Source: Schizochytrium sp. TIO01 (Eukaryota > Protista > Bigyra: Labyrinthulomycetes). Taken from it: DNA of 64,000 bases. Below, in pieces: positions 1-64,000 of this stretch. Location: contig SMSO01000035.1 of the NCBI GenBank assembly GCA_004764695.1, forward strand, positions 2,294,001-2,358,000, given 5' to 3'. Below the pieces are notes generated by a model. That model was not told where the DNA came from. It saw only the letters and a list, made by a program, of their open reading frames with translations, and searched no databases. Every line of letters begins with the position of its first letter. Position 1 is the first letter of the stretch. Made by a program: the position numbers and the translations under genes.

Positions 1-481
1 CCTCGGGTTTGCAGACTGGCTTGGAAATGCTGTTTCCTGAGGATAGATTGAATTGCGATTACCTGCGCTGGGACCTACACATTACGATAGGAAGAGGGGG
101 AGGTATGGGGTGCTAGTGGCGCGTAGGAAACGGGTAGCGAGGCCTGTGGAAGTACGGGCGGTGTAATGGGATTAGGTGATGTAATGAATTGCATTTCGAG
201 TTGTGAAAACAGTTGATGAAATGTGGTAAACCACGATGGCGAAGTAAAGGAGATAAGGGAAGAGGCTAAGGAGGTCTGGGAACTGGGAATTGGGAATGGG
301 TACGGGTCACCTAGGAGGGGGTAAGGCTCCTTTGAAGAAGAAGAAAAAGAAGAAGAAGAAGAAGTGCTGTAGGAGCCAGGCTTGGGCAGAACTGGAGTGA
401 AGCAAACCCGTAACGCATTTTGGTGGAGATCGGTTTGATCGATTGGATCGTGGAGAGGAAGACCTCGGCAGCAAGAATAAA

Positions 482-2059
482 ATGACGACTCGCGTGGTGA
501 CGACGAAAGAGCTGGAGCAGCACAGCAAGCCCAGCGACGCATGGTTTGTCATCAATGGTAATGTGTACGATGTGAGCAAGTTCGCAATGATGCACCCCGG
601 TGGCGAGGAGATCTTGTATGAATATGCAGGCCAGGATGTGACCGAGACATTTTACGGACTTCACAGACAGGAAGTCCTCGAAAAGTTCGGACCTAAGCTT
701 CTTGTTGGCCGTCTCGAAGGCGCTGAGGAGGAAAACGACGATAACCGCGTCCTTTCGCGCTCGGATCTTAGCATCCTTCCTTTCGGCGAGAACCCCGCGT
801 TCCAAGGCTTTGCTTCACCATTCTGGAATGATTCCCATGTCCAGTTTCGCAAAACCGTCCGCAAGTGGCTCGAGGAGAATGTTCGTGAGGAAGCCGAGGC
901 TGGCGAACTCAGCGGCAAGGCTCCGAGCGACGAGCTCTTCAAGAAGATGGGCGAGGCTGGTCTGCTGGCAGGACGAATTGGACCTGGCCCTGCGATGAAA
1001 TATGCCCCTGAAAATCTCTTTGGCGTACCCAAGGATAAGTTCGACTACTTTTACGAAATGATCCTCCATGAGGAGGTCGGCCGCCTTGCCTGCCCGGGCT
1101 TCGTCGACGGCATTGGATCTGGTATGGCTATCGGCCTCCCCCCCGTGCTTCAGTTCGGACCCTCTTGGATGAAAGAGAAAGTCGCTAAGGAAGTACTCTC
1201 TGGTGAGAAGCGCATCTGCTTGGCCATCACCGAGGCCTTTGCAGGCTCTGATGTTGCCCATGTAAAGACCCGCGCTGAGCTTTCTGCAGATGGCTCGCAC
1301 TATGTTGTCAACGGTACCAAGAAGTGGATCACCAATGGTCACGACTCCCACTACTTTACCACACTTGTTCGCACTGGCGGTGAGGGCCATGGTGGTCTCT
1401 CCTTTCTCCTCATTGAGCGCAGCGAAGGTCTTGAAACCAAGAAAATCAAGACGTCCTACTCCCCCTCTGCTGGTACTGCATACATTACCTTTGAGAATGT
1501 CAAGGTACCCAAGGAAAACCTCATTGGAGCCGAGAATATGGGCTTCTTGCTCTCCATGTACAATTTTGTGCACGAGCGCTGGATGATCTGTGCATACATC
1601 ATTGCCGGCTCCCGCGGAATGATTGATGAGTGCTTGCGCTGGACCCAGCAGCGAAAGGCCTTTGGAAAGCCTTTGATCTCCCAACCTGTTGTGCGCAAGC
1701 AGCTTGGCGAAATGATCTCTCGTGTTGAATCTGTCTCCGCATGGTGCGAAAGCGTCACCTATCGCATGTGCAATATGCCATACGCTGATATGTCCTCCAA
1801 GCTTGCTGGCCAAATCTGCCTTCTTAAATATGAGGCGACCCGCGTCGCTCACGATGTGTGTGACATGGCTGTACAAATCTTTGGTGGGCGTGGTATCACC
1901 CAAGGTGGCATGGGCAAGTACGTGGAGCGCTTTATGCGTACCTACAAGTTTGCTAGCATTCTTGGTGGCAGCGAGGATATCCTCATTGATGCAGGGCTTC
2001 GTTTGGCTATGGCAAACGCTGCTAAGGAGGCTGGTGATCTGTCCCGTGCTCGTTTGTAA
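482..2059 (+). CDS. Cytochrome b5 domain fused to acyl-CoA dehydrogenase, with PTS1-like C-terminus (ARL)
   Basis: N-terminal b5 motifs (WFVINGNVYDV, HPGG, second His in FYGLH). ACAD motifs AITEAFAGSD, NGTKKWITNG, QRKAFGK, QIFGGRG and GGSE. First in-frame ATG is at 482; the ORF track starts at TTG 443. Confidence 0.93.
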   Translation: MTTRVVTTKELEQHSKPSDAWFVINGNVYDVSKFAMMHPGGEEILYEYAGQDVTETFYGLHRQEVLEKFGPKLLVGRLEGAEEENDDNRVLSRSDLSILPFGENPAFQGFASPFWNDSHVQFRKTVRKWLEENVREEAEAGELSGKAPSDELFKKMGEAGLLAGRIGPGPAMKYAPENLFGVPKDKFDYFYEMILHEEVGRLACPGFVDGIGSGMAIGLPPVLQFGPSWMKEKVAKEVLSGEKRICLAITEAFAGSDVAHVKTRAELSADGSHYVVNGTKKWITNGHDSHYFTTLVRTGGEGHGGLSFLLIERSEGLETKKIKTSYSPSAGTAYITFENVKVPKENLIGAENMGFLLSMYNFVHERWMICAYIIAGSRGMIDECLRWTQQRKAFGKPLISQPVVRKQLGEMISRVESVSAWCESVTYRMCNMPYADMSSKLAGQICLLKYEATRVAHDVCDMAVQIFGGRGITQGGMGKYVERFMRTYKFASILGGSEDILIDAGLRLAMANAAKEAGDLSRARL

Positions 2060-3086
2060 ATCTAAAATTCGGCAACCCATTTGAAAAGATGGGATGATGC
2101 CCGGACTACACTTGCTCCACCCGCAATCATCTATCGCGTATCTTATATACTTTTGTCACGTCTTGAGTCGTATCAGTGACAACTGACTCGTCCCATTTAC
2201 TACTTTAAATATTTTATATCGAGCATGCCTAATCTGAAGAGGTATGTGACGTAAAGTAAAATCATTCATATTTCTAAATTATATAGGAACCCTCTTGCCT
2301 GTGATTTCTTTGCTACATACACTATTCTCTGGTGAGAAAATTTCTTGCTCTGGATTTTGTGTGTACCCCATTGGCATGGACGGATACCAAATGTCATGAT
2401 AAGAGTATTCTGTTTCTTCTATTTCCGTTTTGCGTTCAAGTTAGCAATCCCAACAAAACCAAGTCAAACTTTGTCTAGTATAAAGGATCAAATTGAACCA
2501 GGCATGTGCATGTGCAAGAGCGAGCATCATACACAAAAATGGAACTTGGTGTTGTTTTTGTATTTGGTGAACGGGACTTTACAACTTTTTGACTTCGGTT
2601 TTGTTGAAGTAAAAATTTATTAAGACTTATTGATTGTTAGAAAGCTGAAAGTGGTATAAAAGCATCTAAATTACTCTACTGCTCTTGTCGAGGGAGTCAT
2701 CCCAACTGTTTGGTTTTTTGTCATTCCAACGCATCTTGAATCCAATGCCTATGAACACCTTAAAATTTATATTTAACAGAGTTCCATACACTGTTTTGCT
2801 TGCTTTGCTTTGCTTTGGTGGGGTTGGGGTGGGTGGGTTAACACATGATAGATGTGGAATACTTTGACTTTGACTTAATTGAAAGACAAAGGAATCAGAG
2901 GAGCACCATCTACCTCGTGCGTGCGGGTGATAAACATATTTGAACCCCAACATTGCTCTTGTAATACGAAGCGCTAGGGTAGGTACTAGAAGCCTCCTAA
3001 CGGATATTACATTATTAAAGGTGTGCACCTGCACTACTTTTTCCTGTTAGGCAAAGCAAGAAACAGCAAAAGCATATTCTAATAGA

Positions 3087-4586
3087 ATGTCAACTGCAGC
3101 AGCCCGGCGTCGCCTTTTTGCTCGAGTCGAGCATGTCGAATCGCAATTGCAAGCTCTCATTGAGGGTAAGCTTGATGAAGATTCGATGCAATCATTGTCT
3201 TTGGCCTCGCGAGCCTCAAGACGTTTCTCTGGAGTAGCCCCAAAAAGACTTTCAGCATACGTCCACGATCTGCGTATGGCTAAAAACGAAGAAGTAAATG
3301 CAACAGCTACGAATCGTGTTGATGATGCTGTGTGGCGATTAATTGCAGACCAAGAGGATGAAGTGATGAGGATTGTACAGTTAGGTGAACAAGCAGACCA
3401 ACAGAAGAAGGAAGAGATCCAGCATCTTTCAGGCCAACGAGAAGAGCAAGAAGATATCGAACCCAAAGATCTTTGGAAAGCAGGCGCTCGTAGTCAACAC
3501 GTTCGTGATGGTAAATACAACATGGCAATACGAAATGCAAAGTTTGAGGCTCAAGGAAGTATGCCTGCGTGGGTACGACGCTTGAGTGACACTGTGTTTT
3601 TACTTGATCACTTTGGGTTTTCAGCAGATACATGGTGGAGACCACGATTCTTGGGTGAACTTGATGCAGTTGGGGATACTTTGAAAAAATATGAAGAGCG
3701 CCAAACCCCTGTGACTCGGCAACTCTTGGCAAGTATTGTACAGTGTAGACTGGAAATCAACACTCTCACTGCCCGACAACTTATAAATCGTGTGCATGAC
3801 ATGTTGTTGCTTGCAGAGGACATTGACAACGAGTGGGGTGCTAAAATGCGGGCCCATCGAAAGCTTCATACAGATTGGATGTCATCTCGGCAAGCCTACC
3901 GGAAGGAACTGCATGAATTGAGCGCTAATCGTGTTCACAAGGTTGGTGTACAAGGCCCAAAATTTGGATTCTACAAGGCTTCAGCAATGCCTCTAGTTCC
4001 ACTCCCAACTCGCGGCTCTCTTCAAGCACGAAAATTAGCTGCCGCGCAGGCTGTTCTTGCGATCTTGGACAAGGTGGAACAGCTGCCTGTAAATCAGCAT
4101 ACGGAAAATGAAATATATGGTGACTATCTTGCGCTATTGGCGACTTGTGCTCAACAAGGACTCTGGCATATATCAATACCAATATATCATTCACTATGGA
4201 AGAATCTTCGTCATCGTGTCAGTTTAGACACATATCGTTTGATCATCACCGCTTGCAAGCATGCTTCGCCTTGTAACTCAGTACAAGCCATTCAAGTATT
4301 GGCAGAGGTCCGTCAACAAGGGTTTACACCAGATGTCATGTTATTTAATGCGATTATTGACGCATGTGTTCCAAAATCAGAATGGCGATCCGCCGCTCGG
4401 CTTGTTCGAGTCATGGCAAATTTAAACATAGCAGCAACCCCTGTAACTTACGATACGCTGTATAAAGTCTGTGCCAAAGCACCTTTGGATCATGCTCCTC
4501 TTATTTATGAAACAATGAAACTTGCTGGTGTACCGGAAACTATTGCCTTTGCCTGTGCAAGGTCTAATTTATACAAAAGTCCGTAA
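3087..4586 (+). CDS. Pentatricopeptide repeat (PPR)-containing protein
   Basis: 499-aa ORF with C-terminal PPR-like units (TYRLIITACK; GFTPDVMLFNAIIDAC; ATPVTYDTLYKVC). Confidence 0.75.
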   Translation: MSTAAARRRLFARVEHVESQLQALIEGKLDEDSMQSLSLASRASRRFSGVAPKRLSAYVHDLRMAKNEEVNATATNRVDDAVWRLIADQEDEVMRIVQLGEQADQQKKEEIQHLSGQREEQEDIEPKDLWKAGARSQHVRDGKYNMAIRNAKFEAQGSMPAWVRRLSDTVFLLDHFGFSADTWWRPRFLGELDAVGDTLKKYEERQTPVTRQLLASIVQCRLEINTLTARQLINRVHDMLLLAEDIDNEWGAKMRAHRKLHTDWMSSRQAYRKELHELSANRVHKVGVQGPKFGFYKASAMPLVPLPTRGSLQARKLAAAQAVLAILDKVEQLPVNQHTENEIYGDYLALLATCAQQGLWHISIPIYHSLWKNLRHRVSLDTYRLIITACKHASPCNSVQAIQVLAEVRQQGFTPDVMLFNAIIDACVPKSEWRSAARLVRVMANLNIAATPVTYDTLYKVCAKAPLDHAPLIYETMKLAGVPETIAFACARSNLYKSP

Positions 4587-4896
4587 ACTCCAAATAAAAT
4601 GTAATTTGAAGTCAACTGACTTCTGATTTTTTATGTATTCCACTTGGGAAATACGAAAAGACGCTGATTCAGTGTTCTTCTCGTTTCGGTTCTTGATAAA
4701 GTACAATGGAAAGCATTACAACTCTCTGGTACAGTATCCATCTCTTATCATTACCTAAAGGGTTATTCAAAGGCTGGTAATATTCATTTTCTGTGCTTAT
4801 GTCTGTCTACCTTGATGAAAGAGGATGACACTGCTTTCGATATACCTACTATCTACGACCAAATGTTATATGGCTATGAATAAATAGCCCATGCTT

Positions 4897-5001
4897 TTAA
4901 ATATAGCTTGATAGCAAATCCAAAGTAGTCGCCGATTTAGGAGACCGAGGCAACGTTCCTTTATAGAAACTTTTTGCATAGTCCAGACCTTGATGGAACA
5001 T
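4897..5001 (-). CDS. Possible divergent fifth member of the micropeptide family (MFHQGLDYAKSFYKGTLPRSPKSATTLDLLSSYI)
   Basis: Hand translation. PRSPKSA resembles PRSPNSA of the 14593 copy, and TLDLLSSY resembles TVDVLPTF, but RxR and the Pro are missing. A branch/acceptor-like GACTAAGCAG lies just upstream. Confidence 0.2.
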   Translation of the reverse strand: MFHQGLDYAKSFYKGTLPRSPKSATTLDLLSSYI

Positions 5002-8000
5002 TTCAGTAACCTGCTTAGTCCTAATCTCTGATTAACTTTCAGGAAAAAGTCAGGAATAGGGAATGTATTGACTAAGTATAATCTAAATTCAAGTATAGAA
5101 TAGAAAGGAAATTGGAGGCAAGCTCAAAGCGATTAGTTACTATCTAGGCGGAAAAGCTTACACACACTGACATTCTCAGGGCGACCATGCTATAAATGCA
5201 CTGACCCAGCCATTTTTGGTGGCTTCCTGCTAGGCGTTACCCAAGTCCGTGTTACCCCTAGTACACCACAGGGAAGCTTTCGTTATTATCCCTTTCTTGC
5301 GCTACTGCCAACTCTTTTGTTTGAAGTTAGACCAAATTTCTGCGGCAGCGAATATGAATCGACCTTTAGGTGGATGAGAAAGTAGAAGCGAAAAGGCCGA
5401 GAGCTTAATTAAAGAAGAAGAATAAAGAAGAAAAAAAAATTAGAAAAATCAGAAAACGGAAAAGAATCCATCTTTTATCCTTAGGAACCCGTTGAAGGCA
5501 AAAAACTTCCAGCCAACAGGCTCGTGCCATCGAAGAAAACATCTATCTGAACAAGAAGCAAAACTGACTGGAGAGCGCCATGAGCGCCCCGAGCGAGATG
5601 CCTTCGTTTCAGTGATCCATCTATCATAGGCTAGAACTGATTTGCTCGACAACTGCACCATTCTTGTGGCATAGTGAAGGGTCGGTTGATAATACTGCAT
5701 CGAGGCTCACCTAGAGCATTGTTGATTTCTCATACCACACGTTGTTAACGAAGCAAGGTAGCTTGCTTGAGACTACATTATCCCATAAACATCAACAAGC
5801 AAGAGACTAAGTTAGTGTTACGCTTCTTCTCTTGCGAATTCATAACGCGTATTTCTCATTGGACTGCCGAGATCGGTTTCGTCGTAGTGCAATCATGACC
5901 TTGGCAGGTCAAGCTACGAGAAGCAGAAATAAGAAGAAATACTTGCTGCAGGATATAGAATCGCTGCCGGCGCCGTGAATTAATAGACGCGTAACTCTCA
6001 CGAGAATTCGTCCCCGGACGCTTCGTCAGATATTCGAGCGAGAATGAACCAATTGTGTGATACGGATAACTAGATGAGAAATTTGGTAGGCGAAAAGCCT
6101 CCAGCCTGTAGGCATTGGTCCTGTCCAGATCACGATTTTCTGATTTATAACACACAACACATTGATAAAATTGCCGAACTTGTACTTCAAGGCGTTGTCT
6201 GATTTTGATGGTGACCAAGGTCAAATTACTGAAAATTGATCTGAGAAAACGCGAATTTGAACCTGGACCTGTCGGGATTCACATACTTTGGTGTTTATTC
6301 GCAAATCAAATTAGAGTTTGGATTAATTTCAGTTCGGCAGATCACTCTACTGGTTTTCCGAGAAGCCCGAGGTTCTCGTTGAAAACCTTGCCCATGTTAG
6401 ATGGTTTGTGACATTTAATTCCTACTGTAATGTCTAAGATTCGTTACAATGAGATATAAAATACTTTTATTCTTTGTTTCGCCTTTTCGACTAATATATA
6501 TAAATTTATTCAATTATAATTACTTATATATATATAATTTTATTTATAAAAAATAAAATAAAAATTAAAAGTTTGTTTTGGGGGTCATACAAAGGTAGAA
6601 AAGATTTAATAAATAATAATAAAAATGTCTGGATTTGATCGGAACATGGTTCGTGATGTAAGACGTTCAAATCCAGGTCTATAGCCTATATGTTTTGTGA
6701 GCAGAGGATCATACTCGAACAAATTACGGCATAACATTTATCCGTGCTGCCCAGGAAGCAATGCTAGGCTCGAAGGAAGTTCCGATGGCAGACGCCAAGA
6801 GCTTCTTTATATTCTTCCTCAGAACTCTGAAAGTCCATTTAGTGTAAAAAGTAGCTACTTCCTCCATCTTATACAGTGCATTCGATTTTCAGTTTTAAAA
6901 AAATAAAAATAAAAATAAAAAACTACTACTATTACCACTAATTCTAATATTAGTATTAGTATTTTCTTTGCAATTGTAATTTTTGACAATTTACGACGAT
7001 TTCTCTTGTGAATTTGCAATTATTCTCTAGGAAAATAAGGGTTGTCACCCACAGATTCGTTGCTTAGCAATAATTTCCGATGCTTCAATATAGGTAGCCT
7101 TTTTGCCAGCCAAAAAGGGATTCGCCTACATGTTGACACGTGGCTGACCCAGGGGAGCAGACTTGTACTGCTCGTTCTTTAACATAGGTAGCCCGGATCC
7201 GAGGCATTCGGTCTTGTATGCTAGGTTGTTGTATTAATGAATTCAATCCAAACACAAAGGAGTTGGAAGACCTATCTTACTTCGGCTGTCACAGAGGCTT
7301 CCCTGCCGTCGGAGATGGCTGGCCACCATCCAGTTCTGTCCTAAACAACATTGAACTTGAACTACTATAAGTGCACTAGACCAAAGTTGGCCTTGTTATG
7401 TCCCTGTTTTGACCTACACCATCAGAAGAGCGTCTGCGAACTTATACAAGACCACCATCAAGGTTAGCTGGCGGCGCTTTTGGCATTATGCTGAAGCAGC
7501 TCAACTTGAAGGAAAGAACTCAATACTGAAAGACCTGGGTGAAAGACCTAAATGGAAAAGAAAGGGAACGGAAGAAGCGTGAAAGACCTGAAAGAAGCAT
7601 GGACCATTCGGGTGAACGGGAAAGGAGGCATTTTACTACCCAGTGTAACACTGAAGTAGAATGGAAGAAACCAGAGGATAGAAACTCTGGTGGAGTCCCC
7701 TCTAATGCGTCACCTGCGAAGAGGTTTTCCTTGAAGAGTGGCTCATCACAAGGGTTTGGGAATTCCTGGTGGATCCTGAGACCTAAATGAGATTCTCAGA
7801 TCGTCAGCGAGGCCTCACCCGCAAGCATACTTCTAGCCTCGCGTACCGAGTTTATTGTACTCGCGTTGTGGGCTGCAATACAGTTTGAGAGGTATCAGAT
7901 GGCAAAGAACGACCGAGAGGCATCTCGGATGCGTCGCCGGTGGAAGTCAGTATATTCCGTTGAGATGGAGCCTCTTGGACACTAAATTGTTTAGGTTATA

Positions 8001-10192
8001 GAATAAACCGTATATGAAAAGTATAAGGAATGAAGTCGGAAGATTGCCGCATCCCTTACTCGTTTCCAAAGAAAGCTTTGCAGATATGGCAGCGGTCCCT
8101 CACGTGGGTAAGGTGCAATCTAAACGAAGTAAAGCCACGATTGCAAGAAAAAAAAATGGCAGCTGCAGTGGACCTGGGTAAGTAAGACAGAAGCCACTTT
8201 AAATAAAAGCTGTGATTAGAGATCGCAAAAACTTTGGTAAAATGAAAGGGCGTGTTCGACGCCTGCCTTATGGGGCGGTTCCTCATGCATTTAACACACA
8301 AGTTGGGTGAGCTCTTTTGCCCGAATTTACAAAACTCATCAATTCGCAAACTTCAGTTCTTATTGGTGGAGTACCCTCTTTATATTATTCTGATTTTATA
8401 CTATCTCTAGCAATAGTTTGCATGACGTCCTGCGTCGCGACATGAACGAAACGACATGAGGAATCGACGGACATCTGTGGAACTATTTCATTGCCAGCCA
8501 TGAATTGAATTCATAGTCAAATATCCACACTGAACATTGCAGACTTAGTCACATTCTCTGAATTTGGACTAGTAGTCATCCAAAAGTAAGCACGGCTCCT
8601 GGAGAGGTCTAAGAAAATGCCAGGAGTAAGGTCATATGGAGTTCCTGGAGTACATATCTAGATACCATCCTCTCTGGCATATCTGCACCTTGAAGGCCTT
8701 AGTTGATTGACAGGACGTGAGAAAGAGATGACCCAATAAACTGCTGCAGTCTATTTACATGACTTATGAAAGAATAGACTATGCCGCCGAGTACAAGAGG
8801 TTGCCCTACTTCAGTTATTAACTTTATTCAATTTCTAGTAGAAGTTTGAAAAGATTCCTTTCAAGTAAAACATATGAAAACTCCCACGTCAAGAAAATAT
8901 TCTGAACAAAAGCAGGACAAAACCCATCTATAAGAAGGTTTTCTAACCCAGGCTTCATGGCGCGGTACTCCGGATCGGCATGAGATTTATTTTCGTCATC
9001 TCCGAAATAAGTGATTGAGTATGATTTAAAAAAATAAATCATCTTCTTTCATTTCTTGGACTCTTTTGGCTAATGTACTACATAGCTCCGATCGATAACT
9101 TCGCACTTTCTCTTCCTACACAAGTATGATGCCTTTTTTTCTTTATTTTTGGCCCTTAGGTTCCTCTACATTTATACTAGTACTATTTGCAGAGGAAACA
9201 AGATGAAGAAAAGAAGAAGCAATCTTTATTTCTTCCCCTCGAGAAACTCGTTTGTCACCCCCACTTTTTCGGTCCTCTTCTTCGCCCTGTTCCGAAGAAA
9301 ACCACAGCAGCAGTCTACTCACCTGCAATGCTTTTTGCTTCTCTGTAGTCGTCCTCACGAGTGCCTAGCTTCTGTTCCGAAGCATTTTCGTGCTTCACGT
9401 TGATCGAGAATTCTCGCCAGATTACTTGTGTTGGCTGGTGCGGTGCCGTGAAGGAGTGCTGCTGCTTCTTTTCCTATGTATGTATGTATCTGAGGCGGCC
9501 ATTTCCTTACCGACTACTGCTGTCATTCTTGAAAACAGTAGGGTCGAAGTACCGTTTCCCAATAGTGTCCTTTGGCTTGTTTTTATTTTAAAAACTATAA
9601 TAAGTATAAAAGCATTATTCTATTTTTTTTATTTCCCCCCATTTTGAGAGTACGATAGGTACTAATTACTTAGGTACTTACTTACCTACTACATAGTCTT
9701 TTTCTTTTTTTTTTTAAACTGACAAAAAAGTCAGGAATCTTTTAAACTGAGGTGCCTTGGCTTGTGAAGTCCTAAAGCTCCGAGGTCCATGATCGATGCA
9801 AATGACGTCTTTGAGTAACACGAGGTTCCTACGACAGCGAAGGAATCTATACGTAGAGTGTCGTACTTCCCTGCGCCGGATTGGAATAGTCTACAGGAAT
9901 AAAACATTCTTAGCAAGCCTCAAACAACGTCTAGGAACGATAAGGTGACAAGATAGAAGGAAGAAGCGGGAGGCTGGTTGGACCTATTTGTTTCGCCTAG
10001 GGATACCTTAGGCACTTGTTGTCACAGGAAGAAGCTAGCCAGGCAGGAAGCTCTGTAGGCAAACCCTCAACAACATAACTGAGACAAAACTGCAACTCAA
10101 AGCCTCCACAAAAATCTCAAGGAGAGCAAAACCCCAACTATCATATAATCAGAAAGAAAGTCTACATCAACAGGAGCTTTAAGAAAATCAAC

Positions 10193-10369
10193 ATGCTTGA
10201 ACGCTCCTCAAGCTCCACGACAAGTTTCGTTGGGACAAGAAAACTGGTGCGTCGAGGAGAGTCACCACAGGATGCAAGGCAGACCAAAGCCCCTGCATAT
10301 TTCAGACCTCGGCTCAATCATAACGAGGTCCTCCCAACATACGTCGCAAAAGATGGCCAAGAGAAATAA
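10193..10369 (+). CDS. Micropeptide family member 1, 58 aa (MLERSSSSTTSFVGTRKLVRRGESPQDARQTKAPAYFRPRLNHNEVLPTYVAKDGQEK)
   Basis: Hand-translated ATG..TAA in an A-rich context (aatcaacATG). Shares RKLVRxG with the 14593 copy and the RPRLxxxxVLPxY motif with three other sORFs. Confidence 0.7.
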   Translation: MLERSSSSTTSFVGTRKLVRRGESPQDARQTKAPAYFRPRLNHNEVLPTYVAKDGQEK

Positions 10370-11359
10370 GATTAGAACAGCCGAGACCTCTTGTTTCATA
10401 TCATTTAACTTTCTTGCCTGGAAAGTACTAGATGTTTCGCTCCCTTCTTTTGACATATAGCGTGAGGGAGTTGAACACATATTCTTCGTCATTTTTGAAA
10501 CCATTTTTGCCTGTGCTATTTACCAGCACTATTAAGAGCAACTGCTCTCCTCCTCAACTCTGATCCCTGCGAAGCGCTCGCTAACACCTAAATGCCATTA
10601 TCAGTCTTACTATTGGTGGTGCGTGAACCCCTTTAACTTTTAATTCGTGATAGCTTTGGTCCTATAATAACCTTTGACTTTGGTTTCGCTTGAATCCTGT
10701 GTACCCTCTTCATGTGTCTGTAGGAGACAACCCTCCTAGAGTTTAAATATGATGCCATTATTATAGATTATGTAAATTTTCTAATCCTAGAAGGCTTTCC
10801 TATGCTGCATCATAATTTTGAGACTATGCCTTTAAGCAATATTCTGATACGGACAGACATTGTTTCAATGATATCGCTTATTGCATTTACAAGAGCTATG
10901 CTTCTTCTCAGAACATATTGCTAATCTTAATATTGCTCATTTAAGTTGTTTAAATAAGCATGACATAGTAGACAAATTATAGTAAATCTCTTCCAACATA
11001 CTGGCTTAATGTCTTGAACAATGAGGTGAGATATTAAGATTAGAATAAGTTTACATATTCGCACTTGCGTTTTAAATCGCTGTTGCAATTTAAGTTCTAT
11101 TAATATTTGGGTTCACAAGCTTAGCACTAGAACAAGCCACCCTGTTTGAAGTTTCTTTCAAATTGATTAGTCTAACTTTAAACAACAACAAAACAAGAAC
11201 TTACAATTAAGGGTTTATTCTTTACGTTTCTGTCAGTTCCTAGATATTTCGAACCTCGAGTTGATACACATATAAGAGCAATACCAACTTATGAAGCTAT
11301 AGTTTGAGAGATGGCATGACAGTCTAATTAGGATTAAGATAGTGAATTTTAATTTATAT

Positions 11360-11362
<3 letters not shown>

Positions 11363-11398
<36 letters not shown>

Positions 11399-11475
11399 AC
11401 AAACAAACAAACAAACAAACAAACAAACAAACAAACAAACAAACAAACAAACAAACAAACAAACAAACAAACAAA
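11363..11475 (+). repeat. Compound microsatellite (CAG)11(CAAA)20
   Basis: Directly visible; accounts for the spurious ORFs 11233-11466 and 11342-11530. Confidence 0.97.
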
Positions 11476-12038
11476 CGAAAAGAGAAATCAGGCGTTGAAG
11501 AAATTGAAATTCTCAACTCTTTCTTTGTAAGAATATGATTATCAGCAAGGTAGCACTAACTTGTGAGAATAGTCATTGGAACTAGCACGCATTTTTGTCA
11601 GAAGAGGAACCACATACGCCATGATCAAGACACATTTGGTATTTCTTTTCGCTAAGCAAATCCAGTGACCCAGGTGACCAGGTGACGCGGGTGCTACTGG
11701 AAGTGTCTCAAATTTTAATTCAGTGACCAGTAAAATCTCGGACCAGGCCATGAGCTAAACATCTAATAGTACTCAAGGCTCCAAAGAATTCGATTTGGCA
11801 ACACCAACAAATCTAAAACTTTAAAAGGTACGGTAGCCAAATCGAAAGATTCGTTCTTAAAGTTCACTGGACGCACACTGTGGCGATGGGGAGAATTAAA
11901 GTATTTCTTAAAGCTTTCAAACCAGTATTACGATACCGCAACATGATGCACGACTGTGCTTATGCGAGACTCAATAAGCTGCAGCATTCTGTTTAAAAGA
12001 GGCTACTTTAAGTTAGTTTCATTCGGGGACTGTGACAT

Positions 12039-12053
12039 CCCCCCCCCCCCCCC
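12039..12053. repeat. Poly-C tract (15 nt; G15 on minus strand)
   Basis: Directly visible. Confidence 0.95.
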
Positions 12054-12938
12054 AACCAGTCTTTGGTGCAATCATCTAACTATCGGTGGTTGAGTGAAGA
12101 CTCAAATTCCTCTTCAAAGCTATGTGAAAGCCAGCAAGTATTGCACAGGCTGACGTTTCAGAGTAGTTATGAATGAAAGCAATACGGTTGACGTTTCACG
12201 GTAGTAGAGCAGGTGCACACCCGCGCACCTGAACACTTGCAACTGACATTAGAATTGGATACCTTCTTTTCTTTTTTTCTGGGTTACTATAGTAGTTATC
12301 TATCGCAGCATAAGGGTGGATATAAAATACGCAAAACTTTGAAAAACTCAACTCGGATGAAAAGGTACTGGTTGAGATGAAGGTTTTTATGTCTGGCTGA
12401 GCTAAGCAAATCGTCTGGATAAGGCACAAATAAGAAATAATTAAAGCAGCTTGAGGTACACGGCTTCATATCATTCGGTGACATTTAAAAACAAATGAAA
12501 TTGCCTCTACCATTAGAAGTCTCCAGTTGTCACAAGGCAATCCCATCACGCAAGCTGGATTCGGTATTCTAAAGCTACAGCTTTCGAAAACCCCGCTTAG
12601 TCGAGATTGACAAGTGTCATCATAGATTACGTTTTAAATGGCTAAATACGCGTTTCGGAGGAGTTTCCCACGAATAGTTGCACGAAAGACATTTTCAAAG
12701 TGTGAATGGATTCATTTGATATATTGATATATAACCGCAGCATTTGATAGCTTCAAGGGGTGGGACTCAATGAAACGCAACAAACAAGCAACCAAACCTG
12801 CAACATATGTTTTGGGAACATAGATTCTCCGTCGGAGATCTGAAGCAGGCTCCGCTCTGCAGCGTATAGAAGGTCTTCACGAATCATCATTGCGAGGTGC
12901 GATCTTGTGAAACCAACTACGCCCTGTCGCAAGTTAAA

Positions 12939-13121
12939 ATGTGCAAGACGACCATTCCACAAGTGAAGCAAACCATCAAGACCAGTATACATTCAATAGA
13001 TTTTAGTATTCCAGGAAATGAGCCAAGGCCTATGCCACAAGCACCACACCAATACCGTCCTCATCGCCCAAGGCTTCTAACGACCGGGGTGCTACCAATT
13101 TATCAACCAAGCCCTGTATAA
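12939..13121 (+). CDS. Micropeptide family member 2, 60 aa (MCKTTIPQ...PHRPRLLTTGVLPIYQPSPV)
   Basis: ATG in an aaaATG context within track ORF 12897-13121. C-terminal RPRLLTTGVLPIYQ matches the family motif. Confidence 0.7.
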   Translation: MCKTTIPQVKQTIKTSIHSIDFSIPGNEPRPMPQAPHQYRPHRPRLLTTGVLPIYQPSPV

Positions 13122-14592
13122 TTTGAGCCTAGATATTTATTTCTTATTAGTTTTTCTTCATGAAGACATATTTAAGCGCATCTAGTTGCCTTCGCATAAC
13201 ATTTTTGCGCTGAGTAACGATTAACGATTCACGGATTTAATACAAACAATTTAGTTTCCTGATTTTTCAAATAATGATGTACTGATAGTTCAGCTTTGTC
13301 GCTGGTGCAGTTGATTAAACGTCGCACATCACCATAAATCTCTCCATCATCTGTCACTTGGGAATGTAATCTTATGCTCCTAGATGCGAACTTCTCCAAA
13401 GTGATGTAGTCTCTCCTTGCATTTGTAGTTGAAGGAATCTTAGCAATAATAACCCGTTGTTTCTCTTGGCTGATTAATGCTTTGACGACGAATTCTGCAG
13501 TGATTCTACAGTCGCTGTCGCAAAAGAATATCAAGACTCGGAGAGATTTTCTATGAAACATCACATATCCCCTTGTCACATTTCTCACATTTCTCGAGAG
13601 GATCTGTCTTCATTTTTGACAAGCAGACAACAAACTCGCATGAGGCTGTGGTTCTTACTTCTCATAATGTCATCGACAGGATTTGCTGTGAGTGTATAAA
13701 GTCCGTCGCAAGTCAGTCTAAGTTTAATATACCCTTAAATCTTTCTAAAACTTAATTTTTCTATATGTGAATACGAAAATGTTGGTCGCTTTACCGACAT
13801 CTATATCAAGCGATAGATTGATTAAGCAATGGATAAAGCTCAGAAATAAGAGGGAATTTTGATTCCAACCAGAGCAACTAAATATGTAGCAATGTAATTG
13901 AGAGGGCCAAATGTTATGATGTGTTCCCAGCTTTTTTACGTGAACGAACCTGTGTGTCTAATTTTAATCAGTAAACATCGACTTCGTAGTTTTGCTCTTC
14001 CCATCAAGATCTTATTCTCGGCAAACTTTTCAATGGCTACAGCCAACGCACACATCCTAAGCAAGTGATAATTTCTCATACATGGGTTCGACGTCTTTTG
14101 CAGTAATCTGTGTATGTCTGTCGCAAGTTTTATCATGCCACGAAGATTTCAAATTAATGAGTATTTGAGATAGTCATGAGAATACTTGGGTTGCATTATT
14201 TCTTGGTCATTTGAAATTTGTTGGTGAAGACTGTCATCTAGCAAGATCACTAGGAAGCAAACAACTCAAAATGAACATTCCAATGCACATATTATGCAAG
14301 GTTATCTCTTGCACTTATTTCGCTTATAAAACTTAAATTATATAGTGTTATCGCATTGAATTGCTACACTATATCATCAGGTTGCATGGTTGTACAAGAT
14401 AACTAAAAGAAGCTGTAGAAAATTTGGCCCTTGTCAGCCTATCTAATTGATTTTAAAATCTAAGATACAGTAGTATATGTTTTTCAATCTCGCTGATAAA
14501 CACTGTTAAGAGAGTGACAGTGGAAGAAAACCTCGGATCTTCTTCTTCAAAAATGGGAATGTAAGGTCTGACTGAGGACTTGGGTTTTCATC

Positions 14593-14761
14593 TCAAGGTT
14601 TCGTTTGATTTTGAAAAGTAGGTAATACATCGACAGTTTCGAGCCGAGGACGAGGCTGTGCGCTGTTCGGTGAGCGTGGCGATTGAACTCCTCCTGGACG
14701 AACTAGTTTTCGTGGGGTATCTGGCGATGCAGAAAGATCAGCATTATCTCCGGTCACTCAT
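14593..14761 (-). pseudogene. Micropeptide family member 3, frameshifted or mis-assembled near the start (MSD/GDNADLSASPDTPRKLVRPGGVQSPRSPNSAQPRPRLETVDVLPTFQNQTKP)
   Basis: caaaATG at 14761 reads MSDRR-stop. Deleting one base in GACCGGA joins it to an open frame (GTG 14757 to TGA 14593) containing SASPDT, RKLVRPG and RPRLETVDVLPTFQ. Confidence 0.6.
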
Positions 14762-15726
14762 TTTGTATGAATATTGCTGCTATACAAAGACCTCTTCTAA
14801 TTTCCTCAAATCACCAAGAAATTGGGTTTTGCTTTGCGGTGGGGAAGATTTGTTGACATAGCTTGTACCTGGGAATATAATCAGAGCGCGTGGCTTGCGC
14901 GTGGAATACCCATATCTGCTATGCTTACTTAGTAGTATTCGTTTTCTTCCCATAAGTTGAATCCATTTCTACTTATATATATATAAATGACTTTTCTTTT
15001 TAAGGTAAGAGGTAGGCACTCAACACAGATGGTTTCACTTCCCGCAAAGTACGCACCGCAGCAGACTACAATATTAGTTTCTTCTCGGACAAAGGCGCGC
15101 GTGCCTCCGTGATTGTCGACAAGGGTTCTGCCCTGGTCCATTCCTATACATACAGGAGCAAACCTCAGGTGTATAAAGATTTAAATTTTAAAGTAAAACT
15201 CAATTCCCAGGATGGTTAAGAGAAGATTAAAACAGTTCTTCCTGACAAAAATGTTATGTATGCTGATCTTGATGAATCTAGCTATTAAACCAGTTACGCC
15301 TGTTTAAAGTCTTGAGGTTGCGGAAGTAGTTGCAGAAGTAGAAATAAGTTTGTGAAATTGAAAATTGGATTCTTCATCATCAAAGAAAGCGTGGAATGAG
15401 CATATGCTTCCTTTCACGCCACTCTAGTCGCTGAAAGTATGCTTATCAGCGCTGTTCACTCAAATGTGTAAAGACTAAGGAGAAAAGAATACCGAGAGAA
15501 AAACAGGAAAAAAAAGGAATACCTTGTGACTTGTAAAACTGGAAACGGATTTGTTGGATTTTTTCTTTTCTTCATTTTCTTCTCTAGAATAGGTGAAGGT
15601 AGTAGCTTACACTCCACATTCCATTGGCTTTTACACTACTATCGACGAACCATGACAGGGTTATTGTGCAGGTATAGAGGTGCATAAACCAATGCAGTTT
15701 TCGTCGGACGTTTGACCCGATGCTTC

Positions 15727-15753
15727 TCTCTTGCTTCTCTTGCTTCTCTTGCT
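15727..15753 (+). repeat. Tandem 9-mer (TCTCTTGCT)3
   Basis: Directly visible. Confidence 0.9.
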
Positions 15754-17248
15754 TCTTGTTGTGAAGCCAGCAAGTGCACATTCTCACGTCCGGGGAATGG
15801 ATTCTCTATTTTGGCTAGCAAAAACAAGACTCTTACAAGCACAGTTGCCCCCACTCATAATAAGAAAGGAAGATCAAAGTTCATACTCAAGACAAAGTAA
15901 ACCAATACAGGGTTGCGTCGATTGTATATTTTATCTAATCGAATTCGAAATTTAGCCTAGCCAAAAAAGGAAGCCCAATTTTCTACTTAGATCAAGAAAC
16001 CCCACAAGACAAGTATGATAAGATAACTATGCAAGAAGATATATAAAAGCATGTTTTTTAGCTTGTGGAATGTTGAGAGTACTTTTCTACGAGTTTTTTT
16101 GTTAATGTAAGTCAACGTCTAGCGCTTGCATTGGACAGTTGTATCAAACAAAGAGAATATAAATTGCGCTTCCGCCTGGCCAGGGCAGGGAAACCACCAG
16201 GTTAGTATTTGGTTGAAAGGAATGAGATTCCAATCGTTCTGTAGTTCATTGTGCCACGCGCACAGAGTAAAACTCCCAGCAAGAGCCCTTATGTCTAAAG
16301 AGAAGCAACCAAAATACTGATATTAAGCTTATATCAAAACTTTGGTTGCAAAAGTATGATCTGCACAAAGTTTGCATAGATGAAAGCTAAATAGTTTTCT
16401 TAATAATATGTGAAGCACAATGCTAAGTTCAAGCTAAAGAGTAATGAAGCGCTCCCTATGCTTGTTGGCTGGCTGGGTATCTATAGTAAAAGATAGTACT
16501 ATGGTGCGCTGCGGTAAAACGAAAATAGCACTGCTATACAATGAGTATATCTAATGACTAGTGTCACACATCTTTTTTGCCTGTTTTTACCAGTCTTACA
16601 AGGTTTGAATGAGTATCTGTTTTAAAAATTAAGTAATTCTAAGTATTAGCAAGCCACAGATCTGTGTGCCGTGAGAGCGCCTGCAAACATAAGGCCCTCA
16701 TCTTCAGCTGTTGAATATAATTGTCACAGTAAATAAACTTGCGCCCTTTTTTAAATTTTCTCTTTCAGTGCTTGAGTAGCTATATAAAGGGAGGGGCATA
16801 CATTTTGCTCTGTGTTTCCCTGTTTGTTGTTATTTAATTCTAAAAGGACAGGTGACACCTTTGTCTTCATTTCGTGTAAACATGCACATCGTGATTATAA
16901 ATATAGTACTCTAGACCTGAAAAGGCAACGACAGAAATGAGTAGACCCAGGGCACATTACAACACAGTATACTATGGTATTCTCAGGCATTCGATGTGCG
17001 GAGAGACAGGTTTTTAGGTCAATAATCCAAGATTTCATCCAAGGTCTGGCTTTTCCAACTACCTTACTTTCTTGATACTTGAATTGTGGTTGTAGCTGGT
17101 GTTTTTGCATTTTCCCCCGTCCTATTTTAAAAAGGGTCGTCACCCGGTTCTCTGCTTATTCGTTGATATTTGCTACAGTTAATTAAATGTGACGAGAAAA
17201 AAAAAGTCACTAAGAAATGGATTCGCAGGAAGGGACTGTGTGGTTTCT

Positions 17249-17512
17249 GAAGCTAGGGGAGGGCTACCCTCCTCCAAAAATCACCCTACCATGAAGCTAC
17301 TTGCATGAAGCTGTATGATTTGTGGAGACAAGAAATAAGCATGCAGGACATTCTCGGCAAGGCCTGGTAGTGTGTTGCTTAACGTCCCAGCTGGGCTGTG
17401 GATCCTTCAAAGAAGCTAGAAGCTCGTGACATAGAAGCTAAGCCAAGCTACTCACCAATCCATTTTCGTTCTTCCATGTTGACAGCTTATCAGAATAAAA
17501 AAGCAGGAAGCT
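17249..17512 (+). promoter_or_regulatory. Cluster of seven GAAGCT hexamers upstream of micropeptide member 4
   Basis: GAAGCT at 17249, 17293, 17307, 17412, 17419, 17434 and 17507. AAGAAGCTAG and GCAGGAAGCT also occur upstream of member 1 (10029, 10043). Confidence 0.4.
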
Positions 17513-17602
17513 GATGGGTTTCAAATCCCAAACGCCAACAACGCGCCAACGCAGACCCAGACAAGAGCTCTAGGAAAATATAACCCTTATAAGAAACCTA
17601 TC

Positions 17603-17758
17603 ATGACAGCAAGTCTTGCCGCAGTATCAGCATCTGAGGATACCTCCCCTCCGACAAATAATGCGGACCAAGTGAGAAAAGCGCCTCGATCAAGACCATT
17701 CCGTGCGCGTGCTCAAACGAGTGATGTATTGCCTGCATACGTCCCATCACAGCGATAA
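17603..17758 (+). CDS. Micropeptide family member 4, 51 aa (MTASLAAVSASEDTSPPTNNADQVRKAPRSRPFRARAQTSDVLPAYVPSQR)
   Basis: Hand-translated ATG..TAA. SASEDT resembles SASPDT of member 3, and RARAQTSDVLPAYV matches the family motif. Confidence 0.7.
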   Translation: MTASLAAVSASEDTSPPTNNADQVRKAPRSRPFRARAQTSDVLPAYVPSQR

Positions 17759-20700
17759 ACTTCGATCGTCTTCGCTTCGAAAGCCTGAGGCTTTGCGCAC
17801 ATTGAAATTGTGAATATTTCTCGAAGTCATATCGATGGAGACGGCGGAGTGAGTGCCAACTATTATATTATAATTATTTACTGCAGAAACCTTACCAATT
17901 GTGAGCTCTGCTCTGCTCTTAAATTGTACCTACATAAACAAAAATAGAAATGAAATTTAACACTACTTAAACGATGTGATATTTTTTTTAGAAGTATTGC
18001 CATATCTCTGAGAGGCACTAATTCGAGTTATTCCTGAAATTTGTATTTTGAAGGTGTCTGGGATAGACCTTGCACCTTCGGATGGATGTTGTGTCTCTGC
18101 ACATCCTCCGCTTGTCTGCCAAGCTGACGCTTACTTTATTCCGCATATTAGCACGACTTAAATCAACGCTCAAAAGACCGTGATGTAATATTTAGTTATG
18201 TTAAAGCTGTGGAGCCTCGATCAAAGTTCGAGGAACAAATCGAACGTTGTCTTAGTTCGATTTGTTGGATGCTACGTCCGTCTTAAACAGCTAGAGTTTG
18301 TGTGGCAAGATGATCTTAAAAGCTTGAAGAATATATAAAGAAGCATGGTTGCGGCTACTTCACATCCTCTTCTATTTAATTATATCATTCTCATACTTAC
18401 TATGAACACTGATGGGCAATTTCCAAATGCGGCTTCTCAAAATCTGCTGTTATCGTTCTCTTAGAGTGTTTTCCAATTTCGTGTAAACTCTTGCAATATC
18501 TTAAACGCAGAATATTTTTTAAGGTGAAGCAAAGTAAATACTAAACACACGATTAATATCTAATAACTGACATAGCTTCACAATATGCACATTGCCAATT
18601 TTGCGTTGAAAAACTGAAGCTCAAGGCACCTTCATGTAGATTTCCAAGCTCGAAGCATTTTGAAAAGCGTAGAATTCTCAAGCTAAAGGCTGACTGAAAA
18701 GGTTAAGAATAATGGTGTTTAACTAAGCGAAAAAAATAAAGAAAAGGAAAACATATTATTTAGGAGTTGCTGATCTACTAGGGAAACTCAGCCATTTCTT
18801 GATGATGCTTTACAGGTATCATGATGGGTGAGGTCTTCATGTCGATCCTCAATCATATGCTATAGCTTTAGTTTGCTGTATCAAGTTATTGTACTCGCGT
18901 ACGCACGTACTTGAGTAAAAGAAACGTTTAGCCTCGAGAGCCATCAATTAGATCATATCTATATTCTTTAGTTAAAGATATCAAAGAAACGATTCATTCG
19001 CAAGAACCCTTTATTTAATTTAACTTTATAAGCAATTGATGTGCGCACGTTGTCAATAAGAACTAGAAGCACACGCAAATATAGTACGATAAGAGTCGGT
19101 GACAGTTCTCTATAAAACCCAGAGCATAAAAATGAGACTCGCATGAATTTCACTGAAGAAACAAACAAAGCAAACAGCGTGTGTGTATTTCCATCGAGTA
19201 CTGAAACATATGACCAAATTCGAACAAAGGTTCGCATTTCTTGGCCCACGAGTTTAAACAAGTTATTCAAACATCAAAACGTTTTCAAAGGCCTTGCTAT
19301 AGTTGCGCTAAACTCCTCGTATTGTCAAAATTATGTTAGTATTACAATTATCAAGAGCTCAAATCAGATTTGCTCAAGGGAAAACGAGCGAAGAGCAAGC
19401 CTTAATGACAACACTTCAATTAAAAAAAAAAACTCCGCTCACTAATCAGATTGTTGGTCTTAAAGTGGTTTCTATGAATTTTGTATGATGAGCAGCGACC
19501 TAAGAAAGTCAATTTATTTCCTACAGATGTTTATTAGAGTGAGGTCCACTAGTTTCTTTAGATTTCAGTTTCATGCTAATTATGTCAGGGGGATGGTTCT
19601 GACTATCAATTTATCTCATCATTAACAAAAAACGTGGTCTTTATTTGAATCCTTTCATACTTCAGAAGCCTATGCAACTTCTAACGAATTGTTTCACAGT
19701 GAAAACACAAGTTATAAGTGATGGAGTGTGCACGAAAGTCTCGGATTCCCTGCACAAAGATTGTTCCAATTTACAAGATGTTAGTGTTACCGTGTGCGGG
19801 CTCTTAGAGTCAGTTTGCGGTCTGTGTAATAACTTGTCTTACTTAGACTTTCATGAACAAACTCAACGATCAATGTTCTTGACCAGAAGGCACAAAGGAC
19901 AAATGGAATATTAGTTCCCGATTGCATAAATAGTTATATTGCCTTATCATTAAGGATGGCTTGTCAATTAATTCAATCGATTTTCAATTTCTTTCTTTGC
20001 TTTGTGCAGATTGTGATCTAGATTTTGGTTTTTCCATATCGTTTGATGAAGATCCTCGCTCGTAACTTGTTATTTTGGCTGGTCGCCAACACCTCCTTTG
20101 GCCTCTGATTTGAAGCATGTGCAAGTTTAGTCCAGCTGTGGGAGACAGCATGAAGATACTTCCCTCTTTCATGACGATCTGTTCAAGTATAGTACTCTTT
20201 CTCTATCGACGATTCTGCTGCTCAAATGCGTTTCTAGACCTAAAATTGATATTGCGATACTAATTGTCGAATGCTTGGTTTGGAAGAGCAGTCCGTTTAT
20301 AGCTTAGCCTGAACACCATATTCCATTTGTCAATCGGTCGTTGCTAACATATTATAATAATTTTGTGTTATTGTTTTCCCCTTTCCATAAAAAGGCGAAA
20401 TAGGATATCAATTCAAGATTATTATTATTAAATATATATATATACCGAAAGCGAATTTTTTTCTGCCTTTAGTTCGCAAAGTGAAAGAGGAGCAGGACTT
20501 GAATATAAAGCTGTTATTCTTAGATTGCCTAGAGTGTAATTTTAACCACATCCATTAACCTCACAGTTTTTTGTTTTTGTTTTTTAAATTTTAATATTAA
20601 AAAAAATATAAGTCATGAGTCCAGCTTCAAATAAACCTCGCCATGAAGCGTAGCACCGTCTTATTTCTTAGCCATCTAATGGGATATTGAGGCTTGCAAC

Positions 20701-21664
20701 ATTTAGATAATGCACCGCAGGTATTCCACTATATGCAGAATGGAACAATTGATTAATGGAACAACAATATATGTCCGCAAAATAATAATATTAAAAAAAA
20801 ATTAAAAAAATAGAAATAATGCTCAGGCCATTTTCTGGATGGGCTCTGAACCAGTGCGCTGTTTGCATATTCGCTTTACCACTCTCGCTTTGACAATACC
20901 GGAAACAGCTTGTGGTTGCGATCGTTTCACTTCGTATCATATCAGTGTAATAATATATTTATGATATGGATAAATCATATGCCGCGTCGATTTCCAAACA
21001 GAAGCACAAACTTCAAGCTTCATCCATTGTCGAATTTTAAACTCCGAAGGGATCCGTATACAGAAGAGTAACATTTAATCAGACAGCCAATTGCAATCGT
21101 CTATTGTTTCTTTTTGAATTTCAAGCTATACAATTGGCCTTCTTTGTTATTTCATTCTGAGGAATTTTGCAGTTAATTGTATACAAATTTTATAGAGTAG
21201 AGAACGCTGAGAAGCCAAGCCAGCATTTTAGACTGCGTTGAAGGTGAATCTATCATTTGTTATCTAGATGTGTTTGAGAGTAGAAGAAATCTCTCTCTGA
21301 AGGACGTAGAGATTATCTTTATGATGAAAACGATAGTTCGGCAAGCGTATAGCTCATCCTCTCTTCAGCTGTGATCTTTTACTATCACTAAGTTAACGCG
21401 TATTCGCTTGATAAGTTCTTTCGCCGCCATACCTGTTTGTGGTGTTTGCCTACTTAAGCTCTGGTAACAATTCATTCATTATCCCAGTTCGGCTCCTGAA
21501 CTACCCCAGATCATTATCATCATCGCTCTTACTTTGGCGCGTGGTATACGTTTGAAGTTATTTTATGATTTTATTCTCATTTATAGATTTATATCGTCTT
21601 ACTTTTCGTTACTTTTTTCTATTCCTGTTTGAAGAAGAGCAGAAAACTCTTCGAATAGAACCTA

Positions 21665-21696
21665 TCTTAGTCACAAACCCCGATTAGTGACTAAGA
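21665..21696. repeat. Perfect 10-bp inverted repeat TCTTAGTCAC-N12-GTGACTAAGA
   Basis: Directly visible. Confidence 0.8.
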
Positions 21697-24624
21697 AATC
21701 AACTGTCTACTACCTCGACAGACTGAAGAGAGTCATACAATCACAATACAAACTCCTCATATAATAAGACAAGAGAAAGAACACACAATCAAGATTGAAT
21801 GAACAAATGGACTAGTGAATGAATGATTTTATTTTTTATTTTACTTTTGTTCTAAATAAGTTCTATTTCTAATAACAATGGCAAGCTGCCAAAATGCCAA
21901 TGAATTATCAATTTGACAAACGACACGAGTAAAAGGTTGGGTTTTCTGTAGATATGGGTTTAATCTGCTGGAGAATAATCGCGAGGCAGTCTGTTAATCC
22001 TTTGTCTGGTAACGGGGAGTCCTCCAAGGACGCAATTTCGGAAGTATTATCTTGATACATATATGTATATATACCTTTTCTTCTTTTTTCTTTTTTCCAT
22101 TTTAGCTAAGAGTGCTAAACTATTACTGCCAGTTCCGAGAGCAGCCTTTTCTCAAATTTGACCACCGGTAATACGTGTAGTAGAGTTGGCCATGTGGTGT
22201 CCTCGTGAATCCCTGCTGCAGGATTGGCCTAGATACGTTATTCAGAATGGGAGACAGTCGTGATCTATTTTAATTTCTCTGCGATTAGAGTGGCAAGGAT
22301 GGCATGGCGGAGCGGACCAGGCGGTCTGGGCAAGGAATAGAAGCTCACATGTGGCGAAATAAATGACCCGCTTTGTGTCAATTTTATATACCGTAGCGAT
22401 GGAATCATGAAATATTAATTCAAGTCTCGCTGTATTCGAGCCTGAATCGGAGCTTGACTTTCGAACAGCCTCGCTTAAGCTGCAAAGCAAGTTAGTTTAA
22501 TTCGGTGTCTTTTTTAACTACTCCCTTCTTCTTAGGCCATTTAAAACAAATTTTAATTAATAAGGTAATATTTCTACATATTTGTAAACGGGCGTTTGAC
22601 TTTGTTTCTTCAAATGGGCGTATTCGAAATAAGCTCTCACACCATATCTCCTGTCAATCATTTTATAAAGATTAAAACACAGGTCAAAACACATCGCTCA
22701 TATGCTCGAACATGTGTTTGAGCTTACGTACTATACAGAGCCTTTTGCCTTTTGTAATAAAGTTGCGAAGTCAATACGTATTGAAATAAATATGTTTAGA
22801 CTTTCTAATTTTACAGCACCAGCAGAAGGAACGCCAAACAATATTCAACAGATCATAGCTTAGAGTGTCTCTAATGATCTAAGGTCTCATCAGCACGATG
22901 ATGATACCATTGGCATTGTTGCGTCCTTCAGGCGAATGCAACTCGTAGTTTTCAAGGCCGGATGAGTTTGTACAGCTAGAGCCGACACCCTCACCTCCCT
23001 AGTTGGGGTAGCTAAAGAACCACCGCAAGAAGCAACAGAAATTGCAAAAGGAGTTGGCATATCAGCGCGGTCATATAAGTAGTCTTCAGGCGAATGTGCT
23101 GTTGAAGCAGGTCAGATTTGAGCCCCTTGTTTACATCGATGTAACTGTAAATGTAGCCGAGTAGAGAGCTGTTACGTGAAGAGAGAGCTGTTGGGTGCAA
23201 TATTAAATTTGTATATATTACTGCAGGACATATAGGGGAATAAGTAGCACACACCTCGAGAATCGAGCTGTTAAACCCATGATATTCCTCTATACTACTA
23301 GTTGGATGTATGGTGGCGCCTTTCTTACACAGAAAACACGCTTTGCACAAGCCTACATGGGTTGCACCAGAAAATTCAAACCAATAAAACATTCGAGCAA
23401 TAGAAACGTTGTTACCATTGAATTCTTCGTATACTTTTCCTGCATCAGTTCCGAAACCCTTGGAGAAAGTTCTGATCTTCGTTTTAAGTTGAATTAATTT
23501 TCTAACTGAGGCGGGAAAGAAACTTGAAATCAAAATCTCATTTAAGAAAGAAAGGTGAGGACAGTCTGTATAGCTTGCATGATTATGCCACCTGTGTGTA
23601 TTACTCCAAGCACTTGCAACGAGAACGTGCTTGCTTCCGTGGGGAACACGCAGGCTGTCATGATTCCCAAACAATGGAACACCTTGTGTCGCATGCCTAG
23701 ATTTCTAGTTGGCCGACCGTGGTCCTCGCCTGATTATTATTTATCTAATGGATAATTTACCTTGTTGAGTTCTATGCCGCGGGGCAACTTTCAATGCCAT
23801 ATGTTAGCACCCATACATTAAAAAATAATTTGTTTTCCGCGTATGACCACTCTGCGCTTTATTTTAATGGCGACTGTAGTGCGAGCTACTTCTCGAGGTG
23901 CTGTTTACAATGCAAGCCATCATTTCTGAAGAGGCAACCTTGTGCCGGTTGGGCGGCCCAACGTGTAAATTCGATTGCATATTTTTTAGTTAGGGTTTCA
24001 ATTTTTTCAGGACTCGCTGGCCATACAGTTTTCCTTGAATATTAATTAGTTTCTCTACGTTTTCCACAAAGACAGAAAGAACATATCTCCGAAGTCAGTG
24101 ACCTCATCATGCTCATTCCCTCGAGTCTCTCGTAAACCGGAACCTTGCCCCCTAGGTTCTGTGTCTGTATTGCCATTCAATCACAATGAGCATTACTTAT
24201 TGCTTTTTAAACAAAAAAGGAAAAACTCAGATTGCATGTAGGATGAGTTTGATGAAAGGAGCAAGAAAATAAAATTGGAACTCAAAGCTGCAAAGGCTTT
24301 TTTTTTTTTAAATATGCGAATAAGAAACAAAGCGACTATGCACACGATCTAATGAACTCGACTATGAATATCTCAATATCTGAATCAATCGAGGTATGAT
24401 GATTTAGCCTGAAATGGTGAAAAGTCCAGGCCTACATGTTATCATTAATGGTCCAATAAGATTTTTTAATGTCATCACATAAATGACGAATGTGCATCTC
24501 CACCCGATACTAACTTCGTATTATAATAATATCTGCAAGTTGTTAATTTCTATTTAAATTAAAAACAGAATGATAGTAAAACATCTATTTAAATGTTTTT
24601 GTTTATTTATTTATGTATTAAATA

Positions 24625-24696
24625 AACAATAAAATGACGCTGTGCAATAAATTAACAATAAAATGACGCTGTGAGTCCACAGCGGCCACTGCGTCA
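24625..24696. repeat. 20-bp direct repeat AACAATAAAATGACGCTGTG x2 followed by a hairpin CGCTGTG-agtc-CACAGCG
   Basis: Copies at 24625-24644 and 24654-24673; directly visible. Confidence 0.8.
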
Positions 24697-27251
24697 GCAA
24701 GTCTTTTCATCAGCAAGGGTTTCATAAGCGTATTCCAGGCTCGGTCTTATCTTGCTGCGATCAAAACTTTGAACCCAATGGGAGTGATGGTACTCCGGGT
24801 GGCTGCCGTCTATTATGCTCCCTGGCCTCTGACCCCCCAAAGCCAATCTTGCACTTTGAAGTATTTTTACGGAGGAAGAAGCAACTCATAAAATGCCGGA
24901 AAGATGCAGTACCCTATCACTTTCTTGGCATGAATTTCAAAGATCATGAATTAGGGCTTTTTGTTGCTGTCATTAAATTGCAAAAGCTTGCGACATTTCT
25001 TTAATTCGAACTGTTCCCTACTCTATAACTGTGAAAGGGGTCAAAAGGGGAAGAGGAGAATATTTATAGGCTATCAACTCCACTTTTTGCCATGCGAGGT
25101 GAGTCCGCCATACAGAAAAGTGTTTTATGCCTCCGGAATTAGTACCCGGAAAATGGAAATAGTCCAAGTAAATTTGATGTCAGCCAACAAATTTCCAGGT
25201 CTAGGCTTCTTTTCGGCTTATCTCCACATCACCAAACTACAGCAGGAAAAAAATAAACCATAGAGCAAGCAGATGGAAATTCCAGATTTGCACAGTATGT
25301 AGGTAGGTAGGTCTTGCAGGCTTTTGACAACTTGTCTTGAGGAAAAGCCGAAGCCTACACTTCGGGTGTTGCTCTATTTTTTTAAGCTGCAGCTAAAGTT
25401 ATCTAATCTCAAATTTCAATTCAGTCTTCAAGCTTCCCTTACAGTTAAACTGCGGCCACAATTGGACTGATTAACCAAATGATGGCCAATCTCGTTCGGC
25501 CAGGTCGCGAGGCCTTTTTGGCACTGTTTAGGTGTACTCCAATATGTGGAAACCAAAAGGTGAACGAATGTCTCACTCTGACTAGGATACATTTTGTGCA
25601 CTGTGACTTCGAGGCTTACTAAACAGCTAGCCTTGTATCGTCTTGATTTTAATAATAACTCATAATATAACCTGATACGAGCGAGTTAATATTTGTACTT
25701 CATGGTCCTTTGTAAGCTAAAGTCCAGGGCCTTCATCCAAATTAGATACCATACATGAGTTGAATTAAGGCGCTGTGAGCCTTTCATTTGCGTTAAGAAT
25801 TGCATGTACAAGAGAGCACACTTAGGAGCTCTGCAAGCCAGGTAGCTAGGAGCCAGCCGGGTTGAGCACCAGCGGCGGTCTTCGGGAATATGAAATAATG
25901 GCACCATCGCGGTGATCTATCCAGTTGGCCTCAATCACAAATCAGTGGATACAGGCACCTGTGATCTTTCAAAGTTCTGTTGGGGTGCCTATTTCTCTTT
26001 TACTAAGTACCTTTTTCTCACACCACGGGTCTTTCAAAATCGATCTTACTAACTTTAGTGCTGAGTCCTCTGCTAATTCCGATGACTTTGCTTGGTCCCA
26101 GCAGTGTTTGCAAACATGGTAATGGAGAAAGGCCATTGGAAAAGTAGTGCACAGAGTTGGTCATTGCAACGCCTGCAACCTGGGGAATGTAGTTTCTCTA
26201 TATCTTACAGGACAGACAAAATGTTAACTTTCATATTTTAAAATATCAATTATATATATATTTAATTATCAAATGTTAGTGTATCGCTTTTAAATTCTAT
26301 GATACCTTTATGAAAGACCGTCCGAGTCGTTGGCCACTTCCAATCTTCCTCTCCTCTGCCTGACTTGCTGCTTCTTTCCTAGACGCCAGAAATGAAAAGG
26401 AGAAGCAGTACCCGCTCTCTAGACACTATGTTTTTACTGGTAGGCTTGCGTCGATTGGAGTATTGAACCACATAAATGCATGCTTTCCCCGACGAGAATG
26501 GTTGCCCCTTCTGAATAAGCTGTCGGAAGGTGCGCTCTGATCTTCAACTTGGTTTTGCTTTTTCTGTTTCTGCGGAACCTGTCAAACTTCAGATCTCCTT
26601 TTCAACTGTCGGTAGTACTGATTATATTACTTTCTTTCTCAAGCGTGAATAACACTATTTTACTGTTTGCATATATATATATATATATAATAAAGTGATC
26701 TCTTTAAATTAATTCTTTTAGAACGGAAAAGCCTGTGGGACTCACTTTATTAATTATTCTACCTACACTTTCGTATGTACATTTTATTTTGCTGCGTTTG
26801 GGTTTTTTAATACAAAATGATAATTACTATTTTTAGTTTTCGTTTTTAGTTTTAGAAGAGTTATACAAAACCTCTAGAGAGGGAGAGAGAGAGATATATA
26901 ACAAGAAAAGAAAACCTCTTCTTTGCCATAAATTGATCAGTCAGGCACTCCTGCAATTACCCAATTCAAGCGTCGCGTTGGCGTTCGCTAGAGATGACCA
27001 CACATAGCAAGGAGATCCTTTAGATTGTTTGTGATCAGGGCGTAGAGTCTCTGCCCCATTCAGATCATCATCAGAGGGGAAGGAGACAGACCTTCAACTG
27101 CTTGAGTCCTGCAGAGCAGCTCTCAGCAAGGCCACCAGAGCGAAGAAAAGAAAAAGGGCTCAGAACTTTAAATTTGCGCTAGCAAATTATAACGTAGCTG
27201 AGCAATAGTAATTTACAGTAATATCAACAGAGAGGATAACAGGGGTGCAAC

Positions 27252-28925
27252 ATGAGGGCCTGGGAACATGGTGGCAGCAGCAGCAGTCTTAATACTTTAA
27301 TCTCATCGTCTACACCGGCAACAACATTGACAATGGCAAGCAGCACAGGAGTTGGCGGATTGAGGCGCCATCAGGATCTCAGCAGAGGACTAGAACCAGA
27401 AACCGAAGCTACTGATCTTGATGCCAAAGAAGCTCGCGATGAGGATAGCATCGATGCGCGAGGTAATCAAGAGTTCTGCCCAAATAGTGCGCAGAAGAAC
27501 CTTGGACGCTCACATAGTTTCAAAGTTAGCGAACATCACCATCGGCACCATAATAGCCCTGGCGCCTCGCAGGAAGCTGTGGACGAAGTAATTGCAATGA
27601 GGAGGAGAATGATGAAGAGAAGAAATAGCAGCAGGCTCGAACAACAACCAATTCGTATACTTGGTTTTCTTGCTGAAGGAAGGTCGGGTCGTATCGCAGT
27701 TGCAACACGCTATTCTGACGCCTGGGAAGCCGAAGACTCCAAAAAGGCTGATGAAGAGTTAGTTGATCAGCAATCAATTATACTTCAACCTAATGATTTG
27801 GTGTCAGCAACTCAACGACTTTCACTGTTGTCTACCTCTCCAAAAGGAGCACCTTCCTCGTCTTCACTATTAGCAATGAGAAAGGTAGATCGTCCTCCGC
27901 CGGTTAATACTTCAATTACCTCAAATTCCGACAATAACATCCCCAAAAGCGATACCGCGGCGATCACTAACATTAGTGATGTGCAGGTCTTTAAATTGAT
28001 GCCAGGTGCGATACCTAAATCTCGCTCTGACAAACTTTTGCAGATAACTGGTTCAAACGTTTCCCTTGAACTCTTGCCACAAGAGAACAGCCGTGTTCAA
28101 GAGAAATGTCCCTTTGCACTTAAGATCATGGATCTTGAGCGCAAGGATACAACTGGAGCTTCGTCAACTGAAGCATACGAGAATGAAATTTCTATTATGC
28201 GTCGTCTTGCTACTGTGGAGTCCGCAAGCCCATTCATGGTTGATTTTCTATTCGCCTCATACAGCCACGATAGGGTTTACATAGGCATGGGGCTTTGCCT
28301 CGGTGGCGACCTCTTCACTCTCATCCGTCAGGAGGCTTTTTCGCCTAAGGAGATCCTTTTCTTTGCCGTTGAGATCAGCCTCGCATTACAGCATTTACAT
28401 AATAACCGCATTATCCACGGAGACCTCAAACCTGAAAATGTTATGCTGACAAACGAGGGACATGTTAAAATTGTGGATTTTGGTTTATCTGTTCAATTAG
28501 ATGTGAATCGTCATTTTAACCCGGAAACAGGAAGGTTAGAGGTAGTTTCGCATTCGGGCACCCTCGCGTACTGTGCCCCAGAAGTCCTTGCTCGGTTTCC
28601 ACATAGCTTTGAGTCTGACTGGTGGAGCTATGGAGTGATTTTATATGAAATGCTTTGCCATTGTCTACCTTGGATGGGCAGTGACGATGATGAAACGTGT
28701 GCCATGATTTGCACTGCCCCTCTGAAGCCTCCAGAGGGATTGGATTATGTCGAACCTCGTTGCTTCAGCTTCATATCGCAGCTCCTTTGCAAAAGTCCTG
28801 AGAAGCGTATAGGCTTTGAAGGAGGCTTGGAGTCAATTAAACAGCATGAGTTCTTCAAATCTGTCAACTGGGACCATGCAAAGAATTTGCGGTACCGGCC
28901 GCCATTCAAATTGCTGAGCGGTTAG
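27252..28925 (+). CDS. AGC-like Ser/Thr protein kinase (non-RD, with a large N-lobe insertion)
   Basis: Motifs FALKIM, GGDLF, HGDLKPEN, DFG, GTLAYCAPE, DWWSYG and an AGC-type tail HEFFKSVNW...PPF. Confidence 0.9.
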   Translation: MRAWEHGGSSSSLNTLISSSTPATTLTMASSTGVGGLRRHQDLSRGLEPETEATDLDAKEARDEDSIDARGNQEFCPNSAQKNLGRSHSFKVSEHHHRHHNSPGASQEAVDEVIAMRRRMMKRRNSSRLEQQPIRILGFLAEGRSGRIAVATRYSDAWEAEDSKKADEELVDQQSIILQPNDLVSATQRLSLLSTSPKGAPSSSSLLAMRKVDRPPPVNTSITSNSDNNIPKSDTAAITNISDVQVFKLMPGAIPKSRSDKLLQITGSNVSLELLPQENSRVQEKCPFALKIMDLERKDTTGASSTEAYENEISIMRRLATVESASPFMVDFLFASYSHDRVYIGMGLCLGGDLFTLIRQEAFSPKEILFFAVEISLALQHLHNNRIIHGDLKPENVMLTNEGHVKIVDFGLSVQLDVNRHFNPETGRLEVVSHSGTLAYCAPEVLARFPHSFESDWWSYGVILYEMLCHCLPWMGSDDDETCAMICTAPLKPPEGLDYVEPRCFSFISQLLCKSPEKRIGFEGGLESIKQHEFFKSVNWDHAKNLRYRPPFKLLSG

Positions 28926-30889
28926 AAGATGCTCCTGTGTTGTCTGTCCGATTATTGCACATTTGGAGACTAGTGTGTCTCCGCTAGAATGACGTAATTT
29001 TTGAGATCAGACGACAATAATGGTGTATATATATACCAAGAGATTGACCAAACTTGACTCCACAAGTTTATTGCCCATAGAGATATTGGTTCAACCCAAT
29101 TCGTTGAACATCAAAATAATCTCACCCACCTATGAGTGATATTCGAAAATCTTACCTTTGTCAAGGCGTGTAGAGAGTTGTCCTTTTTTGCAACGCAGAC
29201 TGTCGCTTGAATCTAAAGGTTCATTTTCCCTGCTCCTGATCAAATACTTTTTCACAATTTTGAGGATCGATTCGGATCGTACTAGTAGTAATTATCATAT
29301 AACCCCATTTGGTATACTAAATAGAATTCATCAGAATGCTGTTCAGAATGCTTGTATACGTTCACTGGCGTTCTTTTACGAGTGGGATTACAGCGGATAC
29401 CATCAGTCCTTTCTGCCCAGTAATGAGAATAGACGGCATGTCACTAGGTGGTCATTGTAGATGCTGGCCTTTCCGGACCGATAGTAGACTCCCGCTTAGT
29501 GATGTTTTATTTTTGTTTTACAAATATAAGCAGTTCGTGAATTGAAAATTAAATTTAACTAATCAAAGAATAGTGTCTGGGCAATTTGAAAAACTAGCCT
29601 ATCACCAACATGGCAAACTATATTATATGACAAATCTGGAGAAATGTTTAAATCATCCAGCACATGCGTAGATGTCTTGGAAAGCATCGCTTCAACGCAT
29701 GTTCTTCCTCAGCACAACACTTTTTATGTGAAACAGCTTGGAATGAGTGGAACACAGACTTTGAAGTCAACTCCTCCTCACTTTTCTTGTAAAGCCACCT
29801 TTTAAAAGGCCCACTTAAAAAAGCCCTCTTTGGCTAAGTACAGGCCAATCGCAAAACTGATCTACACCTACCCTTTCACTTCACAACGACAAATGGATTG
29901 ATTCAAACGCTGTTCGTTATAGCATGTAAAACATCTTCTGCAACCAGGGTACCATAGTATCGGTGACACAGGTCGAACCAATCAGCAGTACGCTGAGCTG
30001 GAACATCGCTTTTCGTCACCGAAAGTCCCCCGAGACCCATCTTCGCGCACCCCTTTGTGCTTAGAACTCAATCCTAACAACACCATTCATCTCAGTTCCG
30101 TTTTCGCACACCGGGAGTGCGCGCCAAACCCACCTTAATTGGCCATTCTCAATCCCTCGTCTGCCTGCCCTCTAGTCCTATCATAAACTCTATCCCGTCA
30201 ATAGGCTTCAACAAACAATTAAAAAGCAAAGCCTATCAAGTGTTCCTCGTTTAATGGGGAAAAGGAAACCAACGTACCAATTACCTCTTTGGAACACCTT
30301 ATCGAACTTGCAGCTGAAGGAGAACTGCTAGACGCACTGCTAGCTGTTATGGGTAGGTGTGGCCTGCGTAGTGGGGCAGTAAGGGCCCCTAGGGCGCCTT
30401 CTTCTCCAGGCCTCGTTGGGCAAAGCACAAAGAATGGAGAAACCAGCAGAAAAAAAGCTCACGATTGAACGAACTCATCGTGGAATGAATGGGTGCTGGC
30501 TCGAGTCGATTAGGTCTCAAGACAAACTAATGCAGGTCAGGACGATGTGCGGTCTCTCTCGAACGAATTCGATCCGCAAGTCCACCGCGCTGTCTTGATA
30601 TTCATTTACTTCTTGTTAATTAATTAATTAATTTTTTATATTCATTCATTCATCTTGAAGCACTGAATGATTGCAATTACTTTTTCCTCTAAGTTGATTG
30701 TTATGATAAAACTATTTTAGCGGAGACGTTTATAGTCACTTACATTCGAAGAGCGCAGACCATCTGGATAGATCCAGGCATGTGCTCTCAAGCACGCTTC
30801 AAAGCGCCGTCTCTCGCAGAGAGTGCACGACATACCCAGCGACGTGCACACTCAACGGAGAAGAGCAGCTTTTGCAAAAGGAACATGAT

Positions 30890-30934
30890 TGCATGCATGC
30901 ATGCATACATACATCCTCGCATGCATGCATGCAT
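30890..30934. repeat. Two self-complementary (GCAT)4 tracts
   Basis: 30890-30906 and 30919-30934; directly visible. Confidence 0.9.
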
Positions 30935-31168
30935 ATGGATGCGCGGTTGTTTTGGCTTCAAGTCGAGTTTTTACCAAGTCGCTAAAAGATCTTCTATAAG
31001 AAGAAACAGGAAAAAGAAGGCGCTGCTCTGAGAGTGATAGGTCAATAATACAGAAAGGGGGGCAAGAGGAGCCTTAGCGTATAGCGTAGGTGGGGTGGTA
31101 CCAGGGTATCACTCGCTAGTTGGAGTAGGAGGTTGGTAGGGCCCTATCTTTGTATCTATCTATGTCTC

Positions 31169-31200
31169 TATGTATGTATGTATGTATGTATGTATGTATG
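31169..31200 (+). repeat. (TATG)8 microsatellite
   Basis: Directly visible. Confidence 0.95.
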
Positions 31201-32008
31201 AGTGTAGTTATCTCTTACTAGTCCAGGAGGTGGAAAAAGAACGAGAAGAACAGGTGGGAGGAATAGGGTTTAGCGTAGGTAGCTGGTAGGAGTTGGTTGT
31301 TTACTGTTCATTAGGGGCGTGTTTTTTCAAATCAGAGAGTAATGATTAAAGTTGAAAGGGTTATAGAAAATGTAGTTTAAAAAGAAAGAAGAAGGAGGGA
31401 GAATAAGAGAGAGAATCAGAGACAGCCAAAGAAGAGGGGAAAGAAGGGAAAGAAGGAGGAGGAGGAGGAGAAGAAGGAGAAGAAGCGCTGAGACAGACTC
31501 TGATCGCGCGAGGAGGTCACGCCGCCCCGACGCCGCGTTTACAGGGCCACGGCGCAGGAACAGCCGCGGTAAGCGAGCTGGTCGAGGCAGAAGACCGCAG
31601 GCGGGAAGGTGAGCGGGAACGGAAGCATCGCAGGTTCGACGGCGAGGACGAGGCTGCTGCTGGCAAAAGCGAGCACTAAATAGCCTCCCTTGCTTGGCTT
31701 GTTCCTGAGTGACGCAGAGAGTGCAGATATTCAGCAATACTAGCTTGGCACTGCGCCCGTGAAGCAAGCTGTGAAGCAGCCGGGAATCTAGAGACCGGAA
31801 GCAGCACAGCCCCAGCTGGAATTTAGACTCGAGAGGAACTCCAGATCGAATTTGAGTGATCGTAGTGGTTCTTTTGCGAATTCATCTGGAATCTGCCAGA
31901 GCAGAGTACAGACGCTTGAATTCTTCAAATCAAAAGACCAAGCAAACCAAAGGACACTTCGCAAAAGACAAGGAACTTGCGTCAGAAGTCCTAGACAAGA
32001 AAGCTAGC

Positions 32009-33007
32009 ATGGGCTCGTTCCTCGAGAAGCCTGTGACCGAGAAGGAGACTTTGGAGAGCTCCGGAGAGCTCAAGGATGGCGGCAAATTACACTATGGCGT
32101 GTCTGCAATGCAGGGCTGGCGCGTGAACATGGAGGACTCTCACGTCCACAAGATTGGGCTTGGGGACCGAGGAGATTTAGCGTTATTCGGCGTGTTTGAT
32201 GGCCACGGAGGGAGGCTCGTGGCCTGCCATGCCGCTGCCTCCCTGCATCAAGAACTGGAAGAGACGGAGAACTATGCCAAACTGGCCATTGGAATGGCTA
32301 ATGGTAAGGAGTCCGCTGCCTCGCTCGGCAAGGCAATCCGTGCCTCCTTTTTAAGCCTTGACCAGAAAATGCGTAACCTCGAACAGGTGCGCCTCGGCGT
32401 CGACCACAGTGGATCCACAGCTGTTGTGTCCTTCCTCACGCCGTCCCATTTTATCGTGGGTAACTGCGGTGATTCTCGTCTCATAATTTGTGGAGAGGAC
32501 GCTGTTATCTTTAGCACGCTCGATCACAAACCTACGCAACCATCAGAGCAGGCTCGTATCGAGAACGCTGGAGGCACCGTAACTTTTCGTCGTGTGAATG
32601 GCGACCTCGCCGTTTCGCGCGCCCTCGGAGACTTCCTATACAAGGCTAATGACTCCTTGCCAGATGTAGAGCAGATGGTGTCTGCGGAACCGGAGGTTTC
32701 TATCGTGCAACGCAAGGAAACCGACCAGTTTGTTGTTCTTGCCTGCGATGGTATTTGGGACGTTATGACGAACGAGGGTGTTTGCAACTTCGTGCTGCAA
32801 AAGATGCGTGAGGGCCTCCCGTTGCCGATCATTTGCGAAGACCTCATTGACCACTGCTTGGAGCTTGGATCTAGGGACAATATGAGTGTTATCATTGTTG
32901 CCCTCCCCGGTGCACCAGCCGAGCTCGGAACGAAGTCTACTGAAGACATTAGGAAGGAGAGGCAAGGCCAGGAATCCCAGGACTCTTCTGCTGTTTCTTC
33001 GAACTAA
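32009..33007 (+). CDS. Protein phosphatase 2C (PPM1A/B, Ptc2/3-like)
   Basis: Starts MGSFLEKP (like the myristoylated PPM1A start MGAFLDKP). Motifs MQGWRVNMED, VFDGHGG, NCGDSR, DHKP, LAVSRALGD, ACDGIWD, GSRDN. Confidence 0.95.
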   Translation: MGSFLEKPVTEKETLESSGELKDGGKLHYGVSAMQGWRVNMEDSHVHKIGLGDRGDLALFGVFDGHGGRLVACHAAASLHQELEETENYAKLAIGMANGKESAASLGKAIRASFLSLDQKMRNLEQVRLGVDHSGSTAVVSFLTPSHFIVGNCGDSRLIICGEDAVIFSTLDHKPTQPSEQARIENAGGTVTFRRVNGDLAVSRALGDFLYKANDSLPDVEQMVSAEPEVSIVQRKETDQFVVLACDGIWDVMTNEGVCNFVLQKMREGLPLPIICEDLIDHCLELGSRDNMSVIIVALPGAPAELGTKSTEDIRKERQGQESQDSSAVSSN

Positions 33008-34260
33008 TAAGAGAAGGCAAGATTCAGAATTCTTGCTACTACTGTTTCTCCGGTTACCACCACATTGCCCACATCCGCGATCGCTTCGAAGATGATATTT
33101 GCAGTCTTCAAGGCCTTCTCTCCCATTTTTTACACCAACTAAACACGCGCTTTTCGCCCTCTAACGTTGTTTTTTACCTCCAGTCTTGGATATATAGCTG
33201 GTTCGCATTGCACATAGCCATTCCAACGGACGGTAAAATACACTCTTTGCTGAGTTGACCCCATTTTTCACATGCTTATCGTACATCCCAATACCTTTTG
33301 GCTCGTAATGACTAGGATATCTTTTCTATACCCCACCTTTATATCGAATTCTTGCAGTATTTAGTGCGCCCACCTAATCATCATCACCCTCTCATTAGAG
33401 TGATATTGCAGCAATCTTTGCTCGAATTATCTCTTAAATTCCTTTTCTAAAATCAATGTGGTACTCCCGATATTTAGGGAATCAATTTGATAGGCACTTT
33501 GTTATTTAACCTTCTCACTGATCAAAGTCCGACTAATCCTGTGAAGAAACTCACATCAATGTTTGCTCACCTTGTGACCGTAAGGAGCAAAACTCGGGAG
33601 CAAAACAACGGTAGCAATACTCATACTCTGTAGGTCGCGATACAGAGCGATCAAGATGGATATCCTTATTGTTTTGCTTTTCCTATCTAGGCACTTATGT
33701 TGGTCAATGTTCAGAATCCTACCTCTTTTTTGCCAGCAAACTCTTGGGGAACAAATCGATTAAGGGCTCTCCTCTGCAACTTGCTAAGTCATCGTTTAGA
33801 TATGTATCCTACTCAGACATGTCACATATTCCTGAGAGAAGTCTGAGAGATAATACAGAGCTTGAGCATGATAATTAAAAAGAGTTCAAGTTTTTTGCAT
33901 TCTCAGCACTACTCAACCATGCTATTCCAATCTCGGATGCTTCCATAATTGCAGGCGCATTACTTGAAGGAAAGAAGAAGACTGGGTGATATCACCTCGT
34001 TTTGAAGTGGAGTCTTCGCAGCATTTGCGAAATAGAAAGAAAGGTAAAAAAAAAGCAGTGCGCGTGCACAAGTCCTTTCAGTAGTAGTTTCTACTGGGAA
34101 CTATAGTCCCAAAGTAGTGTACAAGTCGGTTCAAACATATATTAGTCAATTTGAAGGTGAATAACAGAGTCCAACTTGGTTATTTTCCTCCAAGGTGGTT
34201 GACAGGGTTTGACATTCAAGGTCTAAATACCTATTAACCGTTGGGCTGTGGATTTCGAGA

Positions 34261-34293
34261 GAAGAAGACGAAGAAGAAGAAGAAGAAGAAGAA
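34261..34293 (+). repeat. (GAA)n tract upstream of the sulfotransferase-like gene
   Basis: Directly visible; a similar GAA tract lies at ~334-363. Confidence 0.85.
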
Positions 34294-34593
34294 GGCTCGC
34301 TAGGCTTGTCGAACGTGGGAGTCGTGCGCCACTTCCACGCACGCGCAGGGTTTTGTGTGTTTTTTTACTTACTTTTTACTTTCTTTCTTTGTTTCCTTAA
34401 CAATCGATCGGTCATTGGAGTTTGACATTCAAAGGACCTTTGACGACGTACGCGTGTGCCAAGGGCAACAGAACCATTTGCAAAGGGTCAACATATTTTC
34501 TTTCAAAGGCCACACGAAGTTGCCTTGTGCGTGCAAGAGAAGGGTGTGTCCACGAAGCGCAGAGGACCTGGCTGAGCTAGATTAGTTGGGATA

Positions 34594-35805
34594 ATGACAG
34601 ATGAAGATAAACCAAAGCGTTTTCGACTTGTCCCGGGAGATCCACTAAGAGTACAAACAAGCTCTCATCAACCATTGAACATTGTTCGTCTTGAAGATAG
34701 AAAGGACTCACGATTGTTTTTAGGCCAGGACCTGAAATATTGTACTGCAGAACGAATTGTGTCGCTGGTTGAGGGAGGATGGACTTCACAGGAATCCATT
34801 AAACGCGCCCTTAAATTTAAGGCGTACGATGGTGATGTCATTCTGTGCGCTGCGCCAAAATCTGGCGAGGGAATCATCCTGGCCATGCTTCAGCTTCTTG
34901 CTCTCGGTGAAAACAGTGTTGACGCAAATGGAAAGCGTACTGCAGAAGGCGAGTATTATCCAATTCCTTTCATTGAAAACAAAGGCTATGATGCGAATCC
35001 TCGTGCGTTGGATGAGCTGCAGCCCGGAGTTTTGAGATTGTACAAGTCCCACATGAGTGCTTTTGCTGTTCGTGATAAAGTGCGCAGCGAGGGTCGCTTT
35101 ATTACCATTATTCGTGACCCCAAGGATTATCGATTGGGCTTTTTCAGATGCCTGGACAGACTCTACGAGGAGGAGCGTAAGGGCAATTCGTATGCTACGT
35201 CATTCTCTGCTCGCTACAATGTGGATGAATTCGCCAAAGTCAAACCAATCCTCACCCATGTGAATCAGGAGAGGCCTACTTATGAGGAGAATGTTGTGGA
35301 GTGGATGTCTTTGCGTGATGAGAGCAACGTACTTGTGCTGTTCTATGAAGACATAATTCATGATACGCGGTCAGTTCTAGATCAACTGTGTAGTTTTGTA
35401 AACATTGATGCCTCTACATCACTACGCAAAGCAATCCTTATGCACACCAACTTTACAAAGATGCACGACACATATGGCCCAATGCATGAATTGAGTTGTG
35501 AGGAAGCTGATGTGAAAGTTGGCCAGGCGGTCAACCGCTTTGGTTTTGATGCAAATCTCGCCATGAACCAGCTCTGGGTAATGGCCGTTAAATCTGTCAA
35601 TCCACAATGGCGTGACTATAGCTTGTTCTACACTGGCATCACTGAAAGGCCGTTTCCCTTTGAGTACAAAGATATGCCCGATGCGGAGCAAGACTTCCTT
35701 TGCGCAGATCTCAAAGAGATGTTCCTTTCTTGTTTTAGCAGGTTTCGGTCTAACTCCACTTCCTCAAGTCAGCTACCGCAAAACCGTTTCTCTGTGTGGA
35801 AGTAG
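34594..35805 (+). CDS. Sulfotransferase-domain protein (degenerate PAPS-binding motifs)
   Basis: DVILCAAPKSG (5'-PSB loop), YKSH, IIRDPKD (3'-PB), NVLVLFYED. Confidence 0.75.
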   Translation: MTDEDKPKRFRLVPGDPLRVQTSSHQPLNIVRLEDRKDSRLFLGQDLKYCTAERIVSLVEGGWTSQESIKRALKFKAYDGDVILCAAPKSGEGIILAMLQLLALGENSVDANGKRTAEGEYYPIPFIENKGYDANPRALDELQPGVLRLYKSHMSAFAVRDKVRSEGRFITIIRDPKDYRLGFFRCLDRLYEEERKGNSYATSFSARYNVDEFAKVKPILTHVNQERPTYEENVVEWMSLRDESNVLVLFYEDIIHDTRSVLDQLCSFVNIDASTSLRKAILMHTNFTKMHDTYGPMHELSCEEADVKVGQAVNRFGFDANLAMNQLWVMAVKSVNPQWRDYSLFYTGITERPFPFEYKDMPDAEQDFLCADLKEMFLSCFSRFRSNSTSSSQLPQNRFSVWK

Positions 35806-36386
35806 ATTGCTAAATGTTTGTCGTGCGAAATCTGCCCCAGAGACAGCCCAATCTGGCCGCTTTCCCAAGCGAAGTATAATAATACAAAGGGTTGACATGA
35901 CCTGGGGCCATCAAATGTCATGGATTACAAACATTTTGGTGGACTGCTTCTATCAGCGATACTCTTCATGTCGCTTTTCTATCGTAAGAAAGAGAAGGCA
36001 ATACTCTTTTGAGAGTCTAGAGAGATCATTACAATGGGATAGTCCAGATCCTAGTTGTAACATTCAGTCTGCTTTTCCACTTTCATTTTTTATGAACCAA
36101 TGTTGTTTTAAACTCAGAAACATATATTTTGTATCTCCTCAACTATATCTTGGATTCAATTGCCATTTCAAAAACAAAAACAAAAACAAAAAAGAGTCAA
36201 CTAACACACAGCTAATGTTTGCAAACAAATAACTAAAAACGATTATAGAGGAAATTGGGAAATACAGACCTTTATATGCTAGAAGGAGTAGACATTCCTG
36301 CAGCAGAACACATGAGACACATTGAAATAAGCAGAACTAAAATGGAGAAAGTGGTCTTGAGTGAAGTTCAATATGCTTTCATGTGA

Positions 36387-37139
36387 TCAGGTAGTCTTTT
36401 TGGAGCGAGTAAGAAGCATCTTGTAGAGCCAAAAAGAGTTAAGACCATTAAGCACAACATTTGCCAAGAGATAATAAGACACAGCAAATGTGGAATGAGC
36501 ACGACCAGATTGCAAAAGTTCAACAGAGTCTTTTGTGAAATAAGCAGAAATGTAGAAGCCGTAGAAAATTCGCACCACGAGAAAGGTATATCCGAAAAGA
36601 TTCTTCAACACGTCATGCAGAGTTCCTTGGTAGCCAAGTTGGCGCATGATTAGCATAGCATTCAAGAACGGAGTACTCAATTCATAAAGTAGGAACCGAA
36701 CTCCCCAATAGTGAAGGTACGGGTACTGTCCAAACAAATAGCAAACAAAGCAAGCAATGGCATGGCAGAGAAAGCCCACATCAATCTTGCTTGCCCCGAG
36801 GCAAACAAAGATATCCCAAAGGAAGAATCCGCACGAATGAGCAAAAAGGAGATTTGCACGATCAGAAAATCCATACAGGCGGTCCAGCTCCGTCTCTCGA
36901 GTTTCTTCCGGATCAAGGAGAATCCAAAACGCAATACAAATGACAGACACAGCATGAACAAACCCTGTCACGCGTCCGCTAAATCTTCGCCGCTCATCAT
37001 TGTCCTCAATAGATTTCGGAGCAAAACGTTCTGCAATAGCATCGATGACAGTCCACACTATTGTAAAGGCTGCCATTCGCTGCATTTGTCGTGCACCCAC
37101 AGCTTCACCAAACCAAGACTCCACATAATCATACATCAT
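36387..37139 (-). CDS. TLC (TRAM/LAG1/CLN8) domain membrane protein, TMEM56/TLCD4-like
   Basis: Multi-TM protein with FVHA, GFFLWD, FLLYELSTPFLN, FLVVRI and LNSFWLYKM motifs. First ATG at 37139. Confidence 0.88.
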   Translation of the reverse strand: MMYDYVESWFGEAVGARQMQRMAAFTIVWTVIDAIAERFAPKSIEDNDERRRFSGRVTGFVHAVSVICIAFWILLDPEETRETELDRLYGFSDRANLLFAHSCGFFLWDIFVCLGASKIDVGFLCHAIACFVCYLFGQYPYLHYWGVRFLLYELSTPFLNAMLIMRQLGYQGTLHDVLKNLFGYTFLVVRIFYGFYISAYFTKDSVELLQSGRAHSTFAVSYYLLANVVLNGLNSFWLYKMLLTRSKKTT

Positions 37140-38586
37140 CGTCTTACGGACAAACCTCAAGTATACCTATGCAAGAATGGTTGCGGTGCTCTCCAATCCT
37201 GTTTGTTCTGCTCGATACTTGGCTCCAGCTGCAAACACCAAGGTTTCTCGGCCACAGGATACCCCTACACTGTCGCCACTTTTTGGCTTGACTACCTACA
37301 CAAGTCTTCAATCCCAATCCTGTACAGGACAAAAACCTTTTGCTGACAACGAGATCTGCTTTGCGAAGGAAGCCTGCCGAGCTTCGAGCAATCTGGCGAG
37401 GTCACCGCAAGGAGAATTAGGTCTGCCTCCCACAACAAGCTTGGCGTGTAATTGATTGTGTTGGCGCAGTGAGAAAGCTCAGCGAGAAAAAGATGCGTCG
37501 TTTGATGATGCCAACATAAAAGGTTTTAAGTATAAGTCAATTCTGACAAGCGAGCATTGCTGCCCAAATCTGCAAGCTCGCGCCTCCAATAACCTTGCTC
37601 ATCTTGAGCACAGCCTTCCAGAGCTCTGCCCCCGAGAGAACGAACTTATTTAGACTAATCTTCAATGCTCTATCAATCTACCAGATTTGATCTGGTTTTA
37701 AGGCAAACCAGGAAAGGCGATCTAGGTCTTCAAAGGAAGGTTGCAGCCCAAAGATGGACTTTCTCAAGGAAGAGTGTGAACAGAACAAAACTGGCTTTGC
37801 GAAGAGGTGGTTTTGCAATCGTCAGGTTTACTGTTTATCGGCGCGTTGATATCCCTAGGGTGGATAGGGTGAGACGCGTGTTCAAGTCGTGTCCAGCTCA
37901 ATACCATATTGAACTATGAAATGAAACAATTAGTATACTATCACCAATCGAATGGCGGACGCTCTCAGATTTCGCTGTCTTAGTATGAAGATCACAAGTT
38001 AGATACCAGGTGCCTAGTATCTTCTTGTAGTGTTTTAAGTCAATCCTTCGACATCTTCGTTAAAACCATCCCAATCCATCTTCAGACTGCCAACTAGGCA
38101 GCAATATAAATTAAAATCGCGATGTTCGACCCGAGTTGGATCTACACATCATCCTACTAGTACTGGTATTTAACCTATGGGTAGCTCGAGGCGCTCTCAG
38201 TAGCGTGGATGCTTCTTAGCAGTGTAATTAGTAATCATTCTAGCCAAGCTAATCATCTACCTAGGTGATACTACAAAGCACAAGTCGATTGAAGATGAAC
38301 TTGGCCACCGCAGAAACTTGAGATGCCCATCAAGACTCTTGTCGATTCAACAGATCATCCATGCTCAAACTCAGACTTTGACTCAAGATTCTGAACGACA
38401 CATCTTGAATCATCCCATGTCAATGATTGATGAAAAACAGAATTGTTACTACGTACGATGTCACGAAAATAAAAAAAATTGTCAAAAAACTATGCAAAAG
38501 TTGAACTAACCAGCAGAACAACTTGCCAAACTTAGCAAAGCGGAGGAGATATTGCGTGGACTCTCTTGCAAAGGACCTTGAGTCGA

Positions 38587-41328
38587 ATGGCAGCCGAAGA
38601 AGGTCTCGAGGAGAACCAAGGGTGCTCAAAAGGCAGCATTGTTGTGAATTCCGGGAAGACCAGCAGCGCTCATGAGAGTGCAAACTCAACCACAAGCATT
38701 GCCGTCTCGAGTGCTGGTGAGAACAAGGAGACGGCAGAGGACGACGGTGCCAAAGAAGACAAAGTCGCAGTAGAGATCGGGGGAAATCACAATGAGGATC
38801 AAGATAATGTCATCCCCAGTGAGCCAACCGAAAGCCCGAGAGCTGATCGAGGGCAGGGCTCTACCCGGGCAGGCACAGCCAAACGAAAGCGATATAAAGA
38901 ACCCACTGTCTTGCGGAGATCTTTAAGGAACCGGAGGTCCCGGTTTGATAGTAGCGAAATAATGAGGATTGAGAATTCACAGCTTGACGAGACATTCACA
39001 AATGGGAATTCTGATGCGGGTTTTAAAGACGATTACTTCGAACATGCGCTGGAACTTAGCAAACGAGAGACATCAGGGCGTGGAACTTCTAGGAACAGGC
39101 CACAACTCTTTCAACCACCATGCACGAAATATACGTCAACTTCGACTAGTGCAAGCACTGGAGATAGTCAGGTGTGCTCGTTGGAAGATTCTAATACTGC
39201 TGCCCGAGCTGTGTCGCCAAGTATAGGCTACAAGAGTGCCACGGTAGATCTCACACTGGACTCTGACGATGAGTGCGTTGATGTTACAAGTGCTGCATTT
39301 GATACCGTTTCGACAATGGTAAATTTCACGGATGCTACTGTGCCGCATGGTTTGGTTGATCAGCAATGCAACGCGATCGGCGCCTCTTTGTTGACAGATC
39401 CTGCCATTTCAAGTGAAGCCGGAAACTCCGCCCTCACAACAAACATTAGCCATCCTTGCCACCAGCGAAACCCCAAAAGAGGTATCAAAGGCTCGCATGT
39501 ACTGTTGCAGCGAGGTGATCTGGTCACCACTACGTATGGCCTAGGATCCATCCAAAATATATTTTCTCGTGAACGCGACTCTGTATTCCAGTTTAGTGTG
39601 AACTTTATGAAGATTGACACGTCTTTGCCTGCAAACGATGACCTCGTCCTTACTATTGTCAGTGATGTGGACCCAAACGTGTGTAAAGGTGATCAAATCA
39701 TTTGTGACAAAAACATGGGAGTAGAAGAACTGCACGAGAAACTCAATGCTGGGTTGTTTTCTGGAGAAATACAAGTTAAACACAAGGTTCGTTACACTGT
39801 ATATGAGGTGTGGCTGCAGTGGGGTATTGCTAGTCCAAACGAGGCTACGGATAAAAAGGGATTTTCAATGGTGTGGATGCCAAAAGCCTTTTTGCAAGCT
39901 GATTCGGTAGAGCTAGCTAGGAAACTACCAGGTGTAAAGTATGAATTTCCAGTCTTATTTGGCGCATATGGAAACCGGAACAAGTATATAAAACTTACGG
40001 GTGAGGATATGGCACGTATGTGGCCTGGGCTACACCTCAATGATGCAATTCTTGACTACTGCATTGGACACATTTTACCTCAGGTTGATCCCATTCGTAG
40101 AAAGAAACTGTACGTCTTCCATTCCCTATTCTTCTCTTGGTTCACGGACCGTGTTAACAACAATGGAGGTCCAAAATCCACAGAATCCTTCAAAGATGCG
40201 CACAGGGATGTTTCCAAGACCACCAAAAACATTGACATTTTCTCCAAGGATTTACTTATCATCCCAATCAACGCACATCTACATTGGACTCTGGCAATTG
40301 TTTGTAATCCGGGCCTTCTTGGAGAAGCAATGGAACGTGACCAAACTCTTGAGGGAACAATGGAAGTTGATGAAGGTGGCATAGCTGATCAAGATCCGGA
40401 AAGTCTGCAATCAAATGAAAATACTCTTCAAAGTAGTACCGAAGGGACTCAGAAGGCTGGTGTGTCTTCTGACCAACAAATTGATACTATCAGCGGAGGA
40501 AATGAGTCGGTTAATCAAAGTTCTCTAAGAAACCAACATGTAACTAAAATGGATTACGACGATGAAGATGATCAATCATTAGCTTTGAAACAGCTCAAGA
40601 CGCCTCCTCTGTCACATCTTGTAGGAGGCGAAGATAAAGTTGAACAGAACGAAGAGACAGAGATGTGTTCTTGTTCTTACGATGATGCAAAAGTGGGGAA
40701 AGATGAGAAGGCATCTTCAGACTCGGAAGAATTTGCGACGATGGCAAAGACTACATCTTCGAGTCCAGCATCTGCATTGCAAACCCCATCTTCAGAAACC
40801 TCTTCTAAGCGAACCCGGCGTAAACCAGTGAAATATGCTAGCTCCAGCTCCAAAAAATCAAAATACATGAAGAAACCAGAAGCGGTTGGTAGACGTCCCT
40901 ATGTTCTTTTCTTCGACTCTCTTCGAGGCAATCAGACAGCTCGCGTCCTAAAGCTGTTGCGAGGTTATCTTCAAGAAGAATGGATTGCACGGCGTGGTCC
41001 TCTACCGAGCTCAGTTAATGCGAGTTCTCTGCCAGGCCTTTCACCTGCAGTGCCGCTTCAACTCAATCAATGTGACTGTGGTGTATACCTTTTAGAATAC
41101 CTTGAACGCATTCTCACAGAGAAATTAGATGATCTTCTTGAACTAGTTTCTGATGAGTCTGCCACTACGAGTCGTGTTCGCACGAAGACAAATTCTCTGT
41201 TCGGAAAAAAATGGTTTGAACCTAGGGATGTCGCTCAAAAAAGGAGCGATTTTCTGAAAATTCTACGGACTGAGTTGGCCCTTGCGACCAAGCGTTCCCC
41301 ACCTCAATCTGATGTGCTAATTTCGTAA
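38587..41328 (+). CDS. Ulp/SENP SUMO-specific cysteine protease (C48; ULP2/SENP6-7-like split domain)
   Basis: HLNDAILD, IDIFSKDLLIIPINAHLHW (His), FFDSL (Asp), QLNQCDCGVY (Gln/Cys). Confidence 0.92.
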   Translation: MAAEEGLEENQGCSKGSIVVNSGKTSSAHESANSTTSIAVSSAGENKETAEDDGAKEDKVAVEIGGNHNEDQDNVIPSEPTESPRADRGQGSTRAGTAKRKRYKEPTVLRRSLRNRRSRFDSSEIMRIENSQLDETFTNGNSDAGFKDDYFEHALELSKRETSGRGTSRNRPQLFQPPCTKYTSTSTSASTGDSQVCSLEDSNTAARAVSPSIGYKSATVDLTLDSDDECVDVTSAAFDTVSTMVNFTDATVPHGLVDQQCNAIGASLLTDPAISSEAGNSALTTNISHPCHQRNPKRGIKGSHVLLQRGDLVTTTYGLGSIQNIFSRERDSVFQFSVNFMKIDTSLPANDDLVLTIVSDVDPNVCKGDQIICDKNMGVEELHEKLNAGLFSGEIQVKHKVRYTVYEVWLQWGIASPNEATDKKGFSMVWMPKAFLQADSVELARKLPGVKYEFPVLFGAYGNRNKYIKLTGEDMARMWPGLHLNDAILDYCIGHILPQVDPIRRKKLYVFHSLFFSWFTDRVNNNGGPKSTESFKDAHRDVSKTTKNIDIFSKDLLIIPINAHLHWTLAIVCNPGLLGEAMERDQTLEGTMEVDEGGIADQDPESLQSNENTLQSSTEGTQKAGVSSDQQIDTISGGNESVNQSSLRNQHVTKMDYDDEDDQSLALKQLKTPPLSHLVGGEDKVEQNEETEMCSCSYDDAKVGKDEKASSDSEEFATMAKTTSSSPASALQTPSSETSSKRTRRKPVKYASSSSKKSKYMKKPEAVGRRPYVLFFDSLRGNQTARVLKLLRGYLQEEWIARRGPLPSSVNASSLPGLSPAVPLQLNQCDCGVYLLEYLERILTEKLDDLLELVSDESATTSRVRTKTNSLFGKKWFEPRDVAQKRSDFLKILRTELALATKRSPPQSDVLIS

Positions 41329-41605
41329 CAGTAGGATATTGAATTTGTAATGCCCTTCAAGGATTTGTAGTAGATATTCTCGCATTGATGAGAAAGCCCA
41401 AATAGTGTTGATTTATATTGTTAGGTGTGCCGAGCAGGCATAAAGCTATCTTTGTGAAGATAAAATAATCTCATCTTATTGATAATTCGCTGGATCTTTC
41501 TCTCTGGATAATGCTAGATTCACACTACCTCACCAAAATTGTGATGTACTAAGAAGAAGCGAACAAGACCTAAAGTTCAACAGTGCGTAATTAGTCATGA
41601 TTTTA

Positions 41606-42972
41606 TTATAAAGTGCTCCGTTTGGCGGATGATTCACTCGGGTCAAAGCTACGATGTTTTACGCCTGAAGCTGACAACCACTCTTTATTAAGAATAACAC
41701 CCCAACCATGGCCTTCTGGGCTTAGCTCAAGACATCCATTTTTCACTCGCAACGGGGTGCCTTCTATTTGTTCGATAGACGTGATTTTACCTGACCCTTG
41801 CTCGAGAACAATTTGTCGCAGCCCATCGTCAACGCATGCAAGCTCAATGTGATCTAGGCTTGCATCTGATAAGGCACTAGCTACATGAAGAGCGTAAACA
41901 ATGTGCAAGTCCCCTTGTGGAGAATGAGGAATAAAACGGCGACGATCGCGTTTAGCGTAGTCAGCGATTTGTAGAATAGATGATGTACCTCCAGAGTATC
42001 CAAAGTCTGGTTGGTAAATGTCAACTGGGAGCCCTGAATCCCACACATCCATGCGGAACTCCTGTTCACCACCAGCAAGTGGAAGACCTTCGCGTGACGG
42101 GCGTTTGTTTAATGATTCATAGGCTTTGTAATCACACCAAAAGAAGGCTTCCTCAAAGAACGATACCTTATATTTCTTGAGCATAGCGCACACTGAGTCA
42201 ATGAACTCTCCTTCAGAGTCCGGTGAGGGGTAAGCCCCATTTGCGTCAACCATCAATTCGCAATCTGGTCCAAGCACTGCTCGAGCTTCTCTTAAAACAT
42301 CTTCGGTACGACCAGGCCAAGCATCCATTTGCTTTTCATTTGATGTTCCCCTCCGTGCCAGCAAGCCTTGCATTCTTTTCCCAGCCTTCACTTTAAATGC
42401 CATAATCCCGTGCTCGACTTTGAGAGCCCGAAGTTTGCATGCAAGGTCGCCAGCAGAGATTTTACGTGAAATACTTGAAGCGTATACTGGAAACGGCCTA
42501 AGTTTTTTATCACCAAGTAGCTCACATACTGTACATCCTGCATATTTTCCGCATGCATCCCATGCAGCAGCATCAAGACCAGCTAGAGCTTTACTAAATT
42601 GAACTCCAAGCTGTTTATAATTGAGCTCAAAACTCACTGCCTTCTCCGCAAGTTGTGGAGGGTCGCATACTAGGGTGTCCATCACAGCAGGAGCAATGCG
42701 TCGATGAAAAATCTCTACCGTCAAATCCACATCCTTGTTTCCAAACTGTCCCCAGCCTGAGCTTTTCATAGAGCATATAGTTGCGAAGGTCAATCGTCCA
42801 AGCTCTCAAGATCGTTGTTGGCCAGCATTTTTGTAAAAACAAAGTTTAGAGGACACCTACCTTCGATACCATCTGATGTGATTAGCCTCACAAAGGCGGT
42901 TTTGCCGTCTGCACCTTCAAAGGTGTCGAGCTTGGCAATGCGGGCATCCCATGCGCGAAGGACCGTCTTCAT
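41606..42972 (-). CDS. Mandelate racemase/muconate lactonizing enzyme family enolase; 2 exons, join(42972..42861,42756..41606)
   Basis: Removing the GT..AG intron 42860-42757 restores TSDGIEGWGQ. Also LDAAAWD, KVK, LMVDAN, FFEE, LAGGE, QPD and PH motifs. Confidence 0.9.
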
Positions 42973-43631
42973 CTTTTGCTAAATACCACTCCGATTGCGG
43001 TTTATTGAAAAAAAGAGATTCTAAAAAGTATCTTATGACTTTTAAAAAAGAATCTATATTTTAAATTTTATTTTTTAAAGAAAGAGAAACACGAGACTAA
43101 TGTTTTTGGAAAGCACTTTGAGTTGGTAATTTTTGTTCGATGAATTATTTTCGATTTGCAAATGAATTGTAAAGTTCTTTCATTTACCTTTATGTTATAT
43201 ATATATAGCGACTTGTCCTGTTGGTTTTAGCATTCTGTGTTTTTTGTTTGTTTTGGTGAGGTATATCCTGAAAGGAAAACTCCTGCTGAGCCGGAAAGTG
43301 CTTCCAACAGTAGAAAATAGATAAAATTGTGAAAAAGAAAAGCAAATATTTCATCTCAAGGAACAAAGTCAAAAGCGCAGCATATACAAATATATATATA
43401 CGCAAGCTTTCACAACCAAGTTGATATGATCAAGTAAATTTAGACTCGCTAGACTGAATGTAGAGGGACTCGGTAACAAAGTCTTCTCAGTTGCTTATGG
43501 AAAGTCATAAGCATGAGTTCAAGTTGTTTGAAAAAGATAGAAAGTTGATCTTAAATACGGATGAAAGGTGGTGAAAAATGATCTAGTAAGACAATTCAGA
43601 TGAACACATCTGTGCGTTAAAGGAAGTTCGC

Positions 43632-45245
43632 TTAGTCAAGCTGAAGCACAGTAGCCCCAATCTGGGGCTGCCGTTGATCATGCTCGCGAGAATGGGCTGC
43701 CTCTTCTCTATCTGGTAAATCTTCAGTTTGTCTTGAAGATGTTTTTACGCAAAATCCCATAATGAGGACCGATGCGATAAGCATAGCAATGAACACTCCA
43801 GTAAGGGATGATGGGCCAATGACTGGGGCTAATGCTGTCAAAGTGCAGGCTGAAATATTAAGCAAGAAAATCAGCACACTAATCGAAATTCCCTCATTAA
43901 CTGGGTATATAAGTTTAGCAGCAAGCTCATAGAAAATAGGACTACATAAACCATATGTAAACCCAGTGCAAAGGACAGCCGTGAGGACACCAGTGAATGT
44001 TTCGTGGCGGGTGGCGTCAACAAAAAACGCCAAAGCAAAGACTTGCATTCCCAGTCCTACTACCAACTCCACACGAAGTCGCTCCCGCTTACTTATGAGA
44101 CCAATCATGATGCTACCTAGATTTGCTGCCATTCCATTAAAGCAGCCTATCAAACCAATTGTGGTATCCTCAAAGTGGCCTTTTAGAATCGGTTGAAGCA
44201 TAGTTTGCCATGCCGTAGCAATACCAGCAATTCCACCTCCGCAGAGAATAGTCAAGATGAAGTTGCGATTAGAAAGCATCAAGCGTAAGGAGTCGTGCTT
44301 TCCAGGCGAAGGGGGAACAACATACGTGTCATCCGAGTCAGCGGAAGCAAAGTCGCTATCCTCATTATTTACGCTATCGTGATCACCCATGTCGCTCGCG
44401 CTGCTAATACTACTACTTTGACGAACGCCATTGTTGTCCACAGATCTGCGCCTTCCATTAAGATCTGGAGTGGCCAGCCCTTGAACACGCACAAGGATTG
44501 GTTTAGGGAGAACACGTTGCACATGGTGAGGCCACCTGGGAAAATGAATGATTGCCAGCACAGCTGGTAAAATAGCCAAGGCTAATCCAGAATACAACAG
44601 TGCACCAATGCCACCAGCATGAGAGATGTAAGGACCCATGATAAATGCAACGTTTGTGCCTATGGAATTGGATGAAATTGCAATTGCAGTGGACCATGTT
44701 CGGTGTTCTTCAGGAAACCATATTGAAGAAAGCCGAGATGTGGTTGCCATGCAAAGCGGGCCTCCAGCTGCGTTAAGAATCTGCCCTGTGTGTAAAAACA
44801 TGATAGCAGAAAACCTGTGGCGAAGCGAAGGGCCAACGAAGGTTGGGATCAACCGAATGATGGCGCCTAGAACACAGAGAATCATGCCTGTGACGCAGGC
44901 TTCGTGAAAGCCATCAGGACGTGACATGATCCACAAAGTCACCGGAAAGAACAAAATACCAATAATGGGCCCCCAATTCAACAAAAGAGCAACTGCTGGG
45001 AAATCTAAGTCTTCTGTATAGTACTCTTGCAGGGAGTCAGGGTTCACTGACGAAAATGTGAGCCACATAACGCCTTGTGCGAAGGCAAACAAGGAAAACA
45101 CAGTAAGGACATAGTACCTCTCGTACTTTGCTCTCCAAGATGTGGCCTCGAGAATCTCCAAGTCTTCCTCAAAATCTGAGACGTCTTCCTCTTCATCGTC
45201 CGGTGGCAGGAGAGGCACGCTTGTGCTCTCCTCCTGTGCAATCAT
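43632..45245 (-). CDS. MFS transporter, FLVCR/DIRC2 (SLC49)-like
   Basis: About 12 hydrophobic segments and the motif GQILNA...SRLSSIWFPEEHRT. First ATG at 45245. Confidence 0.85.
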   Translation of the reverse strand: MIAQEESTSVPLLPPDDEEEDVSDFEEDLEILEATSWRAKYERYYVLTVFSLFAFAQGVMWLTFSSVNPDSLQEYYTEDLDFPAVALLLNWGPIIGILFFPVTLWIMSRPDGFHEACVTGMILCVLGAIIRLIPTFVGPSLRHRFSAIMFLHTGQILNAAGGPLCMATTSRLSSIWFPEEHRTWSTAIAISSNSIGTNVAFIMGPYISHAGGIGALLYSGLALAILPAVLAIIHFPRWPHHVQRVLPKPILVRVQGLATPDLNGRRRSVDNNGVRQSSSISSASDMGDHDSVNNEDSDFASADSDDTYVVPPSPGKHDSLRLMLSNRNFILTILCGGGIAGIATAWQTMLQPILKGHFEDTTIGLIGCFNGMAANLGSIMIGLISKRERLRVELVVGLGMQVFALAFFVDATRHETFTGVLTAVLCTGFTYGLCSPIFYELAAKLIYPVNEGISISVLIFLLNISACTLTALAPVIGPSSLTGVFIAMLIASVLIMGFCVKTSSRQTEDLPDREEAAHSREHDQRQPQIGATVLQLD

Positions 45246-48200
45246 CTTCCAAAGCAACTCCCTGGGTCTCCGCAATGGTTTCTGTTAATCTTCTATGGTT
45301 GATACTGGCTGGTCTCGGCTTCGGCACCTAGTTGTGTGAACCCGCCACAGTTTAGTTTCCTGAGTCCTACTTGTTGAGCGTTGGCTCTGAAGAGAAGCGA
45401 AGCGAGACCCCGTTGCTCCCTGTCAGCACCAAGGATCAGTGCTGCAGAGCAGCAAGGAGCCGCGATGACCTCGCGATCCTCTAGATCCCGGATTGCTAGC
45501 TTGCAATGCTTTGGACCTTGGCTTGTGCCACAGTCATCAATGATTATGATGCATTTCACGAAATGATGTGAAGAGCAATAAACATTTTCACCTACCTATA
45601 ATTACGCATAAGTACCTGGGTAGACATTGCCTAGTAAATACTAAGCACTACAACACTACGAAGTACCTACCTACCTACCTAACCTACCTTCGTACTTAGT
45701 TTGCGATATCAAAAACCATTCCTCCATCGTTGTCGCTCCTAAGCACTGTCCAGTGCAAGATGCAGAGTGGTCGACGCTTTTCAGGTTAAGCAATGCCAGA
45801 GCTGCAGCTTTACCTTGGAGGTTTGATTTATTCGTGCAGATGATGCAATCAGAGCTCGCTAGAGCTTTTTCTGCAAGTTTGTGTTTTATTACTAACCAGC
45901 CTGAGGTAGCTGAGCTCTTTCTGGTGCTAATACCTCGTTGTAAGAAGGCCTCAGACATTAAAGCGCCACCATATGACCCTCAAATTCATAAATTCATGTG
46001 CTACATATGCCCTCAATTCAAGAGGAGCTAAGCTTGCTCGAGGGTCCTGGCCTCTTTAAAAGTCCCTTCAAGCCAAGAGCAAGTGCCTCACTAGCTCTCT
46101 AGAGTTTCTTGAAAGCTCGGGTGTGGAAGCTCAAAGCAATAGCGTTCGAGAGGCCACCTTCATGGAGAACCTGATGCTCAGAGCAACGAATCTGTGGGCT
46201 ATTGATACAGAGTAACTTCGAACCTCTAGAGATTGGTCGCAACATCAAAGCGATATTGTCGACTAGCGTTAGTACTCGATACTGTCTGCGATCTAGGTAC
46301 TACATTTATGCCTCACGATTGCAGCATGCGTGACTTGCTGTACTTCTCTTCTTGAAAGAAAATAAGCGTGATGGTTCAAAGTATCCACGCAAAATAGACA
46401 ACACGATACATAGAACCGAAGAAGCCTAGCAAACCCAATCGCAGTTCTTAAAACAAAACGTGCATATGCTAATAAGGTTTGATAGAGGTGCCGCAGCAAC
46501 GTCAGCCTCGGATATACATACCTAGAGGTTGCAAAACAAATTAAAAAAGCGCTTCTTCATAGGTTTCAAGCTAAACTTGGAGCAGCATCGTAGCTCGAAC
46601 AACGACGATTAATTCACCATCTGCTGTGCTGCAGTCATCACCTCCACTGAGCTCTATGAAATGGGTTGTTTCTTTTAACAAAAAAAAAAAAAAAAGCTTG
46701 ACTCAAAACGACCGTGACGATTGTAGTAAGTGCTATGAAATTCTACTCAGCCCAGAAACAGAACTACCCTAGTTGGTAACTCTGGCTGTAACGTACACAA
46801 TGCAGAACGAGATATCACAGCAATCATGACGCACGTTCTTCCGCTTTCTAAAGCAAATAAACTGGGTAAATGCAAAGCCATTACAGAGAAAAGTGGCTGT
46901 TTGTAGCCAAGTTTCTGAGATCTAAAAGCAACGGCTCAACGCGAAAAGCAGCAGAGCCAACATGGGCGAATAGTCATATACTGAATGTCATGCTGTGACC
47001 ATGGTGTAAAGACATGTATGGCAAAAGCAAATGGGAGGCTCTTTGAGCGAAAGAGTTGGTTTTCAAGTGGGCTCATCGCAATTTCCTTAATTGATGAAAC
47101 GCCATGGGTTTGGTCGGAGTTTGGGATTGCCTATTTGGGCGTACTGTTGTATATTGATTGCTCCGCTGGAGATAAAGAACTTTTAATCCAGATATTGACT
47201 TTACTTGCATGACGTGAAAACGCGTTCAGCAATAGACCAGAATTAGAGCGAAAGGGATTAGACTTCCGCCTAAATCGGCAATACGTTAACATTTGCCTAT
47301 TTTACTGTACCAAGACGGGTCTTCAGCAAATACTAATTTACCTACAGCAAAAGCTGTATCACTAAATTCGAGGCCGCACAACGACTTTGCGGTCAATGTG
47401 CGCCATCAGACTTATGATGCTCATCGTTAAGCTTGCGGATAACATGCCAATTGTGAAAAGGAGAATTATGACAATAAAACACATTGCAAAGTATTCAGAC
47501 AATATTTAGCGATCAATCAGGTGAGAAACTCGTTCAAATTAGACTAACATTATTGGCTCGTCGTGATCTTGCAGAAGATGACCTGCTAATGAAAACGCAG
47601 TAGCTCAGTCAAAGTGAATATGCGAGCCGTTCACCAAACCACATGGACCCAAAATATAGCATTGGCAACTTTTTCAGAACAAAAATTAGAATCCAGAAAA
47701 ATACTCGCCCTTTTTTTTTTTGCTTTTTTTTCAATTTAATTTAAATTAAAAAAGCAAAATTAAAAAAAATCCTTCAATGTTAAAAAGCGTATGTACTAAA
47801 GTAGTGGCTAGGATGTCGAAGTCGCAATTCATCAGCATACAGGAGATAGGTTTAACAAACATTACAAGTTGAAGAAGCATCGAGTTTTCATGCTACTCTT
47901 CGTTCTATCTCTTCCCTCTTTTGTTTTTAGATGTTATTTTCACTGTAAATAAAATATAATATTTCACTTTTGTGACTAAAACACTCAAGGGTCGTGCAAT
48001 TCACTTGAACCTGAATTCAATGCCCCGAAACCCCATCGTGTAGACTTCTCCCTCGCTCGTTTGCTCATTCACCCGCCTCCTACATATGCAGGAACTTTAC
48101 TCGAGTTTCTATATCCTCCTTCAATATGTTATGGTTTTCCAACGCGATAGAGAACAATTTATAACCCGCCCACCTGCCGATGATTGAATTCGTTCATTCA

Positions 48201-49633
48201 TTTATCTACTCCTGGTCCAGCTTGAAGATTGAGGAGTTGAAGCCCCATCTTTAGATTAAATGACTACAAGCTCAGGCTCGCTGCGTTGAGGAGATACCTC
48301 AAGTTGCCCAACTCGTGACTTGCAAACGATGCCCAATCAAATGTCATGCATGGTTTGCTTTCTTGCGAGGTTTGAGAGGACATGCACTGTCAGATAACCA
48401 GCCTCCCCCAAAAGCTAGCTTCGCTCCATGCCAATGTGGCTGCCTCAGGATACCATTGCTCTTGGTACCTTAGTTTATAATCCCTCACTCGCTTTGCAAC
48501 TCTGCTGCTCGACAATGTTGCGATTCGCGAAGTTCTAATGCAGAATAGCAACGCAGAAACAGCATTAGAGACTGAGAACATGAGTGTAGTCTGGGTTACT
48601 GTGAAGACAGCGCATGACGAGAAGAACAATGATGTAAGCAACTTGAAGAGCAGTAGAGGAGTTCCCTCTTCGAAGTCCTTCTTCTTTAGCTTCAAAGGGT
48701 ACTAGGTAGGCATTGTCTTCTCTTGATCTATTTTTTCAAGACCTGATGGGTGAGTTTCTTGAAAGGCTATCGACGCTTCCGTTTTCGTGTACGATTTAAT
48801 ATTTTGCGGTAGTCACGGTATCATATTGTGTATTTGTTTTCATCGACCAAGCCTGAGCCTGAATTCTAGTTGATGGAACAAGCAAGCCATATAGAAAATC
48901 AAGCGAAAGGGACCGTATCGGAACGTAATGATACAGTATTTTTCAGTTTTGCTTGACGTGTGTGATATGACAACCTTAAGAGACCTCAGAGTATGATTTT
49001 GCCTTCTTGGAATTCCAATATGGGGCACTAGCTCAAGGTTGCGACGATTCTGGCGCAGAGACTTTCTTGATCACCACCGCAAAATTAAAACCTTGAACCT
49101 CGGGACAGCGATTTTGATTAATTTTCATAAGAAAAAAATATTAATATTTTATTTTATTTTTTGTAATTAGCTGAGCGGAAGGTGCTATCTTTAATGTTCT
49201 GAATTGATTGTTTTAAAACAACTAAAATTATGGTAGCCTTAAGGTTATATACACCCTAGGGTAGTGTCATTTTATTTTAGAATAAATAATGTTTTAATTA
49301 AAATTAATTTGAGCAATTCACTATATAGTGATATAGATAGACCGCCCTGCTTGTGCAAGGAGGGCGTGTGCACCTGTCCCAAGACACGGTGACATTATAT
49401 AATATATGTTACTTTGGATACACGGCGTCTGTGGAGAGCTTCCGTGGCAGTCGAAACGCTCAGAACCTCGGGTCCTCCTCGTCCACCGTGAAGAAAGTCT
49501 TCGCGTTGAGCTGCGCGAAGTCTGAGCAAATCGCGAGCACGGGCGGCGATATTGCGGGTCCGTGCTTGCGCCGTGATAAACTGGCGTTGCTCTAGGGCGC
49601 TTCGCCGAGGTTTTGGTTAGGTTTGGGGCGGAA

Positions 49634-52600
49634 ATGGAGTCGATGATGGCGATAGCTGGGAAGAAGTCCTTGCGACTGCGACTCTCGACGAGGCTAAGCG
49701 AGGCGACTGTGCGACAGATTGAGCTCTCGACGAGGTTCAAGACAAAGGAGATTCGAAAATTGCATCAACAATTTCAGCAGATTGCAGATCGAGACGGCAA
49801 ATTAGGCCAGGATGGATTTCGACAGAGCATGGGTATTCTAGGAATGGTGCAGGACAGCATCCTGTGCCAAAGGTTATTCTCGGTTTTCAATAAATCTGGC
49901 ACAGGCTTTATCACTTTTGAAGAATTCGCAATTGGTCTGGGTGTTTTGGTTAAAGGCAGCGTAGACGAGAAGCTTGAGTTTGCATTTGCAATGACCGACA
50001 TTGACGGATCTGGCGAAATCACGCTGGGAGAGCTGGAGATCACAGTGGACTCGATCATGCGTATTTACAGTGGCATTATGGGAAGCGTGAACATCGCAAC
50101 GCTTGATAAAACCAAGATTCGCAAAATGTTTAACCAGCTAGACCGCAACCGCGACGGCATGATCACACTTGATGAGTACAAACGAGGAATGAAGCAGCAC
50201 CCTGAATTCGTCGCAAGCCTTCGGGGCTCGGACCTCTTTACTGTTGGCCAGAACAACATCATCAAAGAAGGTCAGAGTCGAGTGCGTAGATACAGACGTG
50301 TCTGTCGTAGCGTTATGCTTGACGTCAATGAAGCCATACAGCTGCTGGATGCTATTTCTGTGGGTCTTAGCAGCGCAGATATCAGTGACGATGAGAATGC
50401 ACGACAAGCTGCAGCGAGGATCTCTGGTCTCCAAGGGGTTCCAATTACGTCGGGCAATCACCATGAGATGGGAAGCCCGCGGGATAGTATAGCCAGCGAG
50501 AGTACTCTGATGTCGAGCGAAATTGATACTGATTGGGAGGAGTCTGACGGGGTTGATGATGAAGACGAAGAGTTTGAGGATGACGAAACAGAGGATCTCG
50601 AGACCAGAAAAGAGACCCTGAAAAGCTCTAGTTTAGCAAGTTCTAATTATCACAGCGGCACGGATGCACAAGCTAAAGTCGAACGTCAGGGAAGCCAGGA
50701 GACGAATGTGTCTTCTACATCTTCGCTTCACGGAAATGGAGCATCATATATATCAGCAACGAAGACCACCTCAACATCGACCACATCTATGAAGACAATA
50801 ACTTCGGCTTCTCAGGTTCAGCAAACTGAGACGGCTACCACATCTACTCCACTTACTAATGTTACAGCAACTACAACGTCTAGCTTAAACCCTTCTACAA
50901 TTTCAAGACAAAACAGTTCTGCACAACAACGAAATGCAAGCTACGAGTCTCTGAAAACACAGGGATCGTTGGAACCCACGCAATCTCACATCCGTCCTAT
51001 TTCAGAGAAACCTGTGCAACCACTACCACTGGAATCACCAAGTGGTACGGAGCTTATTCCTCTTGATGATCGCCTTATGAGCGTCTTGCTTACTATTCAA
51101 GCCAAGATGCAAGCTGTACTCGACGATACTAACTCCAAAAAGAAGAGAAGAATGACGCCGTCTCAATCCAGCGATGCCAATTCGTCTGTGGCTGTACCTC
51201 CTGGTATGAGCACATTGCAATCCCGTGACGGCAGCGTTTCGCGTGCTTGCAGTGCTGCGGAATTAACGGGGCATAGTTTACAGCATTCGCAAAGTGGAGA
51301 AGCAAGTATTCCCGGTATTGTCGGTGAGACACGTCAGGCAAGATCCTCTACGGAGTCCGAGATTACGACCAAAAAACGGGATTTCGTCGTTGACCAGAAC
51401 TTAATCCGTGAAACGCTCTTGAACAGCCCTGTAGCAGGAACAACACGCAGACCCCGGTGGTCCAAAAAGAAACACAGCAGTCGCGTATCTACTAGTAGTA
51501 GCACGCACCATGACACCGACTGTTGTGTGGAGGAGGAAGAAGATGATGACGAAAGTTTCGATGATGATGATGACAATGAAGATGGCTCAAATAGCCACAT
51601 TGACGATGCAGTTCTCGGGAAATATTTAGCTTCAGCGCAAAAGGGCTCCACCGTGTTTTTCGGACACAAAAATTGGGACCTTGTCATTAATGTTATGAAA
51701 GGTATCCAAATGGCTGTCGGCAGGTCAGCAGCTGAGTCTGCACGCCCACTTAATCAGGTCGACTTCAGTGTTAAGGAGAAATACACGCTGGTTGCTGGGT
51801 CCAAACTCGGGAAACACTCCTCTTCAAAAAGCCTTGGAATGAAGGATATTGATAGTGATCGTTCCGGAAGATCTTGTCGCTTTGTTGATTATGCACCCGT
51901 TGTGTATTGTAAGTTGCGTGAACATTTTGGTATTGGCAATGAAGACTATGTACATTCAATTGGCCCGGGGAACATGCTTAGTAATTTAATGCTTGGAAGT
52001 CTTTCATCTCTAGCAGAACTTGGGTCTGAGGGCAAATCAGGCTCATTCTTTTACTTTACATCAGATGGCCGTTTTATGGTCAAGACAGTACATAAGGATG
52101 AGCACAAGCTACTCCGCACCATCCTTCCTCAATATTATTATCACATGACAAGGGTTGGCAGCGCTGATTCTCTCTTATGCCGTATTGTAGGCAGTCATGT
52201 TGTAAGATTGAGTAAAAACAGCAAAATTGGAGCCAACAAGATTTATTTTGTAGTTATGACCAACATGATGCACACTGAGCTTAAAATCGACCTGCGATTT
52301 GACCTAAAGGGCTCCTGGGTGGGTCGTAAGGAAGGCGAAGCGGCCCGCAAGCATGCAAAGTCGACACTGAAAGATGTTGATTTTCGAGAAATGGACCAGA
52401 AAATTCGCATCGGTGCTGAACGCAAAAGCAAGCTCATGGAAGCTTTGCGACGTGACGCTGCTTTCCTTGAGGACAAACACATCATTGATTATAGTCTTCT
52501 TCTTGGTATCCATAAACGGACACAAGAAGAAAATGCATCAAATGCAGCTGGTTTATCTAGCGCACAATCTGCTGTCTCATCGCGTTCATCCGCGACAAAT

Positions 52601-52906
52601 TTGTATGGCCGTCATGGTTCACTCGCCTCCTCCTCCGCTGATGGCGAAGAGGGAGATGAAATTGATGAAGATGGTACTCAGCAGAATATACCTTTTTTCC
52701 AGGAAGATGATGGCGGCATGTGCTCAGAGGACGGCTCTGAGACATATGTCATGGGTGTTATCGACTTTTTTACGCAGTACACCTCTCGCAAGGTCGTAGA
52801 ACGCTTCGGTAAAGGCTTTGTATACTCGCGTGATGGCATTTCTGTAGCTCCGCCACACAAATATGCGAAACGATTTGTCGACTTCATGGATAAGAGTATT
52901 GAATAA
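49634..52906 (+). CDS. NCS/calcineurin-B-like EF-hand domain fused to phosphatidylinositol-phosphate 5-kinase (PIP5K)
   Basis: EF hands NKSGTGFITFEE, DIDGSGEITLGE and DRNRDGMITLDE. PIP5K motifs DYAP, GKSGSFFYFTSDGRFMVKT, FDLKGS, LKD, DYSLLLG, GVID. Confidence 0.92.
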   Translation: MESMMAIAGKKSLRLRLSTRLSEATVRQIELSTRFKTKEIRKLHQQFQQIADRDGKLGQDGFRQSMGILGMVQDSILCQRLFSVFNKSGTGFITFEEFAIGLGVLVKGSVDEKLEFAFAMTDIDGSGEITLGELEITVDSIMRIYSGIMGSVNIATLDKTKIRKMFNQLDRNRDGMITLDEYKRGMKQHPEFVASLRGSDLFTVGQNNIIKEGQSRVRRYRRVCRSVMLDVNEAIQLLDAISVGLSSADISDDENARQAAARISGLQGVPITSGNHHEMGSPRDSIASESTLMSSEIDTDWEESDGVDDEDEEFEDDETEDLETRKETLKSSSLASSNYHSGTDAQAKVERQGSQETNVSSTSSLHGNGASYISATKTTSTSTTSMKTITSASQVQQTETATTSTPLTNVTATTTSSLNPSTISRQNSSAQQRNASYESLKTQGSLEPTQSHIRPISEKPVQPLPLESPSGTELIPLDDRLMSVLLTIQAKMQAVLDDTNSKKKRRMTPSQSSDANSSVAVPPGMSTLQSRDGSVSRACSAAELTGHSLQHSQSGEASIPGIVGETRQARSSTESEITTKKRDFVVDQNLIRETLLNSPVAGTTRRPRWSKKKHSSRVSTSSSTHHDTDCCVEEEEDDDESFDDDDDNEDGSNSHIDDAVLGKYLASAQKGSTVFFGHKNWDLVINVMKGIQMAVGRSAAESARPLNQVDFSVKEKYTLVAGSKLGKHSSSKSLGMKDIDSDRSGRSCRFVDYAPVVYCKLREHFGIGNEDYVHSIGPGNMLSNLMLGSLSSLAELGSEGKSGSFFYFTSDGRFMVKTVHKDEHKLLRTILPQYYYHMTRVGSADSLLCRIVGSHVVRLSKNSKIGANKIYFVVMTNMMHTELKIDLRFDLKGSWVGRKEGEAARKHAKSTLKDVDFREMDQKIRIGAERKSKLMEALRRDAAFLEDKHIIDYSLLLGIHKRTQEENASNAAGLSSAQSAVSSRSSATNLYGRHGSLASSSADGEEGDEIDEDGTQQNIPFFQEDDGGMCSEDGSETYVMGVIDFFTQYTSRKVVERFGKGFVYSRDGISVAPPHKYAKRFVDFMDKSIE

Positions 52907-53769
52907 CTTGTATCCAAATTCTGCTACAAAAGCATTATTTCGTTTATGGTCTGTGAAAGTGTTCGAAAGTCTAACCCAATGTTTTTGTTTTTAATCATCA
53001 GATAGAATATTCTTGACATCTATTTCTACTACTAGCTCCATCAACACTACTAAATATAGAAAATCGTTTTTGTGTGTAGAATATACAACATATTATGTTT
53101 TGACTTATAATATGGTTCATTTTGAGCACGCTTGTGTACTTCCTCCTAAGTATATCAATACTCTCGAATTGCATAGTCGAAACAGTTACGTCCGACACAT
53201 CCATGTATCAAGAACAAAGCAATACTCAAGACAAATGACTTGAGTAATCACCAGGAGGATACGACGTAAGAATCCTTATTTATTTGTTAAGTGCAACTTC
53301 TCTTACTGTCTGTTATCTATCATAGCAAAGAATTGTTTAAAGGGCTGTTCTTTTACGTATGTTTTGGTATGTGTTTTTTGTTTTTTCTTCAAAGTTCACG
53401 AGAGAAGTCGCAAAGAAAAGGCTAGTAAGACCAAGTCAAGCTTAAAAGTTGGTCAAATGTTTGTCATATGCTGAATTCTTTAGCGAGGCTGGCACGAGGC
53501 AAAAACTCCAGTATGCCTCTATTTCCGGCGCACACGAAAATACAAAGCATTGAGCAACCAGGCGCGGTTGCGCTGCTGAAGAGTCTCGCAGTTAAAGGGA
53601 AAAGATACAGCTCATGGGATTGACTGGTATGTATGATGGCATTTGATGCACGCCTTGTCTAGTGGACAATCGACAATATAGAAAATGCAAGAAGACATTT
53701 TGCCCCTTTTTCTCAACCAGACAAGTGTCATGCATCGTCGCTGAGGAGTAGTAGAGCAGCTCATATAGC

Positions 53770-54806
53770 TTAAAACTGTGCGTTCTGTGTCATGATGATA
53801 CCCACAATGAGGCCGAAAATACCAAGAGCACTACCGAAAATCTCAACAATGAGAATCTTCACAAAGAGAGACGGGTTCTGGGCATCTGCAAGAGCGCATC
53901 CACTACCGGAGATGCCAACAGTGATACCACTCGCAAGATTAGTCGCTCCGACAGCAAACCCAGCCCAGAAGATAGCGTATCCAGAATAGAACAGCGAAGG
54001 GCAGATAGCCGCAGGAGTTTTGTCACTGGCTCCGACACGAATGTCCTCCACCTTACCCTGAAGGATGATGGCGATAATGACGCCAAAAATGGCAGTTGCC
54101 TCACAGAAAATAACACTCACCAAGTTCTTCGACTTGATGCGCGGTGCCTTGACCGCAGCACCCACAAGAGTGGCTCCAGTGATCCAAATGCCCCTGTTTT
54201 TGCAAAGAAAAATAAAAAGTGTGAGTGAATTGAACTACGAGCAAGAATTAAGACCGGTCTTTGAACAAAGTCGAAACACTTACCAAGCAGCACCAAGCAC
54301 CGAAAGACCCAAGGCCATTGCAATTCCAAGGGAAGACCAAGTGTACGGGGAAATGTTCAGAAAGATATCCGGCCAGTCTGTGACATTAAACAGCGCAGCA
54401 AAAAACCATTTGATTTGCAAATTTGACCAAAGCAGAATGTCAGTTTCCCTCGTCTTAGTTGCTAACCCCGTGATCTCGAGAAATGATTTCCTAAAAGCAG
54501 AGAATATCCATTCAGGAAGTACATAACCCATCCAAGTCAAATTTACAAGCGTCCAAAAAACAAAGAGTGTAAAGTAGATGCCATGAGCATGCATGAAAAG
54601 ATCTTGTCACCCAAGGTCACCAAACCAAAACATGAACACAAACGACCATGAGCAAAGCCATGTATTTATACCTCAAATCAAAGCCATATAATCTGAGTGA
54701 ACGTACCGCCAGAATCCCATCCTTGGGGAGTGTTCGAGGTGCCAAAGCAGGTGTAGTTGACGAAGCCACCGCCGCCGGCCTCCGCGTAAAAGGGGGTGTT
54801 TACCAT
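53770..54806 (-). CDS. VMA16: V-type ATPase V0 proteolipid subunit c'' (21 kDa); 3 exons, join(54806..54707,54377..54284,54193..53770)
   Basis: GT-AG introns 54706-54378 and 54283-54194 keep the frame, giving LSVLGAAWGI. Also KNLVSVIFCEATAIFG and LFVKILIVEIFGSA. Confidence 0.92.
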
Positions 54807-56304
54807 AGTCCCAGGTAGTTTTGAGCCTCCAACAGACAGAGAGAAAAAGTATTGAGCTTGAGCAGCTACGACGCAGCACTCCAAAAGCTTTTAGAGTGAG
54901 AGTCGAAAACTATCGAACAACCGAGAGAATGAACGACCAAACGAGCTAATCTAGGAGGCTCACCACACACGAGGAGAGCTCTCGAGAGAAGTGGTAGATG
55001 GAAACGCGGAGATTGTTGCACCGCAAAGGTCGTCCTGACTGCGAAGTCGCGGAGCAGGCGCGCGCTCGGATCGAGGATTGACGTGGAGTAGACAATGAGC
55101 GAGCTAGCTATCAACATGACAGCGGAAAACACCACCTTAAACTTAATCCTTAGAGTCACAAAGGGAAAATTAAGGTGAAATCTATCAACCGAGGGGTTGA
55201 TAACAGTTAAAATAAAGTGGTGGCCGGTCGCGCTCAGCTCAGGATATGAAGATTTGATTTATTTCATTATTTTTATTAAAAGTGTTTGCAAAGAAAGCAA
55301 GCATGTCTACAGAATGGACCAGCGGATCATGAGGGACTGTCGGATATACAGCAAGAACTCGAAGGATTTTAGAAAGCCCTAGATTGGATTTTTGTAAGAC
55401 CACTGGAAAGGAATGATGGTCTCCATAAAGAAAGATTTTGCCCACGGCATCTTAAGTTGGGAGCAATGCCTAACGGCTACTATGTGTTCATAAACAACAT
55501 GAAATACGATCATAATTAAAACTCAAATTAAGCTCAAAGATTAAATTCATTGCGCAAGACTGTGGGTATAACTTGTTTCAAGTGGATGCAAAGACATCTT
55601 GCAAGATAGAAAAATAAAGAAAGATGTTGGGCTCCATGAACTGCTGGCTTTTTCAATCGAACCATAGTTTAAATTTTGCAGCTGAAGATGCCAGTGAGCT
55701 TTAAAAGCTCACAGCAGTTTATATCGCGTGCATCTTGCTTTTACTTGATGAGCAAAGACTAGTTTGCGTGTTCATTCTGCAGTTCCTAAGGTGAATCAGT
55801 TCACACACGACTCGTTGTATCAGTCATCTCCTTCATTTACGTCCTTTGGTTTTATTTTTATTCTCTGAAAAGAATATCGAGAGTTATATTTTATACAATG
55901 CCCGGCAAACGTTTGGAGCTAGCAGAATATTGCAATTAAAACAATAAATGCATCCGCAAAGTGTGGTGTTCTCTTTTGCCACGTCTAGAATCATCAAACA
56001 GAGTACACATTGCCCCAACTTCGGTTCAATAATGAAGTATCAATATTATTTTATGAGTCCCCTTTTTTAAATGTTTTATTTACATTTTTATTTTTATTTT
56101 TGAGAAAACAAAATCACAATACTAATTTTATTATTAGTATTTAAATAATCAACTAAATTAAAATATTGAATACTACTAGTAGTTGTTCTACTTGAACAAC
56201 TTTTCTCTTTTTTTAATGAAAGAGTAAAGAGTAAATTGAGAATCCCAAAAGCAAATCCTCAATGCCAATTCTGTGAAAGGTAGCAAGCAAGCCTTAAGAG
56301 CACG

Positions 56305-56817
56305 ATGGAGCCCATTCGAGTTCAAGAAATTCTCAACGCCAGCTTTGGAAAAGGAAGGAACCCAGCTGTTCAGTTGCTTCAGGGCAGTATCGTTGACGTG
56401 AAGGTGCCGTCTTTGCCACCTGAAGACGGTAGCGATGGGAGAACCATCTGCATGAGGTTTAGAACGGACAGACAATTCGAAGAAGTCGAAGGTAGCGGCA
56501 CTACACAGTCGGGCGTGGCAGCAGCAATCTTGGATGCAGTATGTGCCAATGCAGTCGTGCTGCACTCAGGCCTGCGCCAGACTGTGGCTACTTTGGAGCA
56601 ACAGTGCAGTTTTCTTGAAGCAATACCGTCGGACCGTGACCTTTATGCAACAGCCATACTTCTGCGCATGAGCAAAAAGTTTGCATTTTTAAAAGCGGAA
56701 CTACGTCTTGATGATCCCGAGAGAGGCGTCCTAATTGCCAAGAGTACGCAGACGAACAGCTTGCTTGCACTGCCAGAGCCCAAAGCTAACAAGACGAACA
56801 AGCATGCCAAACTTTAG
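56305..56817 (+). CDS. Hotdog-fold acyl-CoA thioesterase (PaaI/Them2-like) with PTS1 (AKL)
   Basis: GTTQSGVAAAILD resembles the HGG..A.L.D signature; hotdog strand pattern; C-terminal AKL. Confidence 0.78.
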   Translation: MEPIRVQEILNASFGKGRNPAVQLLQGSIVDVKVPSLPPEDGSDGRTICMRFRTDRQFEEVEGSGTTQSGVAAAILDAVCANAVVLHSGLRQTVATLEQQCSFLEAIPSDRDLYATAILLRMSKKFAFLKAELRLDDPERGVLIAKSTQTNSLLALPEPKANKTNKHAKL

Positions 56818-57683
56818 AAAAATGTTCGGGGGTTCTGTAGTATTAGCACATCGTTCAACATTATCCGTATTGTGCTGAATATACAAGAACTTATCAAAAG
56901 AACCTTATTGATATTGTCACACTCTAAAAAGCTTTAATTAAGTTATGAATCGTATCGGTTATCTCCCTGAAAATGGCTCATGGGTTCAAAAAATAAGAAA
57001 ACAAGAAGCATTTTAAAGATTTCATACAGGCCTCGCAGCAATATTAATCTGAACCTAGCTTGGTGCATACATTTCCTTTTAGCGAGAGAGGAAAACTAGG
57101 ATTATGATCCTGAAAATTGATATATTTACAGGAAAAGGCTTTCAGAAAGATAAGAAATAAATATCTAAAATAAGTACAGTTGAAACCTAAGCATAGCTAA
57201 AAATATCCATGAATTCACTCTGACCATAGATGAAAACGGTATGCAATAATCGGGAATGTGCCCTTCAACTAATAACAAAGCTTGCATAAAACTGAAATCT
57301 TCTTTATTCTCCGCCATAAATTAAAGATGAAGACAAGGTCCTAATCAGTGCAGTCCAATAATAAAAGTTCTTACAAACAGTATAATACGTACATAATAAA
57401 ACCAGAGAATCCTGTGATTCTGTCTATCACAATACCACTACTCGATACCTATCTCAAGTGGGCCAAACCTCGCCTCTGTGTTTTGGCTTAGGGTACCTAC
57501 TTACAAATTTGTAATTTTGGATCGTTCTTGGAACAGTCTGTGCACAGTCAAAGAACCATCGCGAAGTCGTCGATTGTCAACTGTGGCGTCAATAAAATTA
57601 ATGCAATTGCAGTCCATGCATCGCCGCAAATCCTATATTCTACGAAGCGAGAACTGTGATTACCAAGCACAAGCTCTGCAGGG

Positions 57684-59522
57684 ATGGCGTCAAAGGAGAA
57701 ACGCAACATCTTTGATCTACTAGCCAGTGGGACAGTGGCTCTTTCCGAGCAAACCTCATTGGAGGCGTCTGAAGTGGACGACAGCCTCGATGCTCACGAC
57801 GTGACCTTGGCAGCGTCTCCTCCGATCGCTCCTGAAGCCGATGCTTCCTTACAGGCAGGATCTTTAAGTGCAGAAACTGTGGTCGAACTAGGATCAACTT
57901 CGTGCAAAACGTGCGGTCTCCGATTTGACGATCTTAAGGCGCAGAGGGAGCATTTCAAAACTGATCTGCATAGACTCAACCTGAAACGGAGGTCCGCAAA
58001 CAAAGCGCCGCTCTCCGAGACCGAAGCTGAAGCAGCTCTCGATGCTCTCGATGCAGAATCTCTTTCTGGATCGGAGTCCGAAGAGGAGTCTGACAGAGAA
58101 GATTTGCTCGAAGAGAGTGCTGAAAAGAATGCATCTCGAGATGATGCTGCCGTGCGTCGTGAAGAAGCTTCGATGATGGTGGGCCTCAAGCTCCTCGACT
58201 CTAACCCTGTTAAACTCGCGTGGGTTCCTGCGGCCGTGGCGCTAGATCGCAAAAGAGAAGAGGCTGATCTTTTGCCTCTGAAGGAGAAGCCATTATGGCT
58301 GATTTTGCTTCACGGCGCAGGCCATTTTGCAGGCGTGGTGCTGAAGAATGGGCGCACTGTGGTTGCGAGCAAGTCATTTCACAGATACGTAATTCGTGCC
58401 AAACAAGGCAAAGCCCAAAGTGCAAACGATAATGCAAAGGGAAATGCAAAGAGTGCAGGCGCTCATATCCGCCGCCATAATGAGCAGATGCTGAAGACTG
58501 AAATTGGAGAACTCTTGGAGAGCTGGACCTCGCACATCAAAGCCTGTAGTCGCGTGTTCGTTTCAATCTCCAAGACAAATCAACATATCTTCTTCGGCAA
58601 TGATAGTGTACTCTCGTCCAAGGACCCAAGGATCCGTCGCATTCCTTTTCCTGTTCGTCGGCCGACTGTCAAAGGAGCCACGGAAGTTGGTCAGCGGCTC
58701 GCGACTGCTCTGGTAGAGTCAGAGACAGAGTACCTCGAACGGAAGGTGCAAAGTGAGGAAAAGAAGAAGCTCGAAGCAGAGCGCATCAAAGCACAAAAGT
58801 TGCGCGCACTTCAAGGGAAACAAGCACCGCCTGACGCACAAAATGAGGAACAAGAAGAGGTTGAAGAACCTGAAGATCCGGCGCTTTTGACCATGCTTCT
58901 AGAGGCTTGCAAGGCTGGAGATCTTGCAACTGTAATTATGAGTATTGGACAGGATGCAGAAGTGATCAACTTGCCAAGCCGTCGGCAAGAATGGAAGGGC
59001 GGTGCAGCTCTTCATGTAGCAGCCAGAGCTGGGCATCAAGATTTGGTACGCTTATTGCTTGAAAACGGCGCAAGCCCAACTCTGCCAGACTTGCGAGGCT
59101 GCCTCCCTTATATGGCTGTCGAGGAATCGAAGGCTTGTCGTGAAGTTTTTAGAAGGTACCGCGGTGAGCATCCTGATAAATGGGACTACAGCAGAAGTGG
59201 AATTCCCGAGGCCATCACTGATGAATCCGAGGCAGCACGAAAAGAAAAGCAGAAGGAAAAAAAGAAGAAACAAACTCAGCGGAAGAAAGAGCAAAAGGCG
59301 AAGGATCGTAAGCGTCAGGAAGAAGCTGAGAAGAAGAAGGCAGCCGAGGAAGCAGCCATTTTGGCGAATGCTCCGTCTTGCGATATGTGCCAGAAGAAGC
59401 TCTCTGGTAAATCCTCCGACTGGTTCAATCGCCTTGACTTTTATTATTGCTCTCCGGAGTGTATGCAAGGGCACCGACGCAAGCTGCAAGCAGAAGCCGC
59501 TCTTGCTCGGATGGGCCGATGA
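57684..59522 (+). CDS. VMS1: Vms1/ANKZF1 ribosome-quality-control tRNA endonuclease
   Basis: C2H2 finger (CKTC...HFKTDLHRLNLKR), VLRF1 domain (GHFAG, SFHRYVIRAKQGKAQS, SAGAHIRRHNE), ankyrin repeat, coiled coil and C-terminal Cys cluster. Confidence 0.93.
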   Translation: MASKEKRNIFDLLASGTVALSEQTSLEASEVDDSLDAHDVTLAASPPIAPEADASLQAGSLSAETVVELGSTSCKTCGLRFDDLKAQREHFKTDLHRLNLKRRSANKAPLSETEAEAALDALDAESLSGSESEEESDREDLLEESAEKNASRDDAAVRREEASMMVGLKLLDSNPVKLAWVPAAVALDRKREEADLLPLKEKPLWLILLHGAGHFAGVVLKNGRTVVASKSFHRYVIRAKQGKAQSANDNAKGNAKSAGAHIRRHNEQMLKTEIGELLESWTSHIKACSRVFVSISKTNQHIFFGNDSVLSSKDPRIRRIPFPVRRPTVKGATEVGQRLATALVESETEYLERKVQSEEKKKLEAERIKAQKLRALQGKQAPPDAQNEEQEEVEEPEDPALLTMLLEACKAGDLATVIMSIGQDAEVINLPSRRQEWKGGAALHVAARAGHQDLVRLLLENGASPTLPDLRGCLPYMAVEESKACREVFRRYRGEHPDKWDYSRSGIPEAITDESEAARKEKQKEKKKKQTQRKKEQKAKDRKRQEEAEKKKAAEEAAILANAPSCDMCQKKLSGKSSDWFNRLDFYYCSPECMQGHRRKLQAEAALARMGR

Positions 59523-60181
59523 TGTTGTAGAGATTATGAATAACCTATTAAACTTCCCTTTGCAAAGACGAAAATGTATGAGTTTGAGCTTGCACTGCCA
59601 TAGCAGAGTTCAATCATCATATTTTTTTTAACATCTGTAGTAAAACGCAAGAATCCATCTTTTCTACATCTAGAAAAGACAGAATGATGAATGTCCCCGT
59701 TTTCCTCAACAGTCCAAAGCACAAAGCTCCTCTTCTAAGACCACTTGAAGTCTTACCTTACTATGCATGTTTCTATCTAATACTACCCTTTCATAGTTCG
59801 CTCTTTCTGTCTTTCAACGATTGACTCTATTCATTCTTTCTTTTCCCCTTTTCAAATGAAAAAAACATTCATACCAACAACAATGCAAATATAGATCCGT
59901 TGCATATAAGATCGTAGGTAATATTCTATCATGGTCCTCTAGTTCTCTTCATGTATTTCTCAAACCTTGCAGTATAATGCAGACTCATGTGTCTAGAATA
60001 AGGTGTGCAAACTCAAGTAACACATGTGCCAGAGCAACTGCAATAGGCTACACCATCGTCTGATTAAGAAAGGTAGGTCCCTTGCAGACCTTGTGGCCTG
60101 CAAAGGTGTCTCTGTACAGAGTCTTGGCTTGTGGAGCACGCAGACAATCATCAGCTCGGCATATCGTTGTGTATCAGCATA

Positions 60182-61291
60182 ATGGAGTACAACAATGCTG
60201 GCAATCGTGGCTGCCTTATTGGCAACTGGATTGAAGAGCGCGATCTCCTCGAGGCAAGTGAAGAGGCTCGTAAAAACATCCTGTCCCATGGTGTAAAAGA
60301 ACCTGTGCACAAGTTCTCCGTAACGCAGCAAGTGCTTCGTGAAGGACGCCCTCGTGCAAAACGCGATCCACGCAGTCACTCATCAGGTCCTCGTCAGAGC
60401 CTTCTCGAGGCACGATTTCTCGAAGAGGCCCAACGGGAAGAAGAGGCTAAGCAAGAAGAGCGATACCAAAAAACAATTGCCCCGCCTGACTTCAGGTCTA
60501 CTTCAGGATTCATTTATGGCCAGAGGGATGATATGCGCCCAATTCAATATGAACAAAAATCAGATCGCGAAAGTCATGCCTCACTTGACTTTGCCTGCCC
60601 TATCTCGGTTTACACACAGCGGCTTGTTGAAGGAAGCTTTTTTGTCACTCCAGTTACCAACTCCAACCCATTTGCAAGGAACACTGGCTTCTCAAATGAA
60701 GTCCATGCTGCAGATAAGTACCACCTCAATGCAGAAGATGGTAACGATCATAGCTTAAAAATGATTATTGGCCGTAGTACGAAGGCTGCAAATGGCGCTC
60801 ATCTTGTTCAGAGGCAGCTCCTCAAGCGCGTGCAAGATTATTTGCATACCTCTGTTATTTCACCTAATCATGTACATGAGATTGTTGCTGCTCATGTCTC
60901 TAGTCATCGAGTCACAGAAACACAAGTTTGTCTCATTTTGCGAAAGCTCAATGTCCCTTTGACTGATCGAGAGTGCCTTTCCTTGGCAGATTTCTGCCTT
61001 GGCCAATATCCGGATGAGCTCGTTTGTGCACTTTTAGGCCAGCAAGATGACTCTACAAACTCTACTAGAGGACCTGAATCCCCGCACCTATCAAGCAAAG
61101 ATGCTACGTTCTATAAGGCAATTGTAGTTCGTGCAAAGAGCCCAACTCAGGAGGCTGTAGAATTCGGTGTGCCGCGTAAGCTACTGGCGCAACCTCTTTC
61201 ATTCCCTCAAGATATTCCTGTTGTTAAGGCAATTTTGAGAAAGCAAGGTATTGTTGCAGCTCGTGTGCTCTCCTTGACGTCTTTATCTTAA
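60182..61291 (+). CDS. Putative ciliary microtubule inner protein, SPAG8/CFAP143-like
   Basis: N-terminal LIGNWIEER (NWE motif) and PFARNTGFS motif. First ATG at 60182. Confidence 0.6.
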   Translation: MEYNNAGNRGCLIGNWIEERDLLEASEEARKNILSHGVKEPVHKFSVTQQVLREGRPRAKRDPRSHSSGPRQSLLEARFLEEAQREEEAKQEERYQKTIAPPDFRSTSGFIYGQRDDMRPIQYEQKSDRESHASLDFACPISVYTQRLVEGSFFVTPVTNSNPFARNTGFSNEVHAADKYHLNAEDGNDHSLKMIIGRSTKAANGAHLVQRQLLKRVQDYLHTSVISPNHVHEIVAAHVSSHRVTETQVCLILRKLNVPLTDRECLSLADFCLGQYPDELVCALLGQQDDSTNSTRGPESPHLSSKDATFYKAIVVRAKSPTQEAVEFGVPRKLLAQPLSFPQDIPVVKAILRKQGIVAARVLSLTSLS

Positions 61292-61830
61292 AATGACATG
61301 GAAAAAAGAATAAATATATAACCTAGATAAACGGATTAACTTCTAGCAAACCATTTTGGTATTGGCCACAAAGACTGTGATTTATATAAACATATAACCC
61401 AACATTTAGTTCGGGTCTATTTTGACCAGATCTTTTCGATAGCAGTATTCGATGTCTTGAAGTCTGAGCTCTTCAGCTTGGTTTTAAGCAAAATTGTATA
61501 TATAATGAACTTAGCAAAACATTCTCCAATAATATTTATAATAGAGTAGGTATTTGAATACAGCGACTATATTAGGGGATTTTCAATCTGTAAAGGCCTT
61601 TCTCCCTATAACTAAAGGTGTTAAAGGGTCCGTAGATCGTTGGTAGTCTTTCTTTGTTCGAAATTGTTTACCTTGGAAAATAATTTGCAAAAAAGACTTA
61701 GATTCACATATTGCCCGCAATTTAAGAAAATTTGGGCCAGGAAAGTATTAGGGCGATAACATTCCAAAAATGGTCATTGAAAGAAATGATCTCGAAAGTA
61801 GTTGTTCTATATAAATCCACCCCCCCAAAA

Positions 61831-62739
61831 TCACGAAACGGGAGTATTCGGGTGTACAGCAGTTTTTGGAGAAGTAGTTTGGCCGGGACTAATAGATGAG
61901 TTTGGACTTTTGCTATTACCATTGTTGCCATACATTTGCTGTTGTGGAGGAGTCATGGTTACAAACCATCCCCACTGCGGTGAAGGCGCTTCATCCCCAC
62001 TGGAACCAGATGCATCGGCATCGCCGCAGAAAATCTTATGTTCCTGTTCCTCCTCACATAAAGAGCTTTGCCGAGCTGCCGTCACAGACTCAAACTCGTC
62101 TGAAAGCTCTCGAGTCAGAGGTGCTGGCCGAGGTGGTATATTTTCATCAACATGCTTTGACTCCAATACACTGTCACCCTGAGAATTGTCTATTTGTTGG
62201 CTTACATTTTCTCCATGCTGCTGGTGTTGTTCCATATTCTCGGGTTTTCTTGCAGGTGAATACTTGCTTTCTTCGTTCGATGCTTTCTGTGATACAACAG
62301 CAGTTGCGCCATCTTCTTTTCCACTAGCTTCACTAGTCTCACTCTTGTCTTCCCTGACAGTCACCTCTTCTGAGGTGCTTTCATCAGACAGTTCTTGTAC
62401 TCCACTGGTAGCTCTTGAGCATTCACCATCCTGTGGTTTATCTGTGCCAGAGTCATCCATGAATTGTGCGAGCTTCCCTCCCCGTTCATCACCCCATGTA
62501 ATACTCTTAGTCGCCTCCTTTTTCTTGGCTTTCGCCTTGATTGATCCAGCATTTTGTTGGTGATCTTGGTGCTCTGTTGAAGAATCCTGTGAATTTCTTG
62601 ACTTGTCGTCTTTGTCAGGATTTTTCTCTGAGACTGTTGCAAAGGAATACGCTGCTGCAGCTGCTGCCACCGTTGCTGTCACGAGAGGATGCTCGCGTAC
62701 CCATTTCAGGGTTACTAAGTCGCCCACCGCCTGGAACAT
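61831..62739 (-). CDS. Uncharacterised mostly disordered protein with an N-terminal hydrophobic anchor, RVxF-like KSITW and an SPQWGWFV motif
   Basis: 302-aa ORF from ATG 62739 with coding-like composition. Confidence 0.7.
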   Translation of the reverse strand: MFQAVGDLVTLKWVREHPLVTATVAAAAAAYSFATVSEKNPDKDDKSRNSQDSSTEHQDHQQNAGSIKAKAKKKEATKSITWGDERGGKLAQFMDDSGTDKPQDGECSRATSGVQELSDESTSEEVTVREDKSETSEASGKEDGATAVVSQKASNEESKYSPARKPENMEQHQQHGENVSQQIDNSQGDSVLESKHVDENIPPRPAPLTRELSDEFESVTAARQSSLCEEEQEHKIFCGDADASGSSGDEAPSPQWGWFVTMTPPQQQMYGNNGNSKSPNSSISPGQTTSPKTAVHPNTPVS

Positions 62740-63477
62740 GACAGTGTCAATCACTCAAGAGGCGCACAGCATCCACTAAAAATGCCGCCACTCTTTAAAA
62801 TAATTATCCCGGTCTTCACCGCGCGACTACACGCTTGAAGAATTCCAATCAAACTCGCAAACCGTGTCTCGAAACGAAGGTACTGCTGCTATTCCTTGAC
62901 TCCTCGAACAGGAATTGCAATGCTACGTATCCCTAATATAAACAATAGGCTCTGACTTAGAGGAAGAGGCCAAGCTTCGTTGTGACTGACCGCCTCCCTT
63001 CGAACCCAAGTCTTCGCGATACTTTAGTGAACCACAGACTCCAGACAGTGCAAGCCCCTCCAGACCCCGCAAAGGCACCGACCTCTGTCCACCACAAGAA
63101 CGAAACTTGCCGTGAACCCCCGAGCAGACGCAAGTTCGTCTTGACGCAGGAAGGTGTTCCTGATTGCTGTTTGTTCGCTGCCTATTTCGTTGTTTTTTGT
63201 TTGCATCCCAACTAAGAGTTTATGCTGAGTAGTCCTAGTAGTAGGTACAAACACAATTTCCTTCACTGTTCTTTCTTTCTTTCCTAATTAGAGTAAACCC
63301 TTTTCGTAGTTCTTCCATTTGTCAAAACCAGCACAGAAACATGGGAACTTTCAGAACAAGCTGGCAATAGCGTTCAAGAACGTTTCTTAGCTTGTTAAAG
63401 CCCGTTTTGCCGGTACGTTTACGGTAAACCTACAGAAGAATAAGACTGTGATAGATGGCTTGAAGAATGGGGGGTAT

Positions 63478-63720
63478 ATGAAAACAATTTTGGTTGTTGC
63501 GGTTTTACCGGCTTTGGTGAAAGCTGGTGCAAGTGATTACAAGGGAAAGCTGGGTCAGAAGAGACCATGGACTGGAGGAAGGCGAGATAATGGTATCTTT
63601 TGCGGTGCTGCTCAGGAATGGGAATGTGAGATTGAACAAGAAGCATGGATGAGAAACAATACAATGGATTACCGTCGAAATCAAGGACACTATAAACAGG
63701 GTCAAATTGAGCGGAGATGA
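63478..63720 (+). CDS. Possible small secreted protein or first exon
   Basis: MKTILVVAVLPALVKA looks like a signal peptide; no other support. Confidence 0.2.
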   Translation: MKTILVVAVLPALVKAGASDYKGKLGQKRPWTGGRRDNGIFCGAAQEWECEIEQEAWMRNNTMDYRRNQGHYKQGQIERR

Positions 63721-64000
63721 GGGTTCATCTTGTGAAAGCTAGGAAGAATAATGGTAATTCTAAAATGTGTGAAATTACGCGGACACGTGCCGATGAGCAG
63801 GGCAGACATTCAACGCAGAAGCGTTAGGAAAATCTGAAGTGATGCTGCAGACAATCCCCTGGAAGAGTTGATAGCGAAGCGCGTACCAATGTCATTTGCC
63901 GCAATCGCTGCTCAATTTCTGTCGCAGACTTACTTTACGCAATGGGGTTATGATAGGATGAAGTGTTTATGTGATTTTAAACTAGTGTTTACGCAAGCTT

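Follow-up and report, generated by a model that had tools for sequence, protein, structure and literature searches.

The question raised by this locus was whether an apparently empty part of the Schizochytrium sp. TIO01 genome encodes a family of very small proteins and, if so, how such proteins might act. The window, by which we mean the whole 64,000-nucleotide stretch analyzed, contains a low-GC "desert" (∼4.6 to 27.2 kb) in which the longest open reading frame (ORF) is of ≤220 amino acids (aa). The three longest ORFs of this desert had no Pfam match, and Rfam and tRNA scans of it also gave no match. A first-pass annotation had described four small ORFs (sORFs) here, W1 to W4, as paralogues ending in a common motif. 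All four were present, at 10193 (+), 12939 (+), 14593 (-) and 17603 (+), and the quoted motif strings and the additional RKLVRRG/RKLVRPG and SASEDT/SASPDT matches were as described. W1 (10193..10369, +; 58 codons and a stop) begins at the first ATG downstream of an upstream element and has H in the motif versus T elsewhere. W2 (12939..13121, +; ≤60 codons) has an intact motif, an uncertain start, with the ORF listing beginning at a GTG at 12897, 5' of 12939, and no upstream element. W4 (17603..17758, +) comprises 51 codons and a stop. For W3 (14593..14761, -), the coordinates and strand stood but the ATG did not in this assembly, as an extra base at 14752 puts the ATG (14761-14759) out of frame with the motif. 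This base was absent in the RNA contigs of three runs (X2, X3, and X5) and in a Logan-derived protein, P0001; with one base fewer, the ATG is in frame and W3 becomes a 55-aa ORF. In other strains, W3 is an intact 55-aa protein.

A strict pattern, R-x-R-x5-V-L-P-x-[YF], run over all six reading frames of the window, detected four matches, all at 10.2 to 17.8 kb, compared to a mean of 0.01 and a maximum of 1 in 200 first-order Markov shuffles. The VLP.[YF] portion alone occurred seven times in the window versus 2.3 expected, with R.R at the fixed distance in four of the seven. No DNA-level repeat was found between the four copies. Codons for the same motif residues differed between copies, as had been claimed, and where two copies had an identical residue, the codon was shared in only 30% of cases. 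Across the motif codons, pairwise nucleotide identity was 0.63 at position 1, 0.66 at position 2, and 0.30 at position 3, the last being at the random level. The retention of codon positions 1 and 2 but not 3 (63%, 66%, and 30%) indicated selection on the protein and bore out the proposal that the units are small paralogous genes whose protein product is under selection. Substitutions between strains in W3 and W4 all fell in the variable N-terminal part (3/3), with none in the motif. As no orthologues were found beyond this species group, the measure of conservation comes from paralogues alone.

A profile built from the four window copies only was used to search the genome and detected seven further copies, with per-genome E values of 3e-4 to 3e-3. 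Five of these were located within 10 kb on contig C33 (C33:1572079-1582218), forming a second tandem cluster that, like the first, is in low-GC sequence lacking long ORFs. The family thus has at least 11 copies of 40 to 60 codons, arranged in two tandem clusters with a spacing of ∼2 kb plus dispersed copies. The start Met was aligned across copies, the stop followed 1 to 18 residues after the motif in every copy, and a [KR][LFV]VRR patch was kept in the N-terminal part of some. An all-against-all blastp of 1,465 sORFs of the cluster regions detected no second conserved family or coding block, and the gene families neighboring the two clusters had none in common. A kinase 9.5 kb downstream was considered as a conserved neighbor and rejected, the second cluster being flanked instead by a ceramidase and a DUF4378 protein. 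A sulfotransferase gene is present 17 kb away.

Transcription was examined with read contigs from runs of four studies (X1, X2, X3, and X5), whose identity as RNA is a guess and whose contigs show neither strand nor true ends; the units examined in this way were W2, W3, and W4 of the first cluster. W3 was represented by pieces of 242 to 393 nt within 14416..14820 (X1, 14416-14657, depth 312; X2, 14428-14820; X3, 14416-14805, depth 87; X5, 14490-14818), for which the minus strand was deduced from the ORF and the upstream element. The W4 pieces were of 364 to 422 nt within 17533..17989, with a plus strand deduced likewise (X1, 17576-17989, depth 1878; X2, 17533-17954; X3, 17552-17915, depth 829). 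A single low-depth contig, 12665-13032 (X5, depth 2.9), covered part of W2. The sequence around the W3 and W4 contigs had a depth of 0 to 10, and these contigs were 30- to 400-fold deeper than neighboring pieces. Regions 12300-13700 and 16600-17500 were empty in X1 to X3, a pattern unlike that of genomic DNA; low-depth contigs were present between units at 13738-14293 and 14866-16598. Two of the three units examined with reads gave discrete short RNAs of ∼240 to 420 nt in these probable RNA runs. No splice joints were detected over the covered units in the four runs and the sORF start was the first AUG in W1, W3, and W4, which supports the view that these segments are not exons of a larger gene.

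An upstream element, GCAAA(A)CCC, was found in 8 of 11 copies, compared to ∼0.13 expected per 400 nt, and adjoined the 5' ends of contigs. For W1, a GCAAAACCCC-type element is located at 10126..10138 (+), 67 nt before the ATG. The GCAAAACCCAAT element of W3 (14821..14832, -) directly adjoins the W3 contigs on their 5' side, and the W4 contigs have a variant, TCAAATCCCAAAC (17521..17533, +), at their 5' end. The depth of the W4 contigs differed ∼100-fold between studies (1878 versus 15), which hints at regulated expression, with the reservation that contig depth gauges it poorly.

The encoded proteins are basic and hydrophilic (pI 7.9 to 11.7; GRAVY -0.1 to -1.0). AlphaFold gave no secondary structure, with a pTM of 0.16, and the family proteins are predicted to be intrinsically disordered. 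The first-pass annotation had considered these peptides cytosolic for want of a signal peptide, and we found, from composition only, no hydrophobic N terminus or membrane segment, with ≤8 hydrophobic residues per 12-residue window. Pfam searches with 11 members at E values up to 10 produced nothing beyond one chance match to Msg2_C, and the best ESM Atlas scores (0.78 to 0.81) were at chance level. With a hidden Markov model (HMM), searches of two collections (5.8 and 1.84 billion proteins) detected only P0001 and P0002, the three other matches being translated repeats. P0001 is a strain variant of W3 and P0002 is one of W4, differing from the W4 protein by S4R; a single Logan contig carries both gene calls. 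An exact look-up of ten sequences in a 15-billion-sequence collection found no annotated copy. The HMM searches and the look-up hence agreed with the prediction that standard annotation had missed this family, which is absent from public protein collections save for the two strain variants. Two degenerate DNA pattern scans of a metagenome collection gave 0 and 27 matches, the 27 being consistent with chance: they were mostly in high-GC bacterial DNA, none was clustered, and none had the sORF layout. The same kind of scan of a viral collection gave one match only, a DUF2442 protein that matches PF10387. A literature search for the peptide strings or small ORFs of Aurantiochytrium yielded no pertinent report.

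These results are best explained by a genuine, new, lineage-restricted microprotein family, and we consider it very probable that this is a real, translated gene family. Three other accounts of the sORFs were weighed. Their being terminal exons of larger spliced genes spanning the desert would suit the lack of an ATG for W3 in this assembly, the unclear start of W2, and the low-depth contigs between units; this is most unlikely given that no joints were present in four runs, that the discrete pieces of ∼240 to 420 nt were 30- to 400-fold deeper than their neighbors, that the W3 ATG is restored in other strains, that the start Met lines up across copies, and that the 1,465 sORFs contained no second conserved coding block. 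Short, abundant RNAs from a low-GC, ORF-poor region could also come from genes for non-coding RNA, or from the remains of decayed repeats or transposons, with the ORFs and motif being incidental. The conservation of codon positions 1 and 2 with a random third position, the lack of a DNA repeat or an Rfam match, and the invariable stop 1 to 18 codons past the motif make such an origin extremely improbable. Clustered, multicopy small ORFs with one conserved and one variable segment, and a sulfotransferase gene 17 kb off, are features that RiPP-like or pheromone-like precursors, from which a peptide is processed or secreted, might have, the tail then serving as a recognition or core sequence. We regard this as very unlikely, as the composition reveals no signal peptide or hydrophobic segment, no modifying enzyme is common to both clusters, and the motif has no flanking dibasic processing sites.

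For the microproteins themselves, function is likely to be exerted through the C-terminal motif, in which residues were counted over 14 copies. R at -5 and -3, L at +4, and P at +5 were invariant (14/14 for each, including the L-P pair). Position 0 was T in 12 of the 14, with H in W1 and I in the copy at C33:1582099; one weak candidate had A. The aromatic position was Y in nine, F in four, and A in one. This motif fits the R-x-R-x-x-T pattern of basophilic kinase sites, and an AGC-type phosphosite is a possible, tentative reading of it from sequence. E or D at -1 is not a preferred residue for many basophilic kinases or for canonical 14-3-3 sites. The replacement of T in some copies means that phosphorylation is not essential to every member. 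The putative mechanism put forward in the first-pass annotation, an Akt site combined with a WW ligand, fits the motif pattern, with the reservation that 2 of 14 copies lack the T and 5 of 14 have F or A for the Y.

If the genes are real, the motif could instead act as a WW ligand (a ubiquitin-ligase adaptor or decoy), as a D-box-like RxxL degron, or in phosphatase or other docking, with the T being no phospho-switch; we hold this to be doubtful. The invariance of L-P but not of T speaks for such a reading, as do the ≥150 WW-domain matches in the genome, which include a group-I-looking tandem WW at C30:150429-150623, and R-x-x-L in 11 of 14 copies. Like the [LP]PxY group-I WW ligands of Rsp5/NEDD4 adaptors, nine of 14 copies have L-P-x-Y in a WW-rich genome, but the Tyr position is F or A in 5 of the 14 protist copies. 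Group-I WW domains need the Tyr hydroxyl, and F or A in place of Tyr weakens binding. Furthermore, the two WW-HECT ligases found in the genome are fn3-WW-HECT proteins, not of the NEDD4/Rsp5 type, and have non-group-I-looking WW domains without the usual His; no canonical C2-WW-HECT ligase was seen in the genome. An APC/C D-box (R-x-x-L-x-x-[ILV]-x-N) was rejected, since R1 and L4 are present in 11 of 14 copies but V occupies position 7 in 5 of 14 and N occupies position 9 in none, and these unkept positions count against the degron reading. None of these alternatives accounts for the R at -3, which is invariant, or for the T, which is nearly so. Among other linear motifs, 14-3-3 mode I/II, MAPK D-motif, cyclin RxL, PP1 RVxF, calcineurin LxVP, PY-NLS, and PTS2 were each rejected for mismatch with the consensus pattern.

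The preferred reading, in which an AGC-type site forms part of the tail, can be set out as follows. The clusters would be two old tandem arrays of independently transcribed single-exon genes, each unit consisting of a promoter-proximal GCAAA(A)CCC at the transcript start, a 5' untranslated region (UTR) of ∼50 to 130 nt without an upstream AUG, the sORF, and a 3' UTR of ∼200 nt. The products would be intrinsically disordered, basic microproteins of ∼40 to 60 aa whose N-terminal part drifts freely and whose function resides in a 13-residue tail, R-P-R-L-x-T-x-[DE]-V-L-P-x-[YF]. A folded partner may dock on this tail or modify it, the likeliest form of the tail being an AGC-type (Akt/S6K/SGK-like) phospho-acceptor next to a hydrophobic-aromatic anchor. 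In that case the microproteins, being abundant, could serve as substrates, decoys, or adaptors under phospho-regulation, and the T-less copies as non-phosphorylatable, pseudosubstrate-like variants. For the explanation as a whole, comprising gene family, motif function, and AGC site, a compromise estimate puts the chances at about even. A more specific and rather unlikely extension is that this thraustochytrid-specific family provides phospho-switchable decoys or pseudosubstrates of Akt/S6K-type growth signaling through a minimal PRAS40-like tail, the T-bearing members being switchable and the T-less ones constitutive, and so tunes nutrient or lipid-accumulation responses.

Apparently empty stretches of a gene-dense protist genome are, by this evidence, partly arrays of small genes missed by annotation. 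The family also offers a natural example of function packed into a short linear motif, with synonymous sites saturated, 13 residues held, and the rest drifting; this concentration of function in the tail makes it a good system in which to seek the partner with peptide pull-downs. Should the motif prove to be an AGC-kinase site, it would provide an entry to growth signaling in thraustochytrids, a group from which DHA is produced.

Among known systems, the DUF2442 N termini of bacteria and phages share the string RPRLKTVxVLPxY, seen in the DNA pattern scans. In DUF2442, the string is the N-terminal strand of a folded domain of 70 to 100 aa and continues as RLxLxFxDG, whereas the protist peptides end after the motif; kinship with PF10387 was rejected because the 11 members had no match, and the resemblance is one of chance, selected by the pattern itself. 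Another likeness is to the Thr246 site of PRAS40, which we take to be an Akt site. In most copies, R-P-R-L-x-T lies near the C terminus and precedes S/V, D/E, and a hydrophobic residue; residues 240 to 248 of human PRAS40 are RPRLNTSDF, with Thr246 ten residues from the C terminus (PMC2708931). There is no homology past ∼9 residues, PRAS40 being a 256-aa metazoan protein with other motifs and the protist proteins 40- to 60-aa orphans in which T is not universal and the phosphosite is putative. Membership of the PRAS40 (AKT1S1) family was rejected, as no PRAS40-domain homology was detected in the Pfam searches (11 members; E up to 10). A further parallel, of a general kind, is with PKI, ENSA/ARPP19, and inhibitor-1, which are short, hydrophilic, disordered proteins in which one substrate-like linear motif carries the activity and some members are non-phosphorylatable at the acceptor position and pseudosubstrate-like. 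These proteins have no sequence relationship to the protist family, and the tandem multicopy layout and fast-drifting N termini are particular to the latter.

The four short open reading frames (sORFs) of the first-pass annotation, at 10193-10369 (+), 12939-13121 (+), 14593-14761 (-) and 17603-17758 (+) and termed W1 to W4 here, were all correctly placed in the window sequence, and the secondary matches reported between them (RKLVRRG/RKLVRPG and SASEDT/SASPDT) are real. A regular expression for the C-terminal motif, R.R.{5}VLP.[YF], matched the six-frame translation of the 64 kb at exactly these four sORFs and nowhere else. The motif proved far more frequent than in shuffled sequence: shuffling the window 200 times with a first-order Markov model gave a mean of 0.01 matches and a maximum of 1. 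No DNA-level repeat among the four units was detected in a MAFFT alignment with flanks or a repeat search of 8-32 kb. GC content is 36-42% in the surrounding desert (4.6-27.2 kb), whereas the gene-rich part of the window is mostly at 42-48%. The desert contained no ORFs of >220 aa, no tRNA or Rfam matches and no Pfam matches for its three longest ORFs. At 11233-11530, a (CAAA)n-like microsatellite beside a (CAA/CAG)n run accounts for poly-Q and poly-C ORFs within the desert that are spurious. Elsewhere in the window, a 403-aa ORF at 34594-35805 (+) gave a Pfam match to cytosolic sulfotransferases (PF00685, E 1.6e-18).

A profile scan beyond the window, suggested as a check on the family, detected a second cluster and dispersed copies in the same genome. 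Using a profile from the four window copies only, seven additional places were found in the 64-Mb assembly (37 contigs, with the window on C34) at per-genome E values of 2.8e-4 to 3.2e-3. Five of these formed the second cluster, at C33:1572079-1582218, four in the same orientation and one inverted, with a spacing of ~2 kb, or 4 kb ahead of the last copy; this region also comprises ~10 kb at 39-43% GC without long ORFs. The single dispersed copies were at C24:2451936 and C30:8476536. A 420-nt block just 3' of the C30 copy (C30:8476873-8477282) is repeated 3.8 kb away with 84% identity (C30:8473107-8473526) and does not include the sORF. A second profile round built from 11 sequences yielded four weaker candidates (E 0.02-0.23), at C30:8710959, C30:8542895, C30:1833830 and C32:702653, the last with an internal TGA. 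The motif-to-stop distance was 1 to 18 codons in every copy, mostly 3 to 8. Three C33 copies had 40 to 54 codons and the N-terminus M-x-P-[KR]-[VF]-V-R-[RQ], which agrees with the KLVRR patch described earlier.

The proposal that these are paralogous sORFs under protein-level selection with differing codons was borne out by the 11 copies. Mean pairwise nucleotide identities at codon positions 1, 2 and 3 of the motif region (16 codons) were 0.63, 0.66 and 0.30, respectively, and pairs of identical residues were encoded by the same codon in just 30% of cases. Synonymous sites have thus reached saturation while the protein sequence is held, as expected for old paralogues with purifying selection on the peptide; a DNA or RNA element would not give this pattern. 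Strain differences between sequencing runs and the window (S4R and R29Q in W4 and P15A in W3) were all non-synonymous and in the variable part, with none in the motif, and seven differences were present in ~410 nt of 3' UTR. Though few, these differences are consistent with a body that drifts while the tail stays fixed.

Read contigs of four runs from four studies (X1, X2, X3 and X5) were compared with window positions 12300-18299 only; such contigs do not give strand or exact ends. The assignment of these runs to RNA was a guess; runs so assigned had 20-49 Mb of contigs and contained 12-28% of the sequence words from 10000-18000, versus 63-66 Mb and 69-81% for presumed genomic runs. W4 was covered in X1 (17576-17989, depth 1878), X3 (17552-17915, depth 829) and X2 (17533-17954, depth 15), and W3 in X1 (14416-14657, depth 312), X3 (14416-14805, depth 87), X2 (14428-14820, depth 15) and X5 (14490-14818, depth 14). 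Depth between W3 and W4 was 2 to 10, no X1-X3 contigs were present at 12300-13700 or 16600-17500, and W2 was covered by one X5 contig of depth 2.9. This patchy coverage, with a several hundred-fold range, is RNA-like and unlike genomic DNA, the RNA label itself being guessed. Transcription at the loci, another suggested check, was thus seen as probable-RNA contigs over W3 and W4, with W2 barely covered. No splice joints were reported in the four runs over 12300-18299, and there was therefore no sign of splicing. Spacers around W3 (13738-14293 and 14866-16598) had contigs at depth 2-10 in the probable RNA runs and other spacers were empty; these low-depth contigs could represent pervasive or read-through transcription or more unrecognised small genes.

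In the window, the W3 motif frame opens with GTG and lacks an ATG, and the ATG at 14761-14759 is one base out of this frame. The X2, X3 and X5 contigs lack one base at position 14752, and the Logan-derived protein P0001 is a 55-aa W3 that starts with ATG, encoded on the same 14-kb Logan contig as P0002, which is W4 with S4R. Other strains thus carry an intact W3, and the extra base that breaks the ATG-to-motif frame is either a strain-specific frameshift or an error in assembling a CC run. When the 300-nt regions before the starts were searched for shared 8-mers, GCAAACCC was present in 5 of 11 copies and AGCAAAAC likewise in 5. In 8 of the 11 copies, a loose GCAAA(A)CCC pattern was present between -53 and -164, compared to a window background of 0.34 per kb per strand (~0.13 per 400 nt). 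The W3 element (14832-14821, -) ends one base short of the outermost contig end (14820), a variant at W4 (17521-17533, +) ends at the outermost contig start (17533), and W1 has a GCAAA(A/T)CC(C)-type string at 10126. Ordinary genes (402, 42905 (-) and 57626) also have such strings, 40-110 nt before their ATG, and this candidate start-site element is probably shared by genes of the organism in general rather than family-specific. The stretch from the contig 5' end to the sORF start lacks any ATG, so a scanning ribosome reaches the sORF first.

The alternative that the sORFs are terminal exons of larger genes, raised by the first-pass annotation, is unlikely because the contigs are short, discrete and free of joints, the sORFs start at the first AUG and the start Mets align across copies; in addition, no other conserved sORF was found. 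Non-coding RNAs or repeat relics are also unlikely given the codon-position pattern and the fixed motif-to-stop distance. Secreted or processed peptide precursors are likewise disfavoured by the lack of a signal sequence and of a modifying enzyme common to the neighbourhoods of both clusters. Members have no hydrophobic stretch, as the earlier claim of no signal peptide implied, with a pI of 7.9-11.7 and a GRAVY of -0.1 to -1.0, and AlphaFold2 with the 11-sequence alignment predicted no secondary structure (mean pLDDT 68, pTM 0.16). Overall, these analyses showed small, expressed genes with constraint on the protein, whose products are disordered basic peptides with the C-terminal 13-mer as the sole conserved part. 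The hidden micropeptide family is supported and is extended by the second cluster, dispersed copies, transcripts and start-site element.

Small ORFs are seldom annotated and this was the only labyrinthulomycete genome scanned, so the family may also occur elsewhere. No homologues outside the species group were found in protein-family, HMM or exact look-up searches, and the only database proteins were the strain variants P0001 and P0002, in keeping with a family hidden from standard annotation. The family is new and without named relatives. Degenerate DNA patterns gave 0 and 27 metagenome matches and one viral match, which were rejected as relatives; they appear to be chance matches, several of them to the N-termini of bacterial DUF2442 proteins.

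Among 14 members, R-5, R-3, L+4 and P+5 were present in all, P-4, L-2 and V+3 in 11 and D/E+2 in 9; position 0 was T in 12 and otherwise H and I, and position +7 was Y in 9, F in 4 and A in 1. Two linear-motif patterns fit this tail, both suggested earlier: the Akt/PKB-type R-x-R-x-x-[ST] and the group-I WW ligand in its L-P-x-Y form. The signalling mechanism proposed earlier would be a reasonable but tentative reading of the sequence. Weighing the points for and against the kinase and WW readings, we favour, at less than even odds, a motif that combines docking with a phospho-acceptor site for a basophilic kinase pathway, in which members lacking T would be pseudosubstrate-like variants; other motif functions, taken together, are almost as probable. 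The invariant R-5 and R-3 and nearly invariant T argue for a kinase, whereas T is absent from two solid members and an acidic residue is present at -1 in many. A group-I WW ligand would be consistent with the invariant L-P and at least 150 WW-domain matches in the genome. However, Tyr is absent from 5 of 14 members, and the two WW-HECT ligases found (C31:8769501-8772380 and C35:1951943-1955365) are fn3-WW-HECT rather than C2-WW-HECT proteins, and their WW has Y where group-I domains have His. A group-I-looking tandem WW is present at C30:150429-150623. The Pkinase gene at 27252-28925, 9.5 kb 3' of W4, is not a conserved neighbour; the C33 cluster is flanked by a ceramidase and a DUF4378 protein.

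Precedents exist for short disordered proteins acting via one linear motif. The N-terminus of phage and bacterial DUF2442, RPRLKTVxVLPxYRL, is a chance look-alike of the protist motif. In PRAS40, the Thr246 site is phosphorylated by Akt and then bound by 14-3-3. In further favour of the kinase reading, residues 240 to 248 of the human protein, RPRLNT(246)SDF, are near the family consensus and close to the C-terminus, at a distance of ten residues (PMC2708931).
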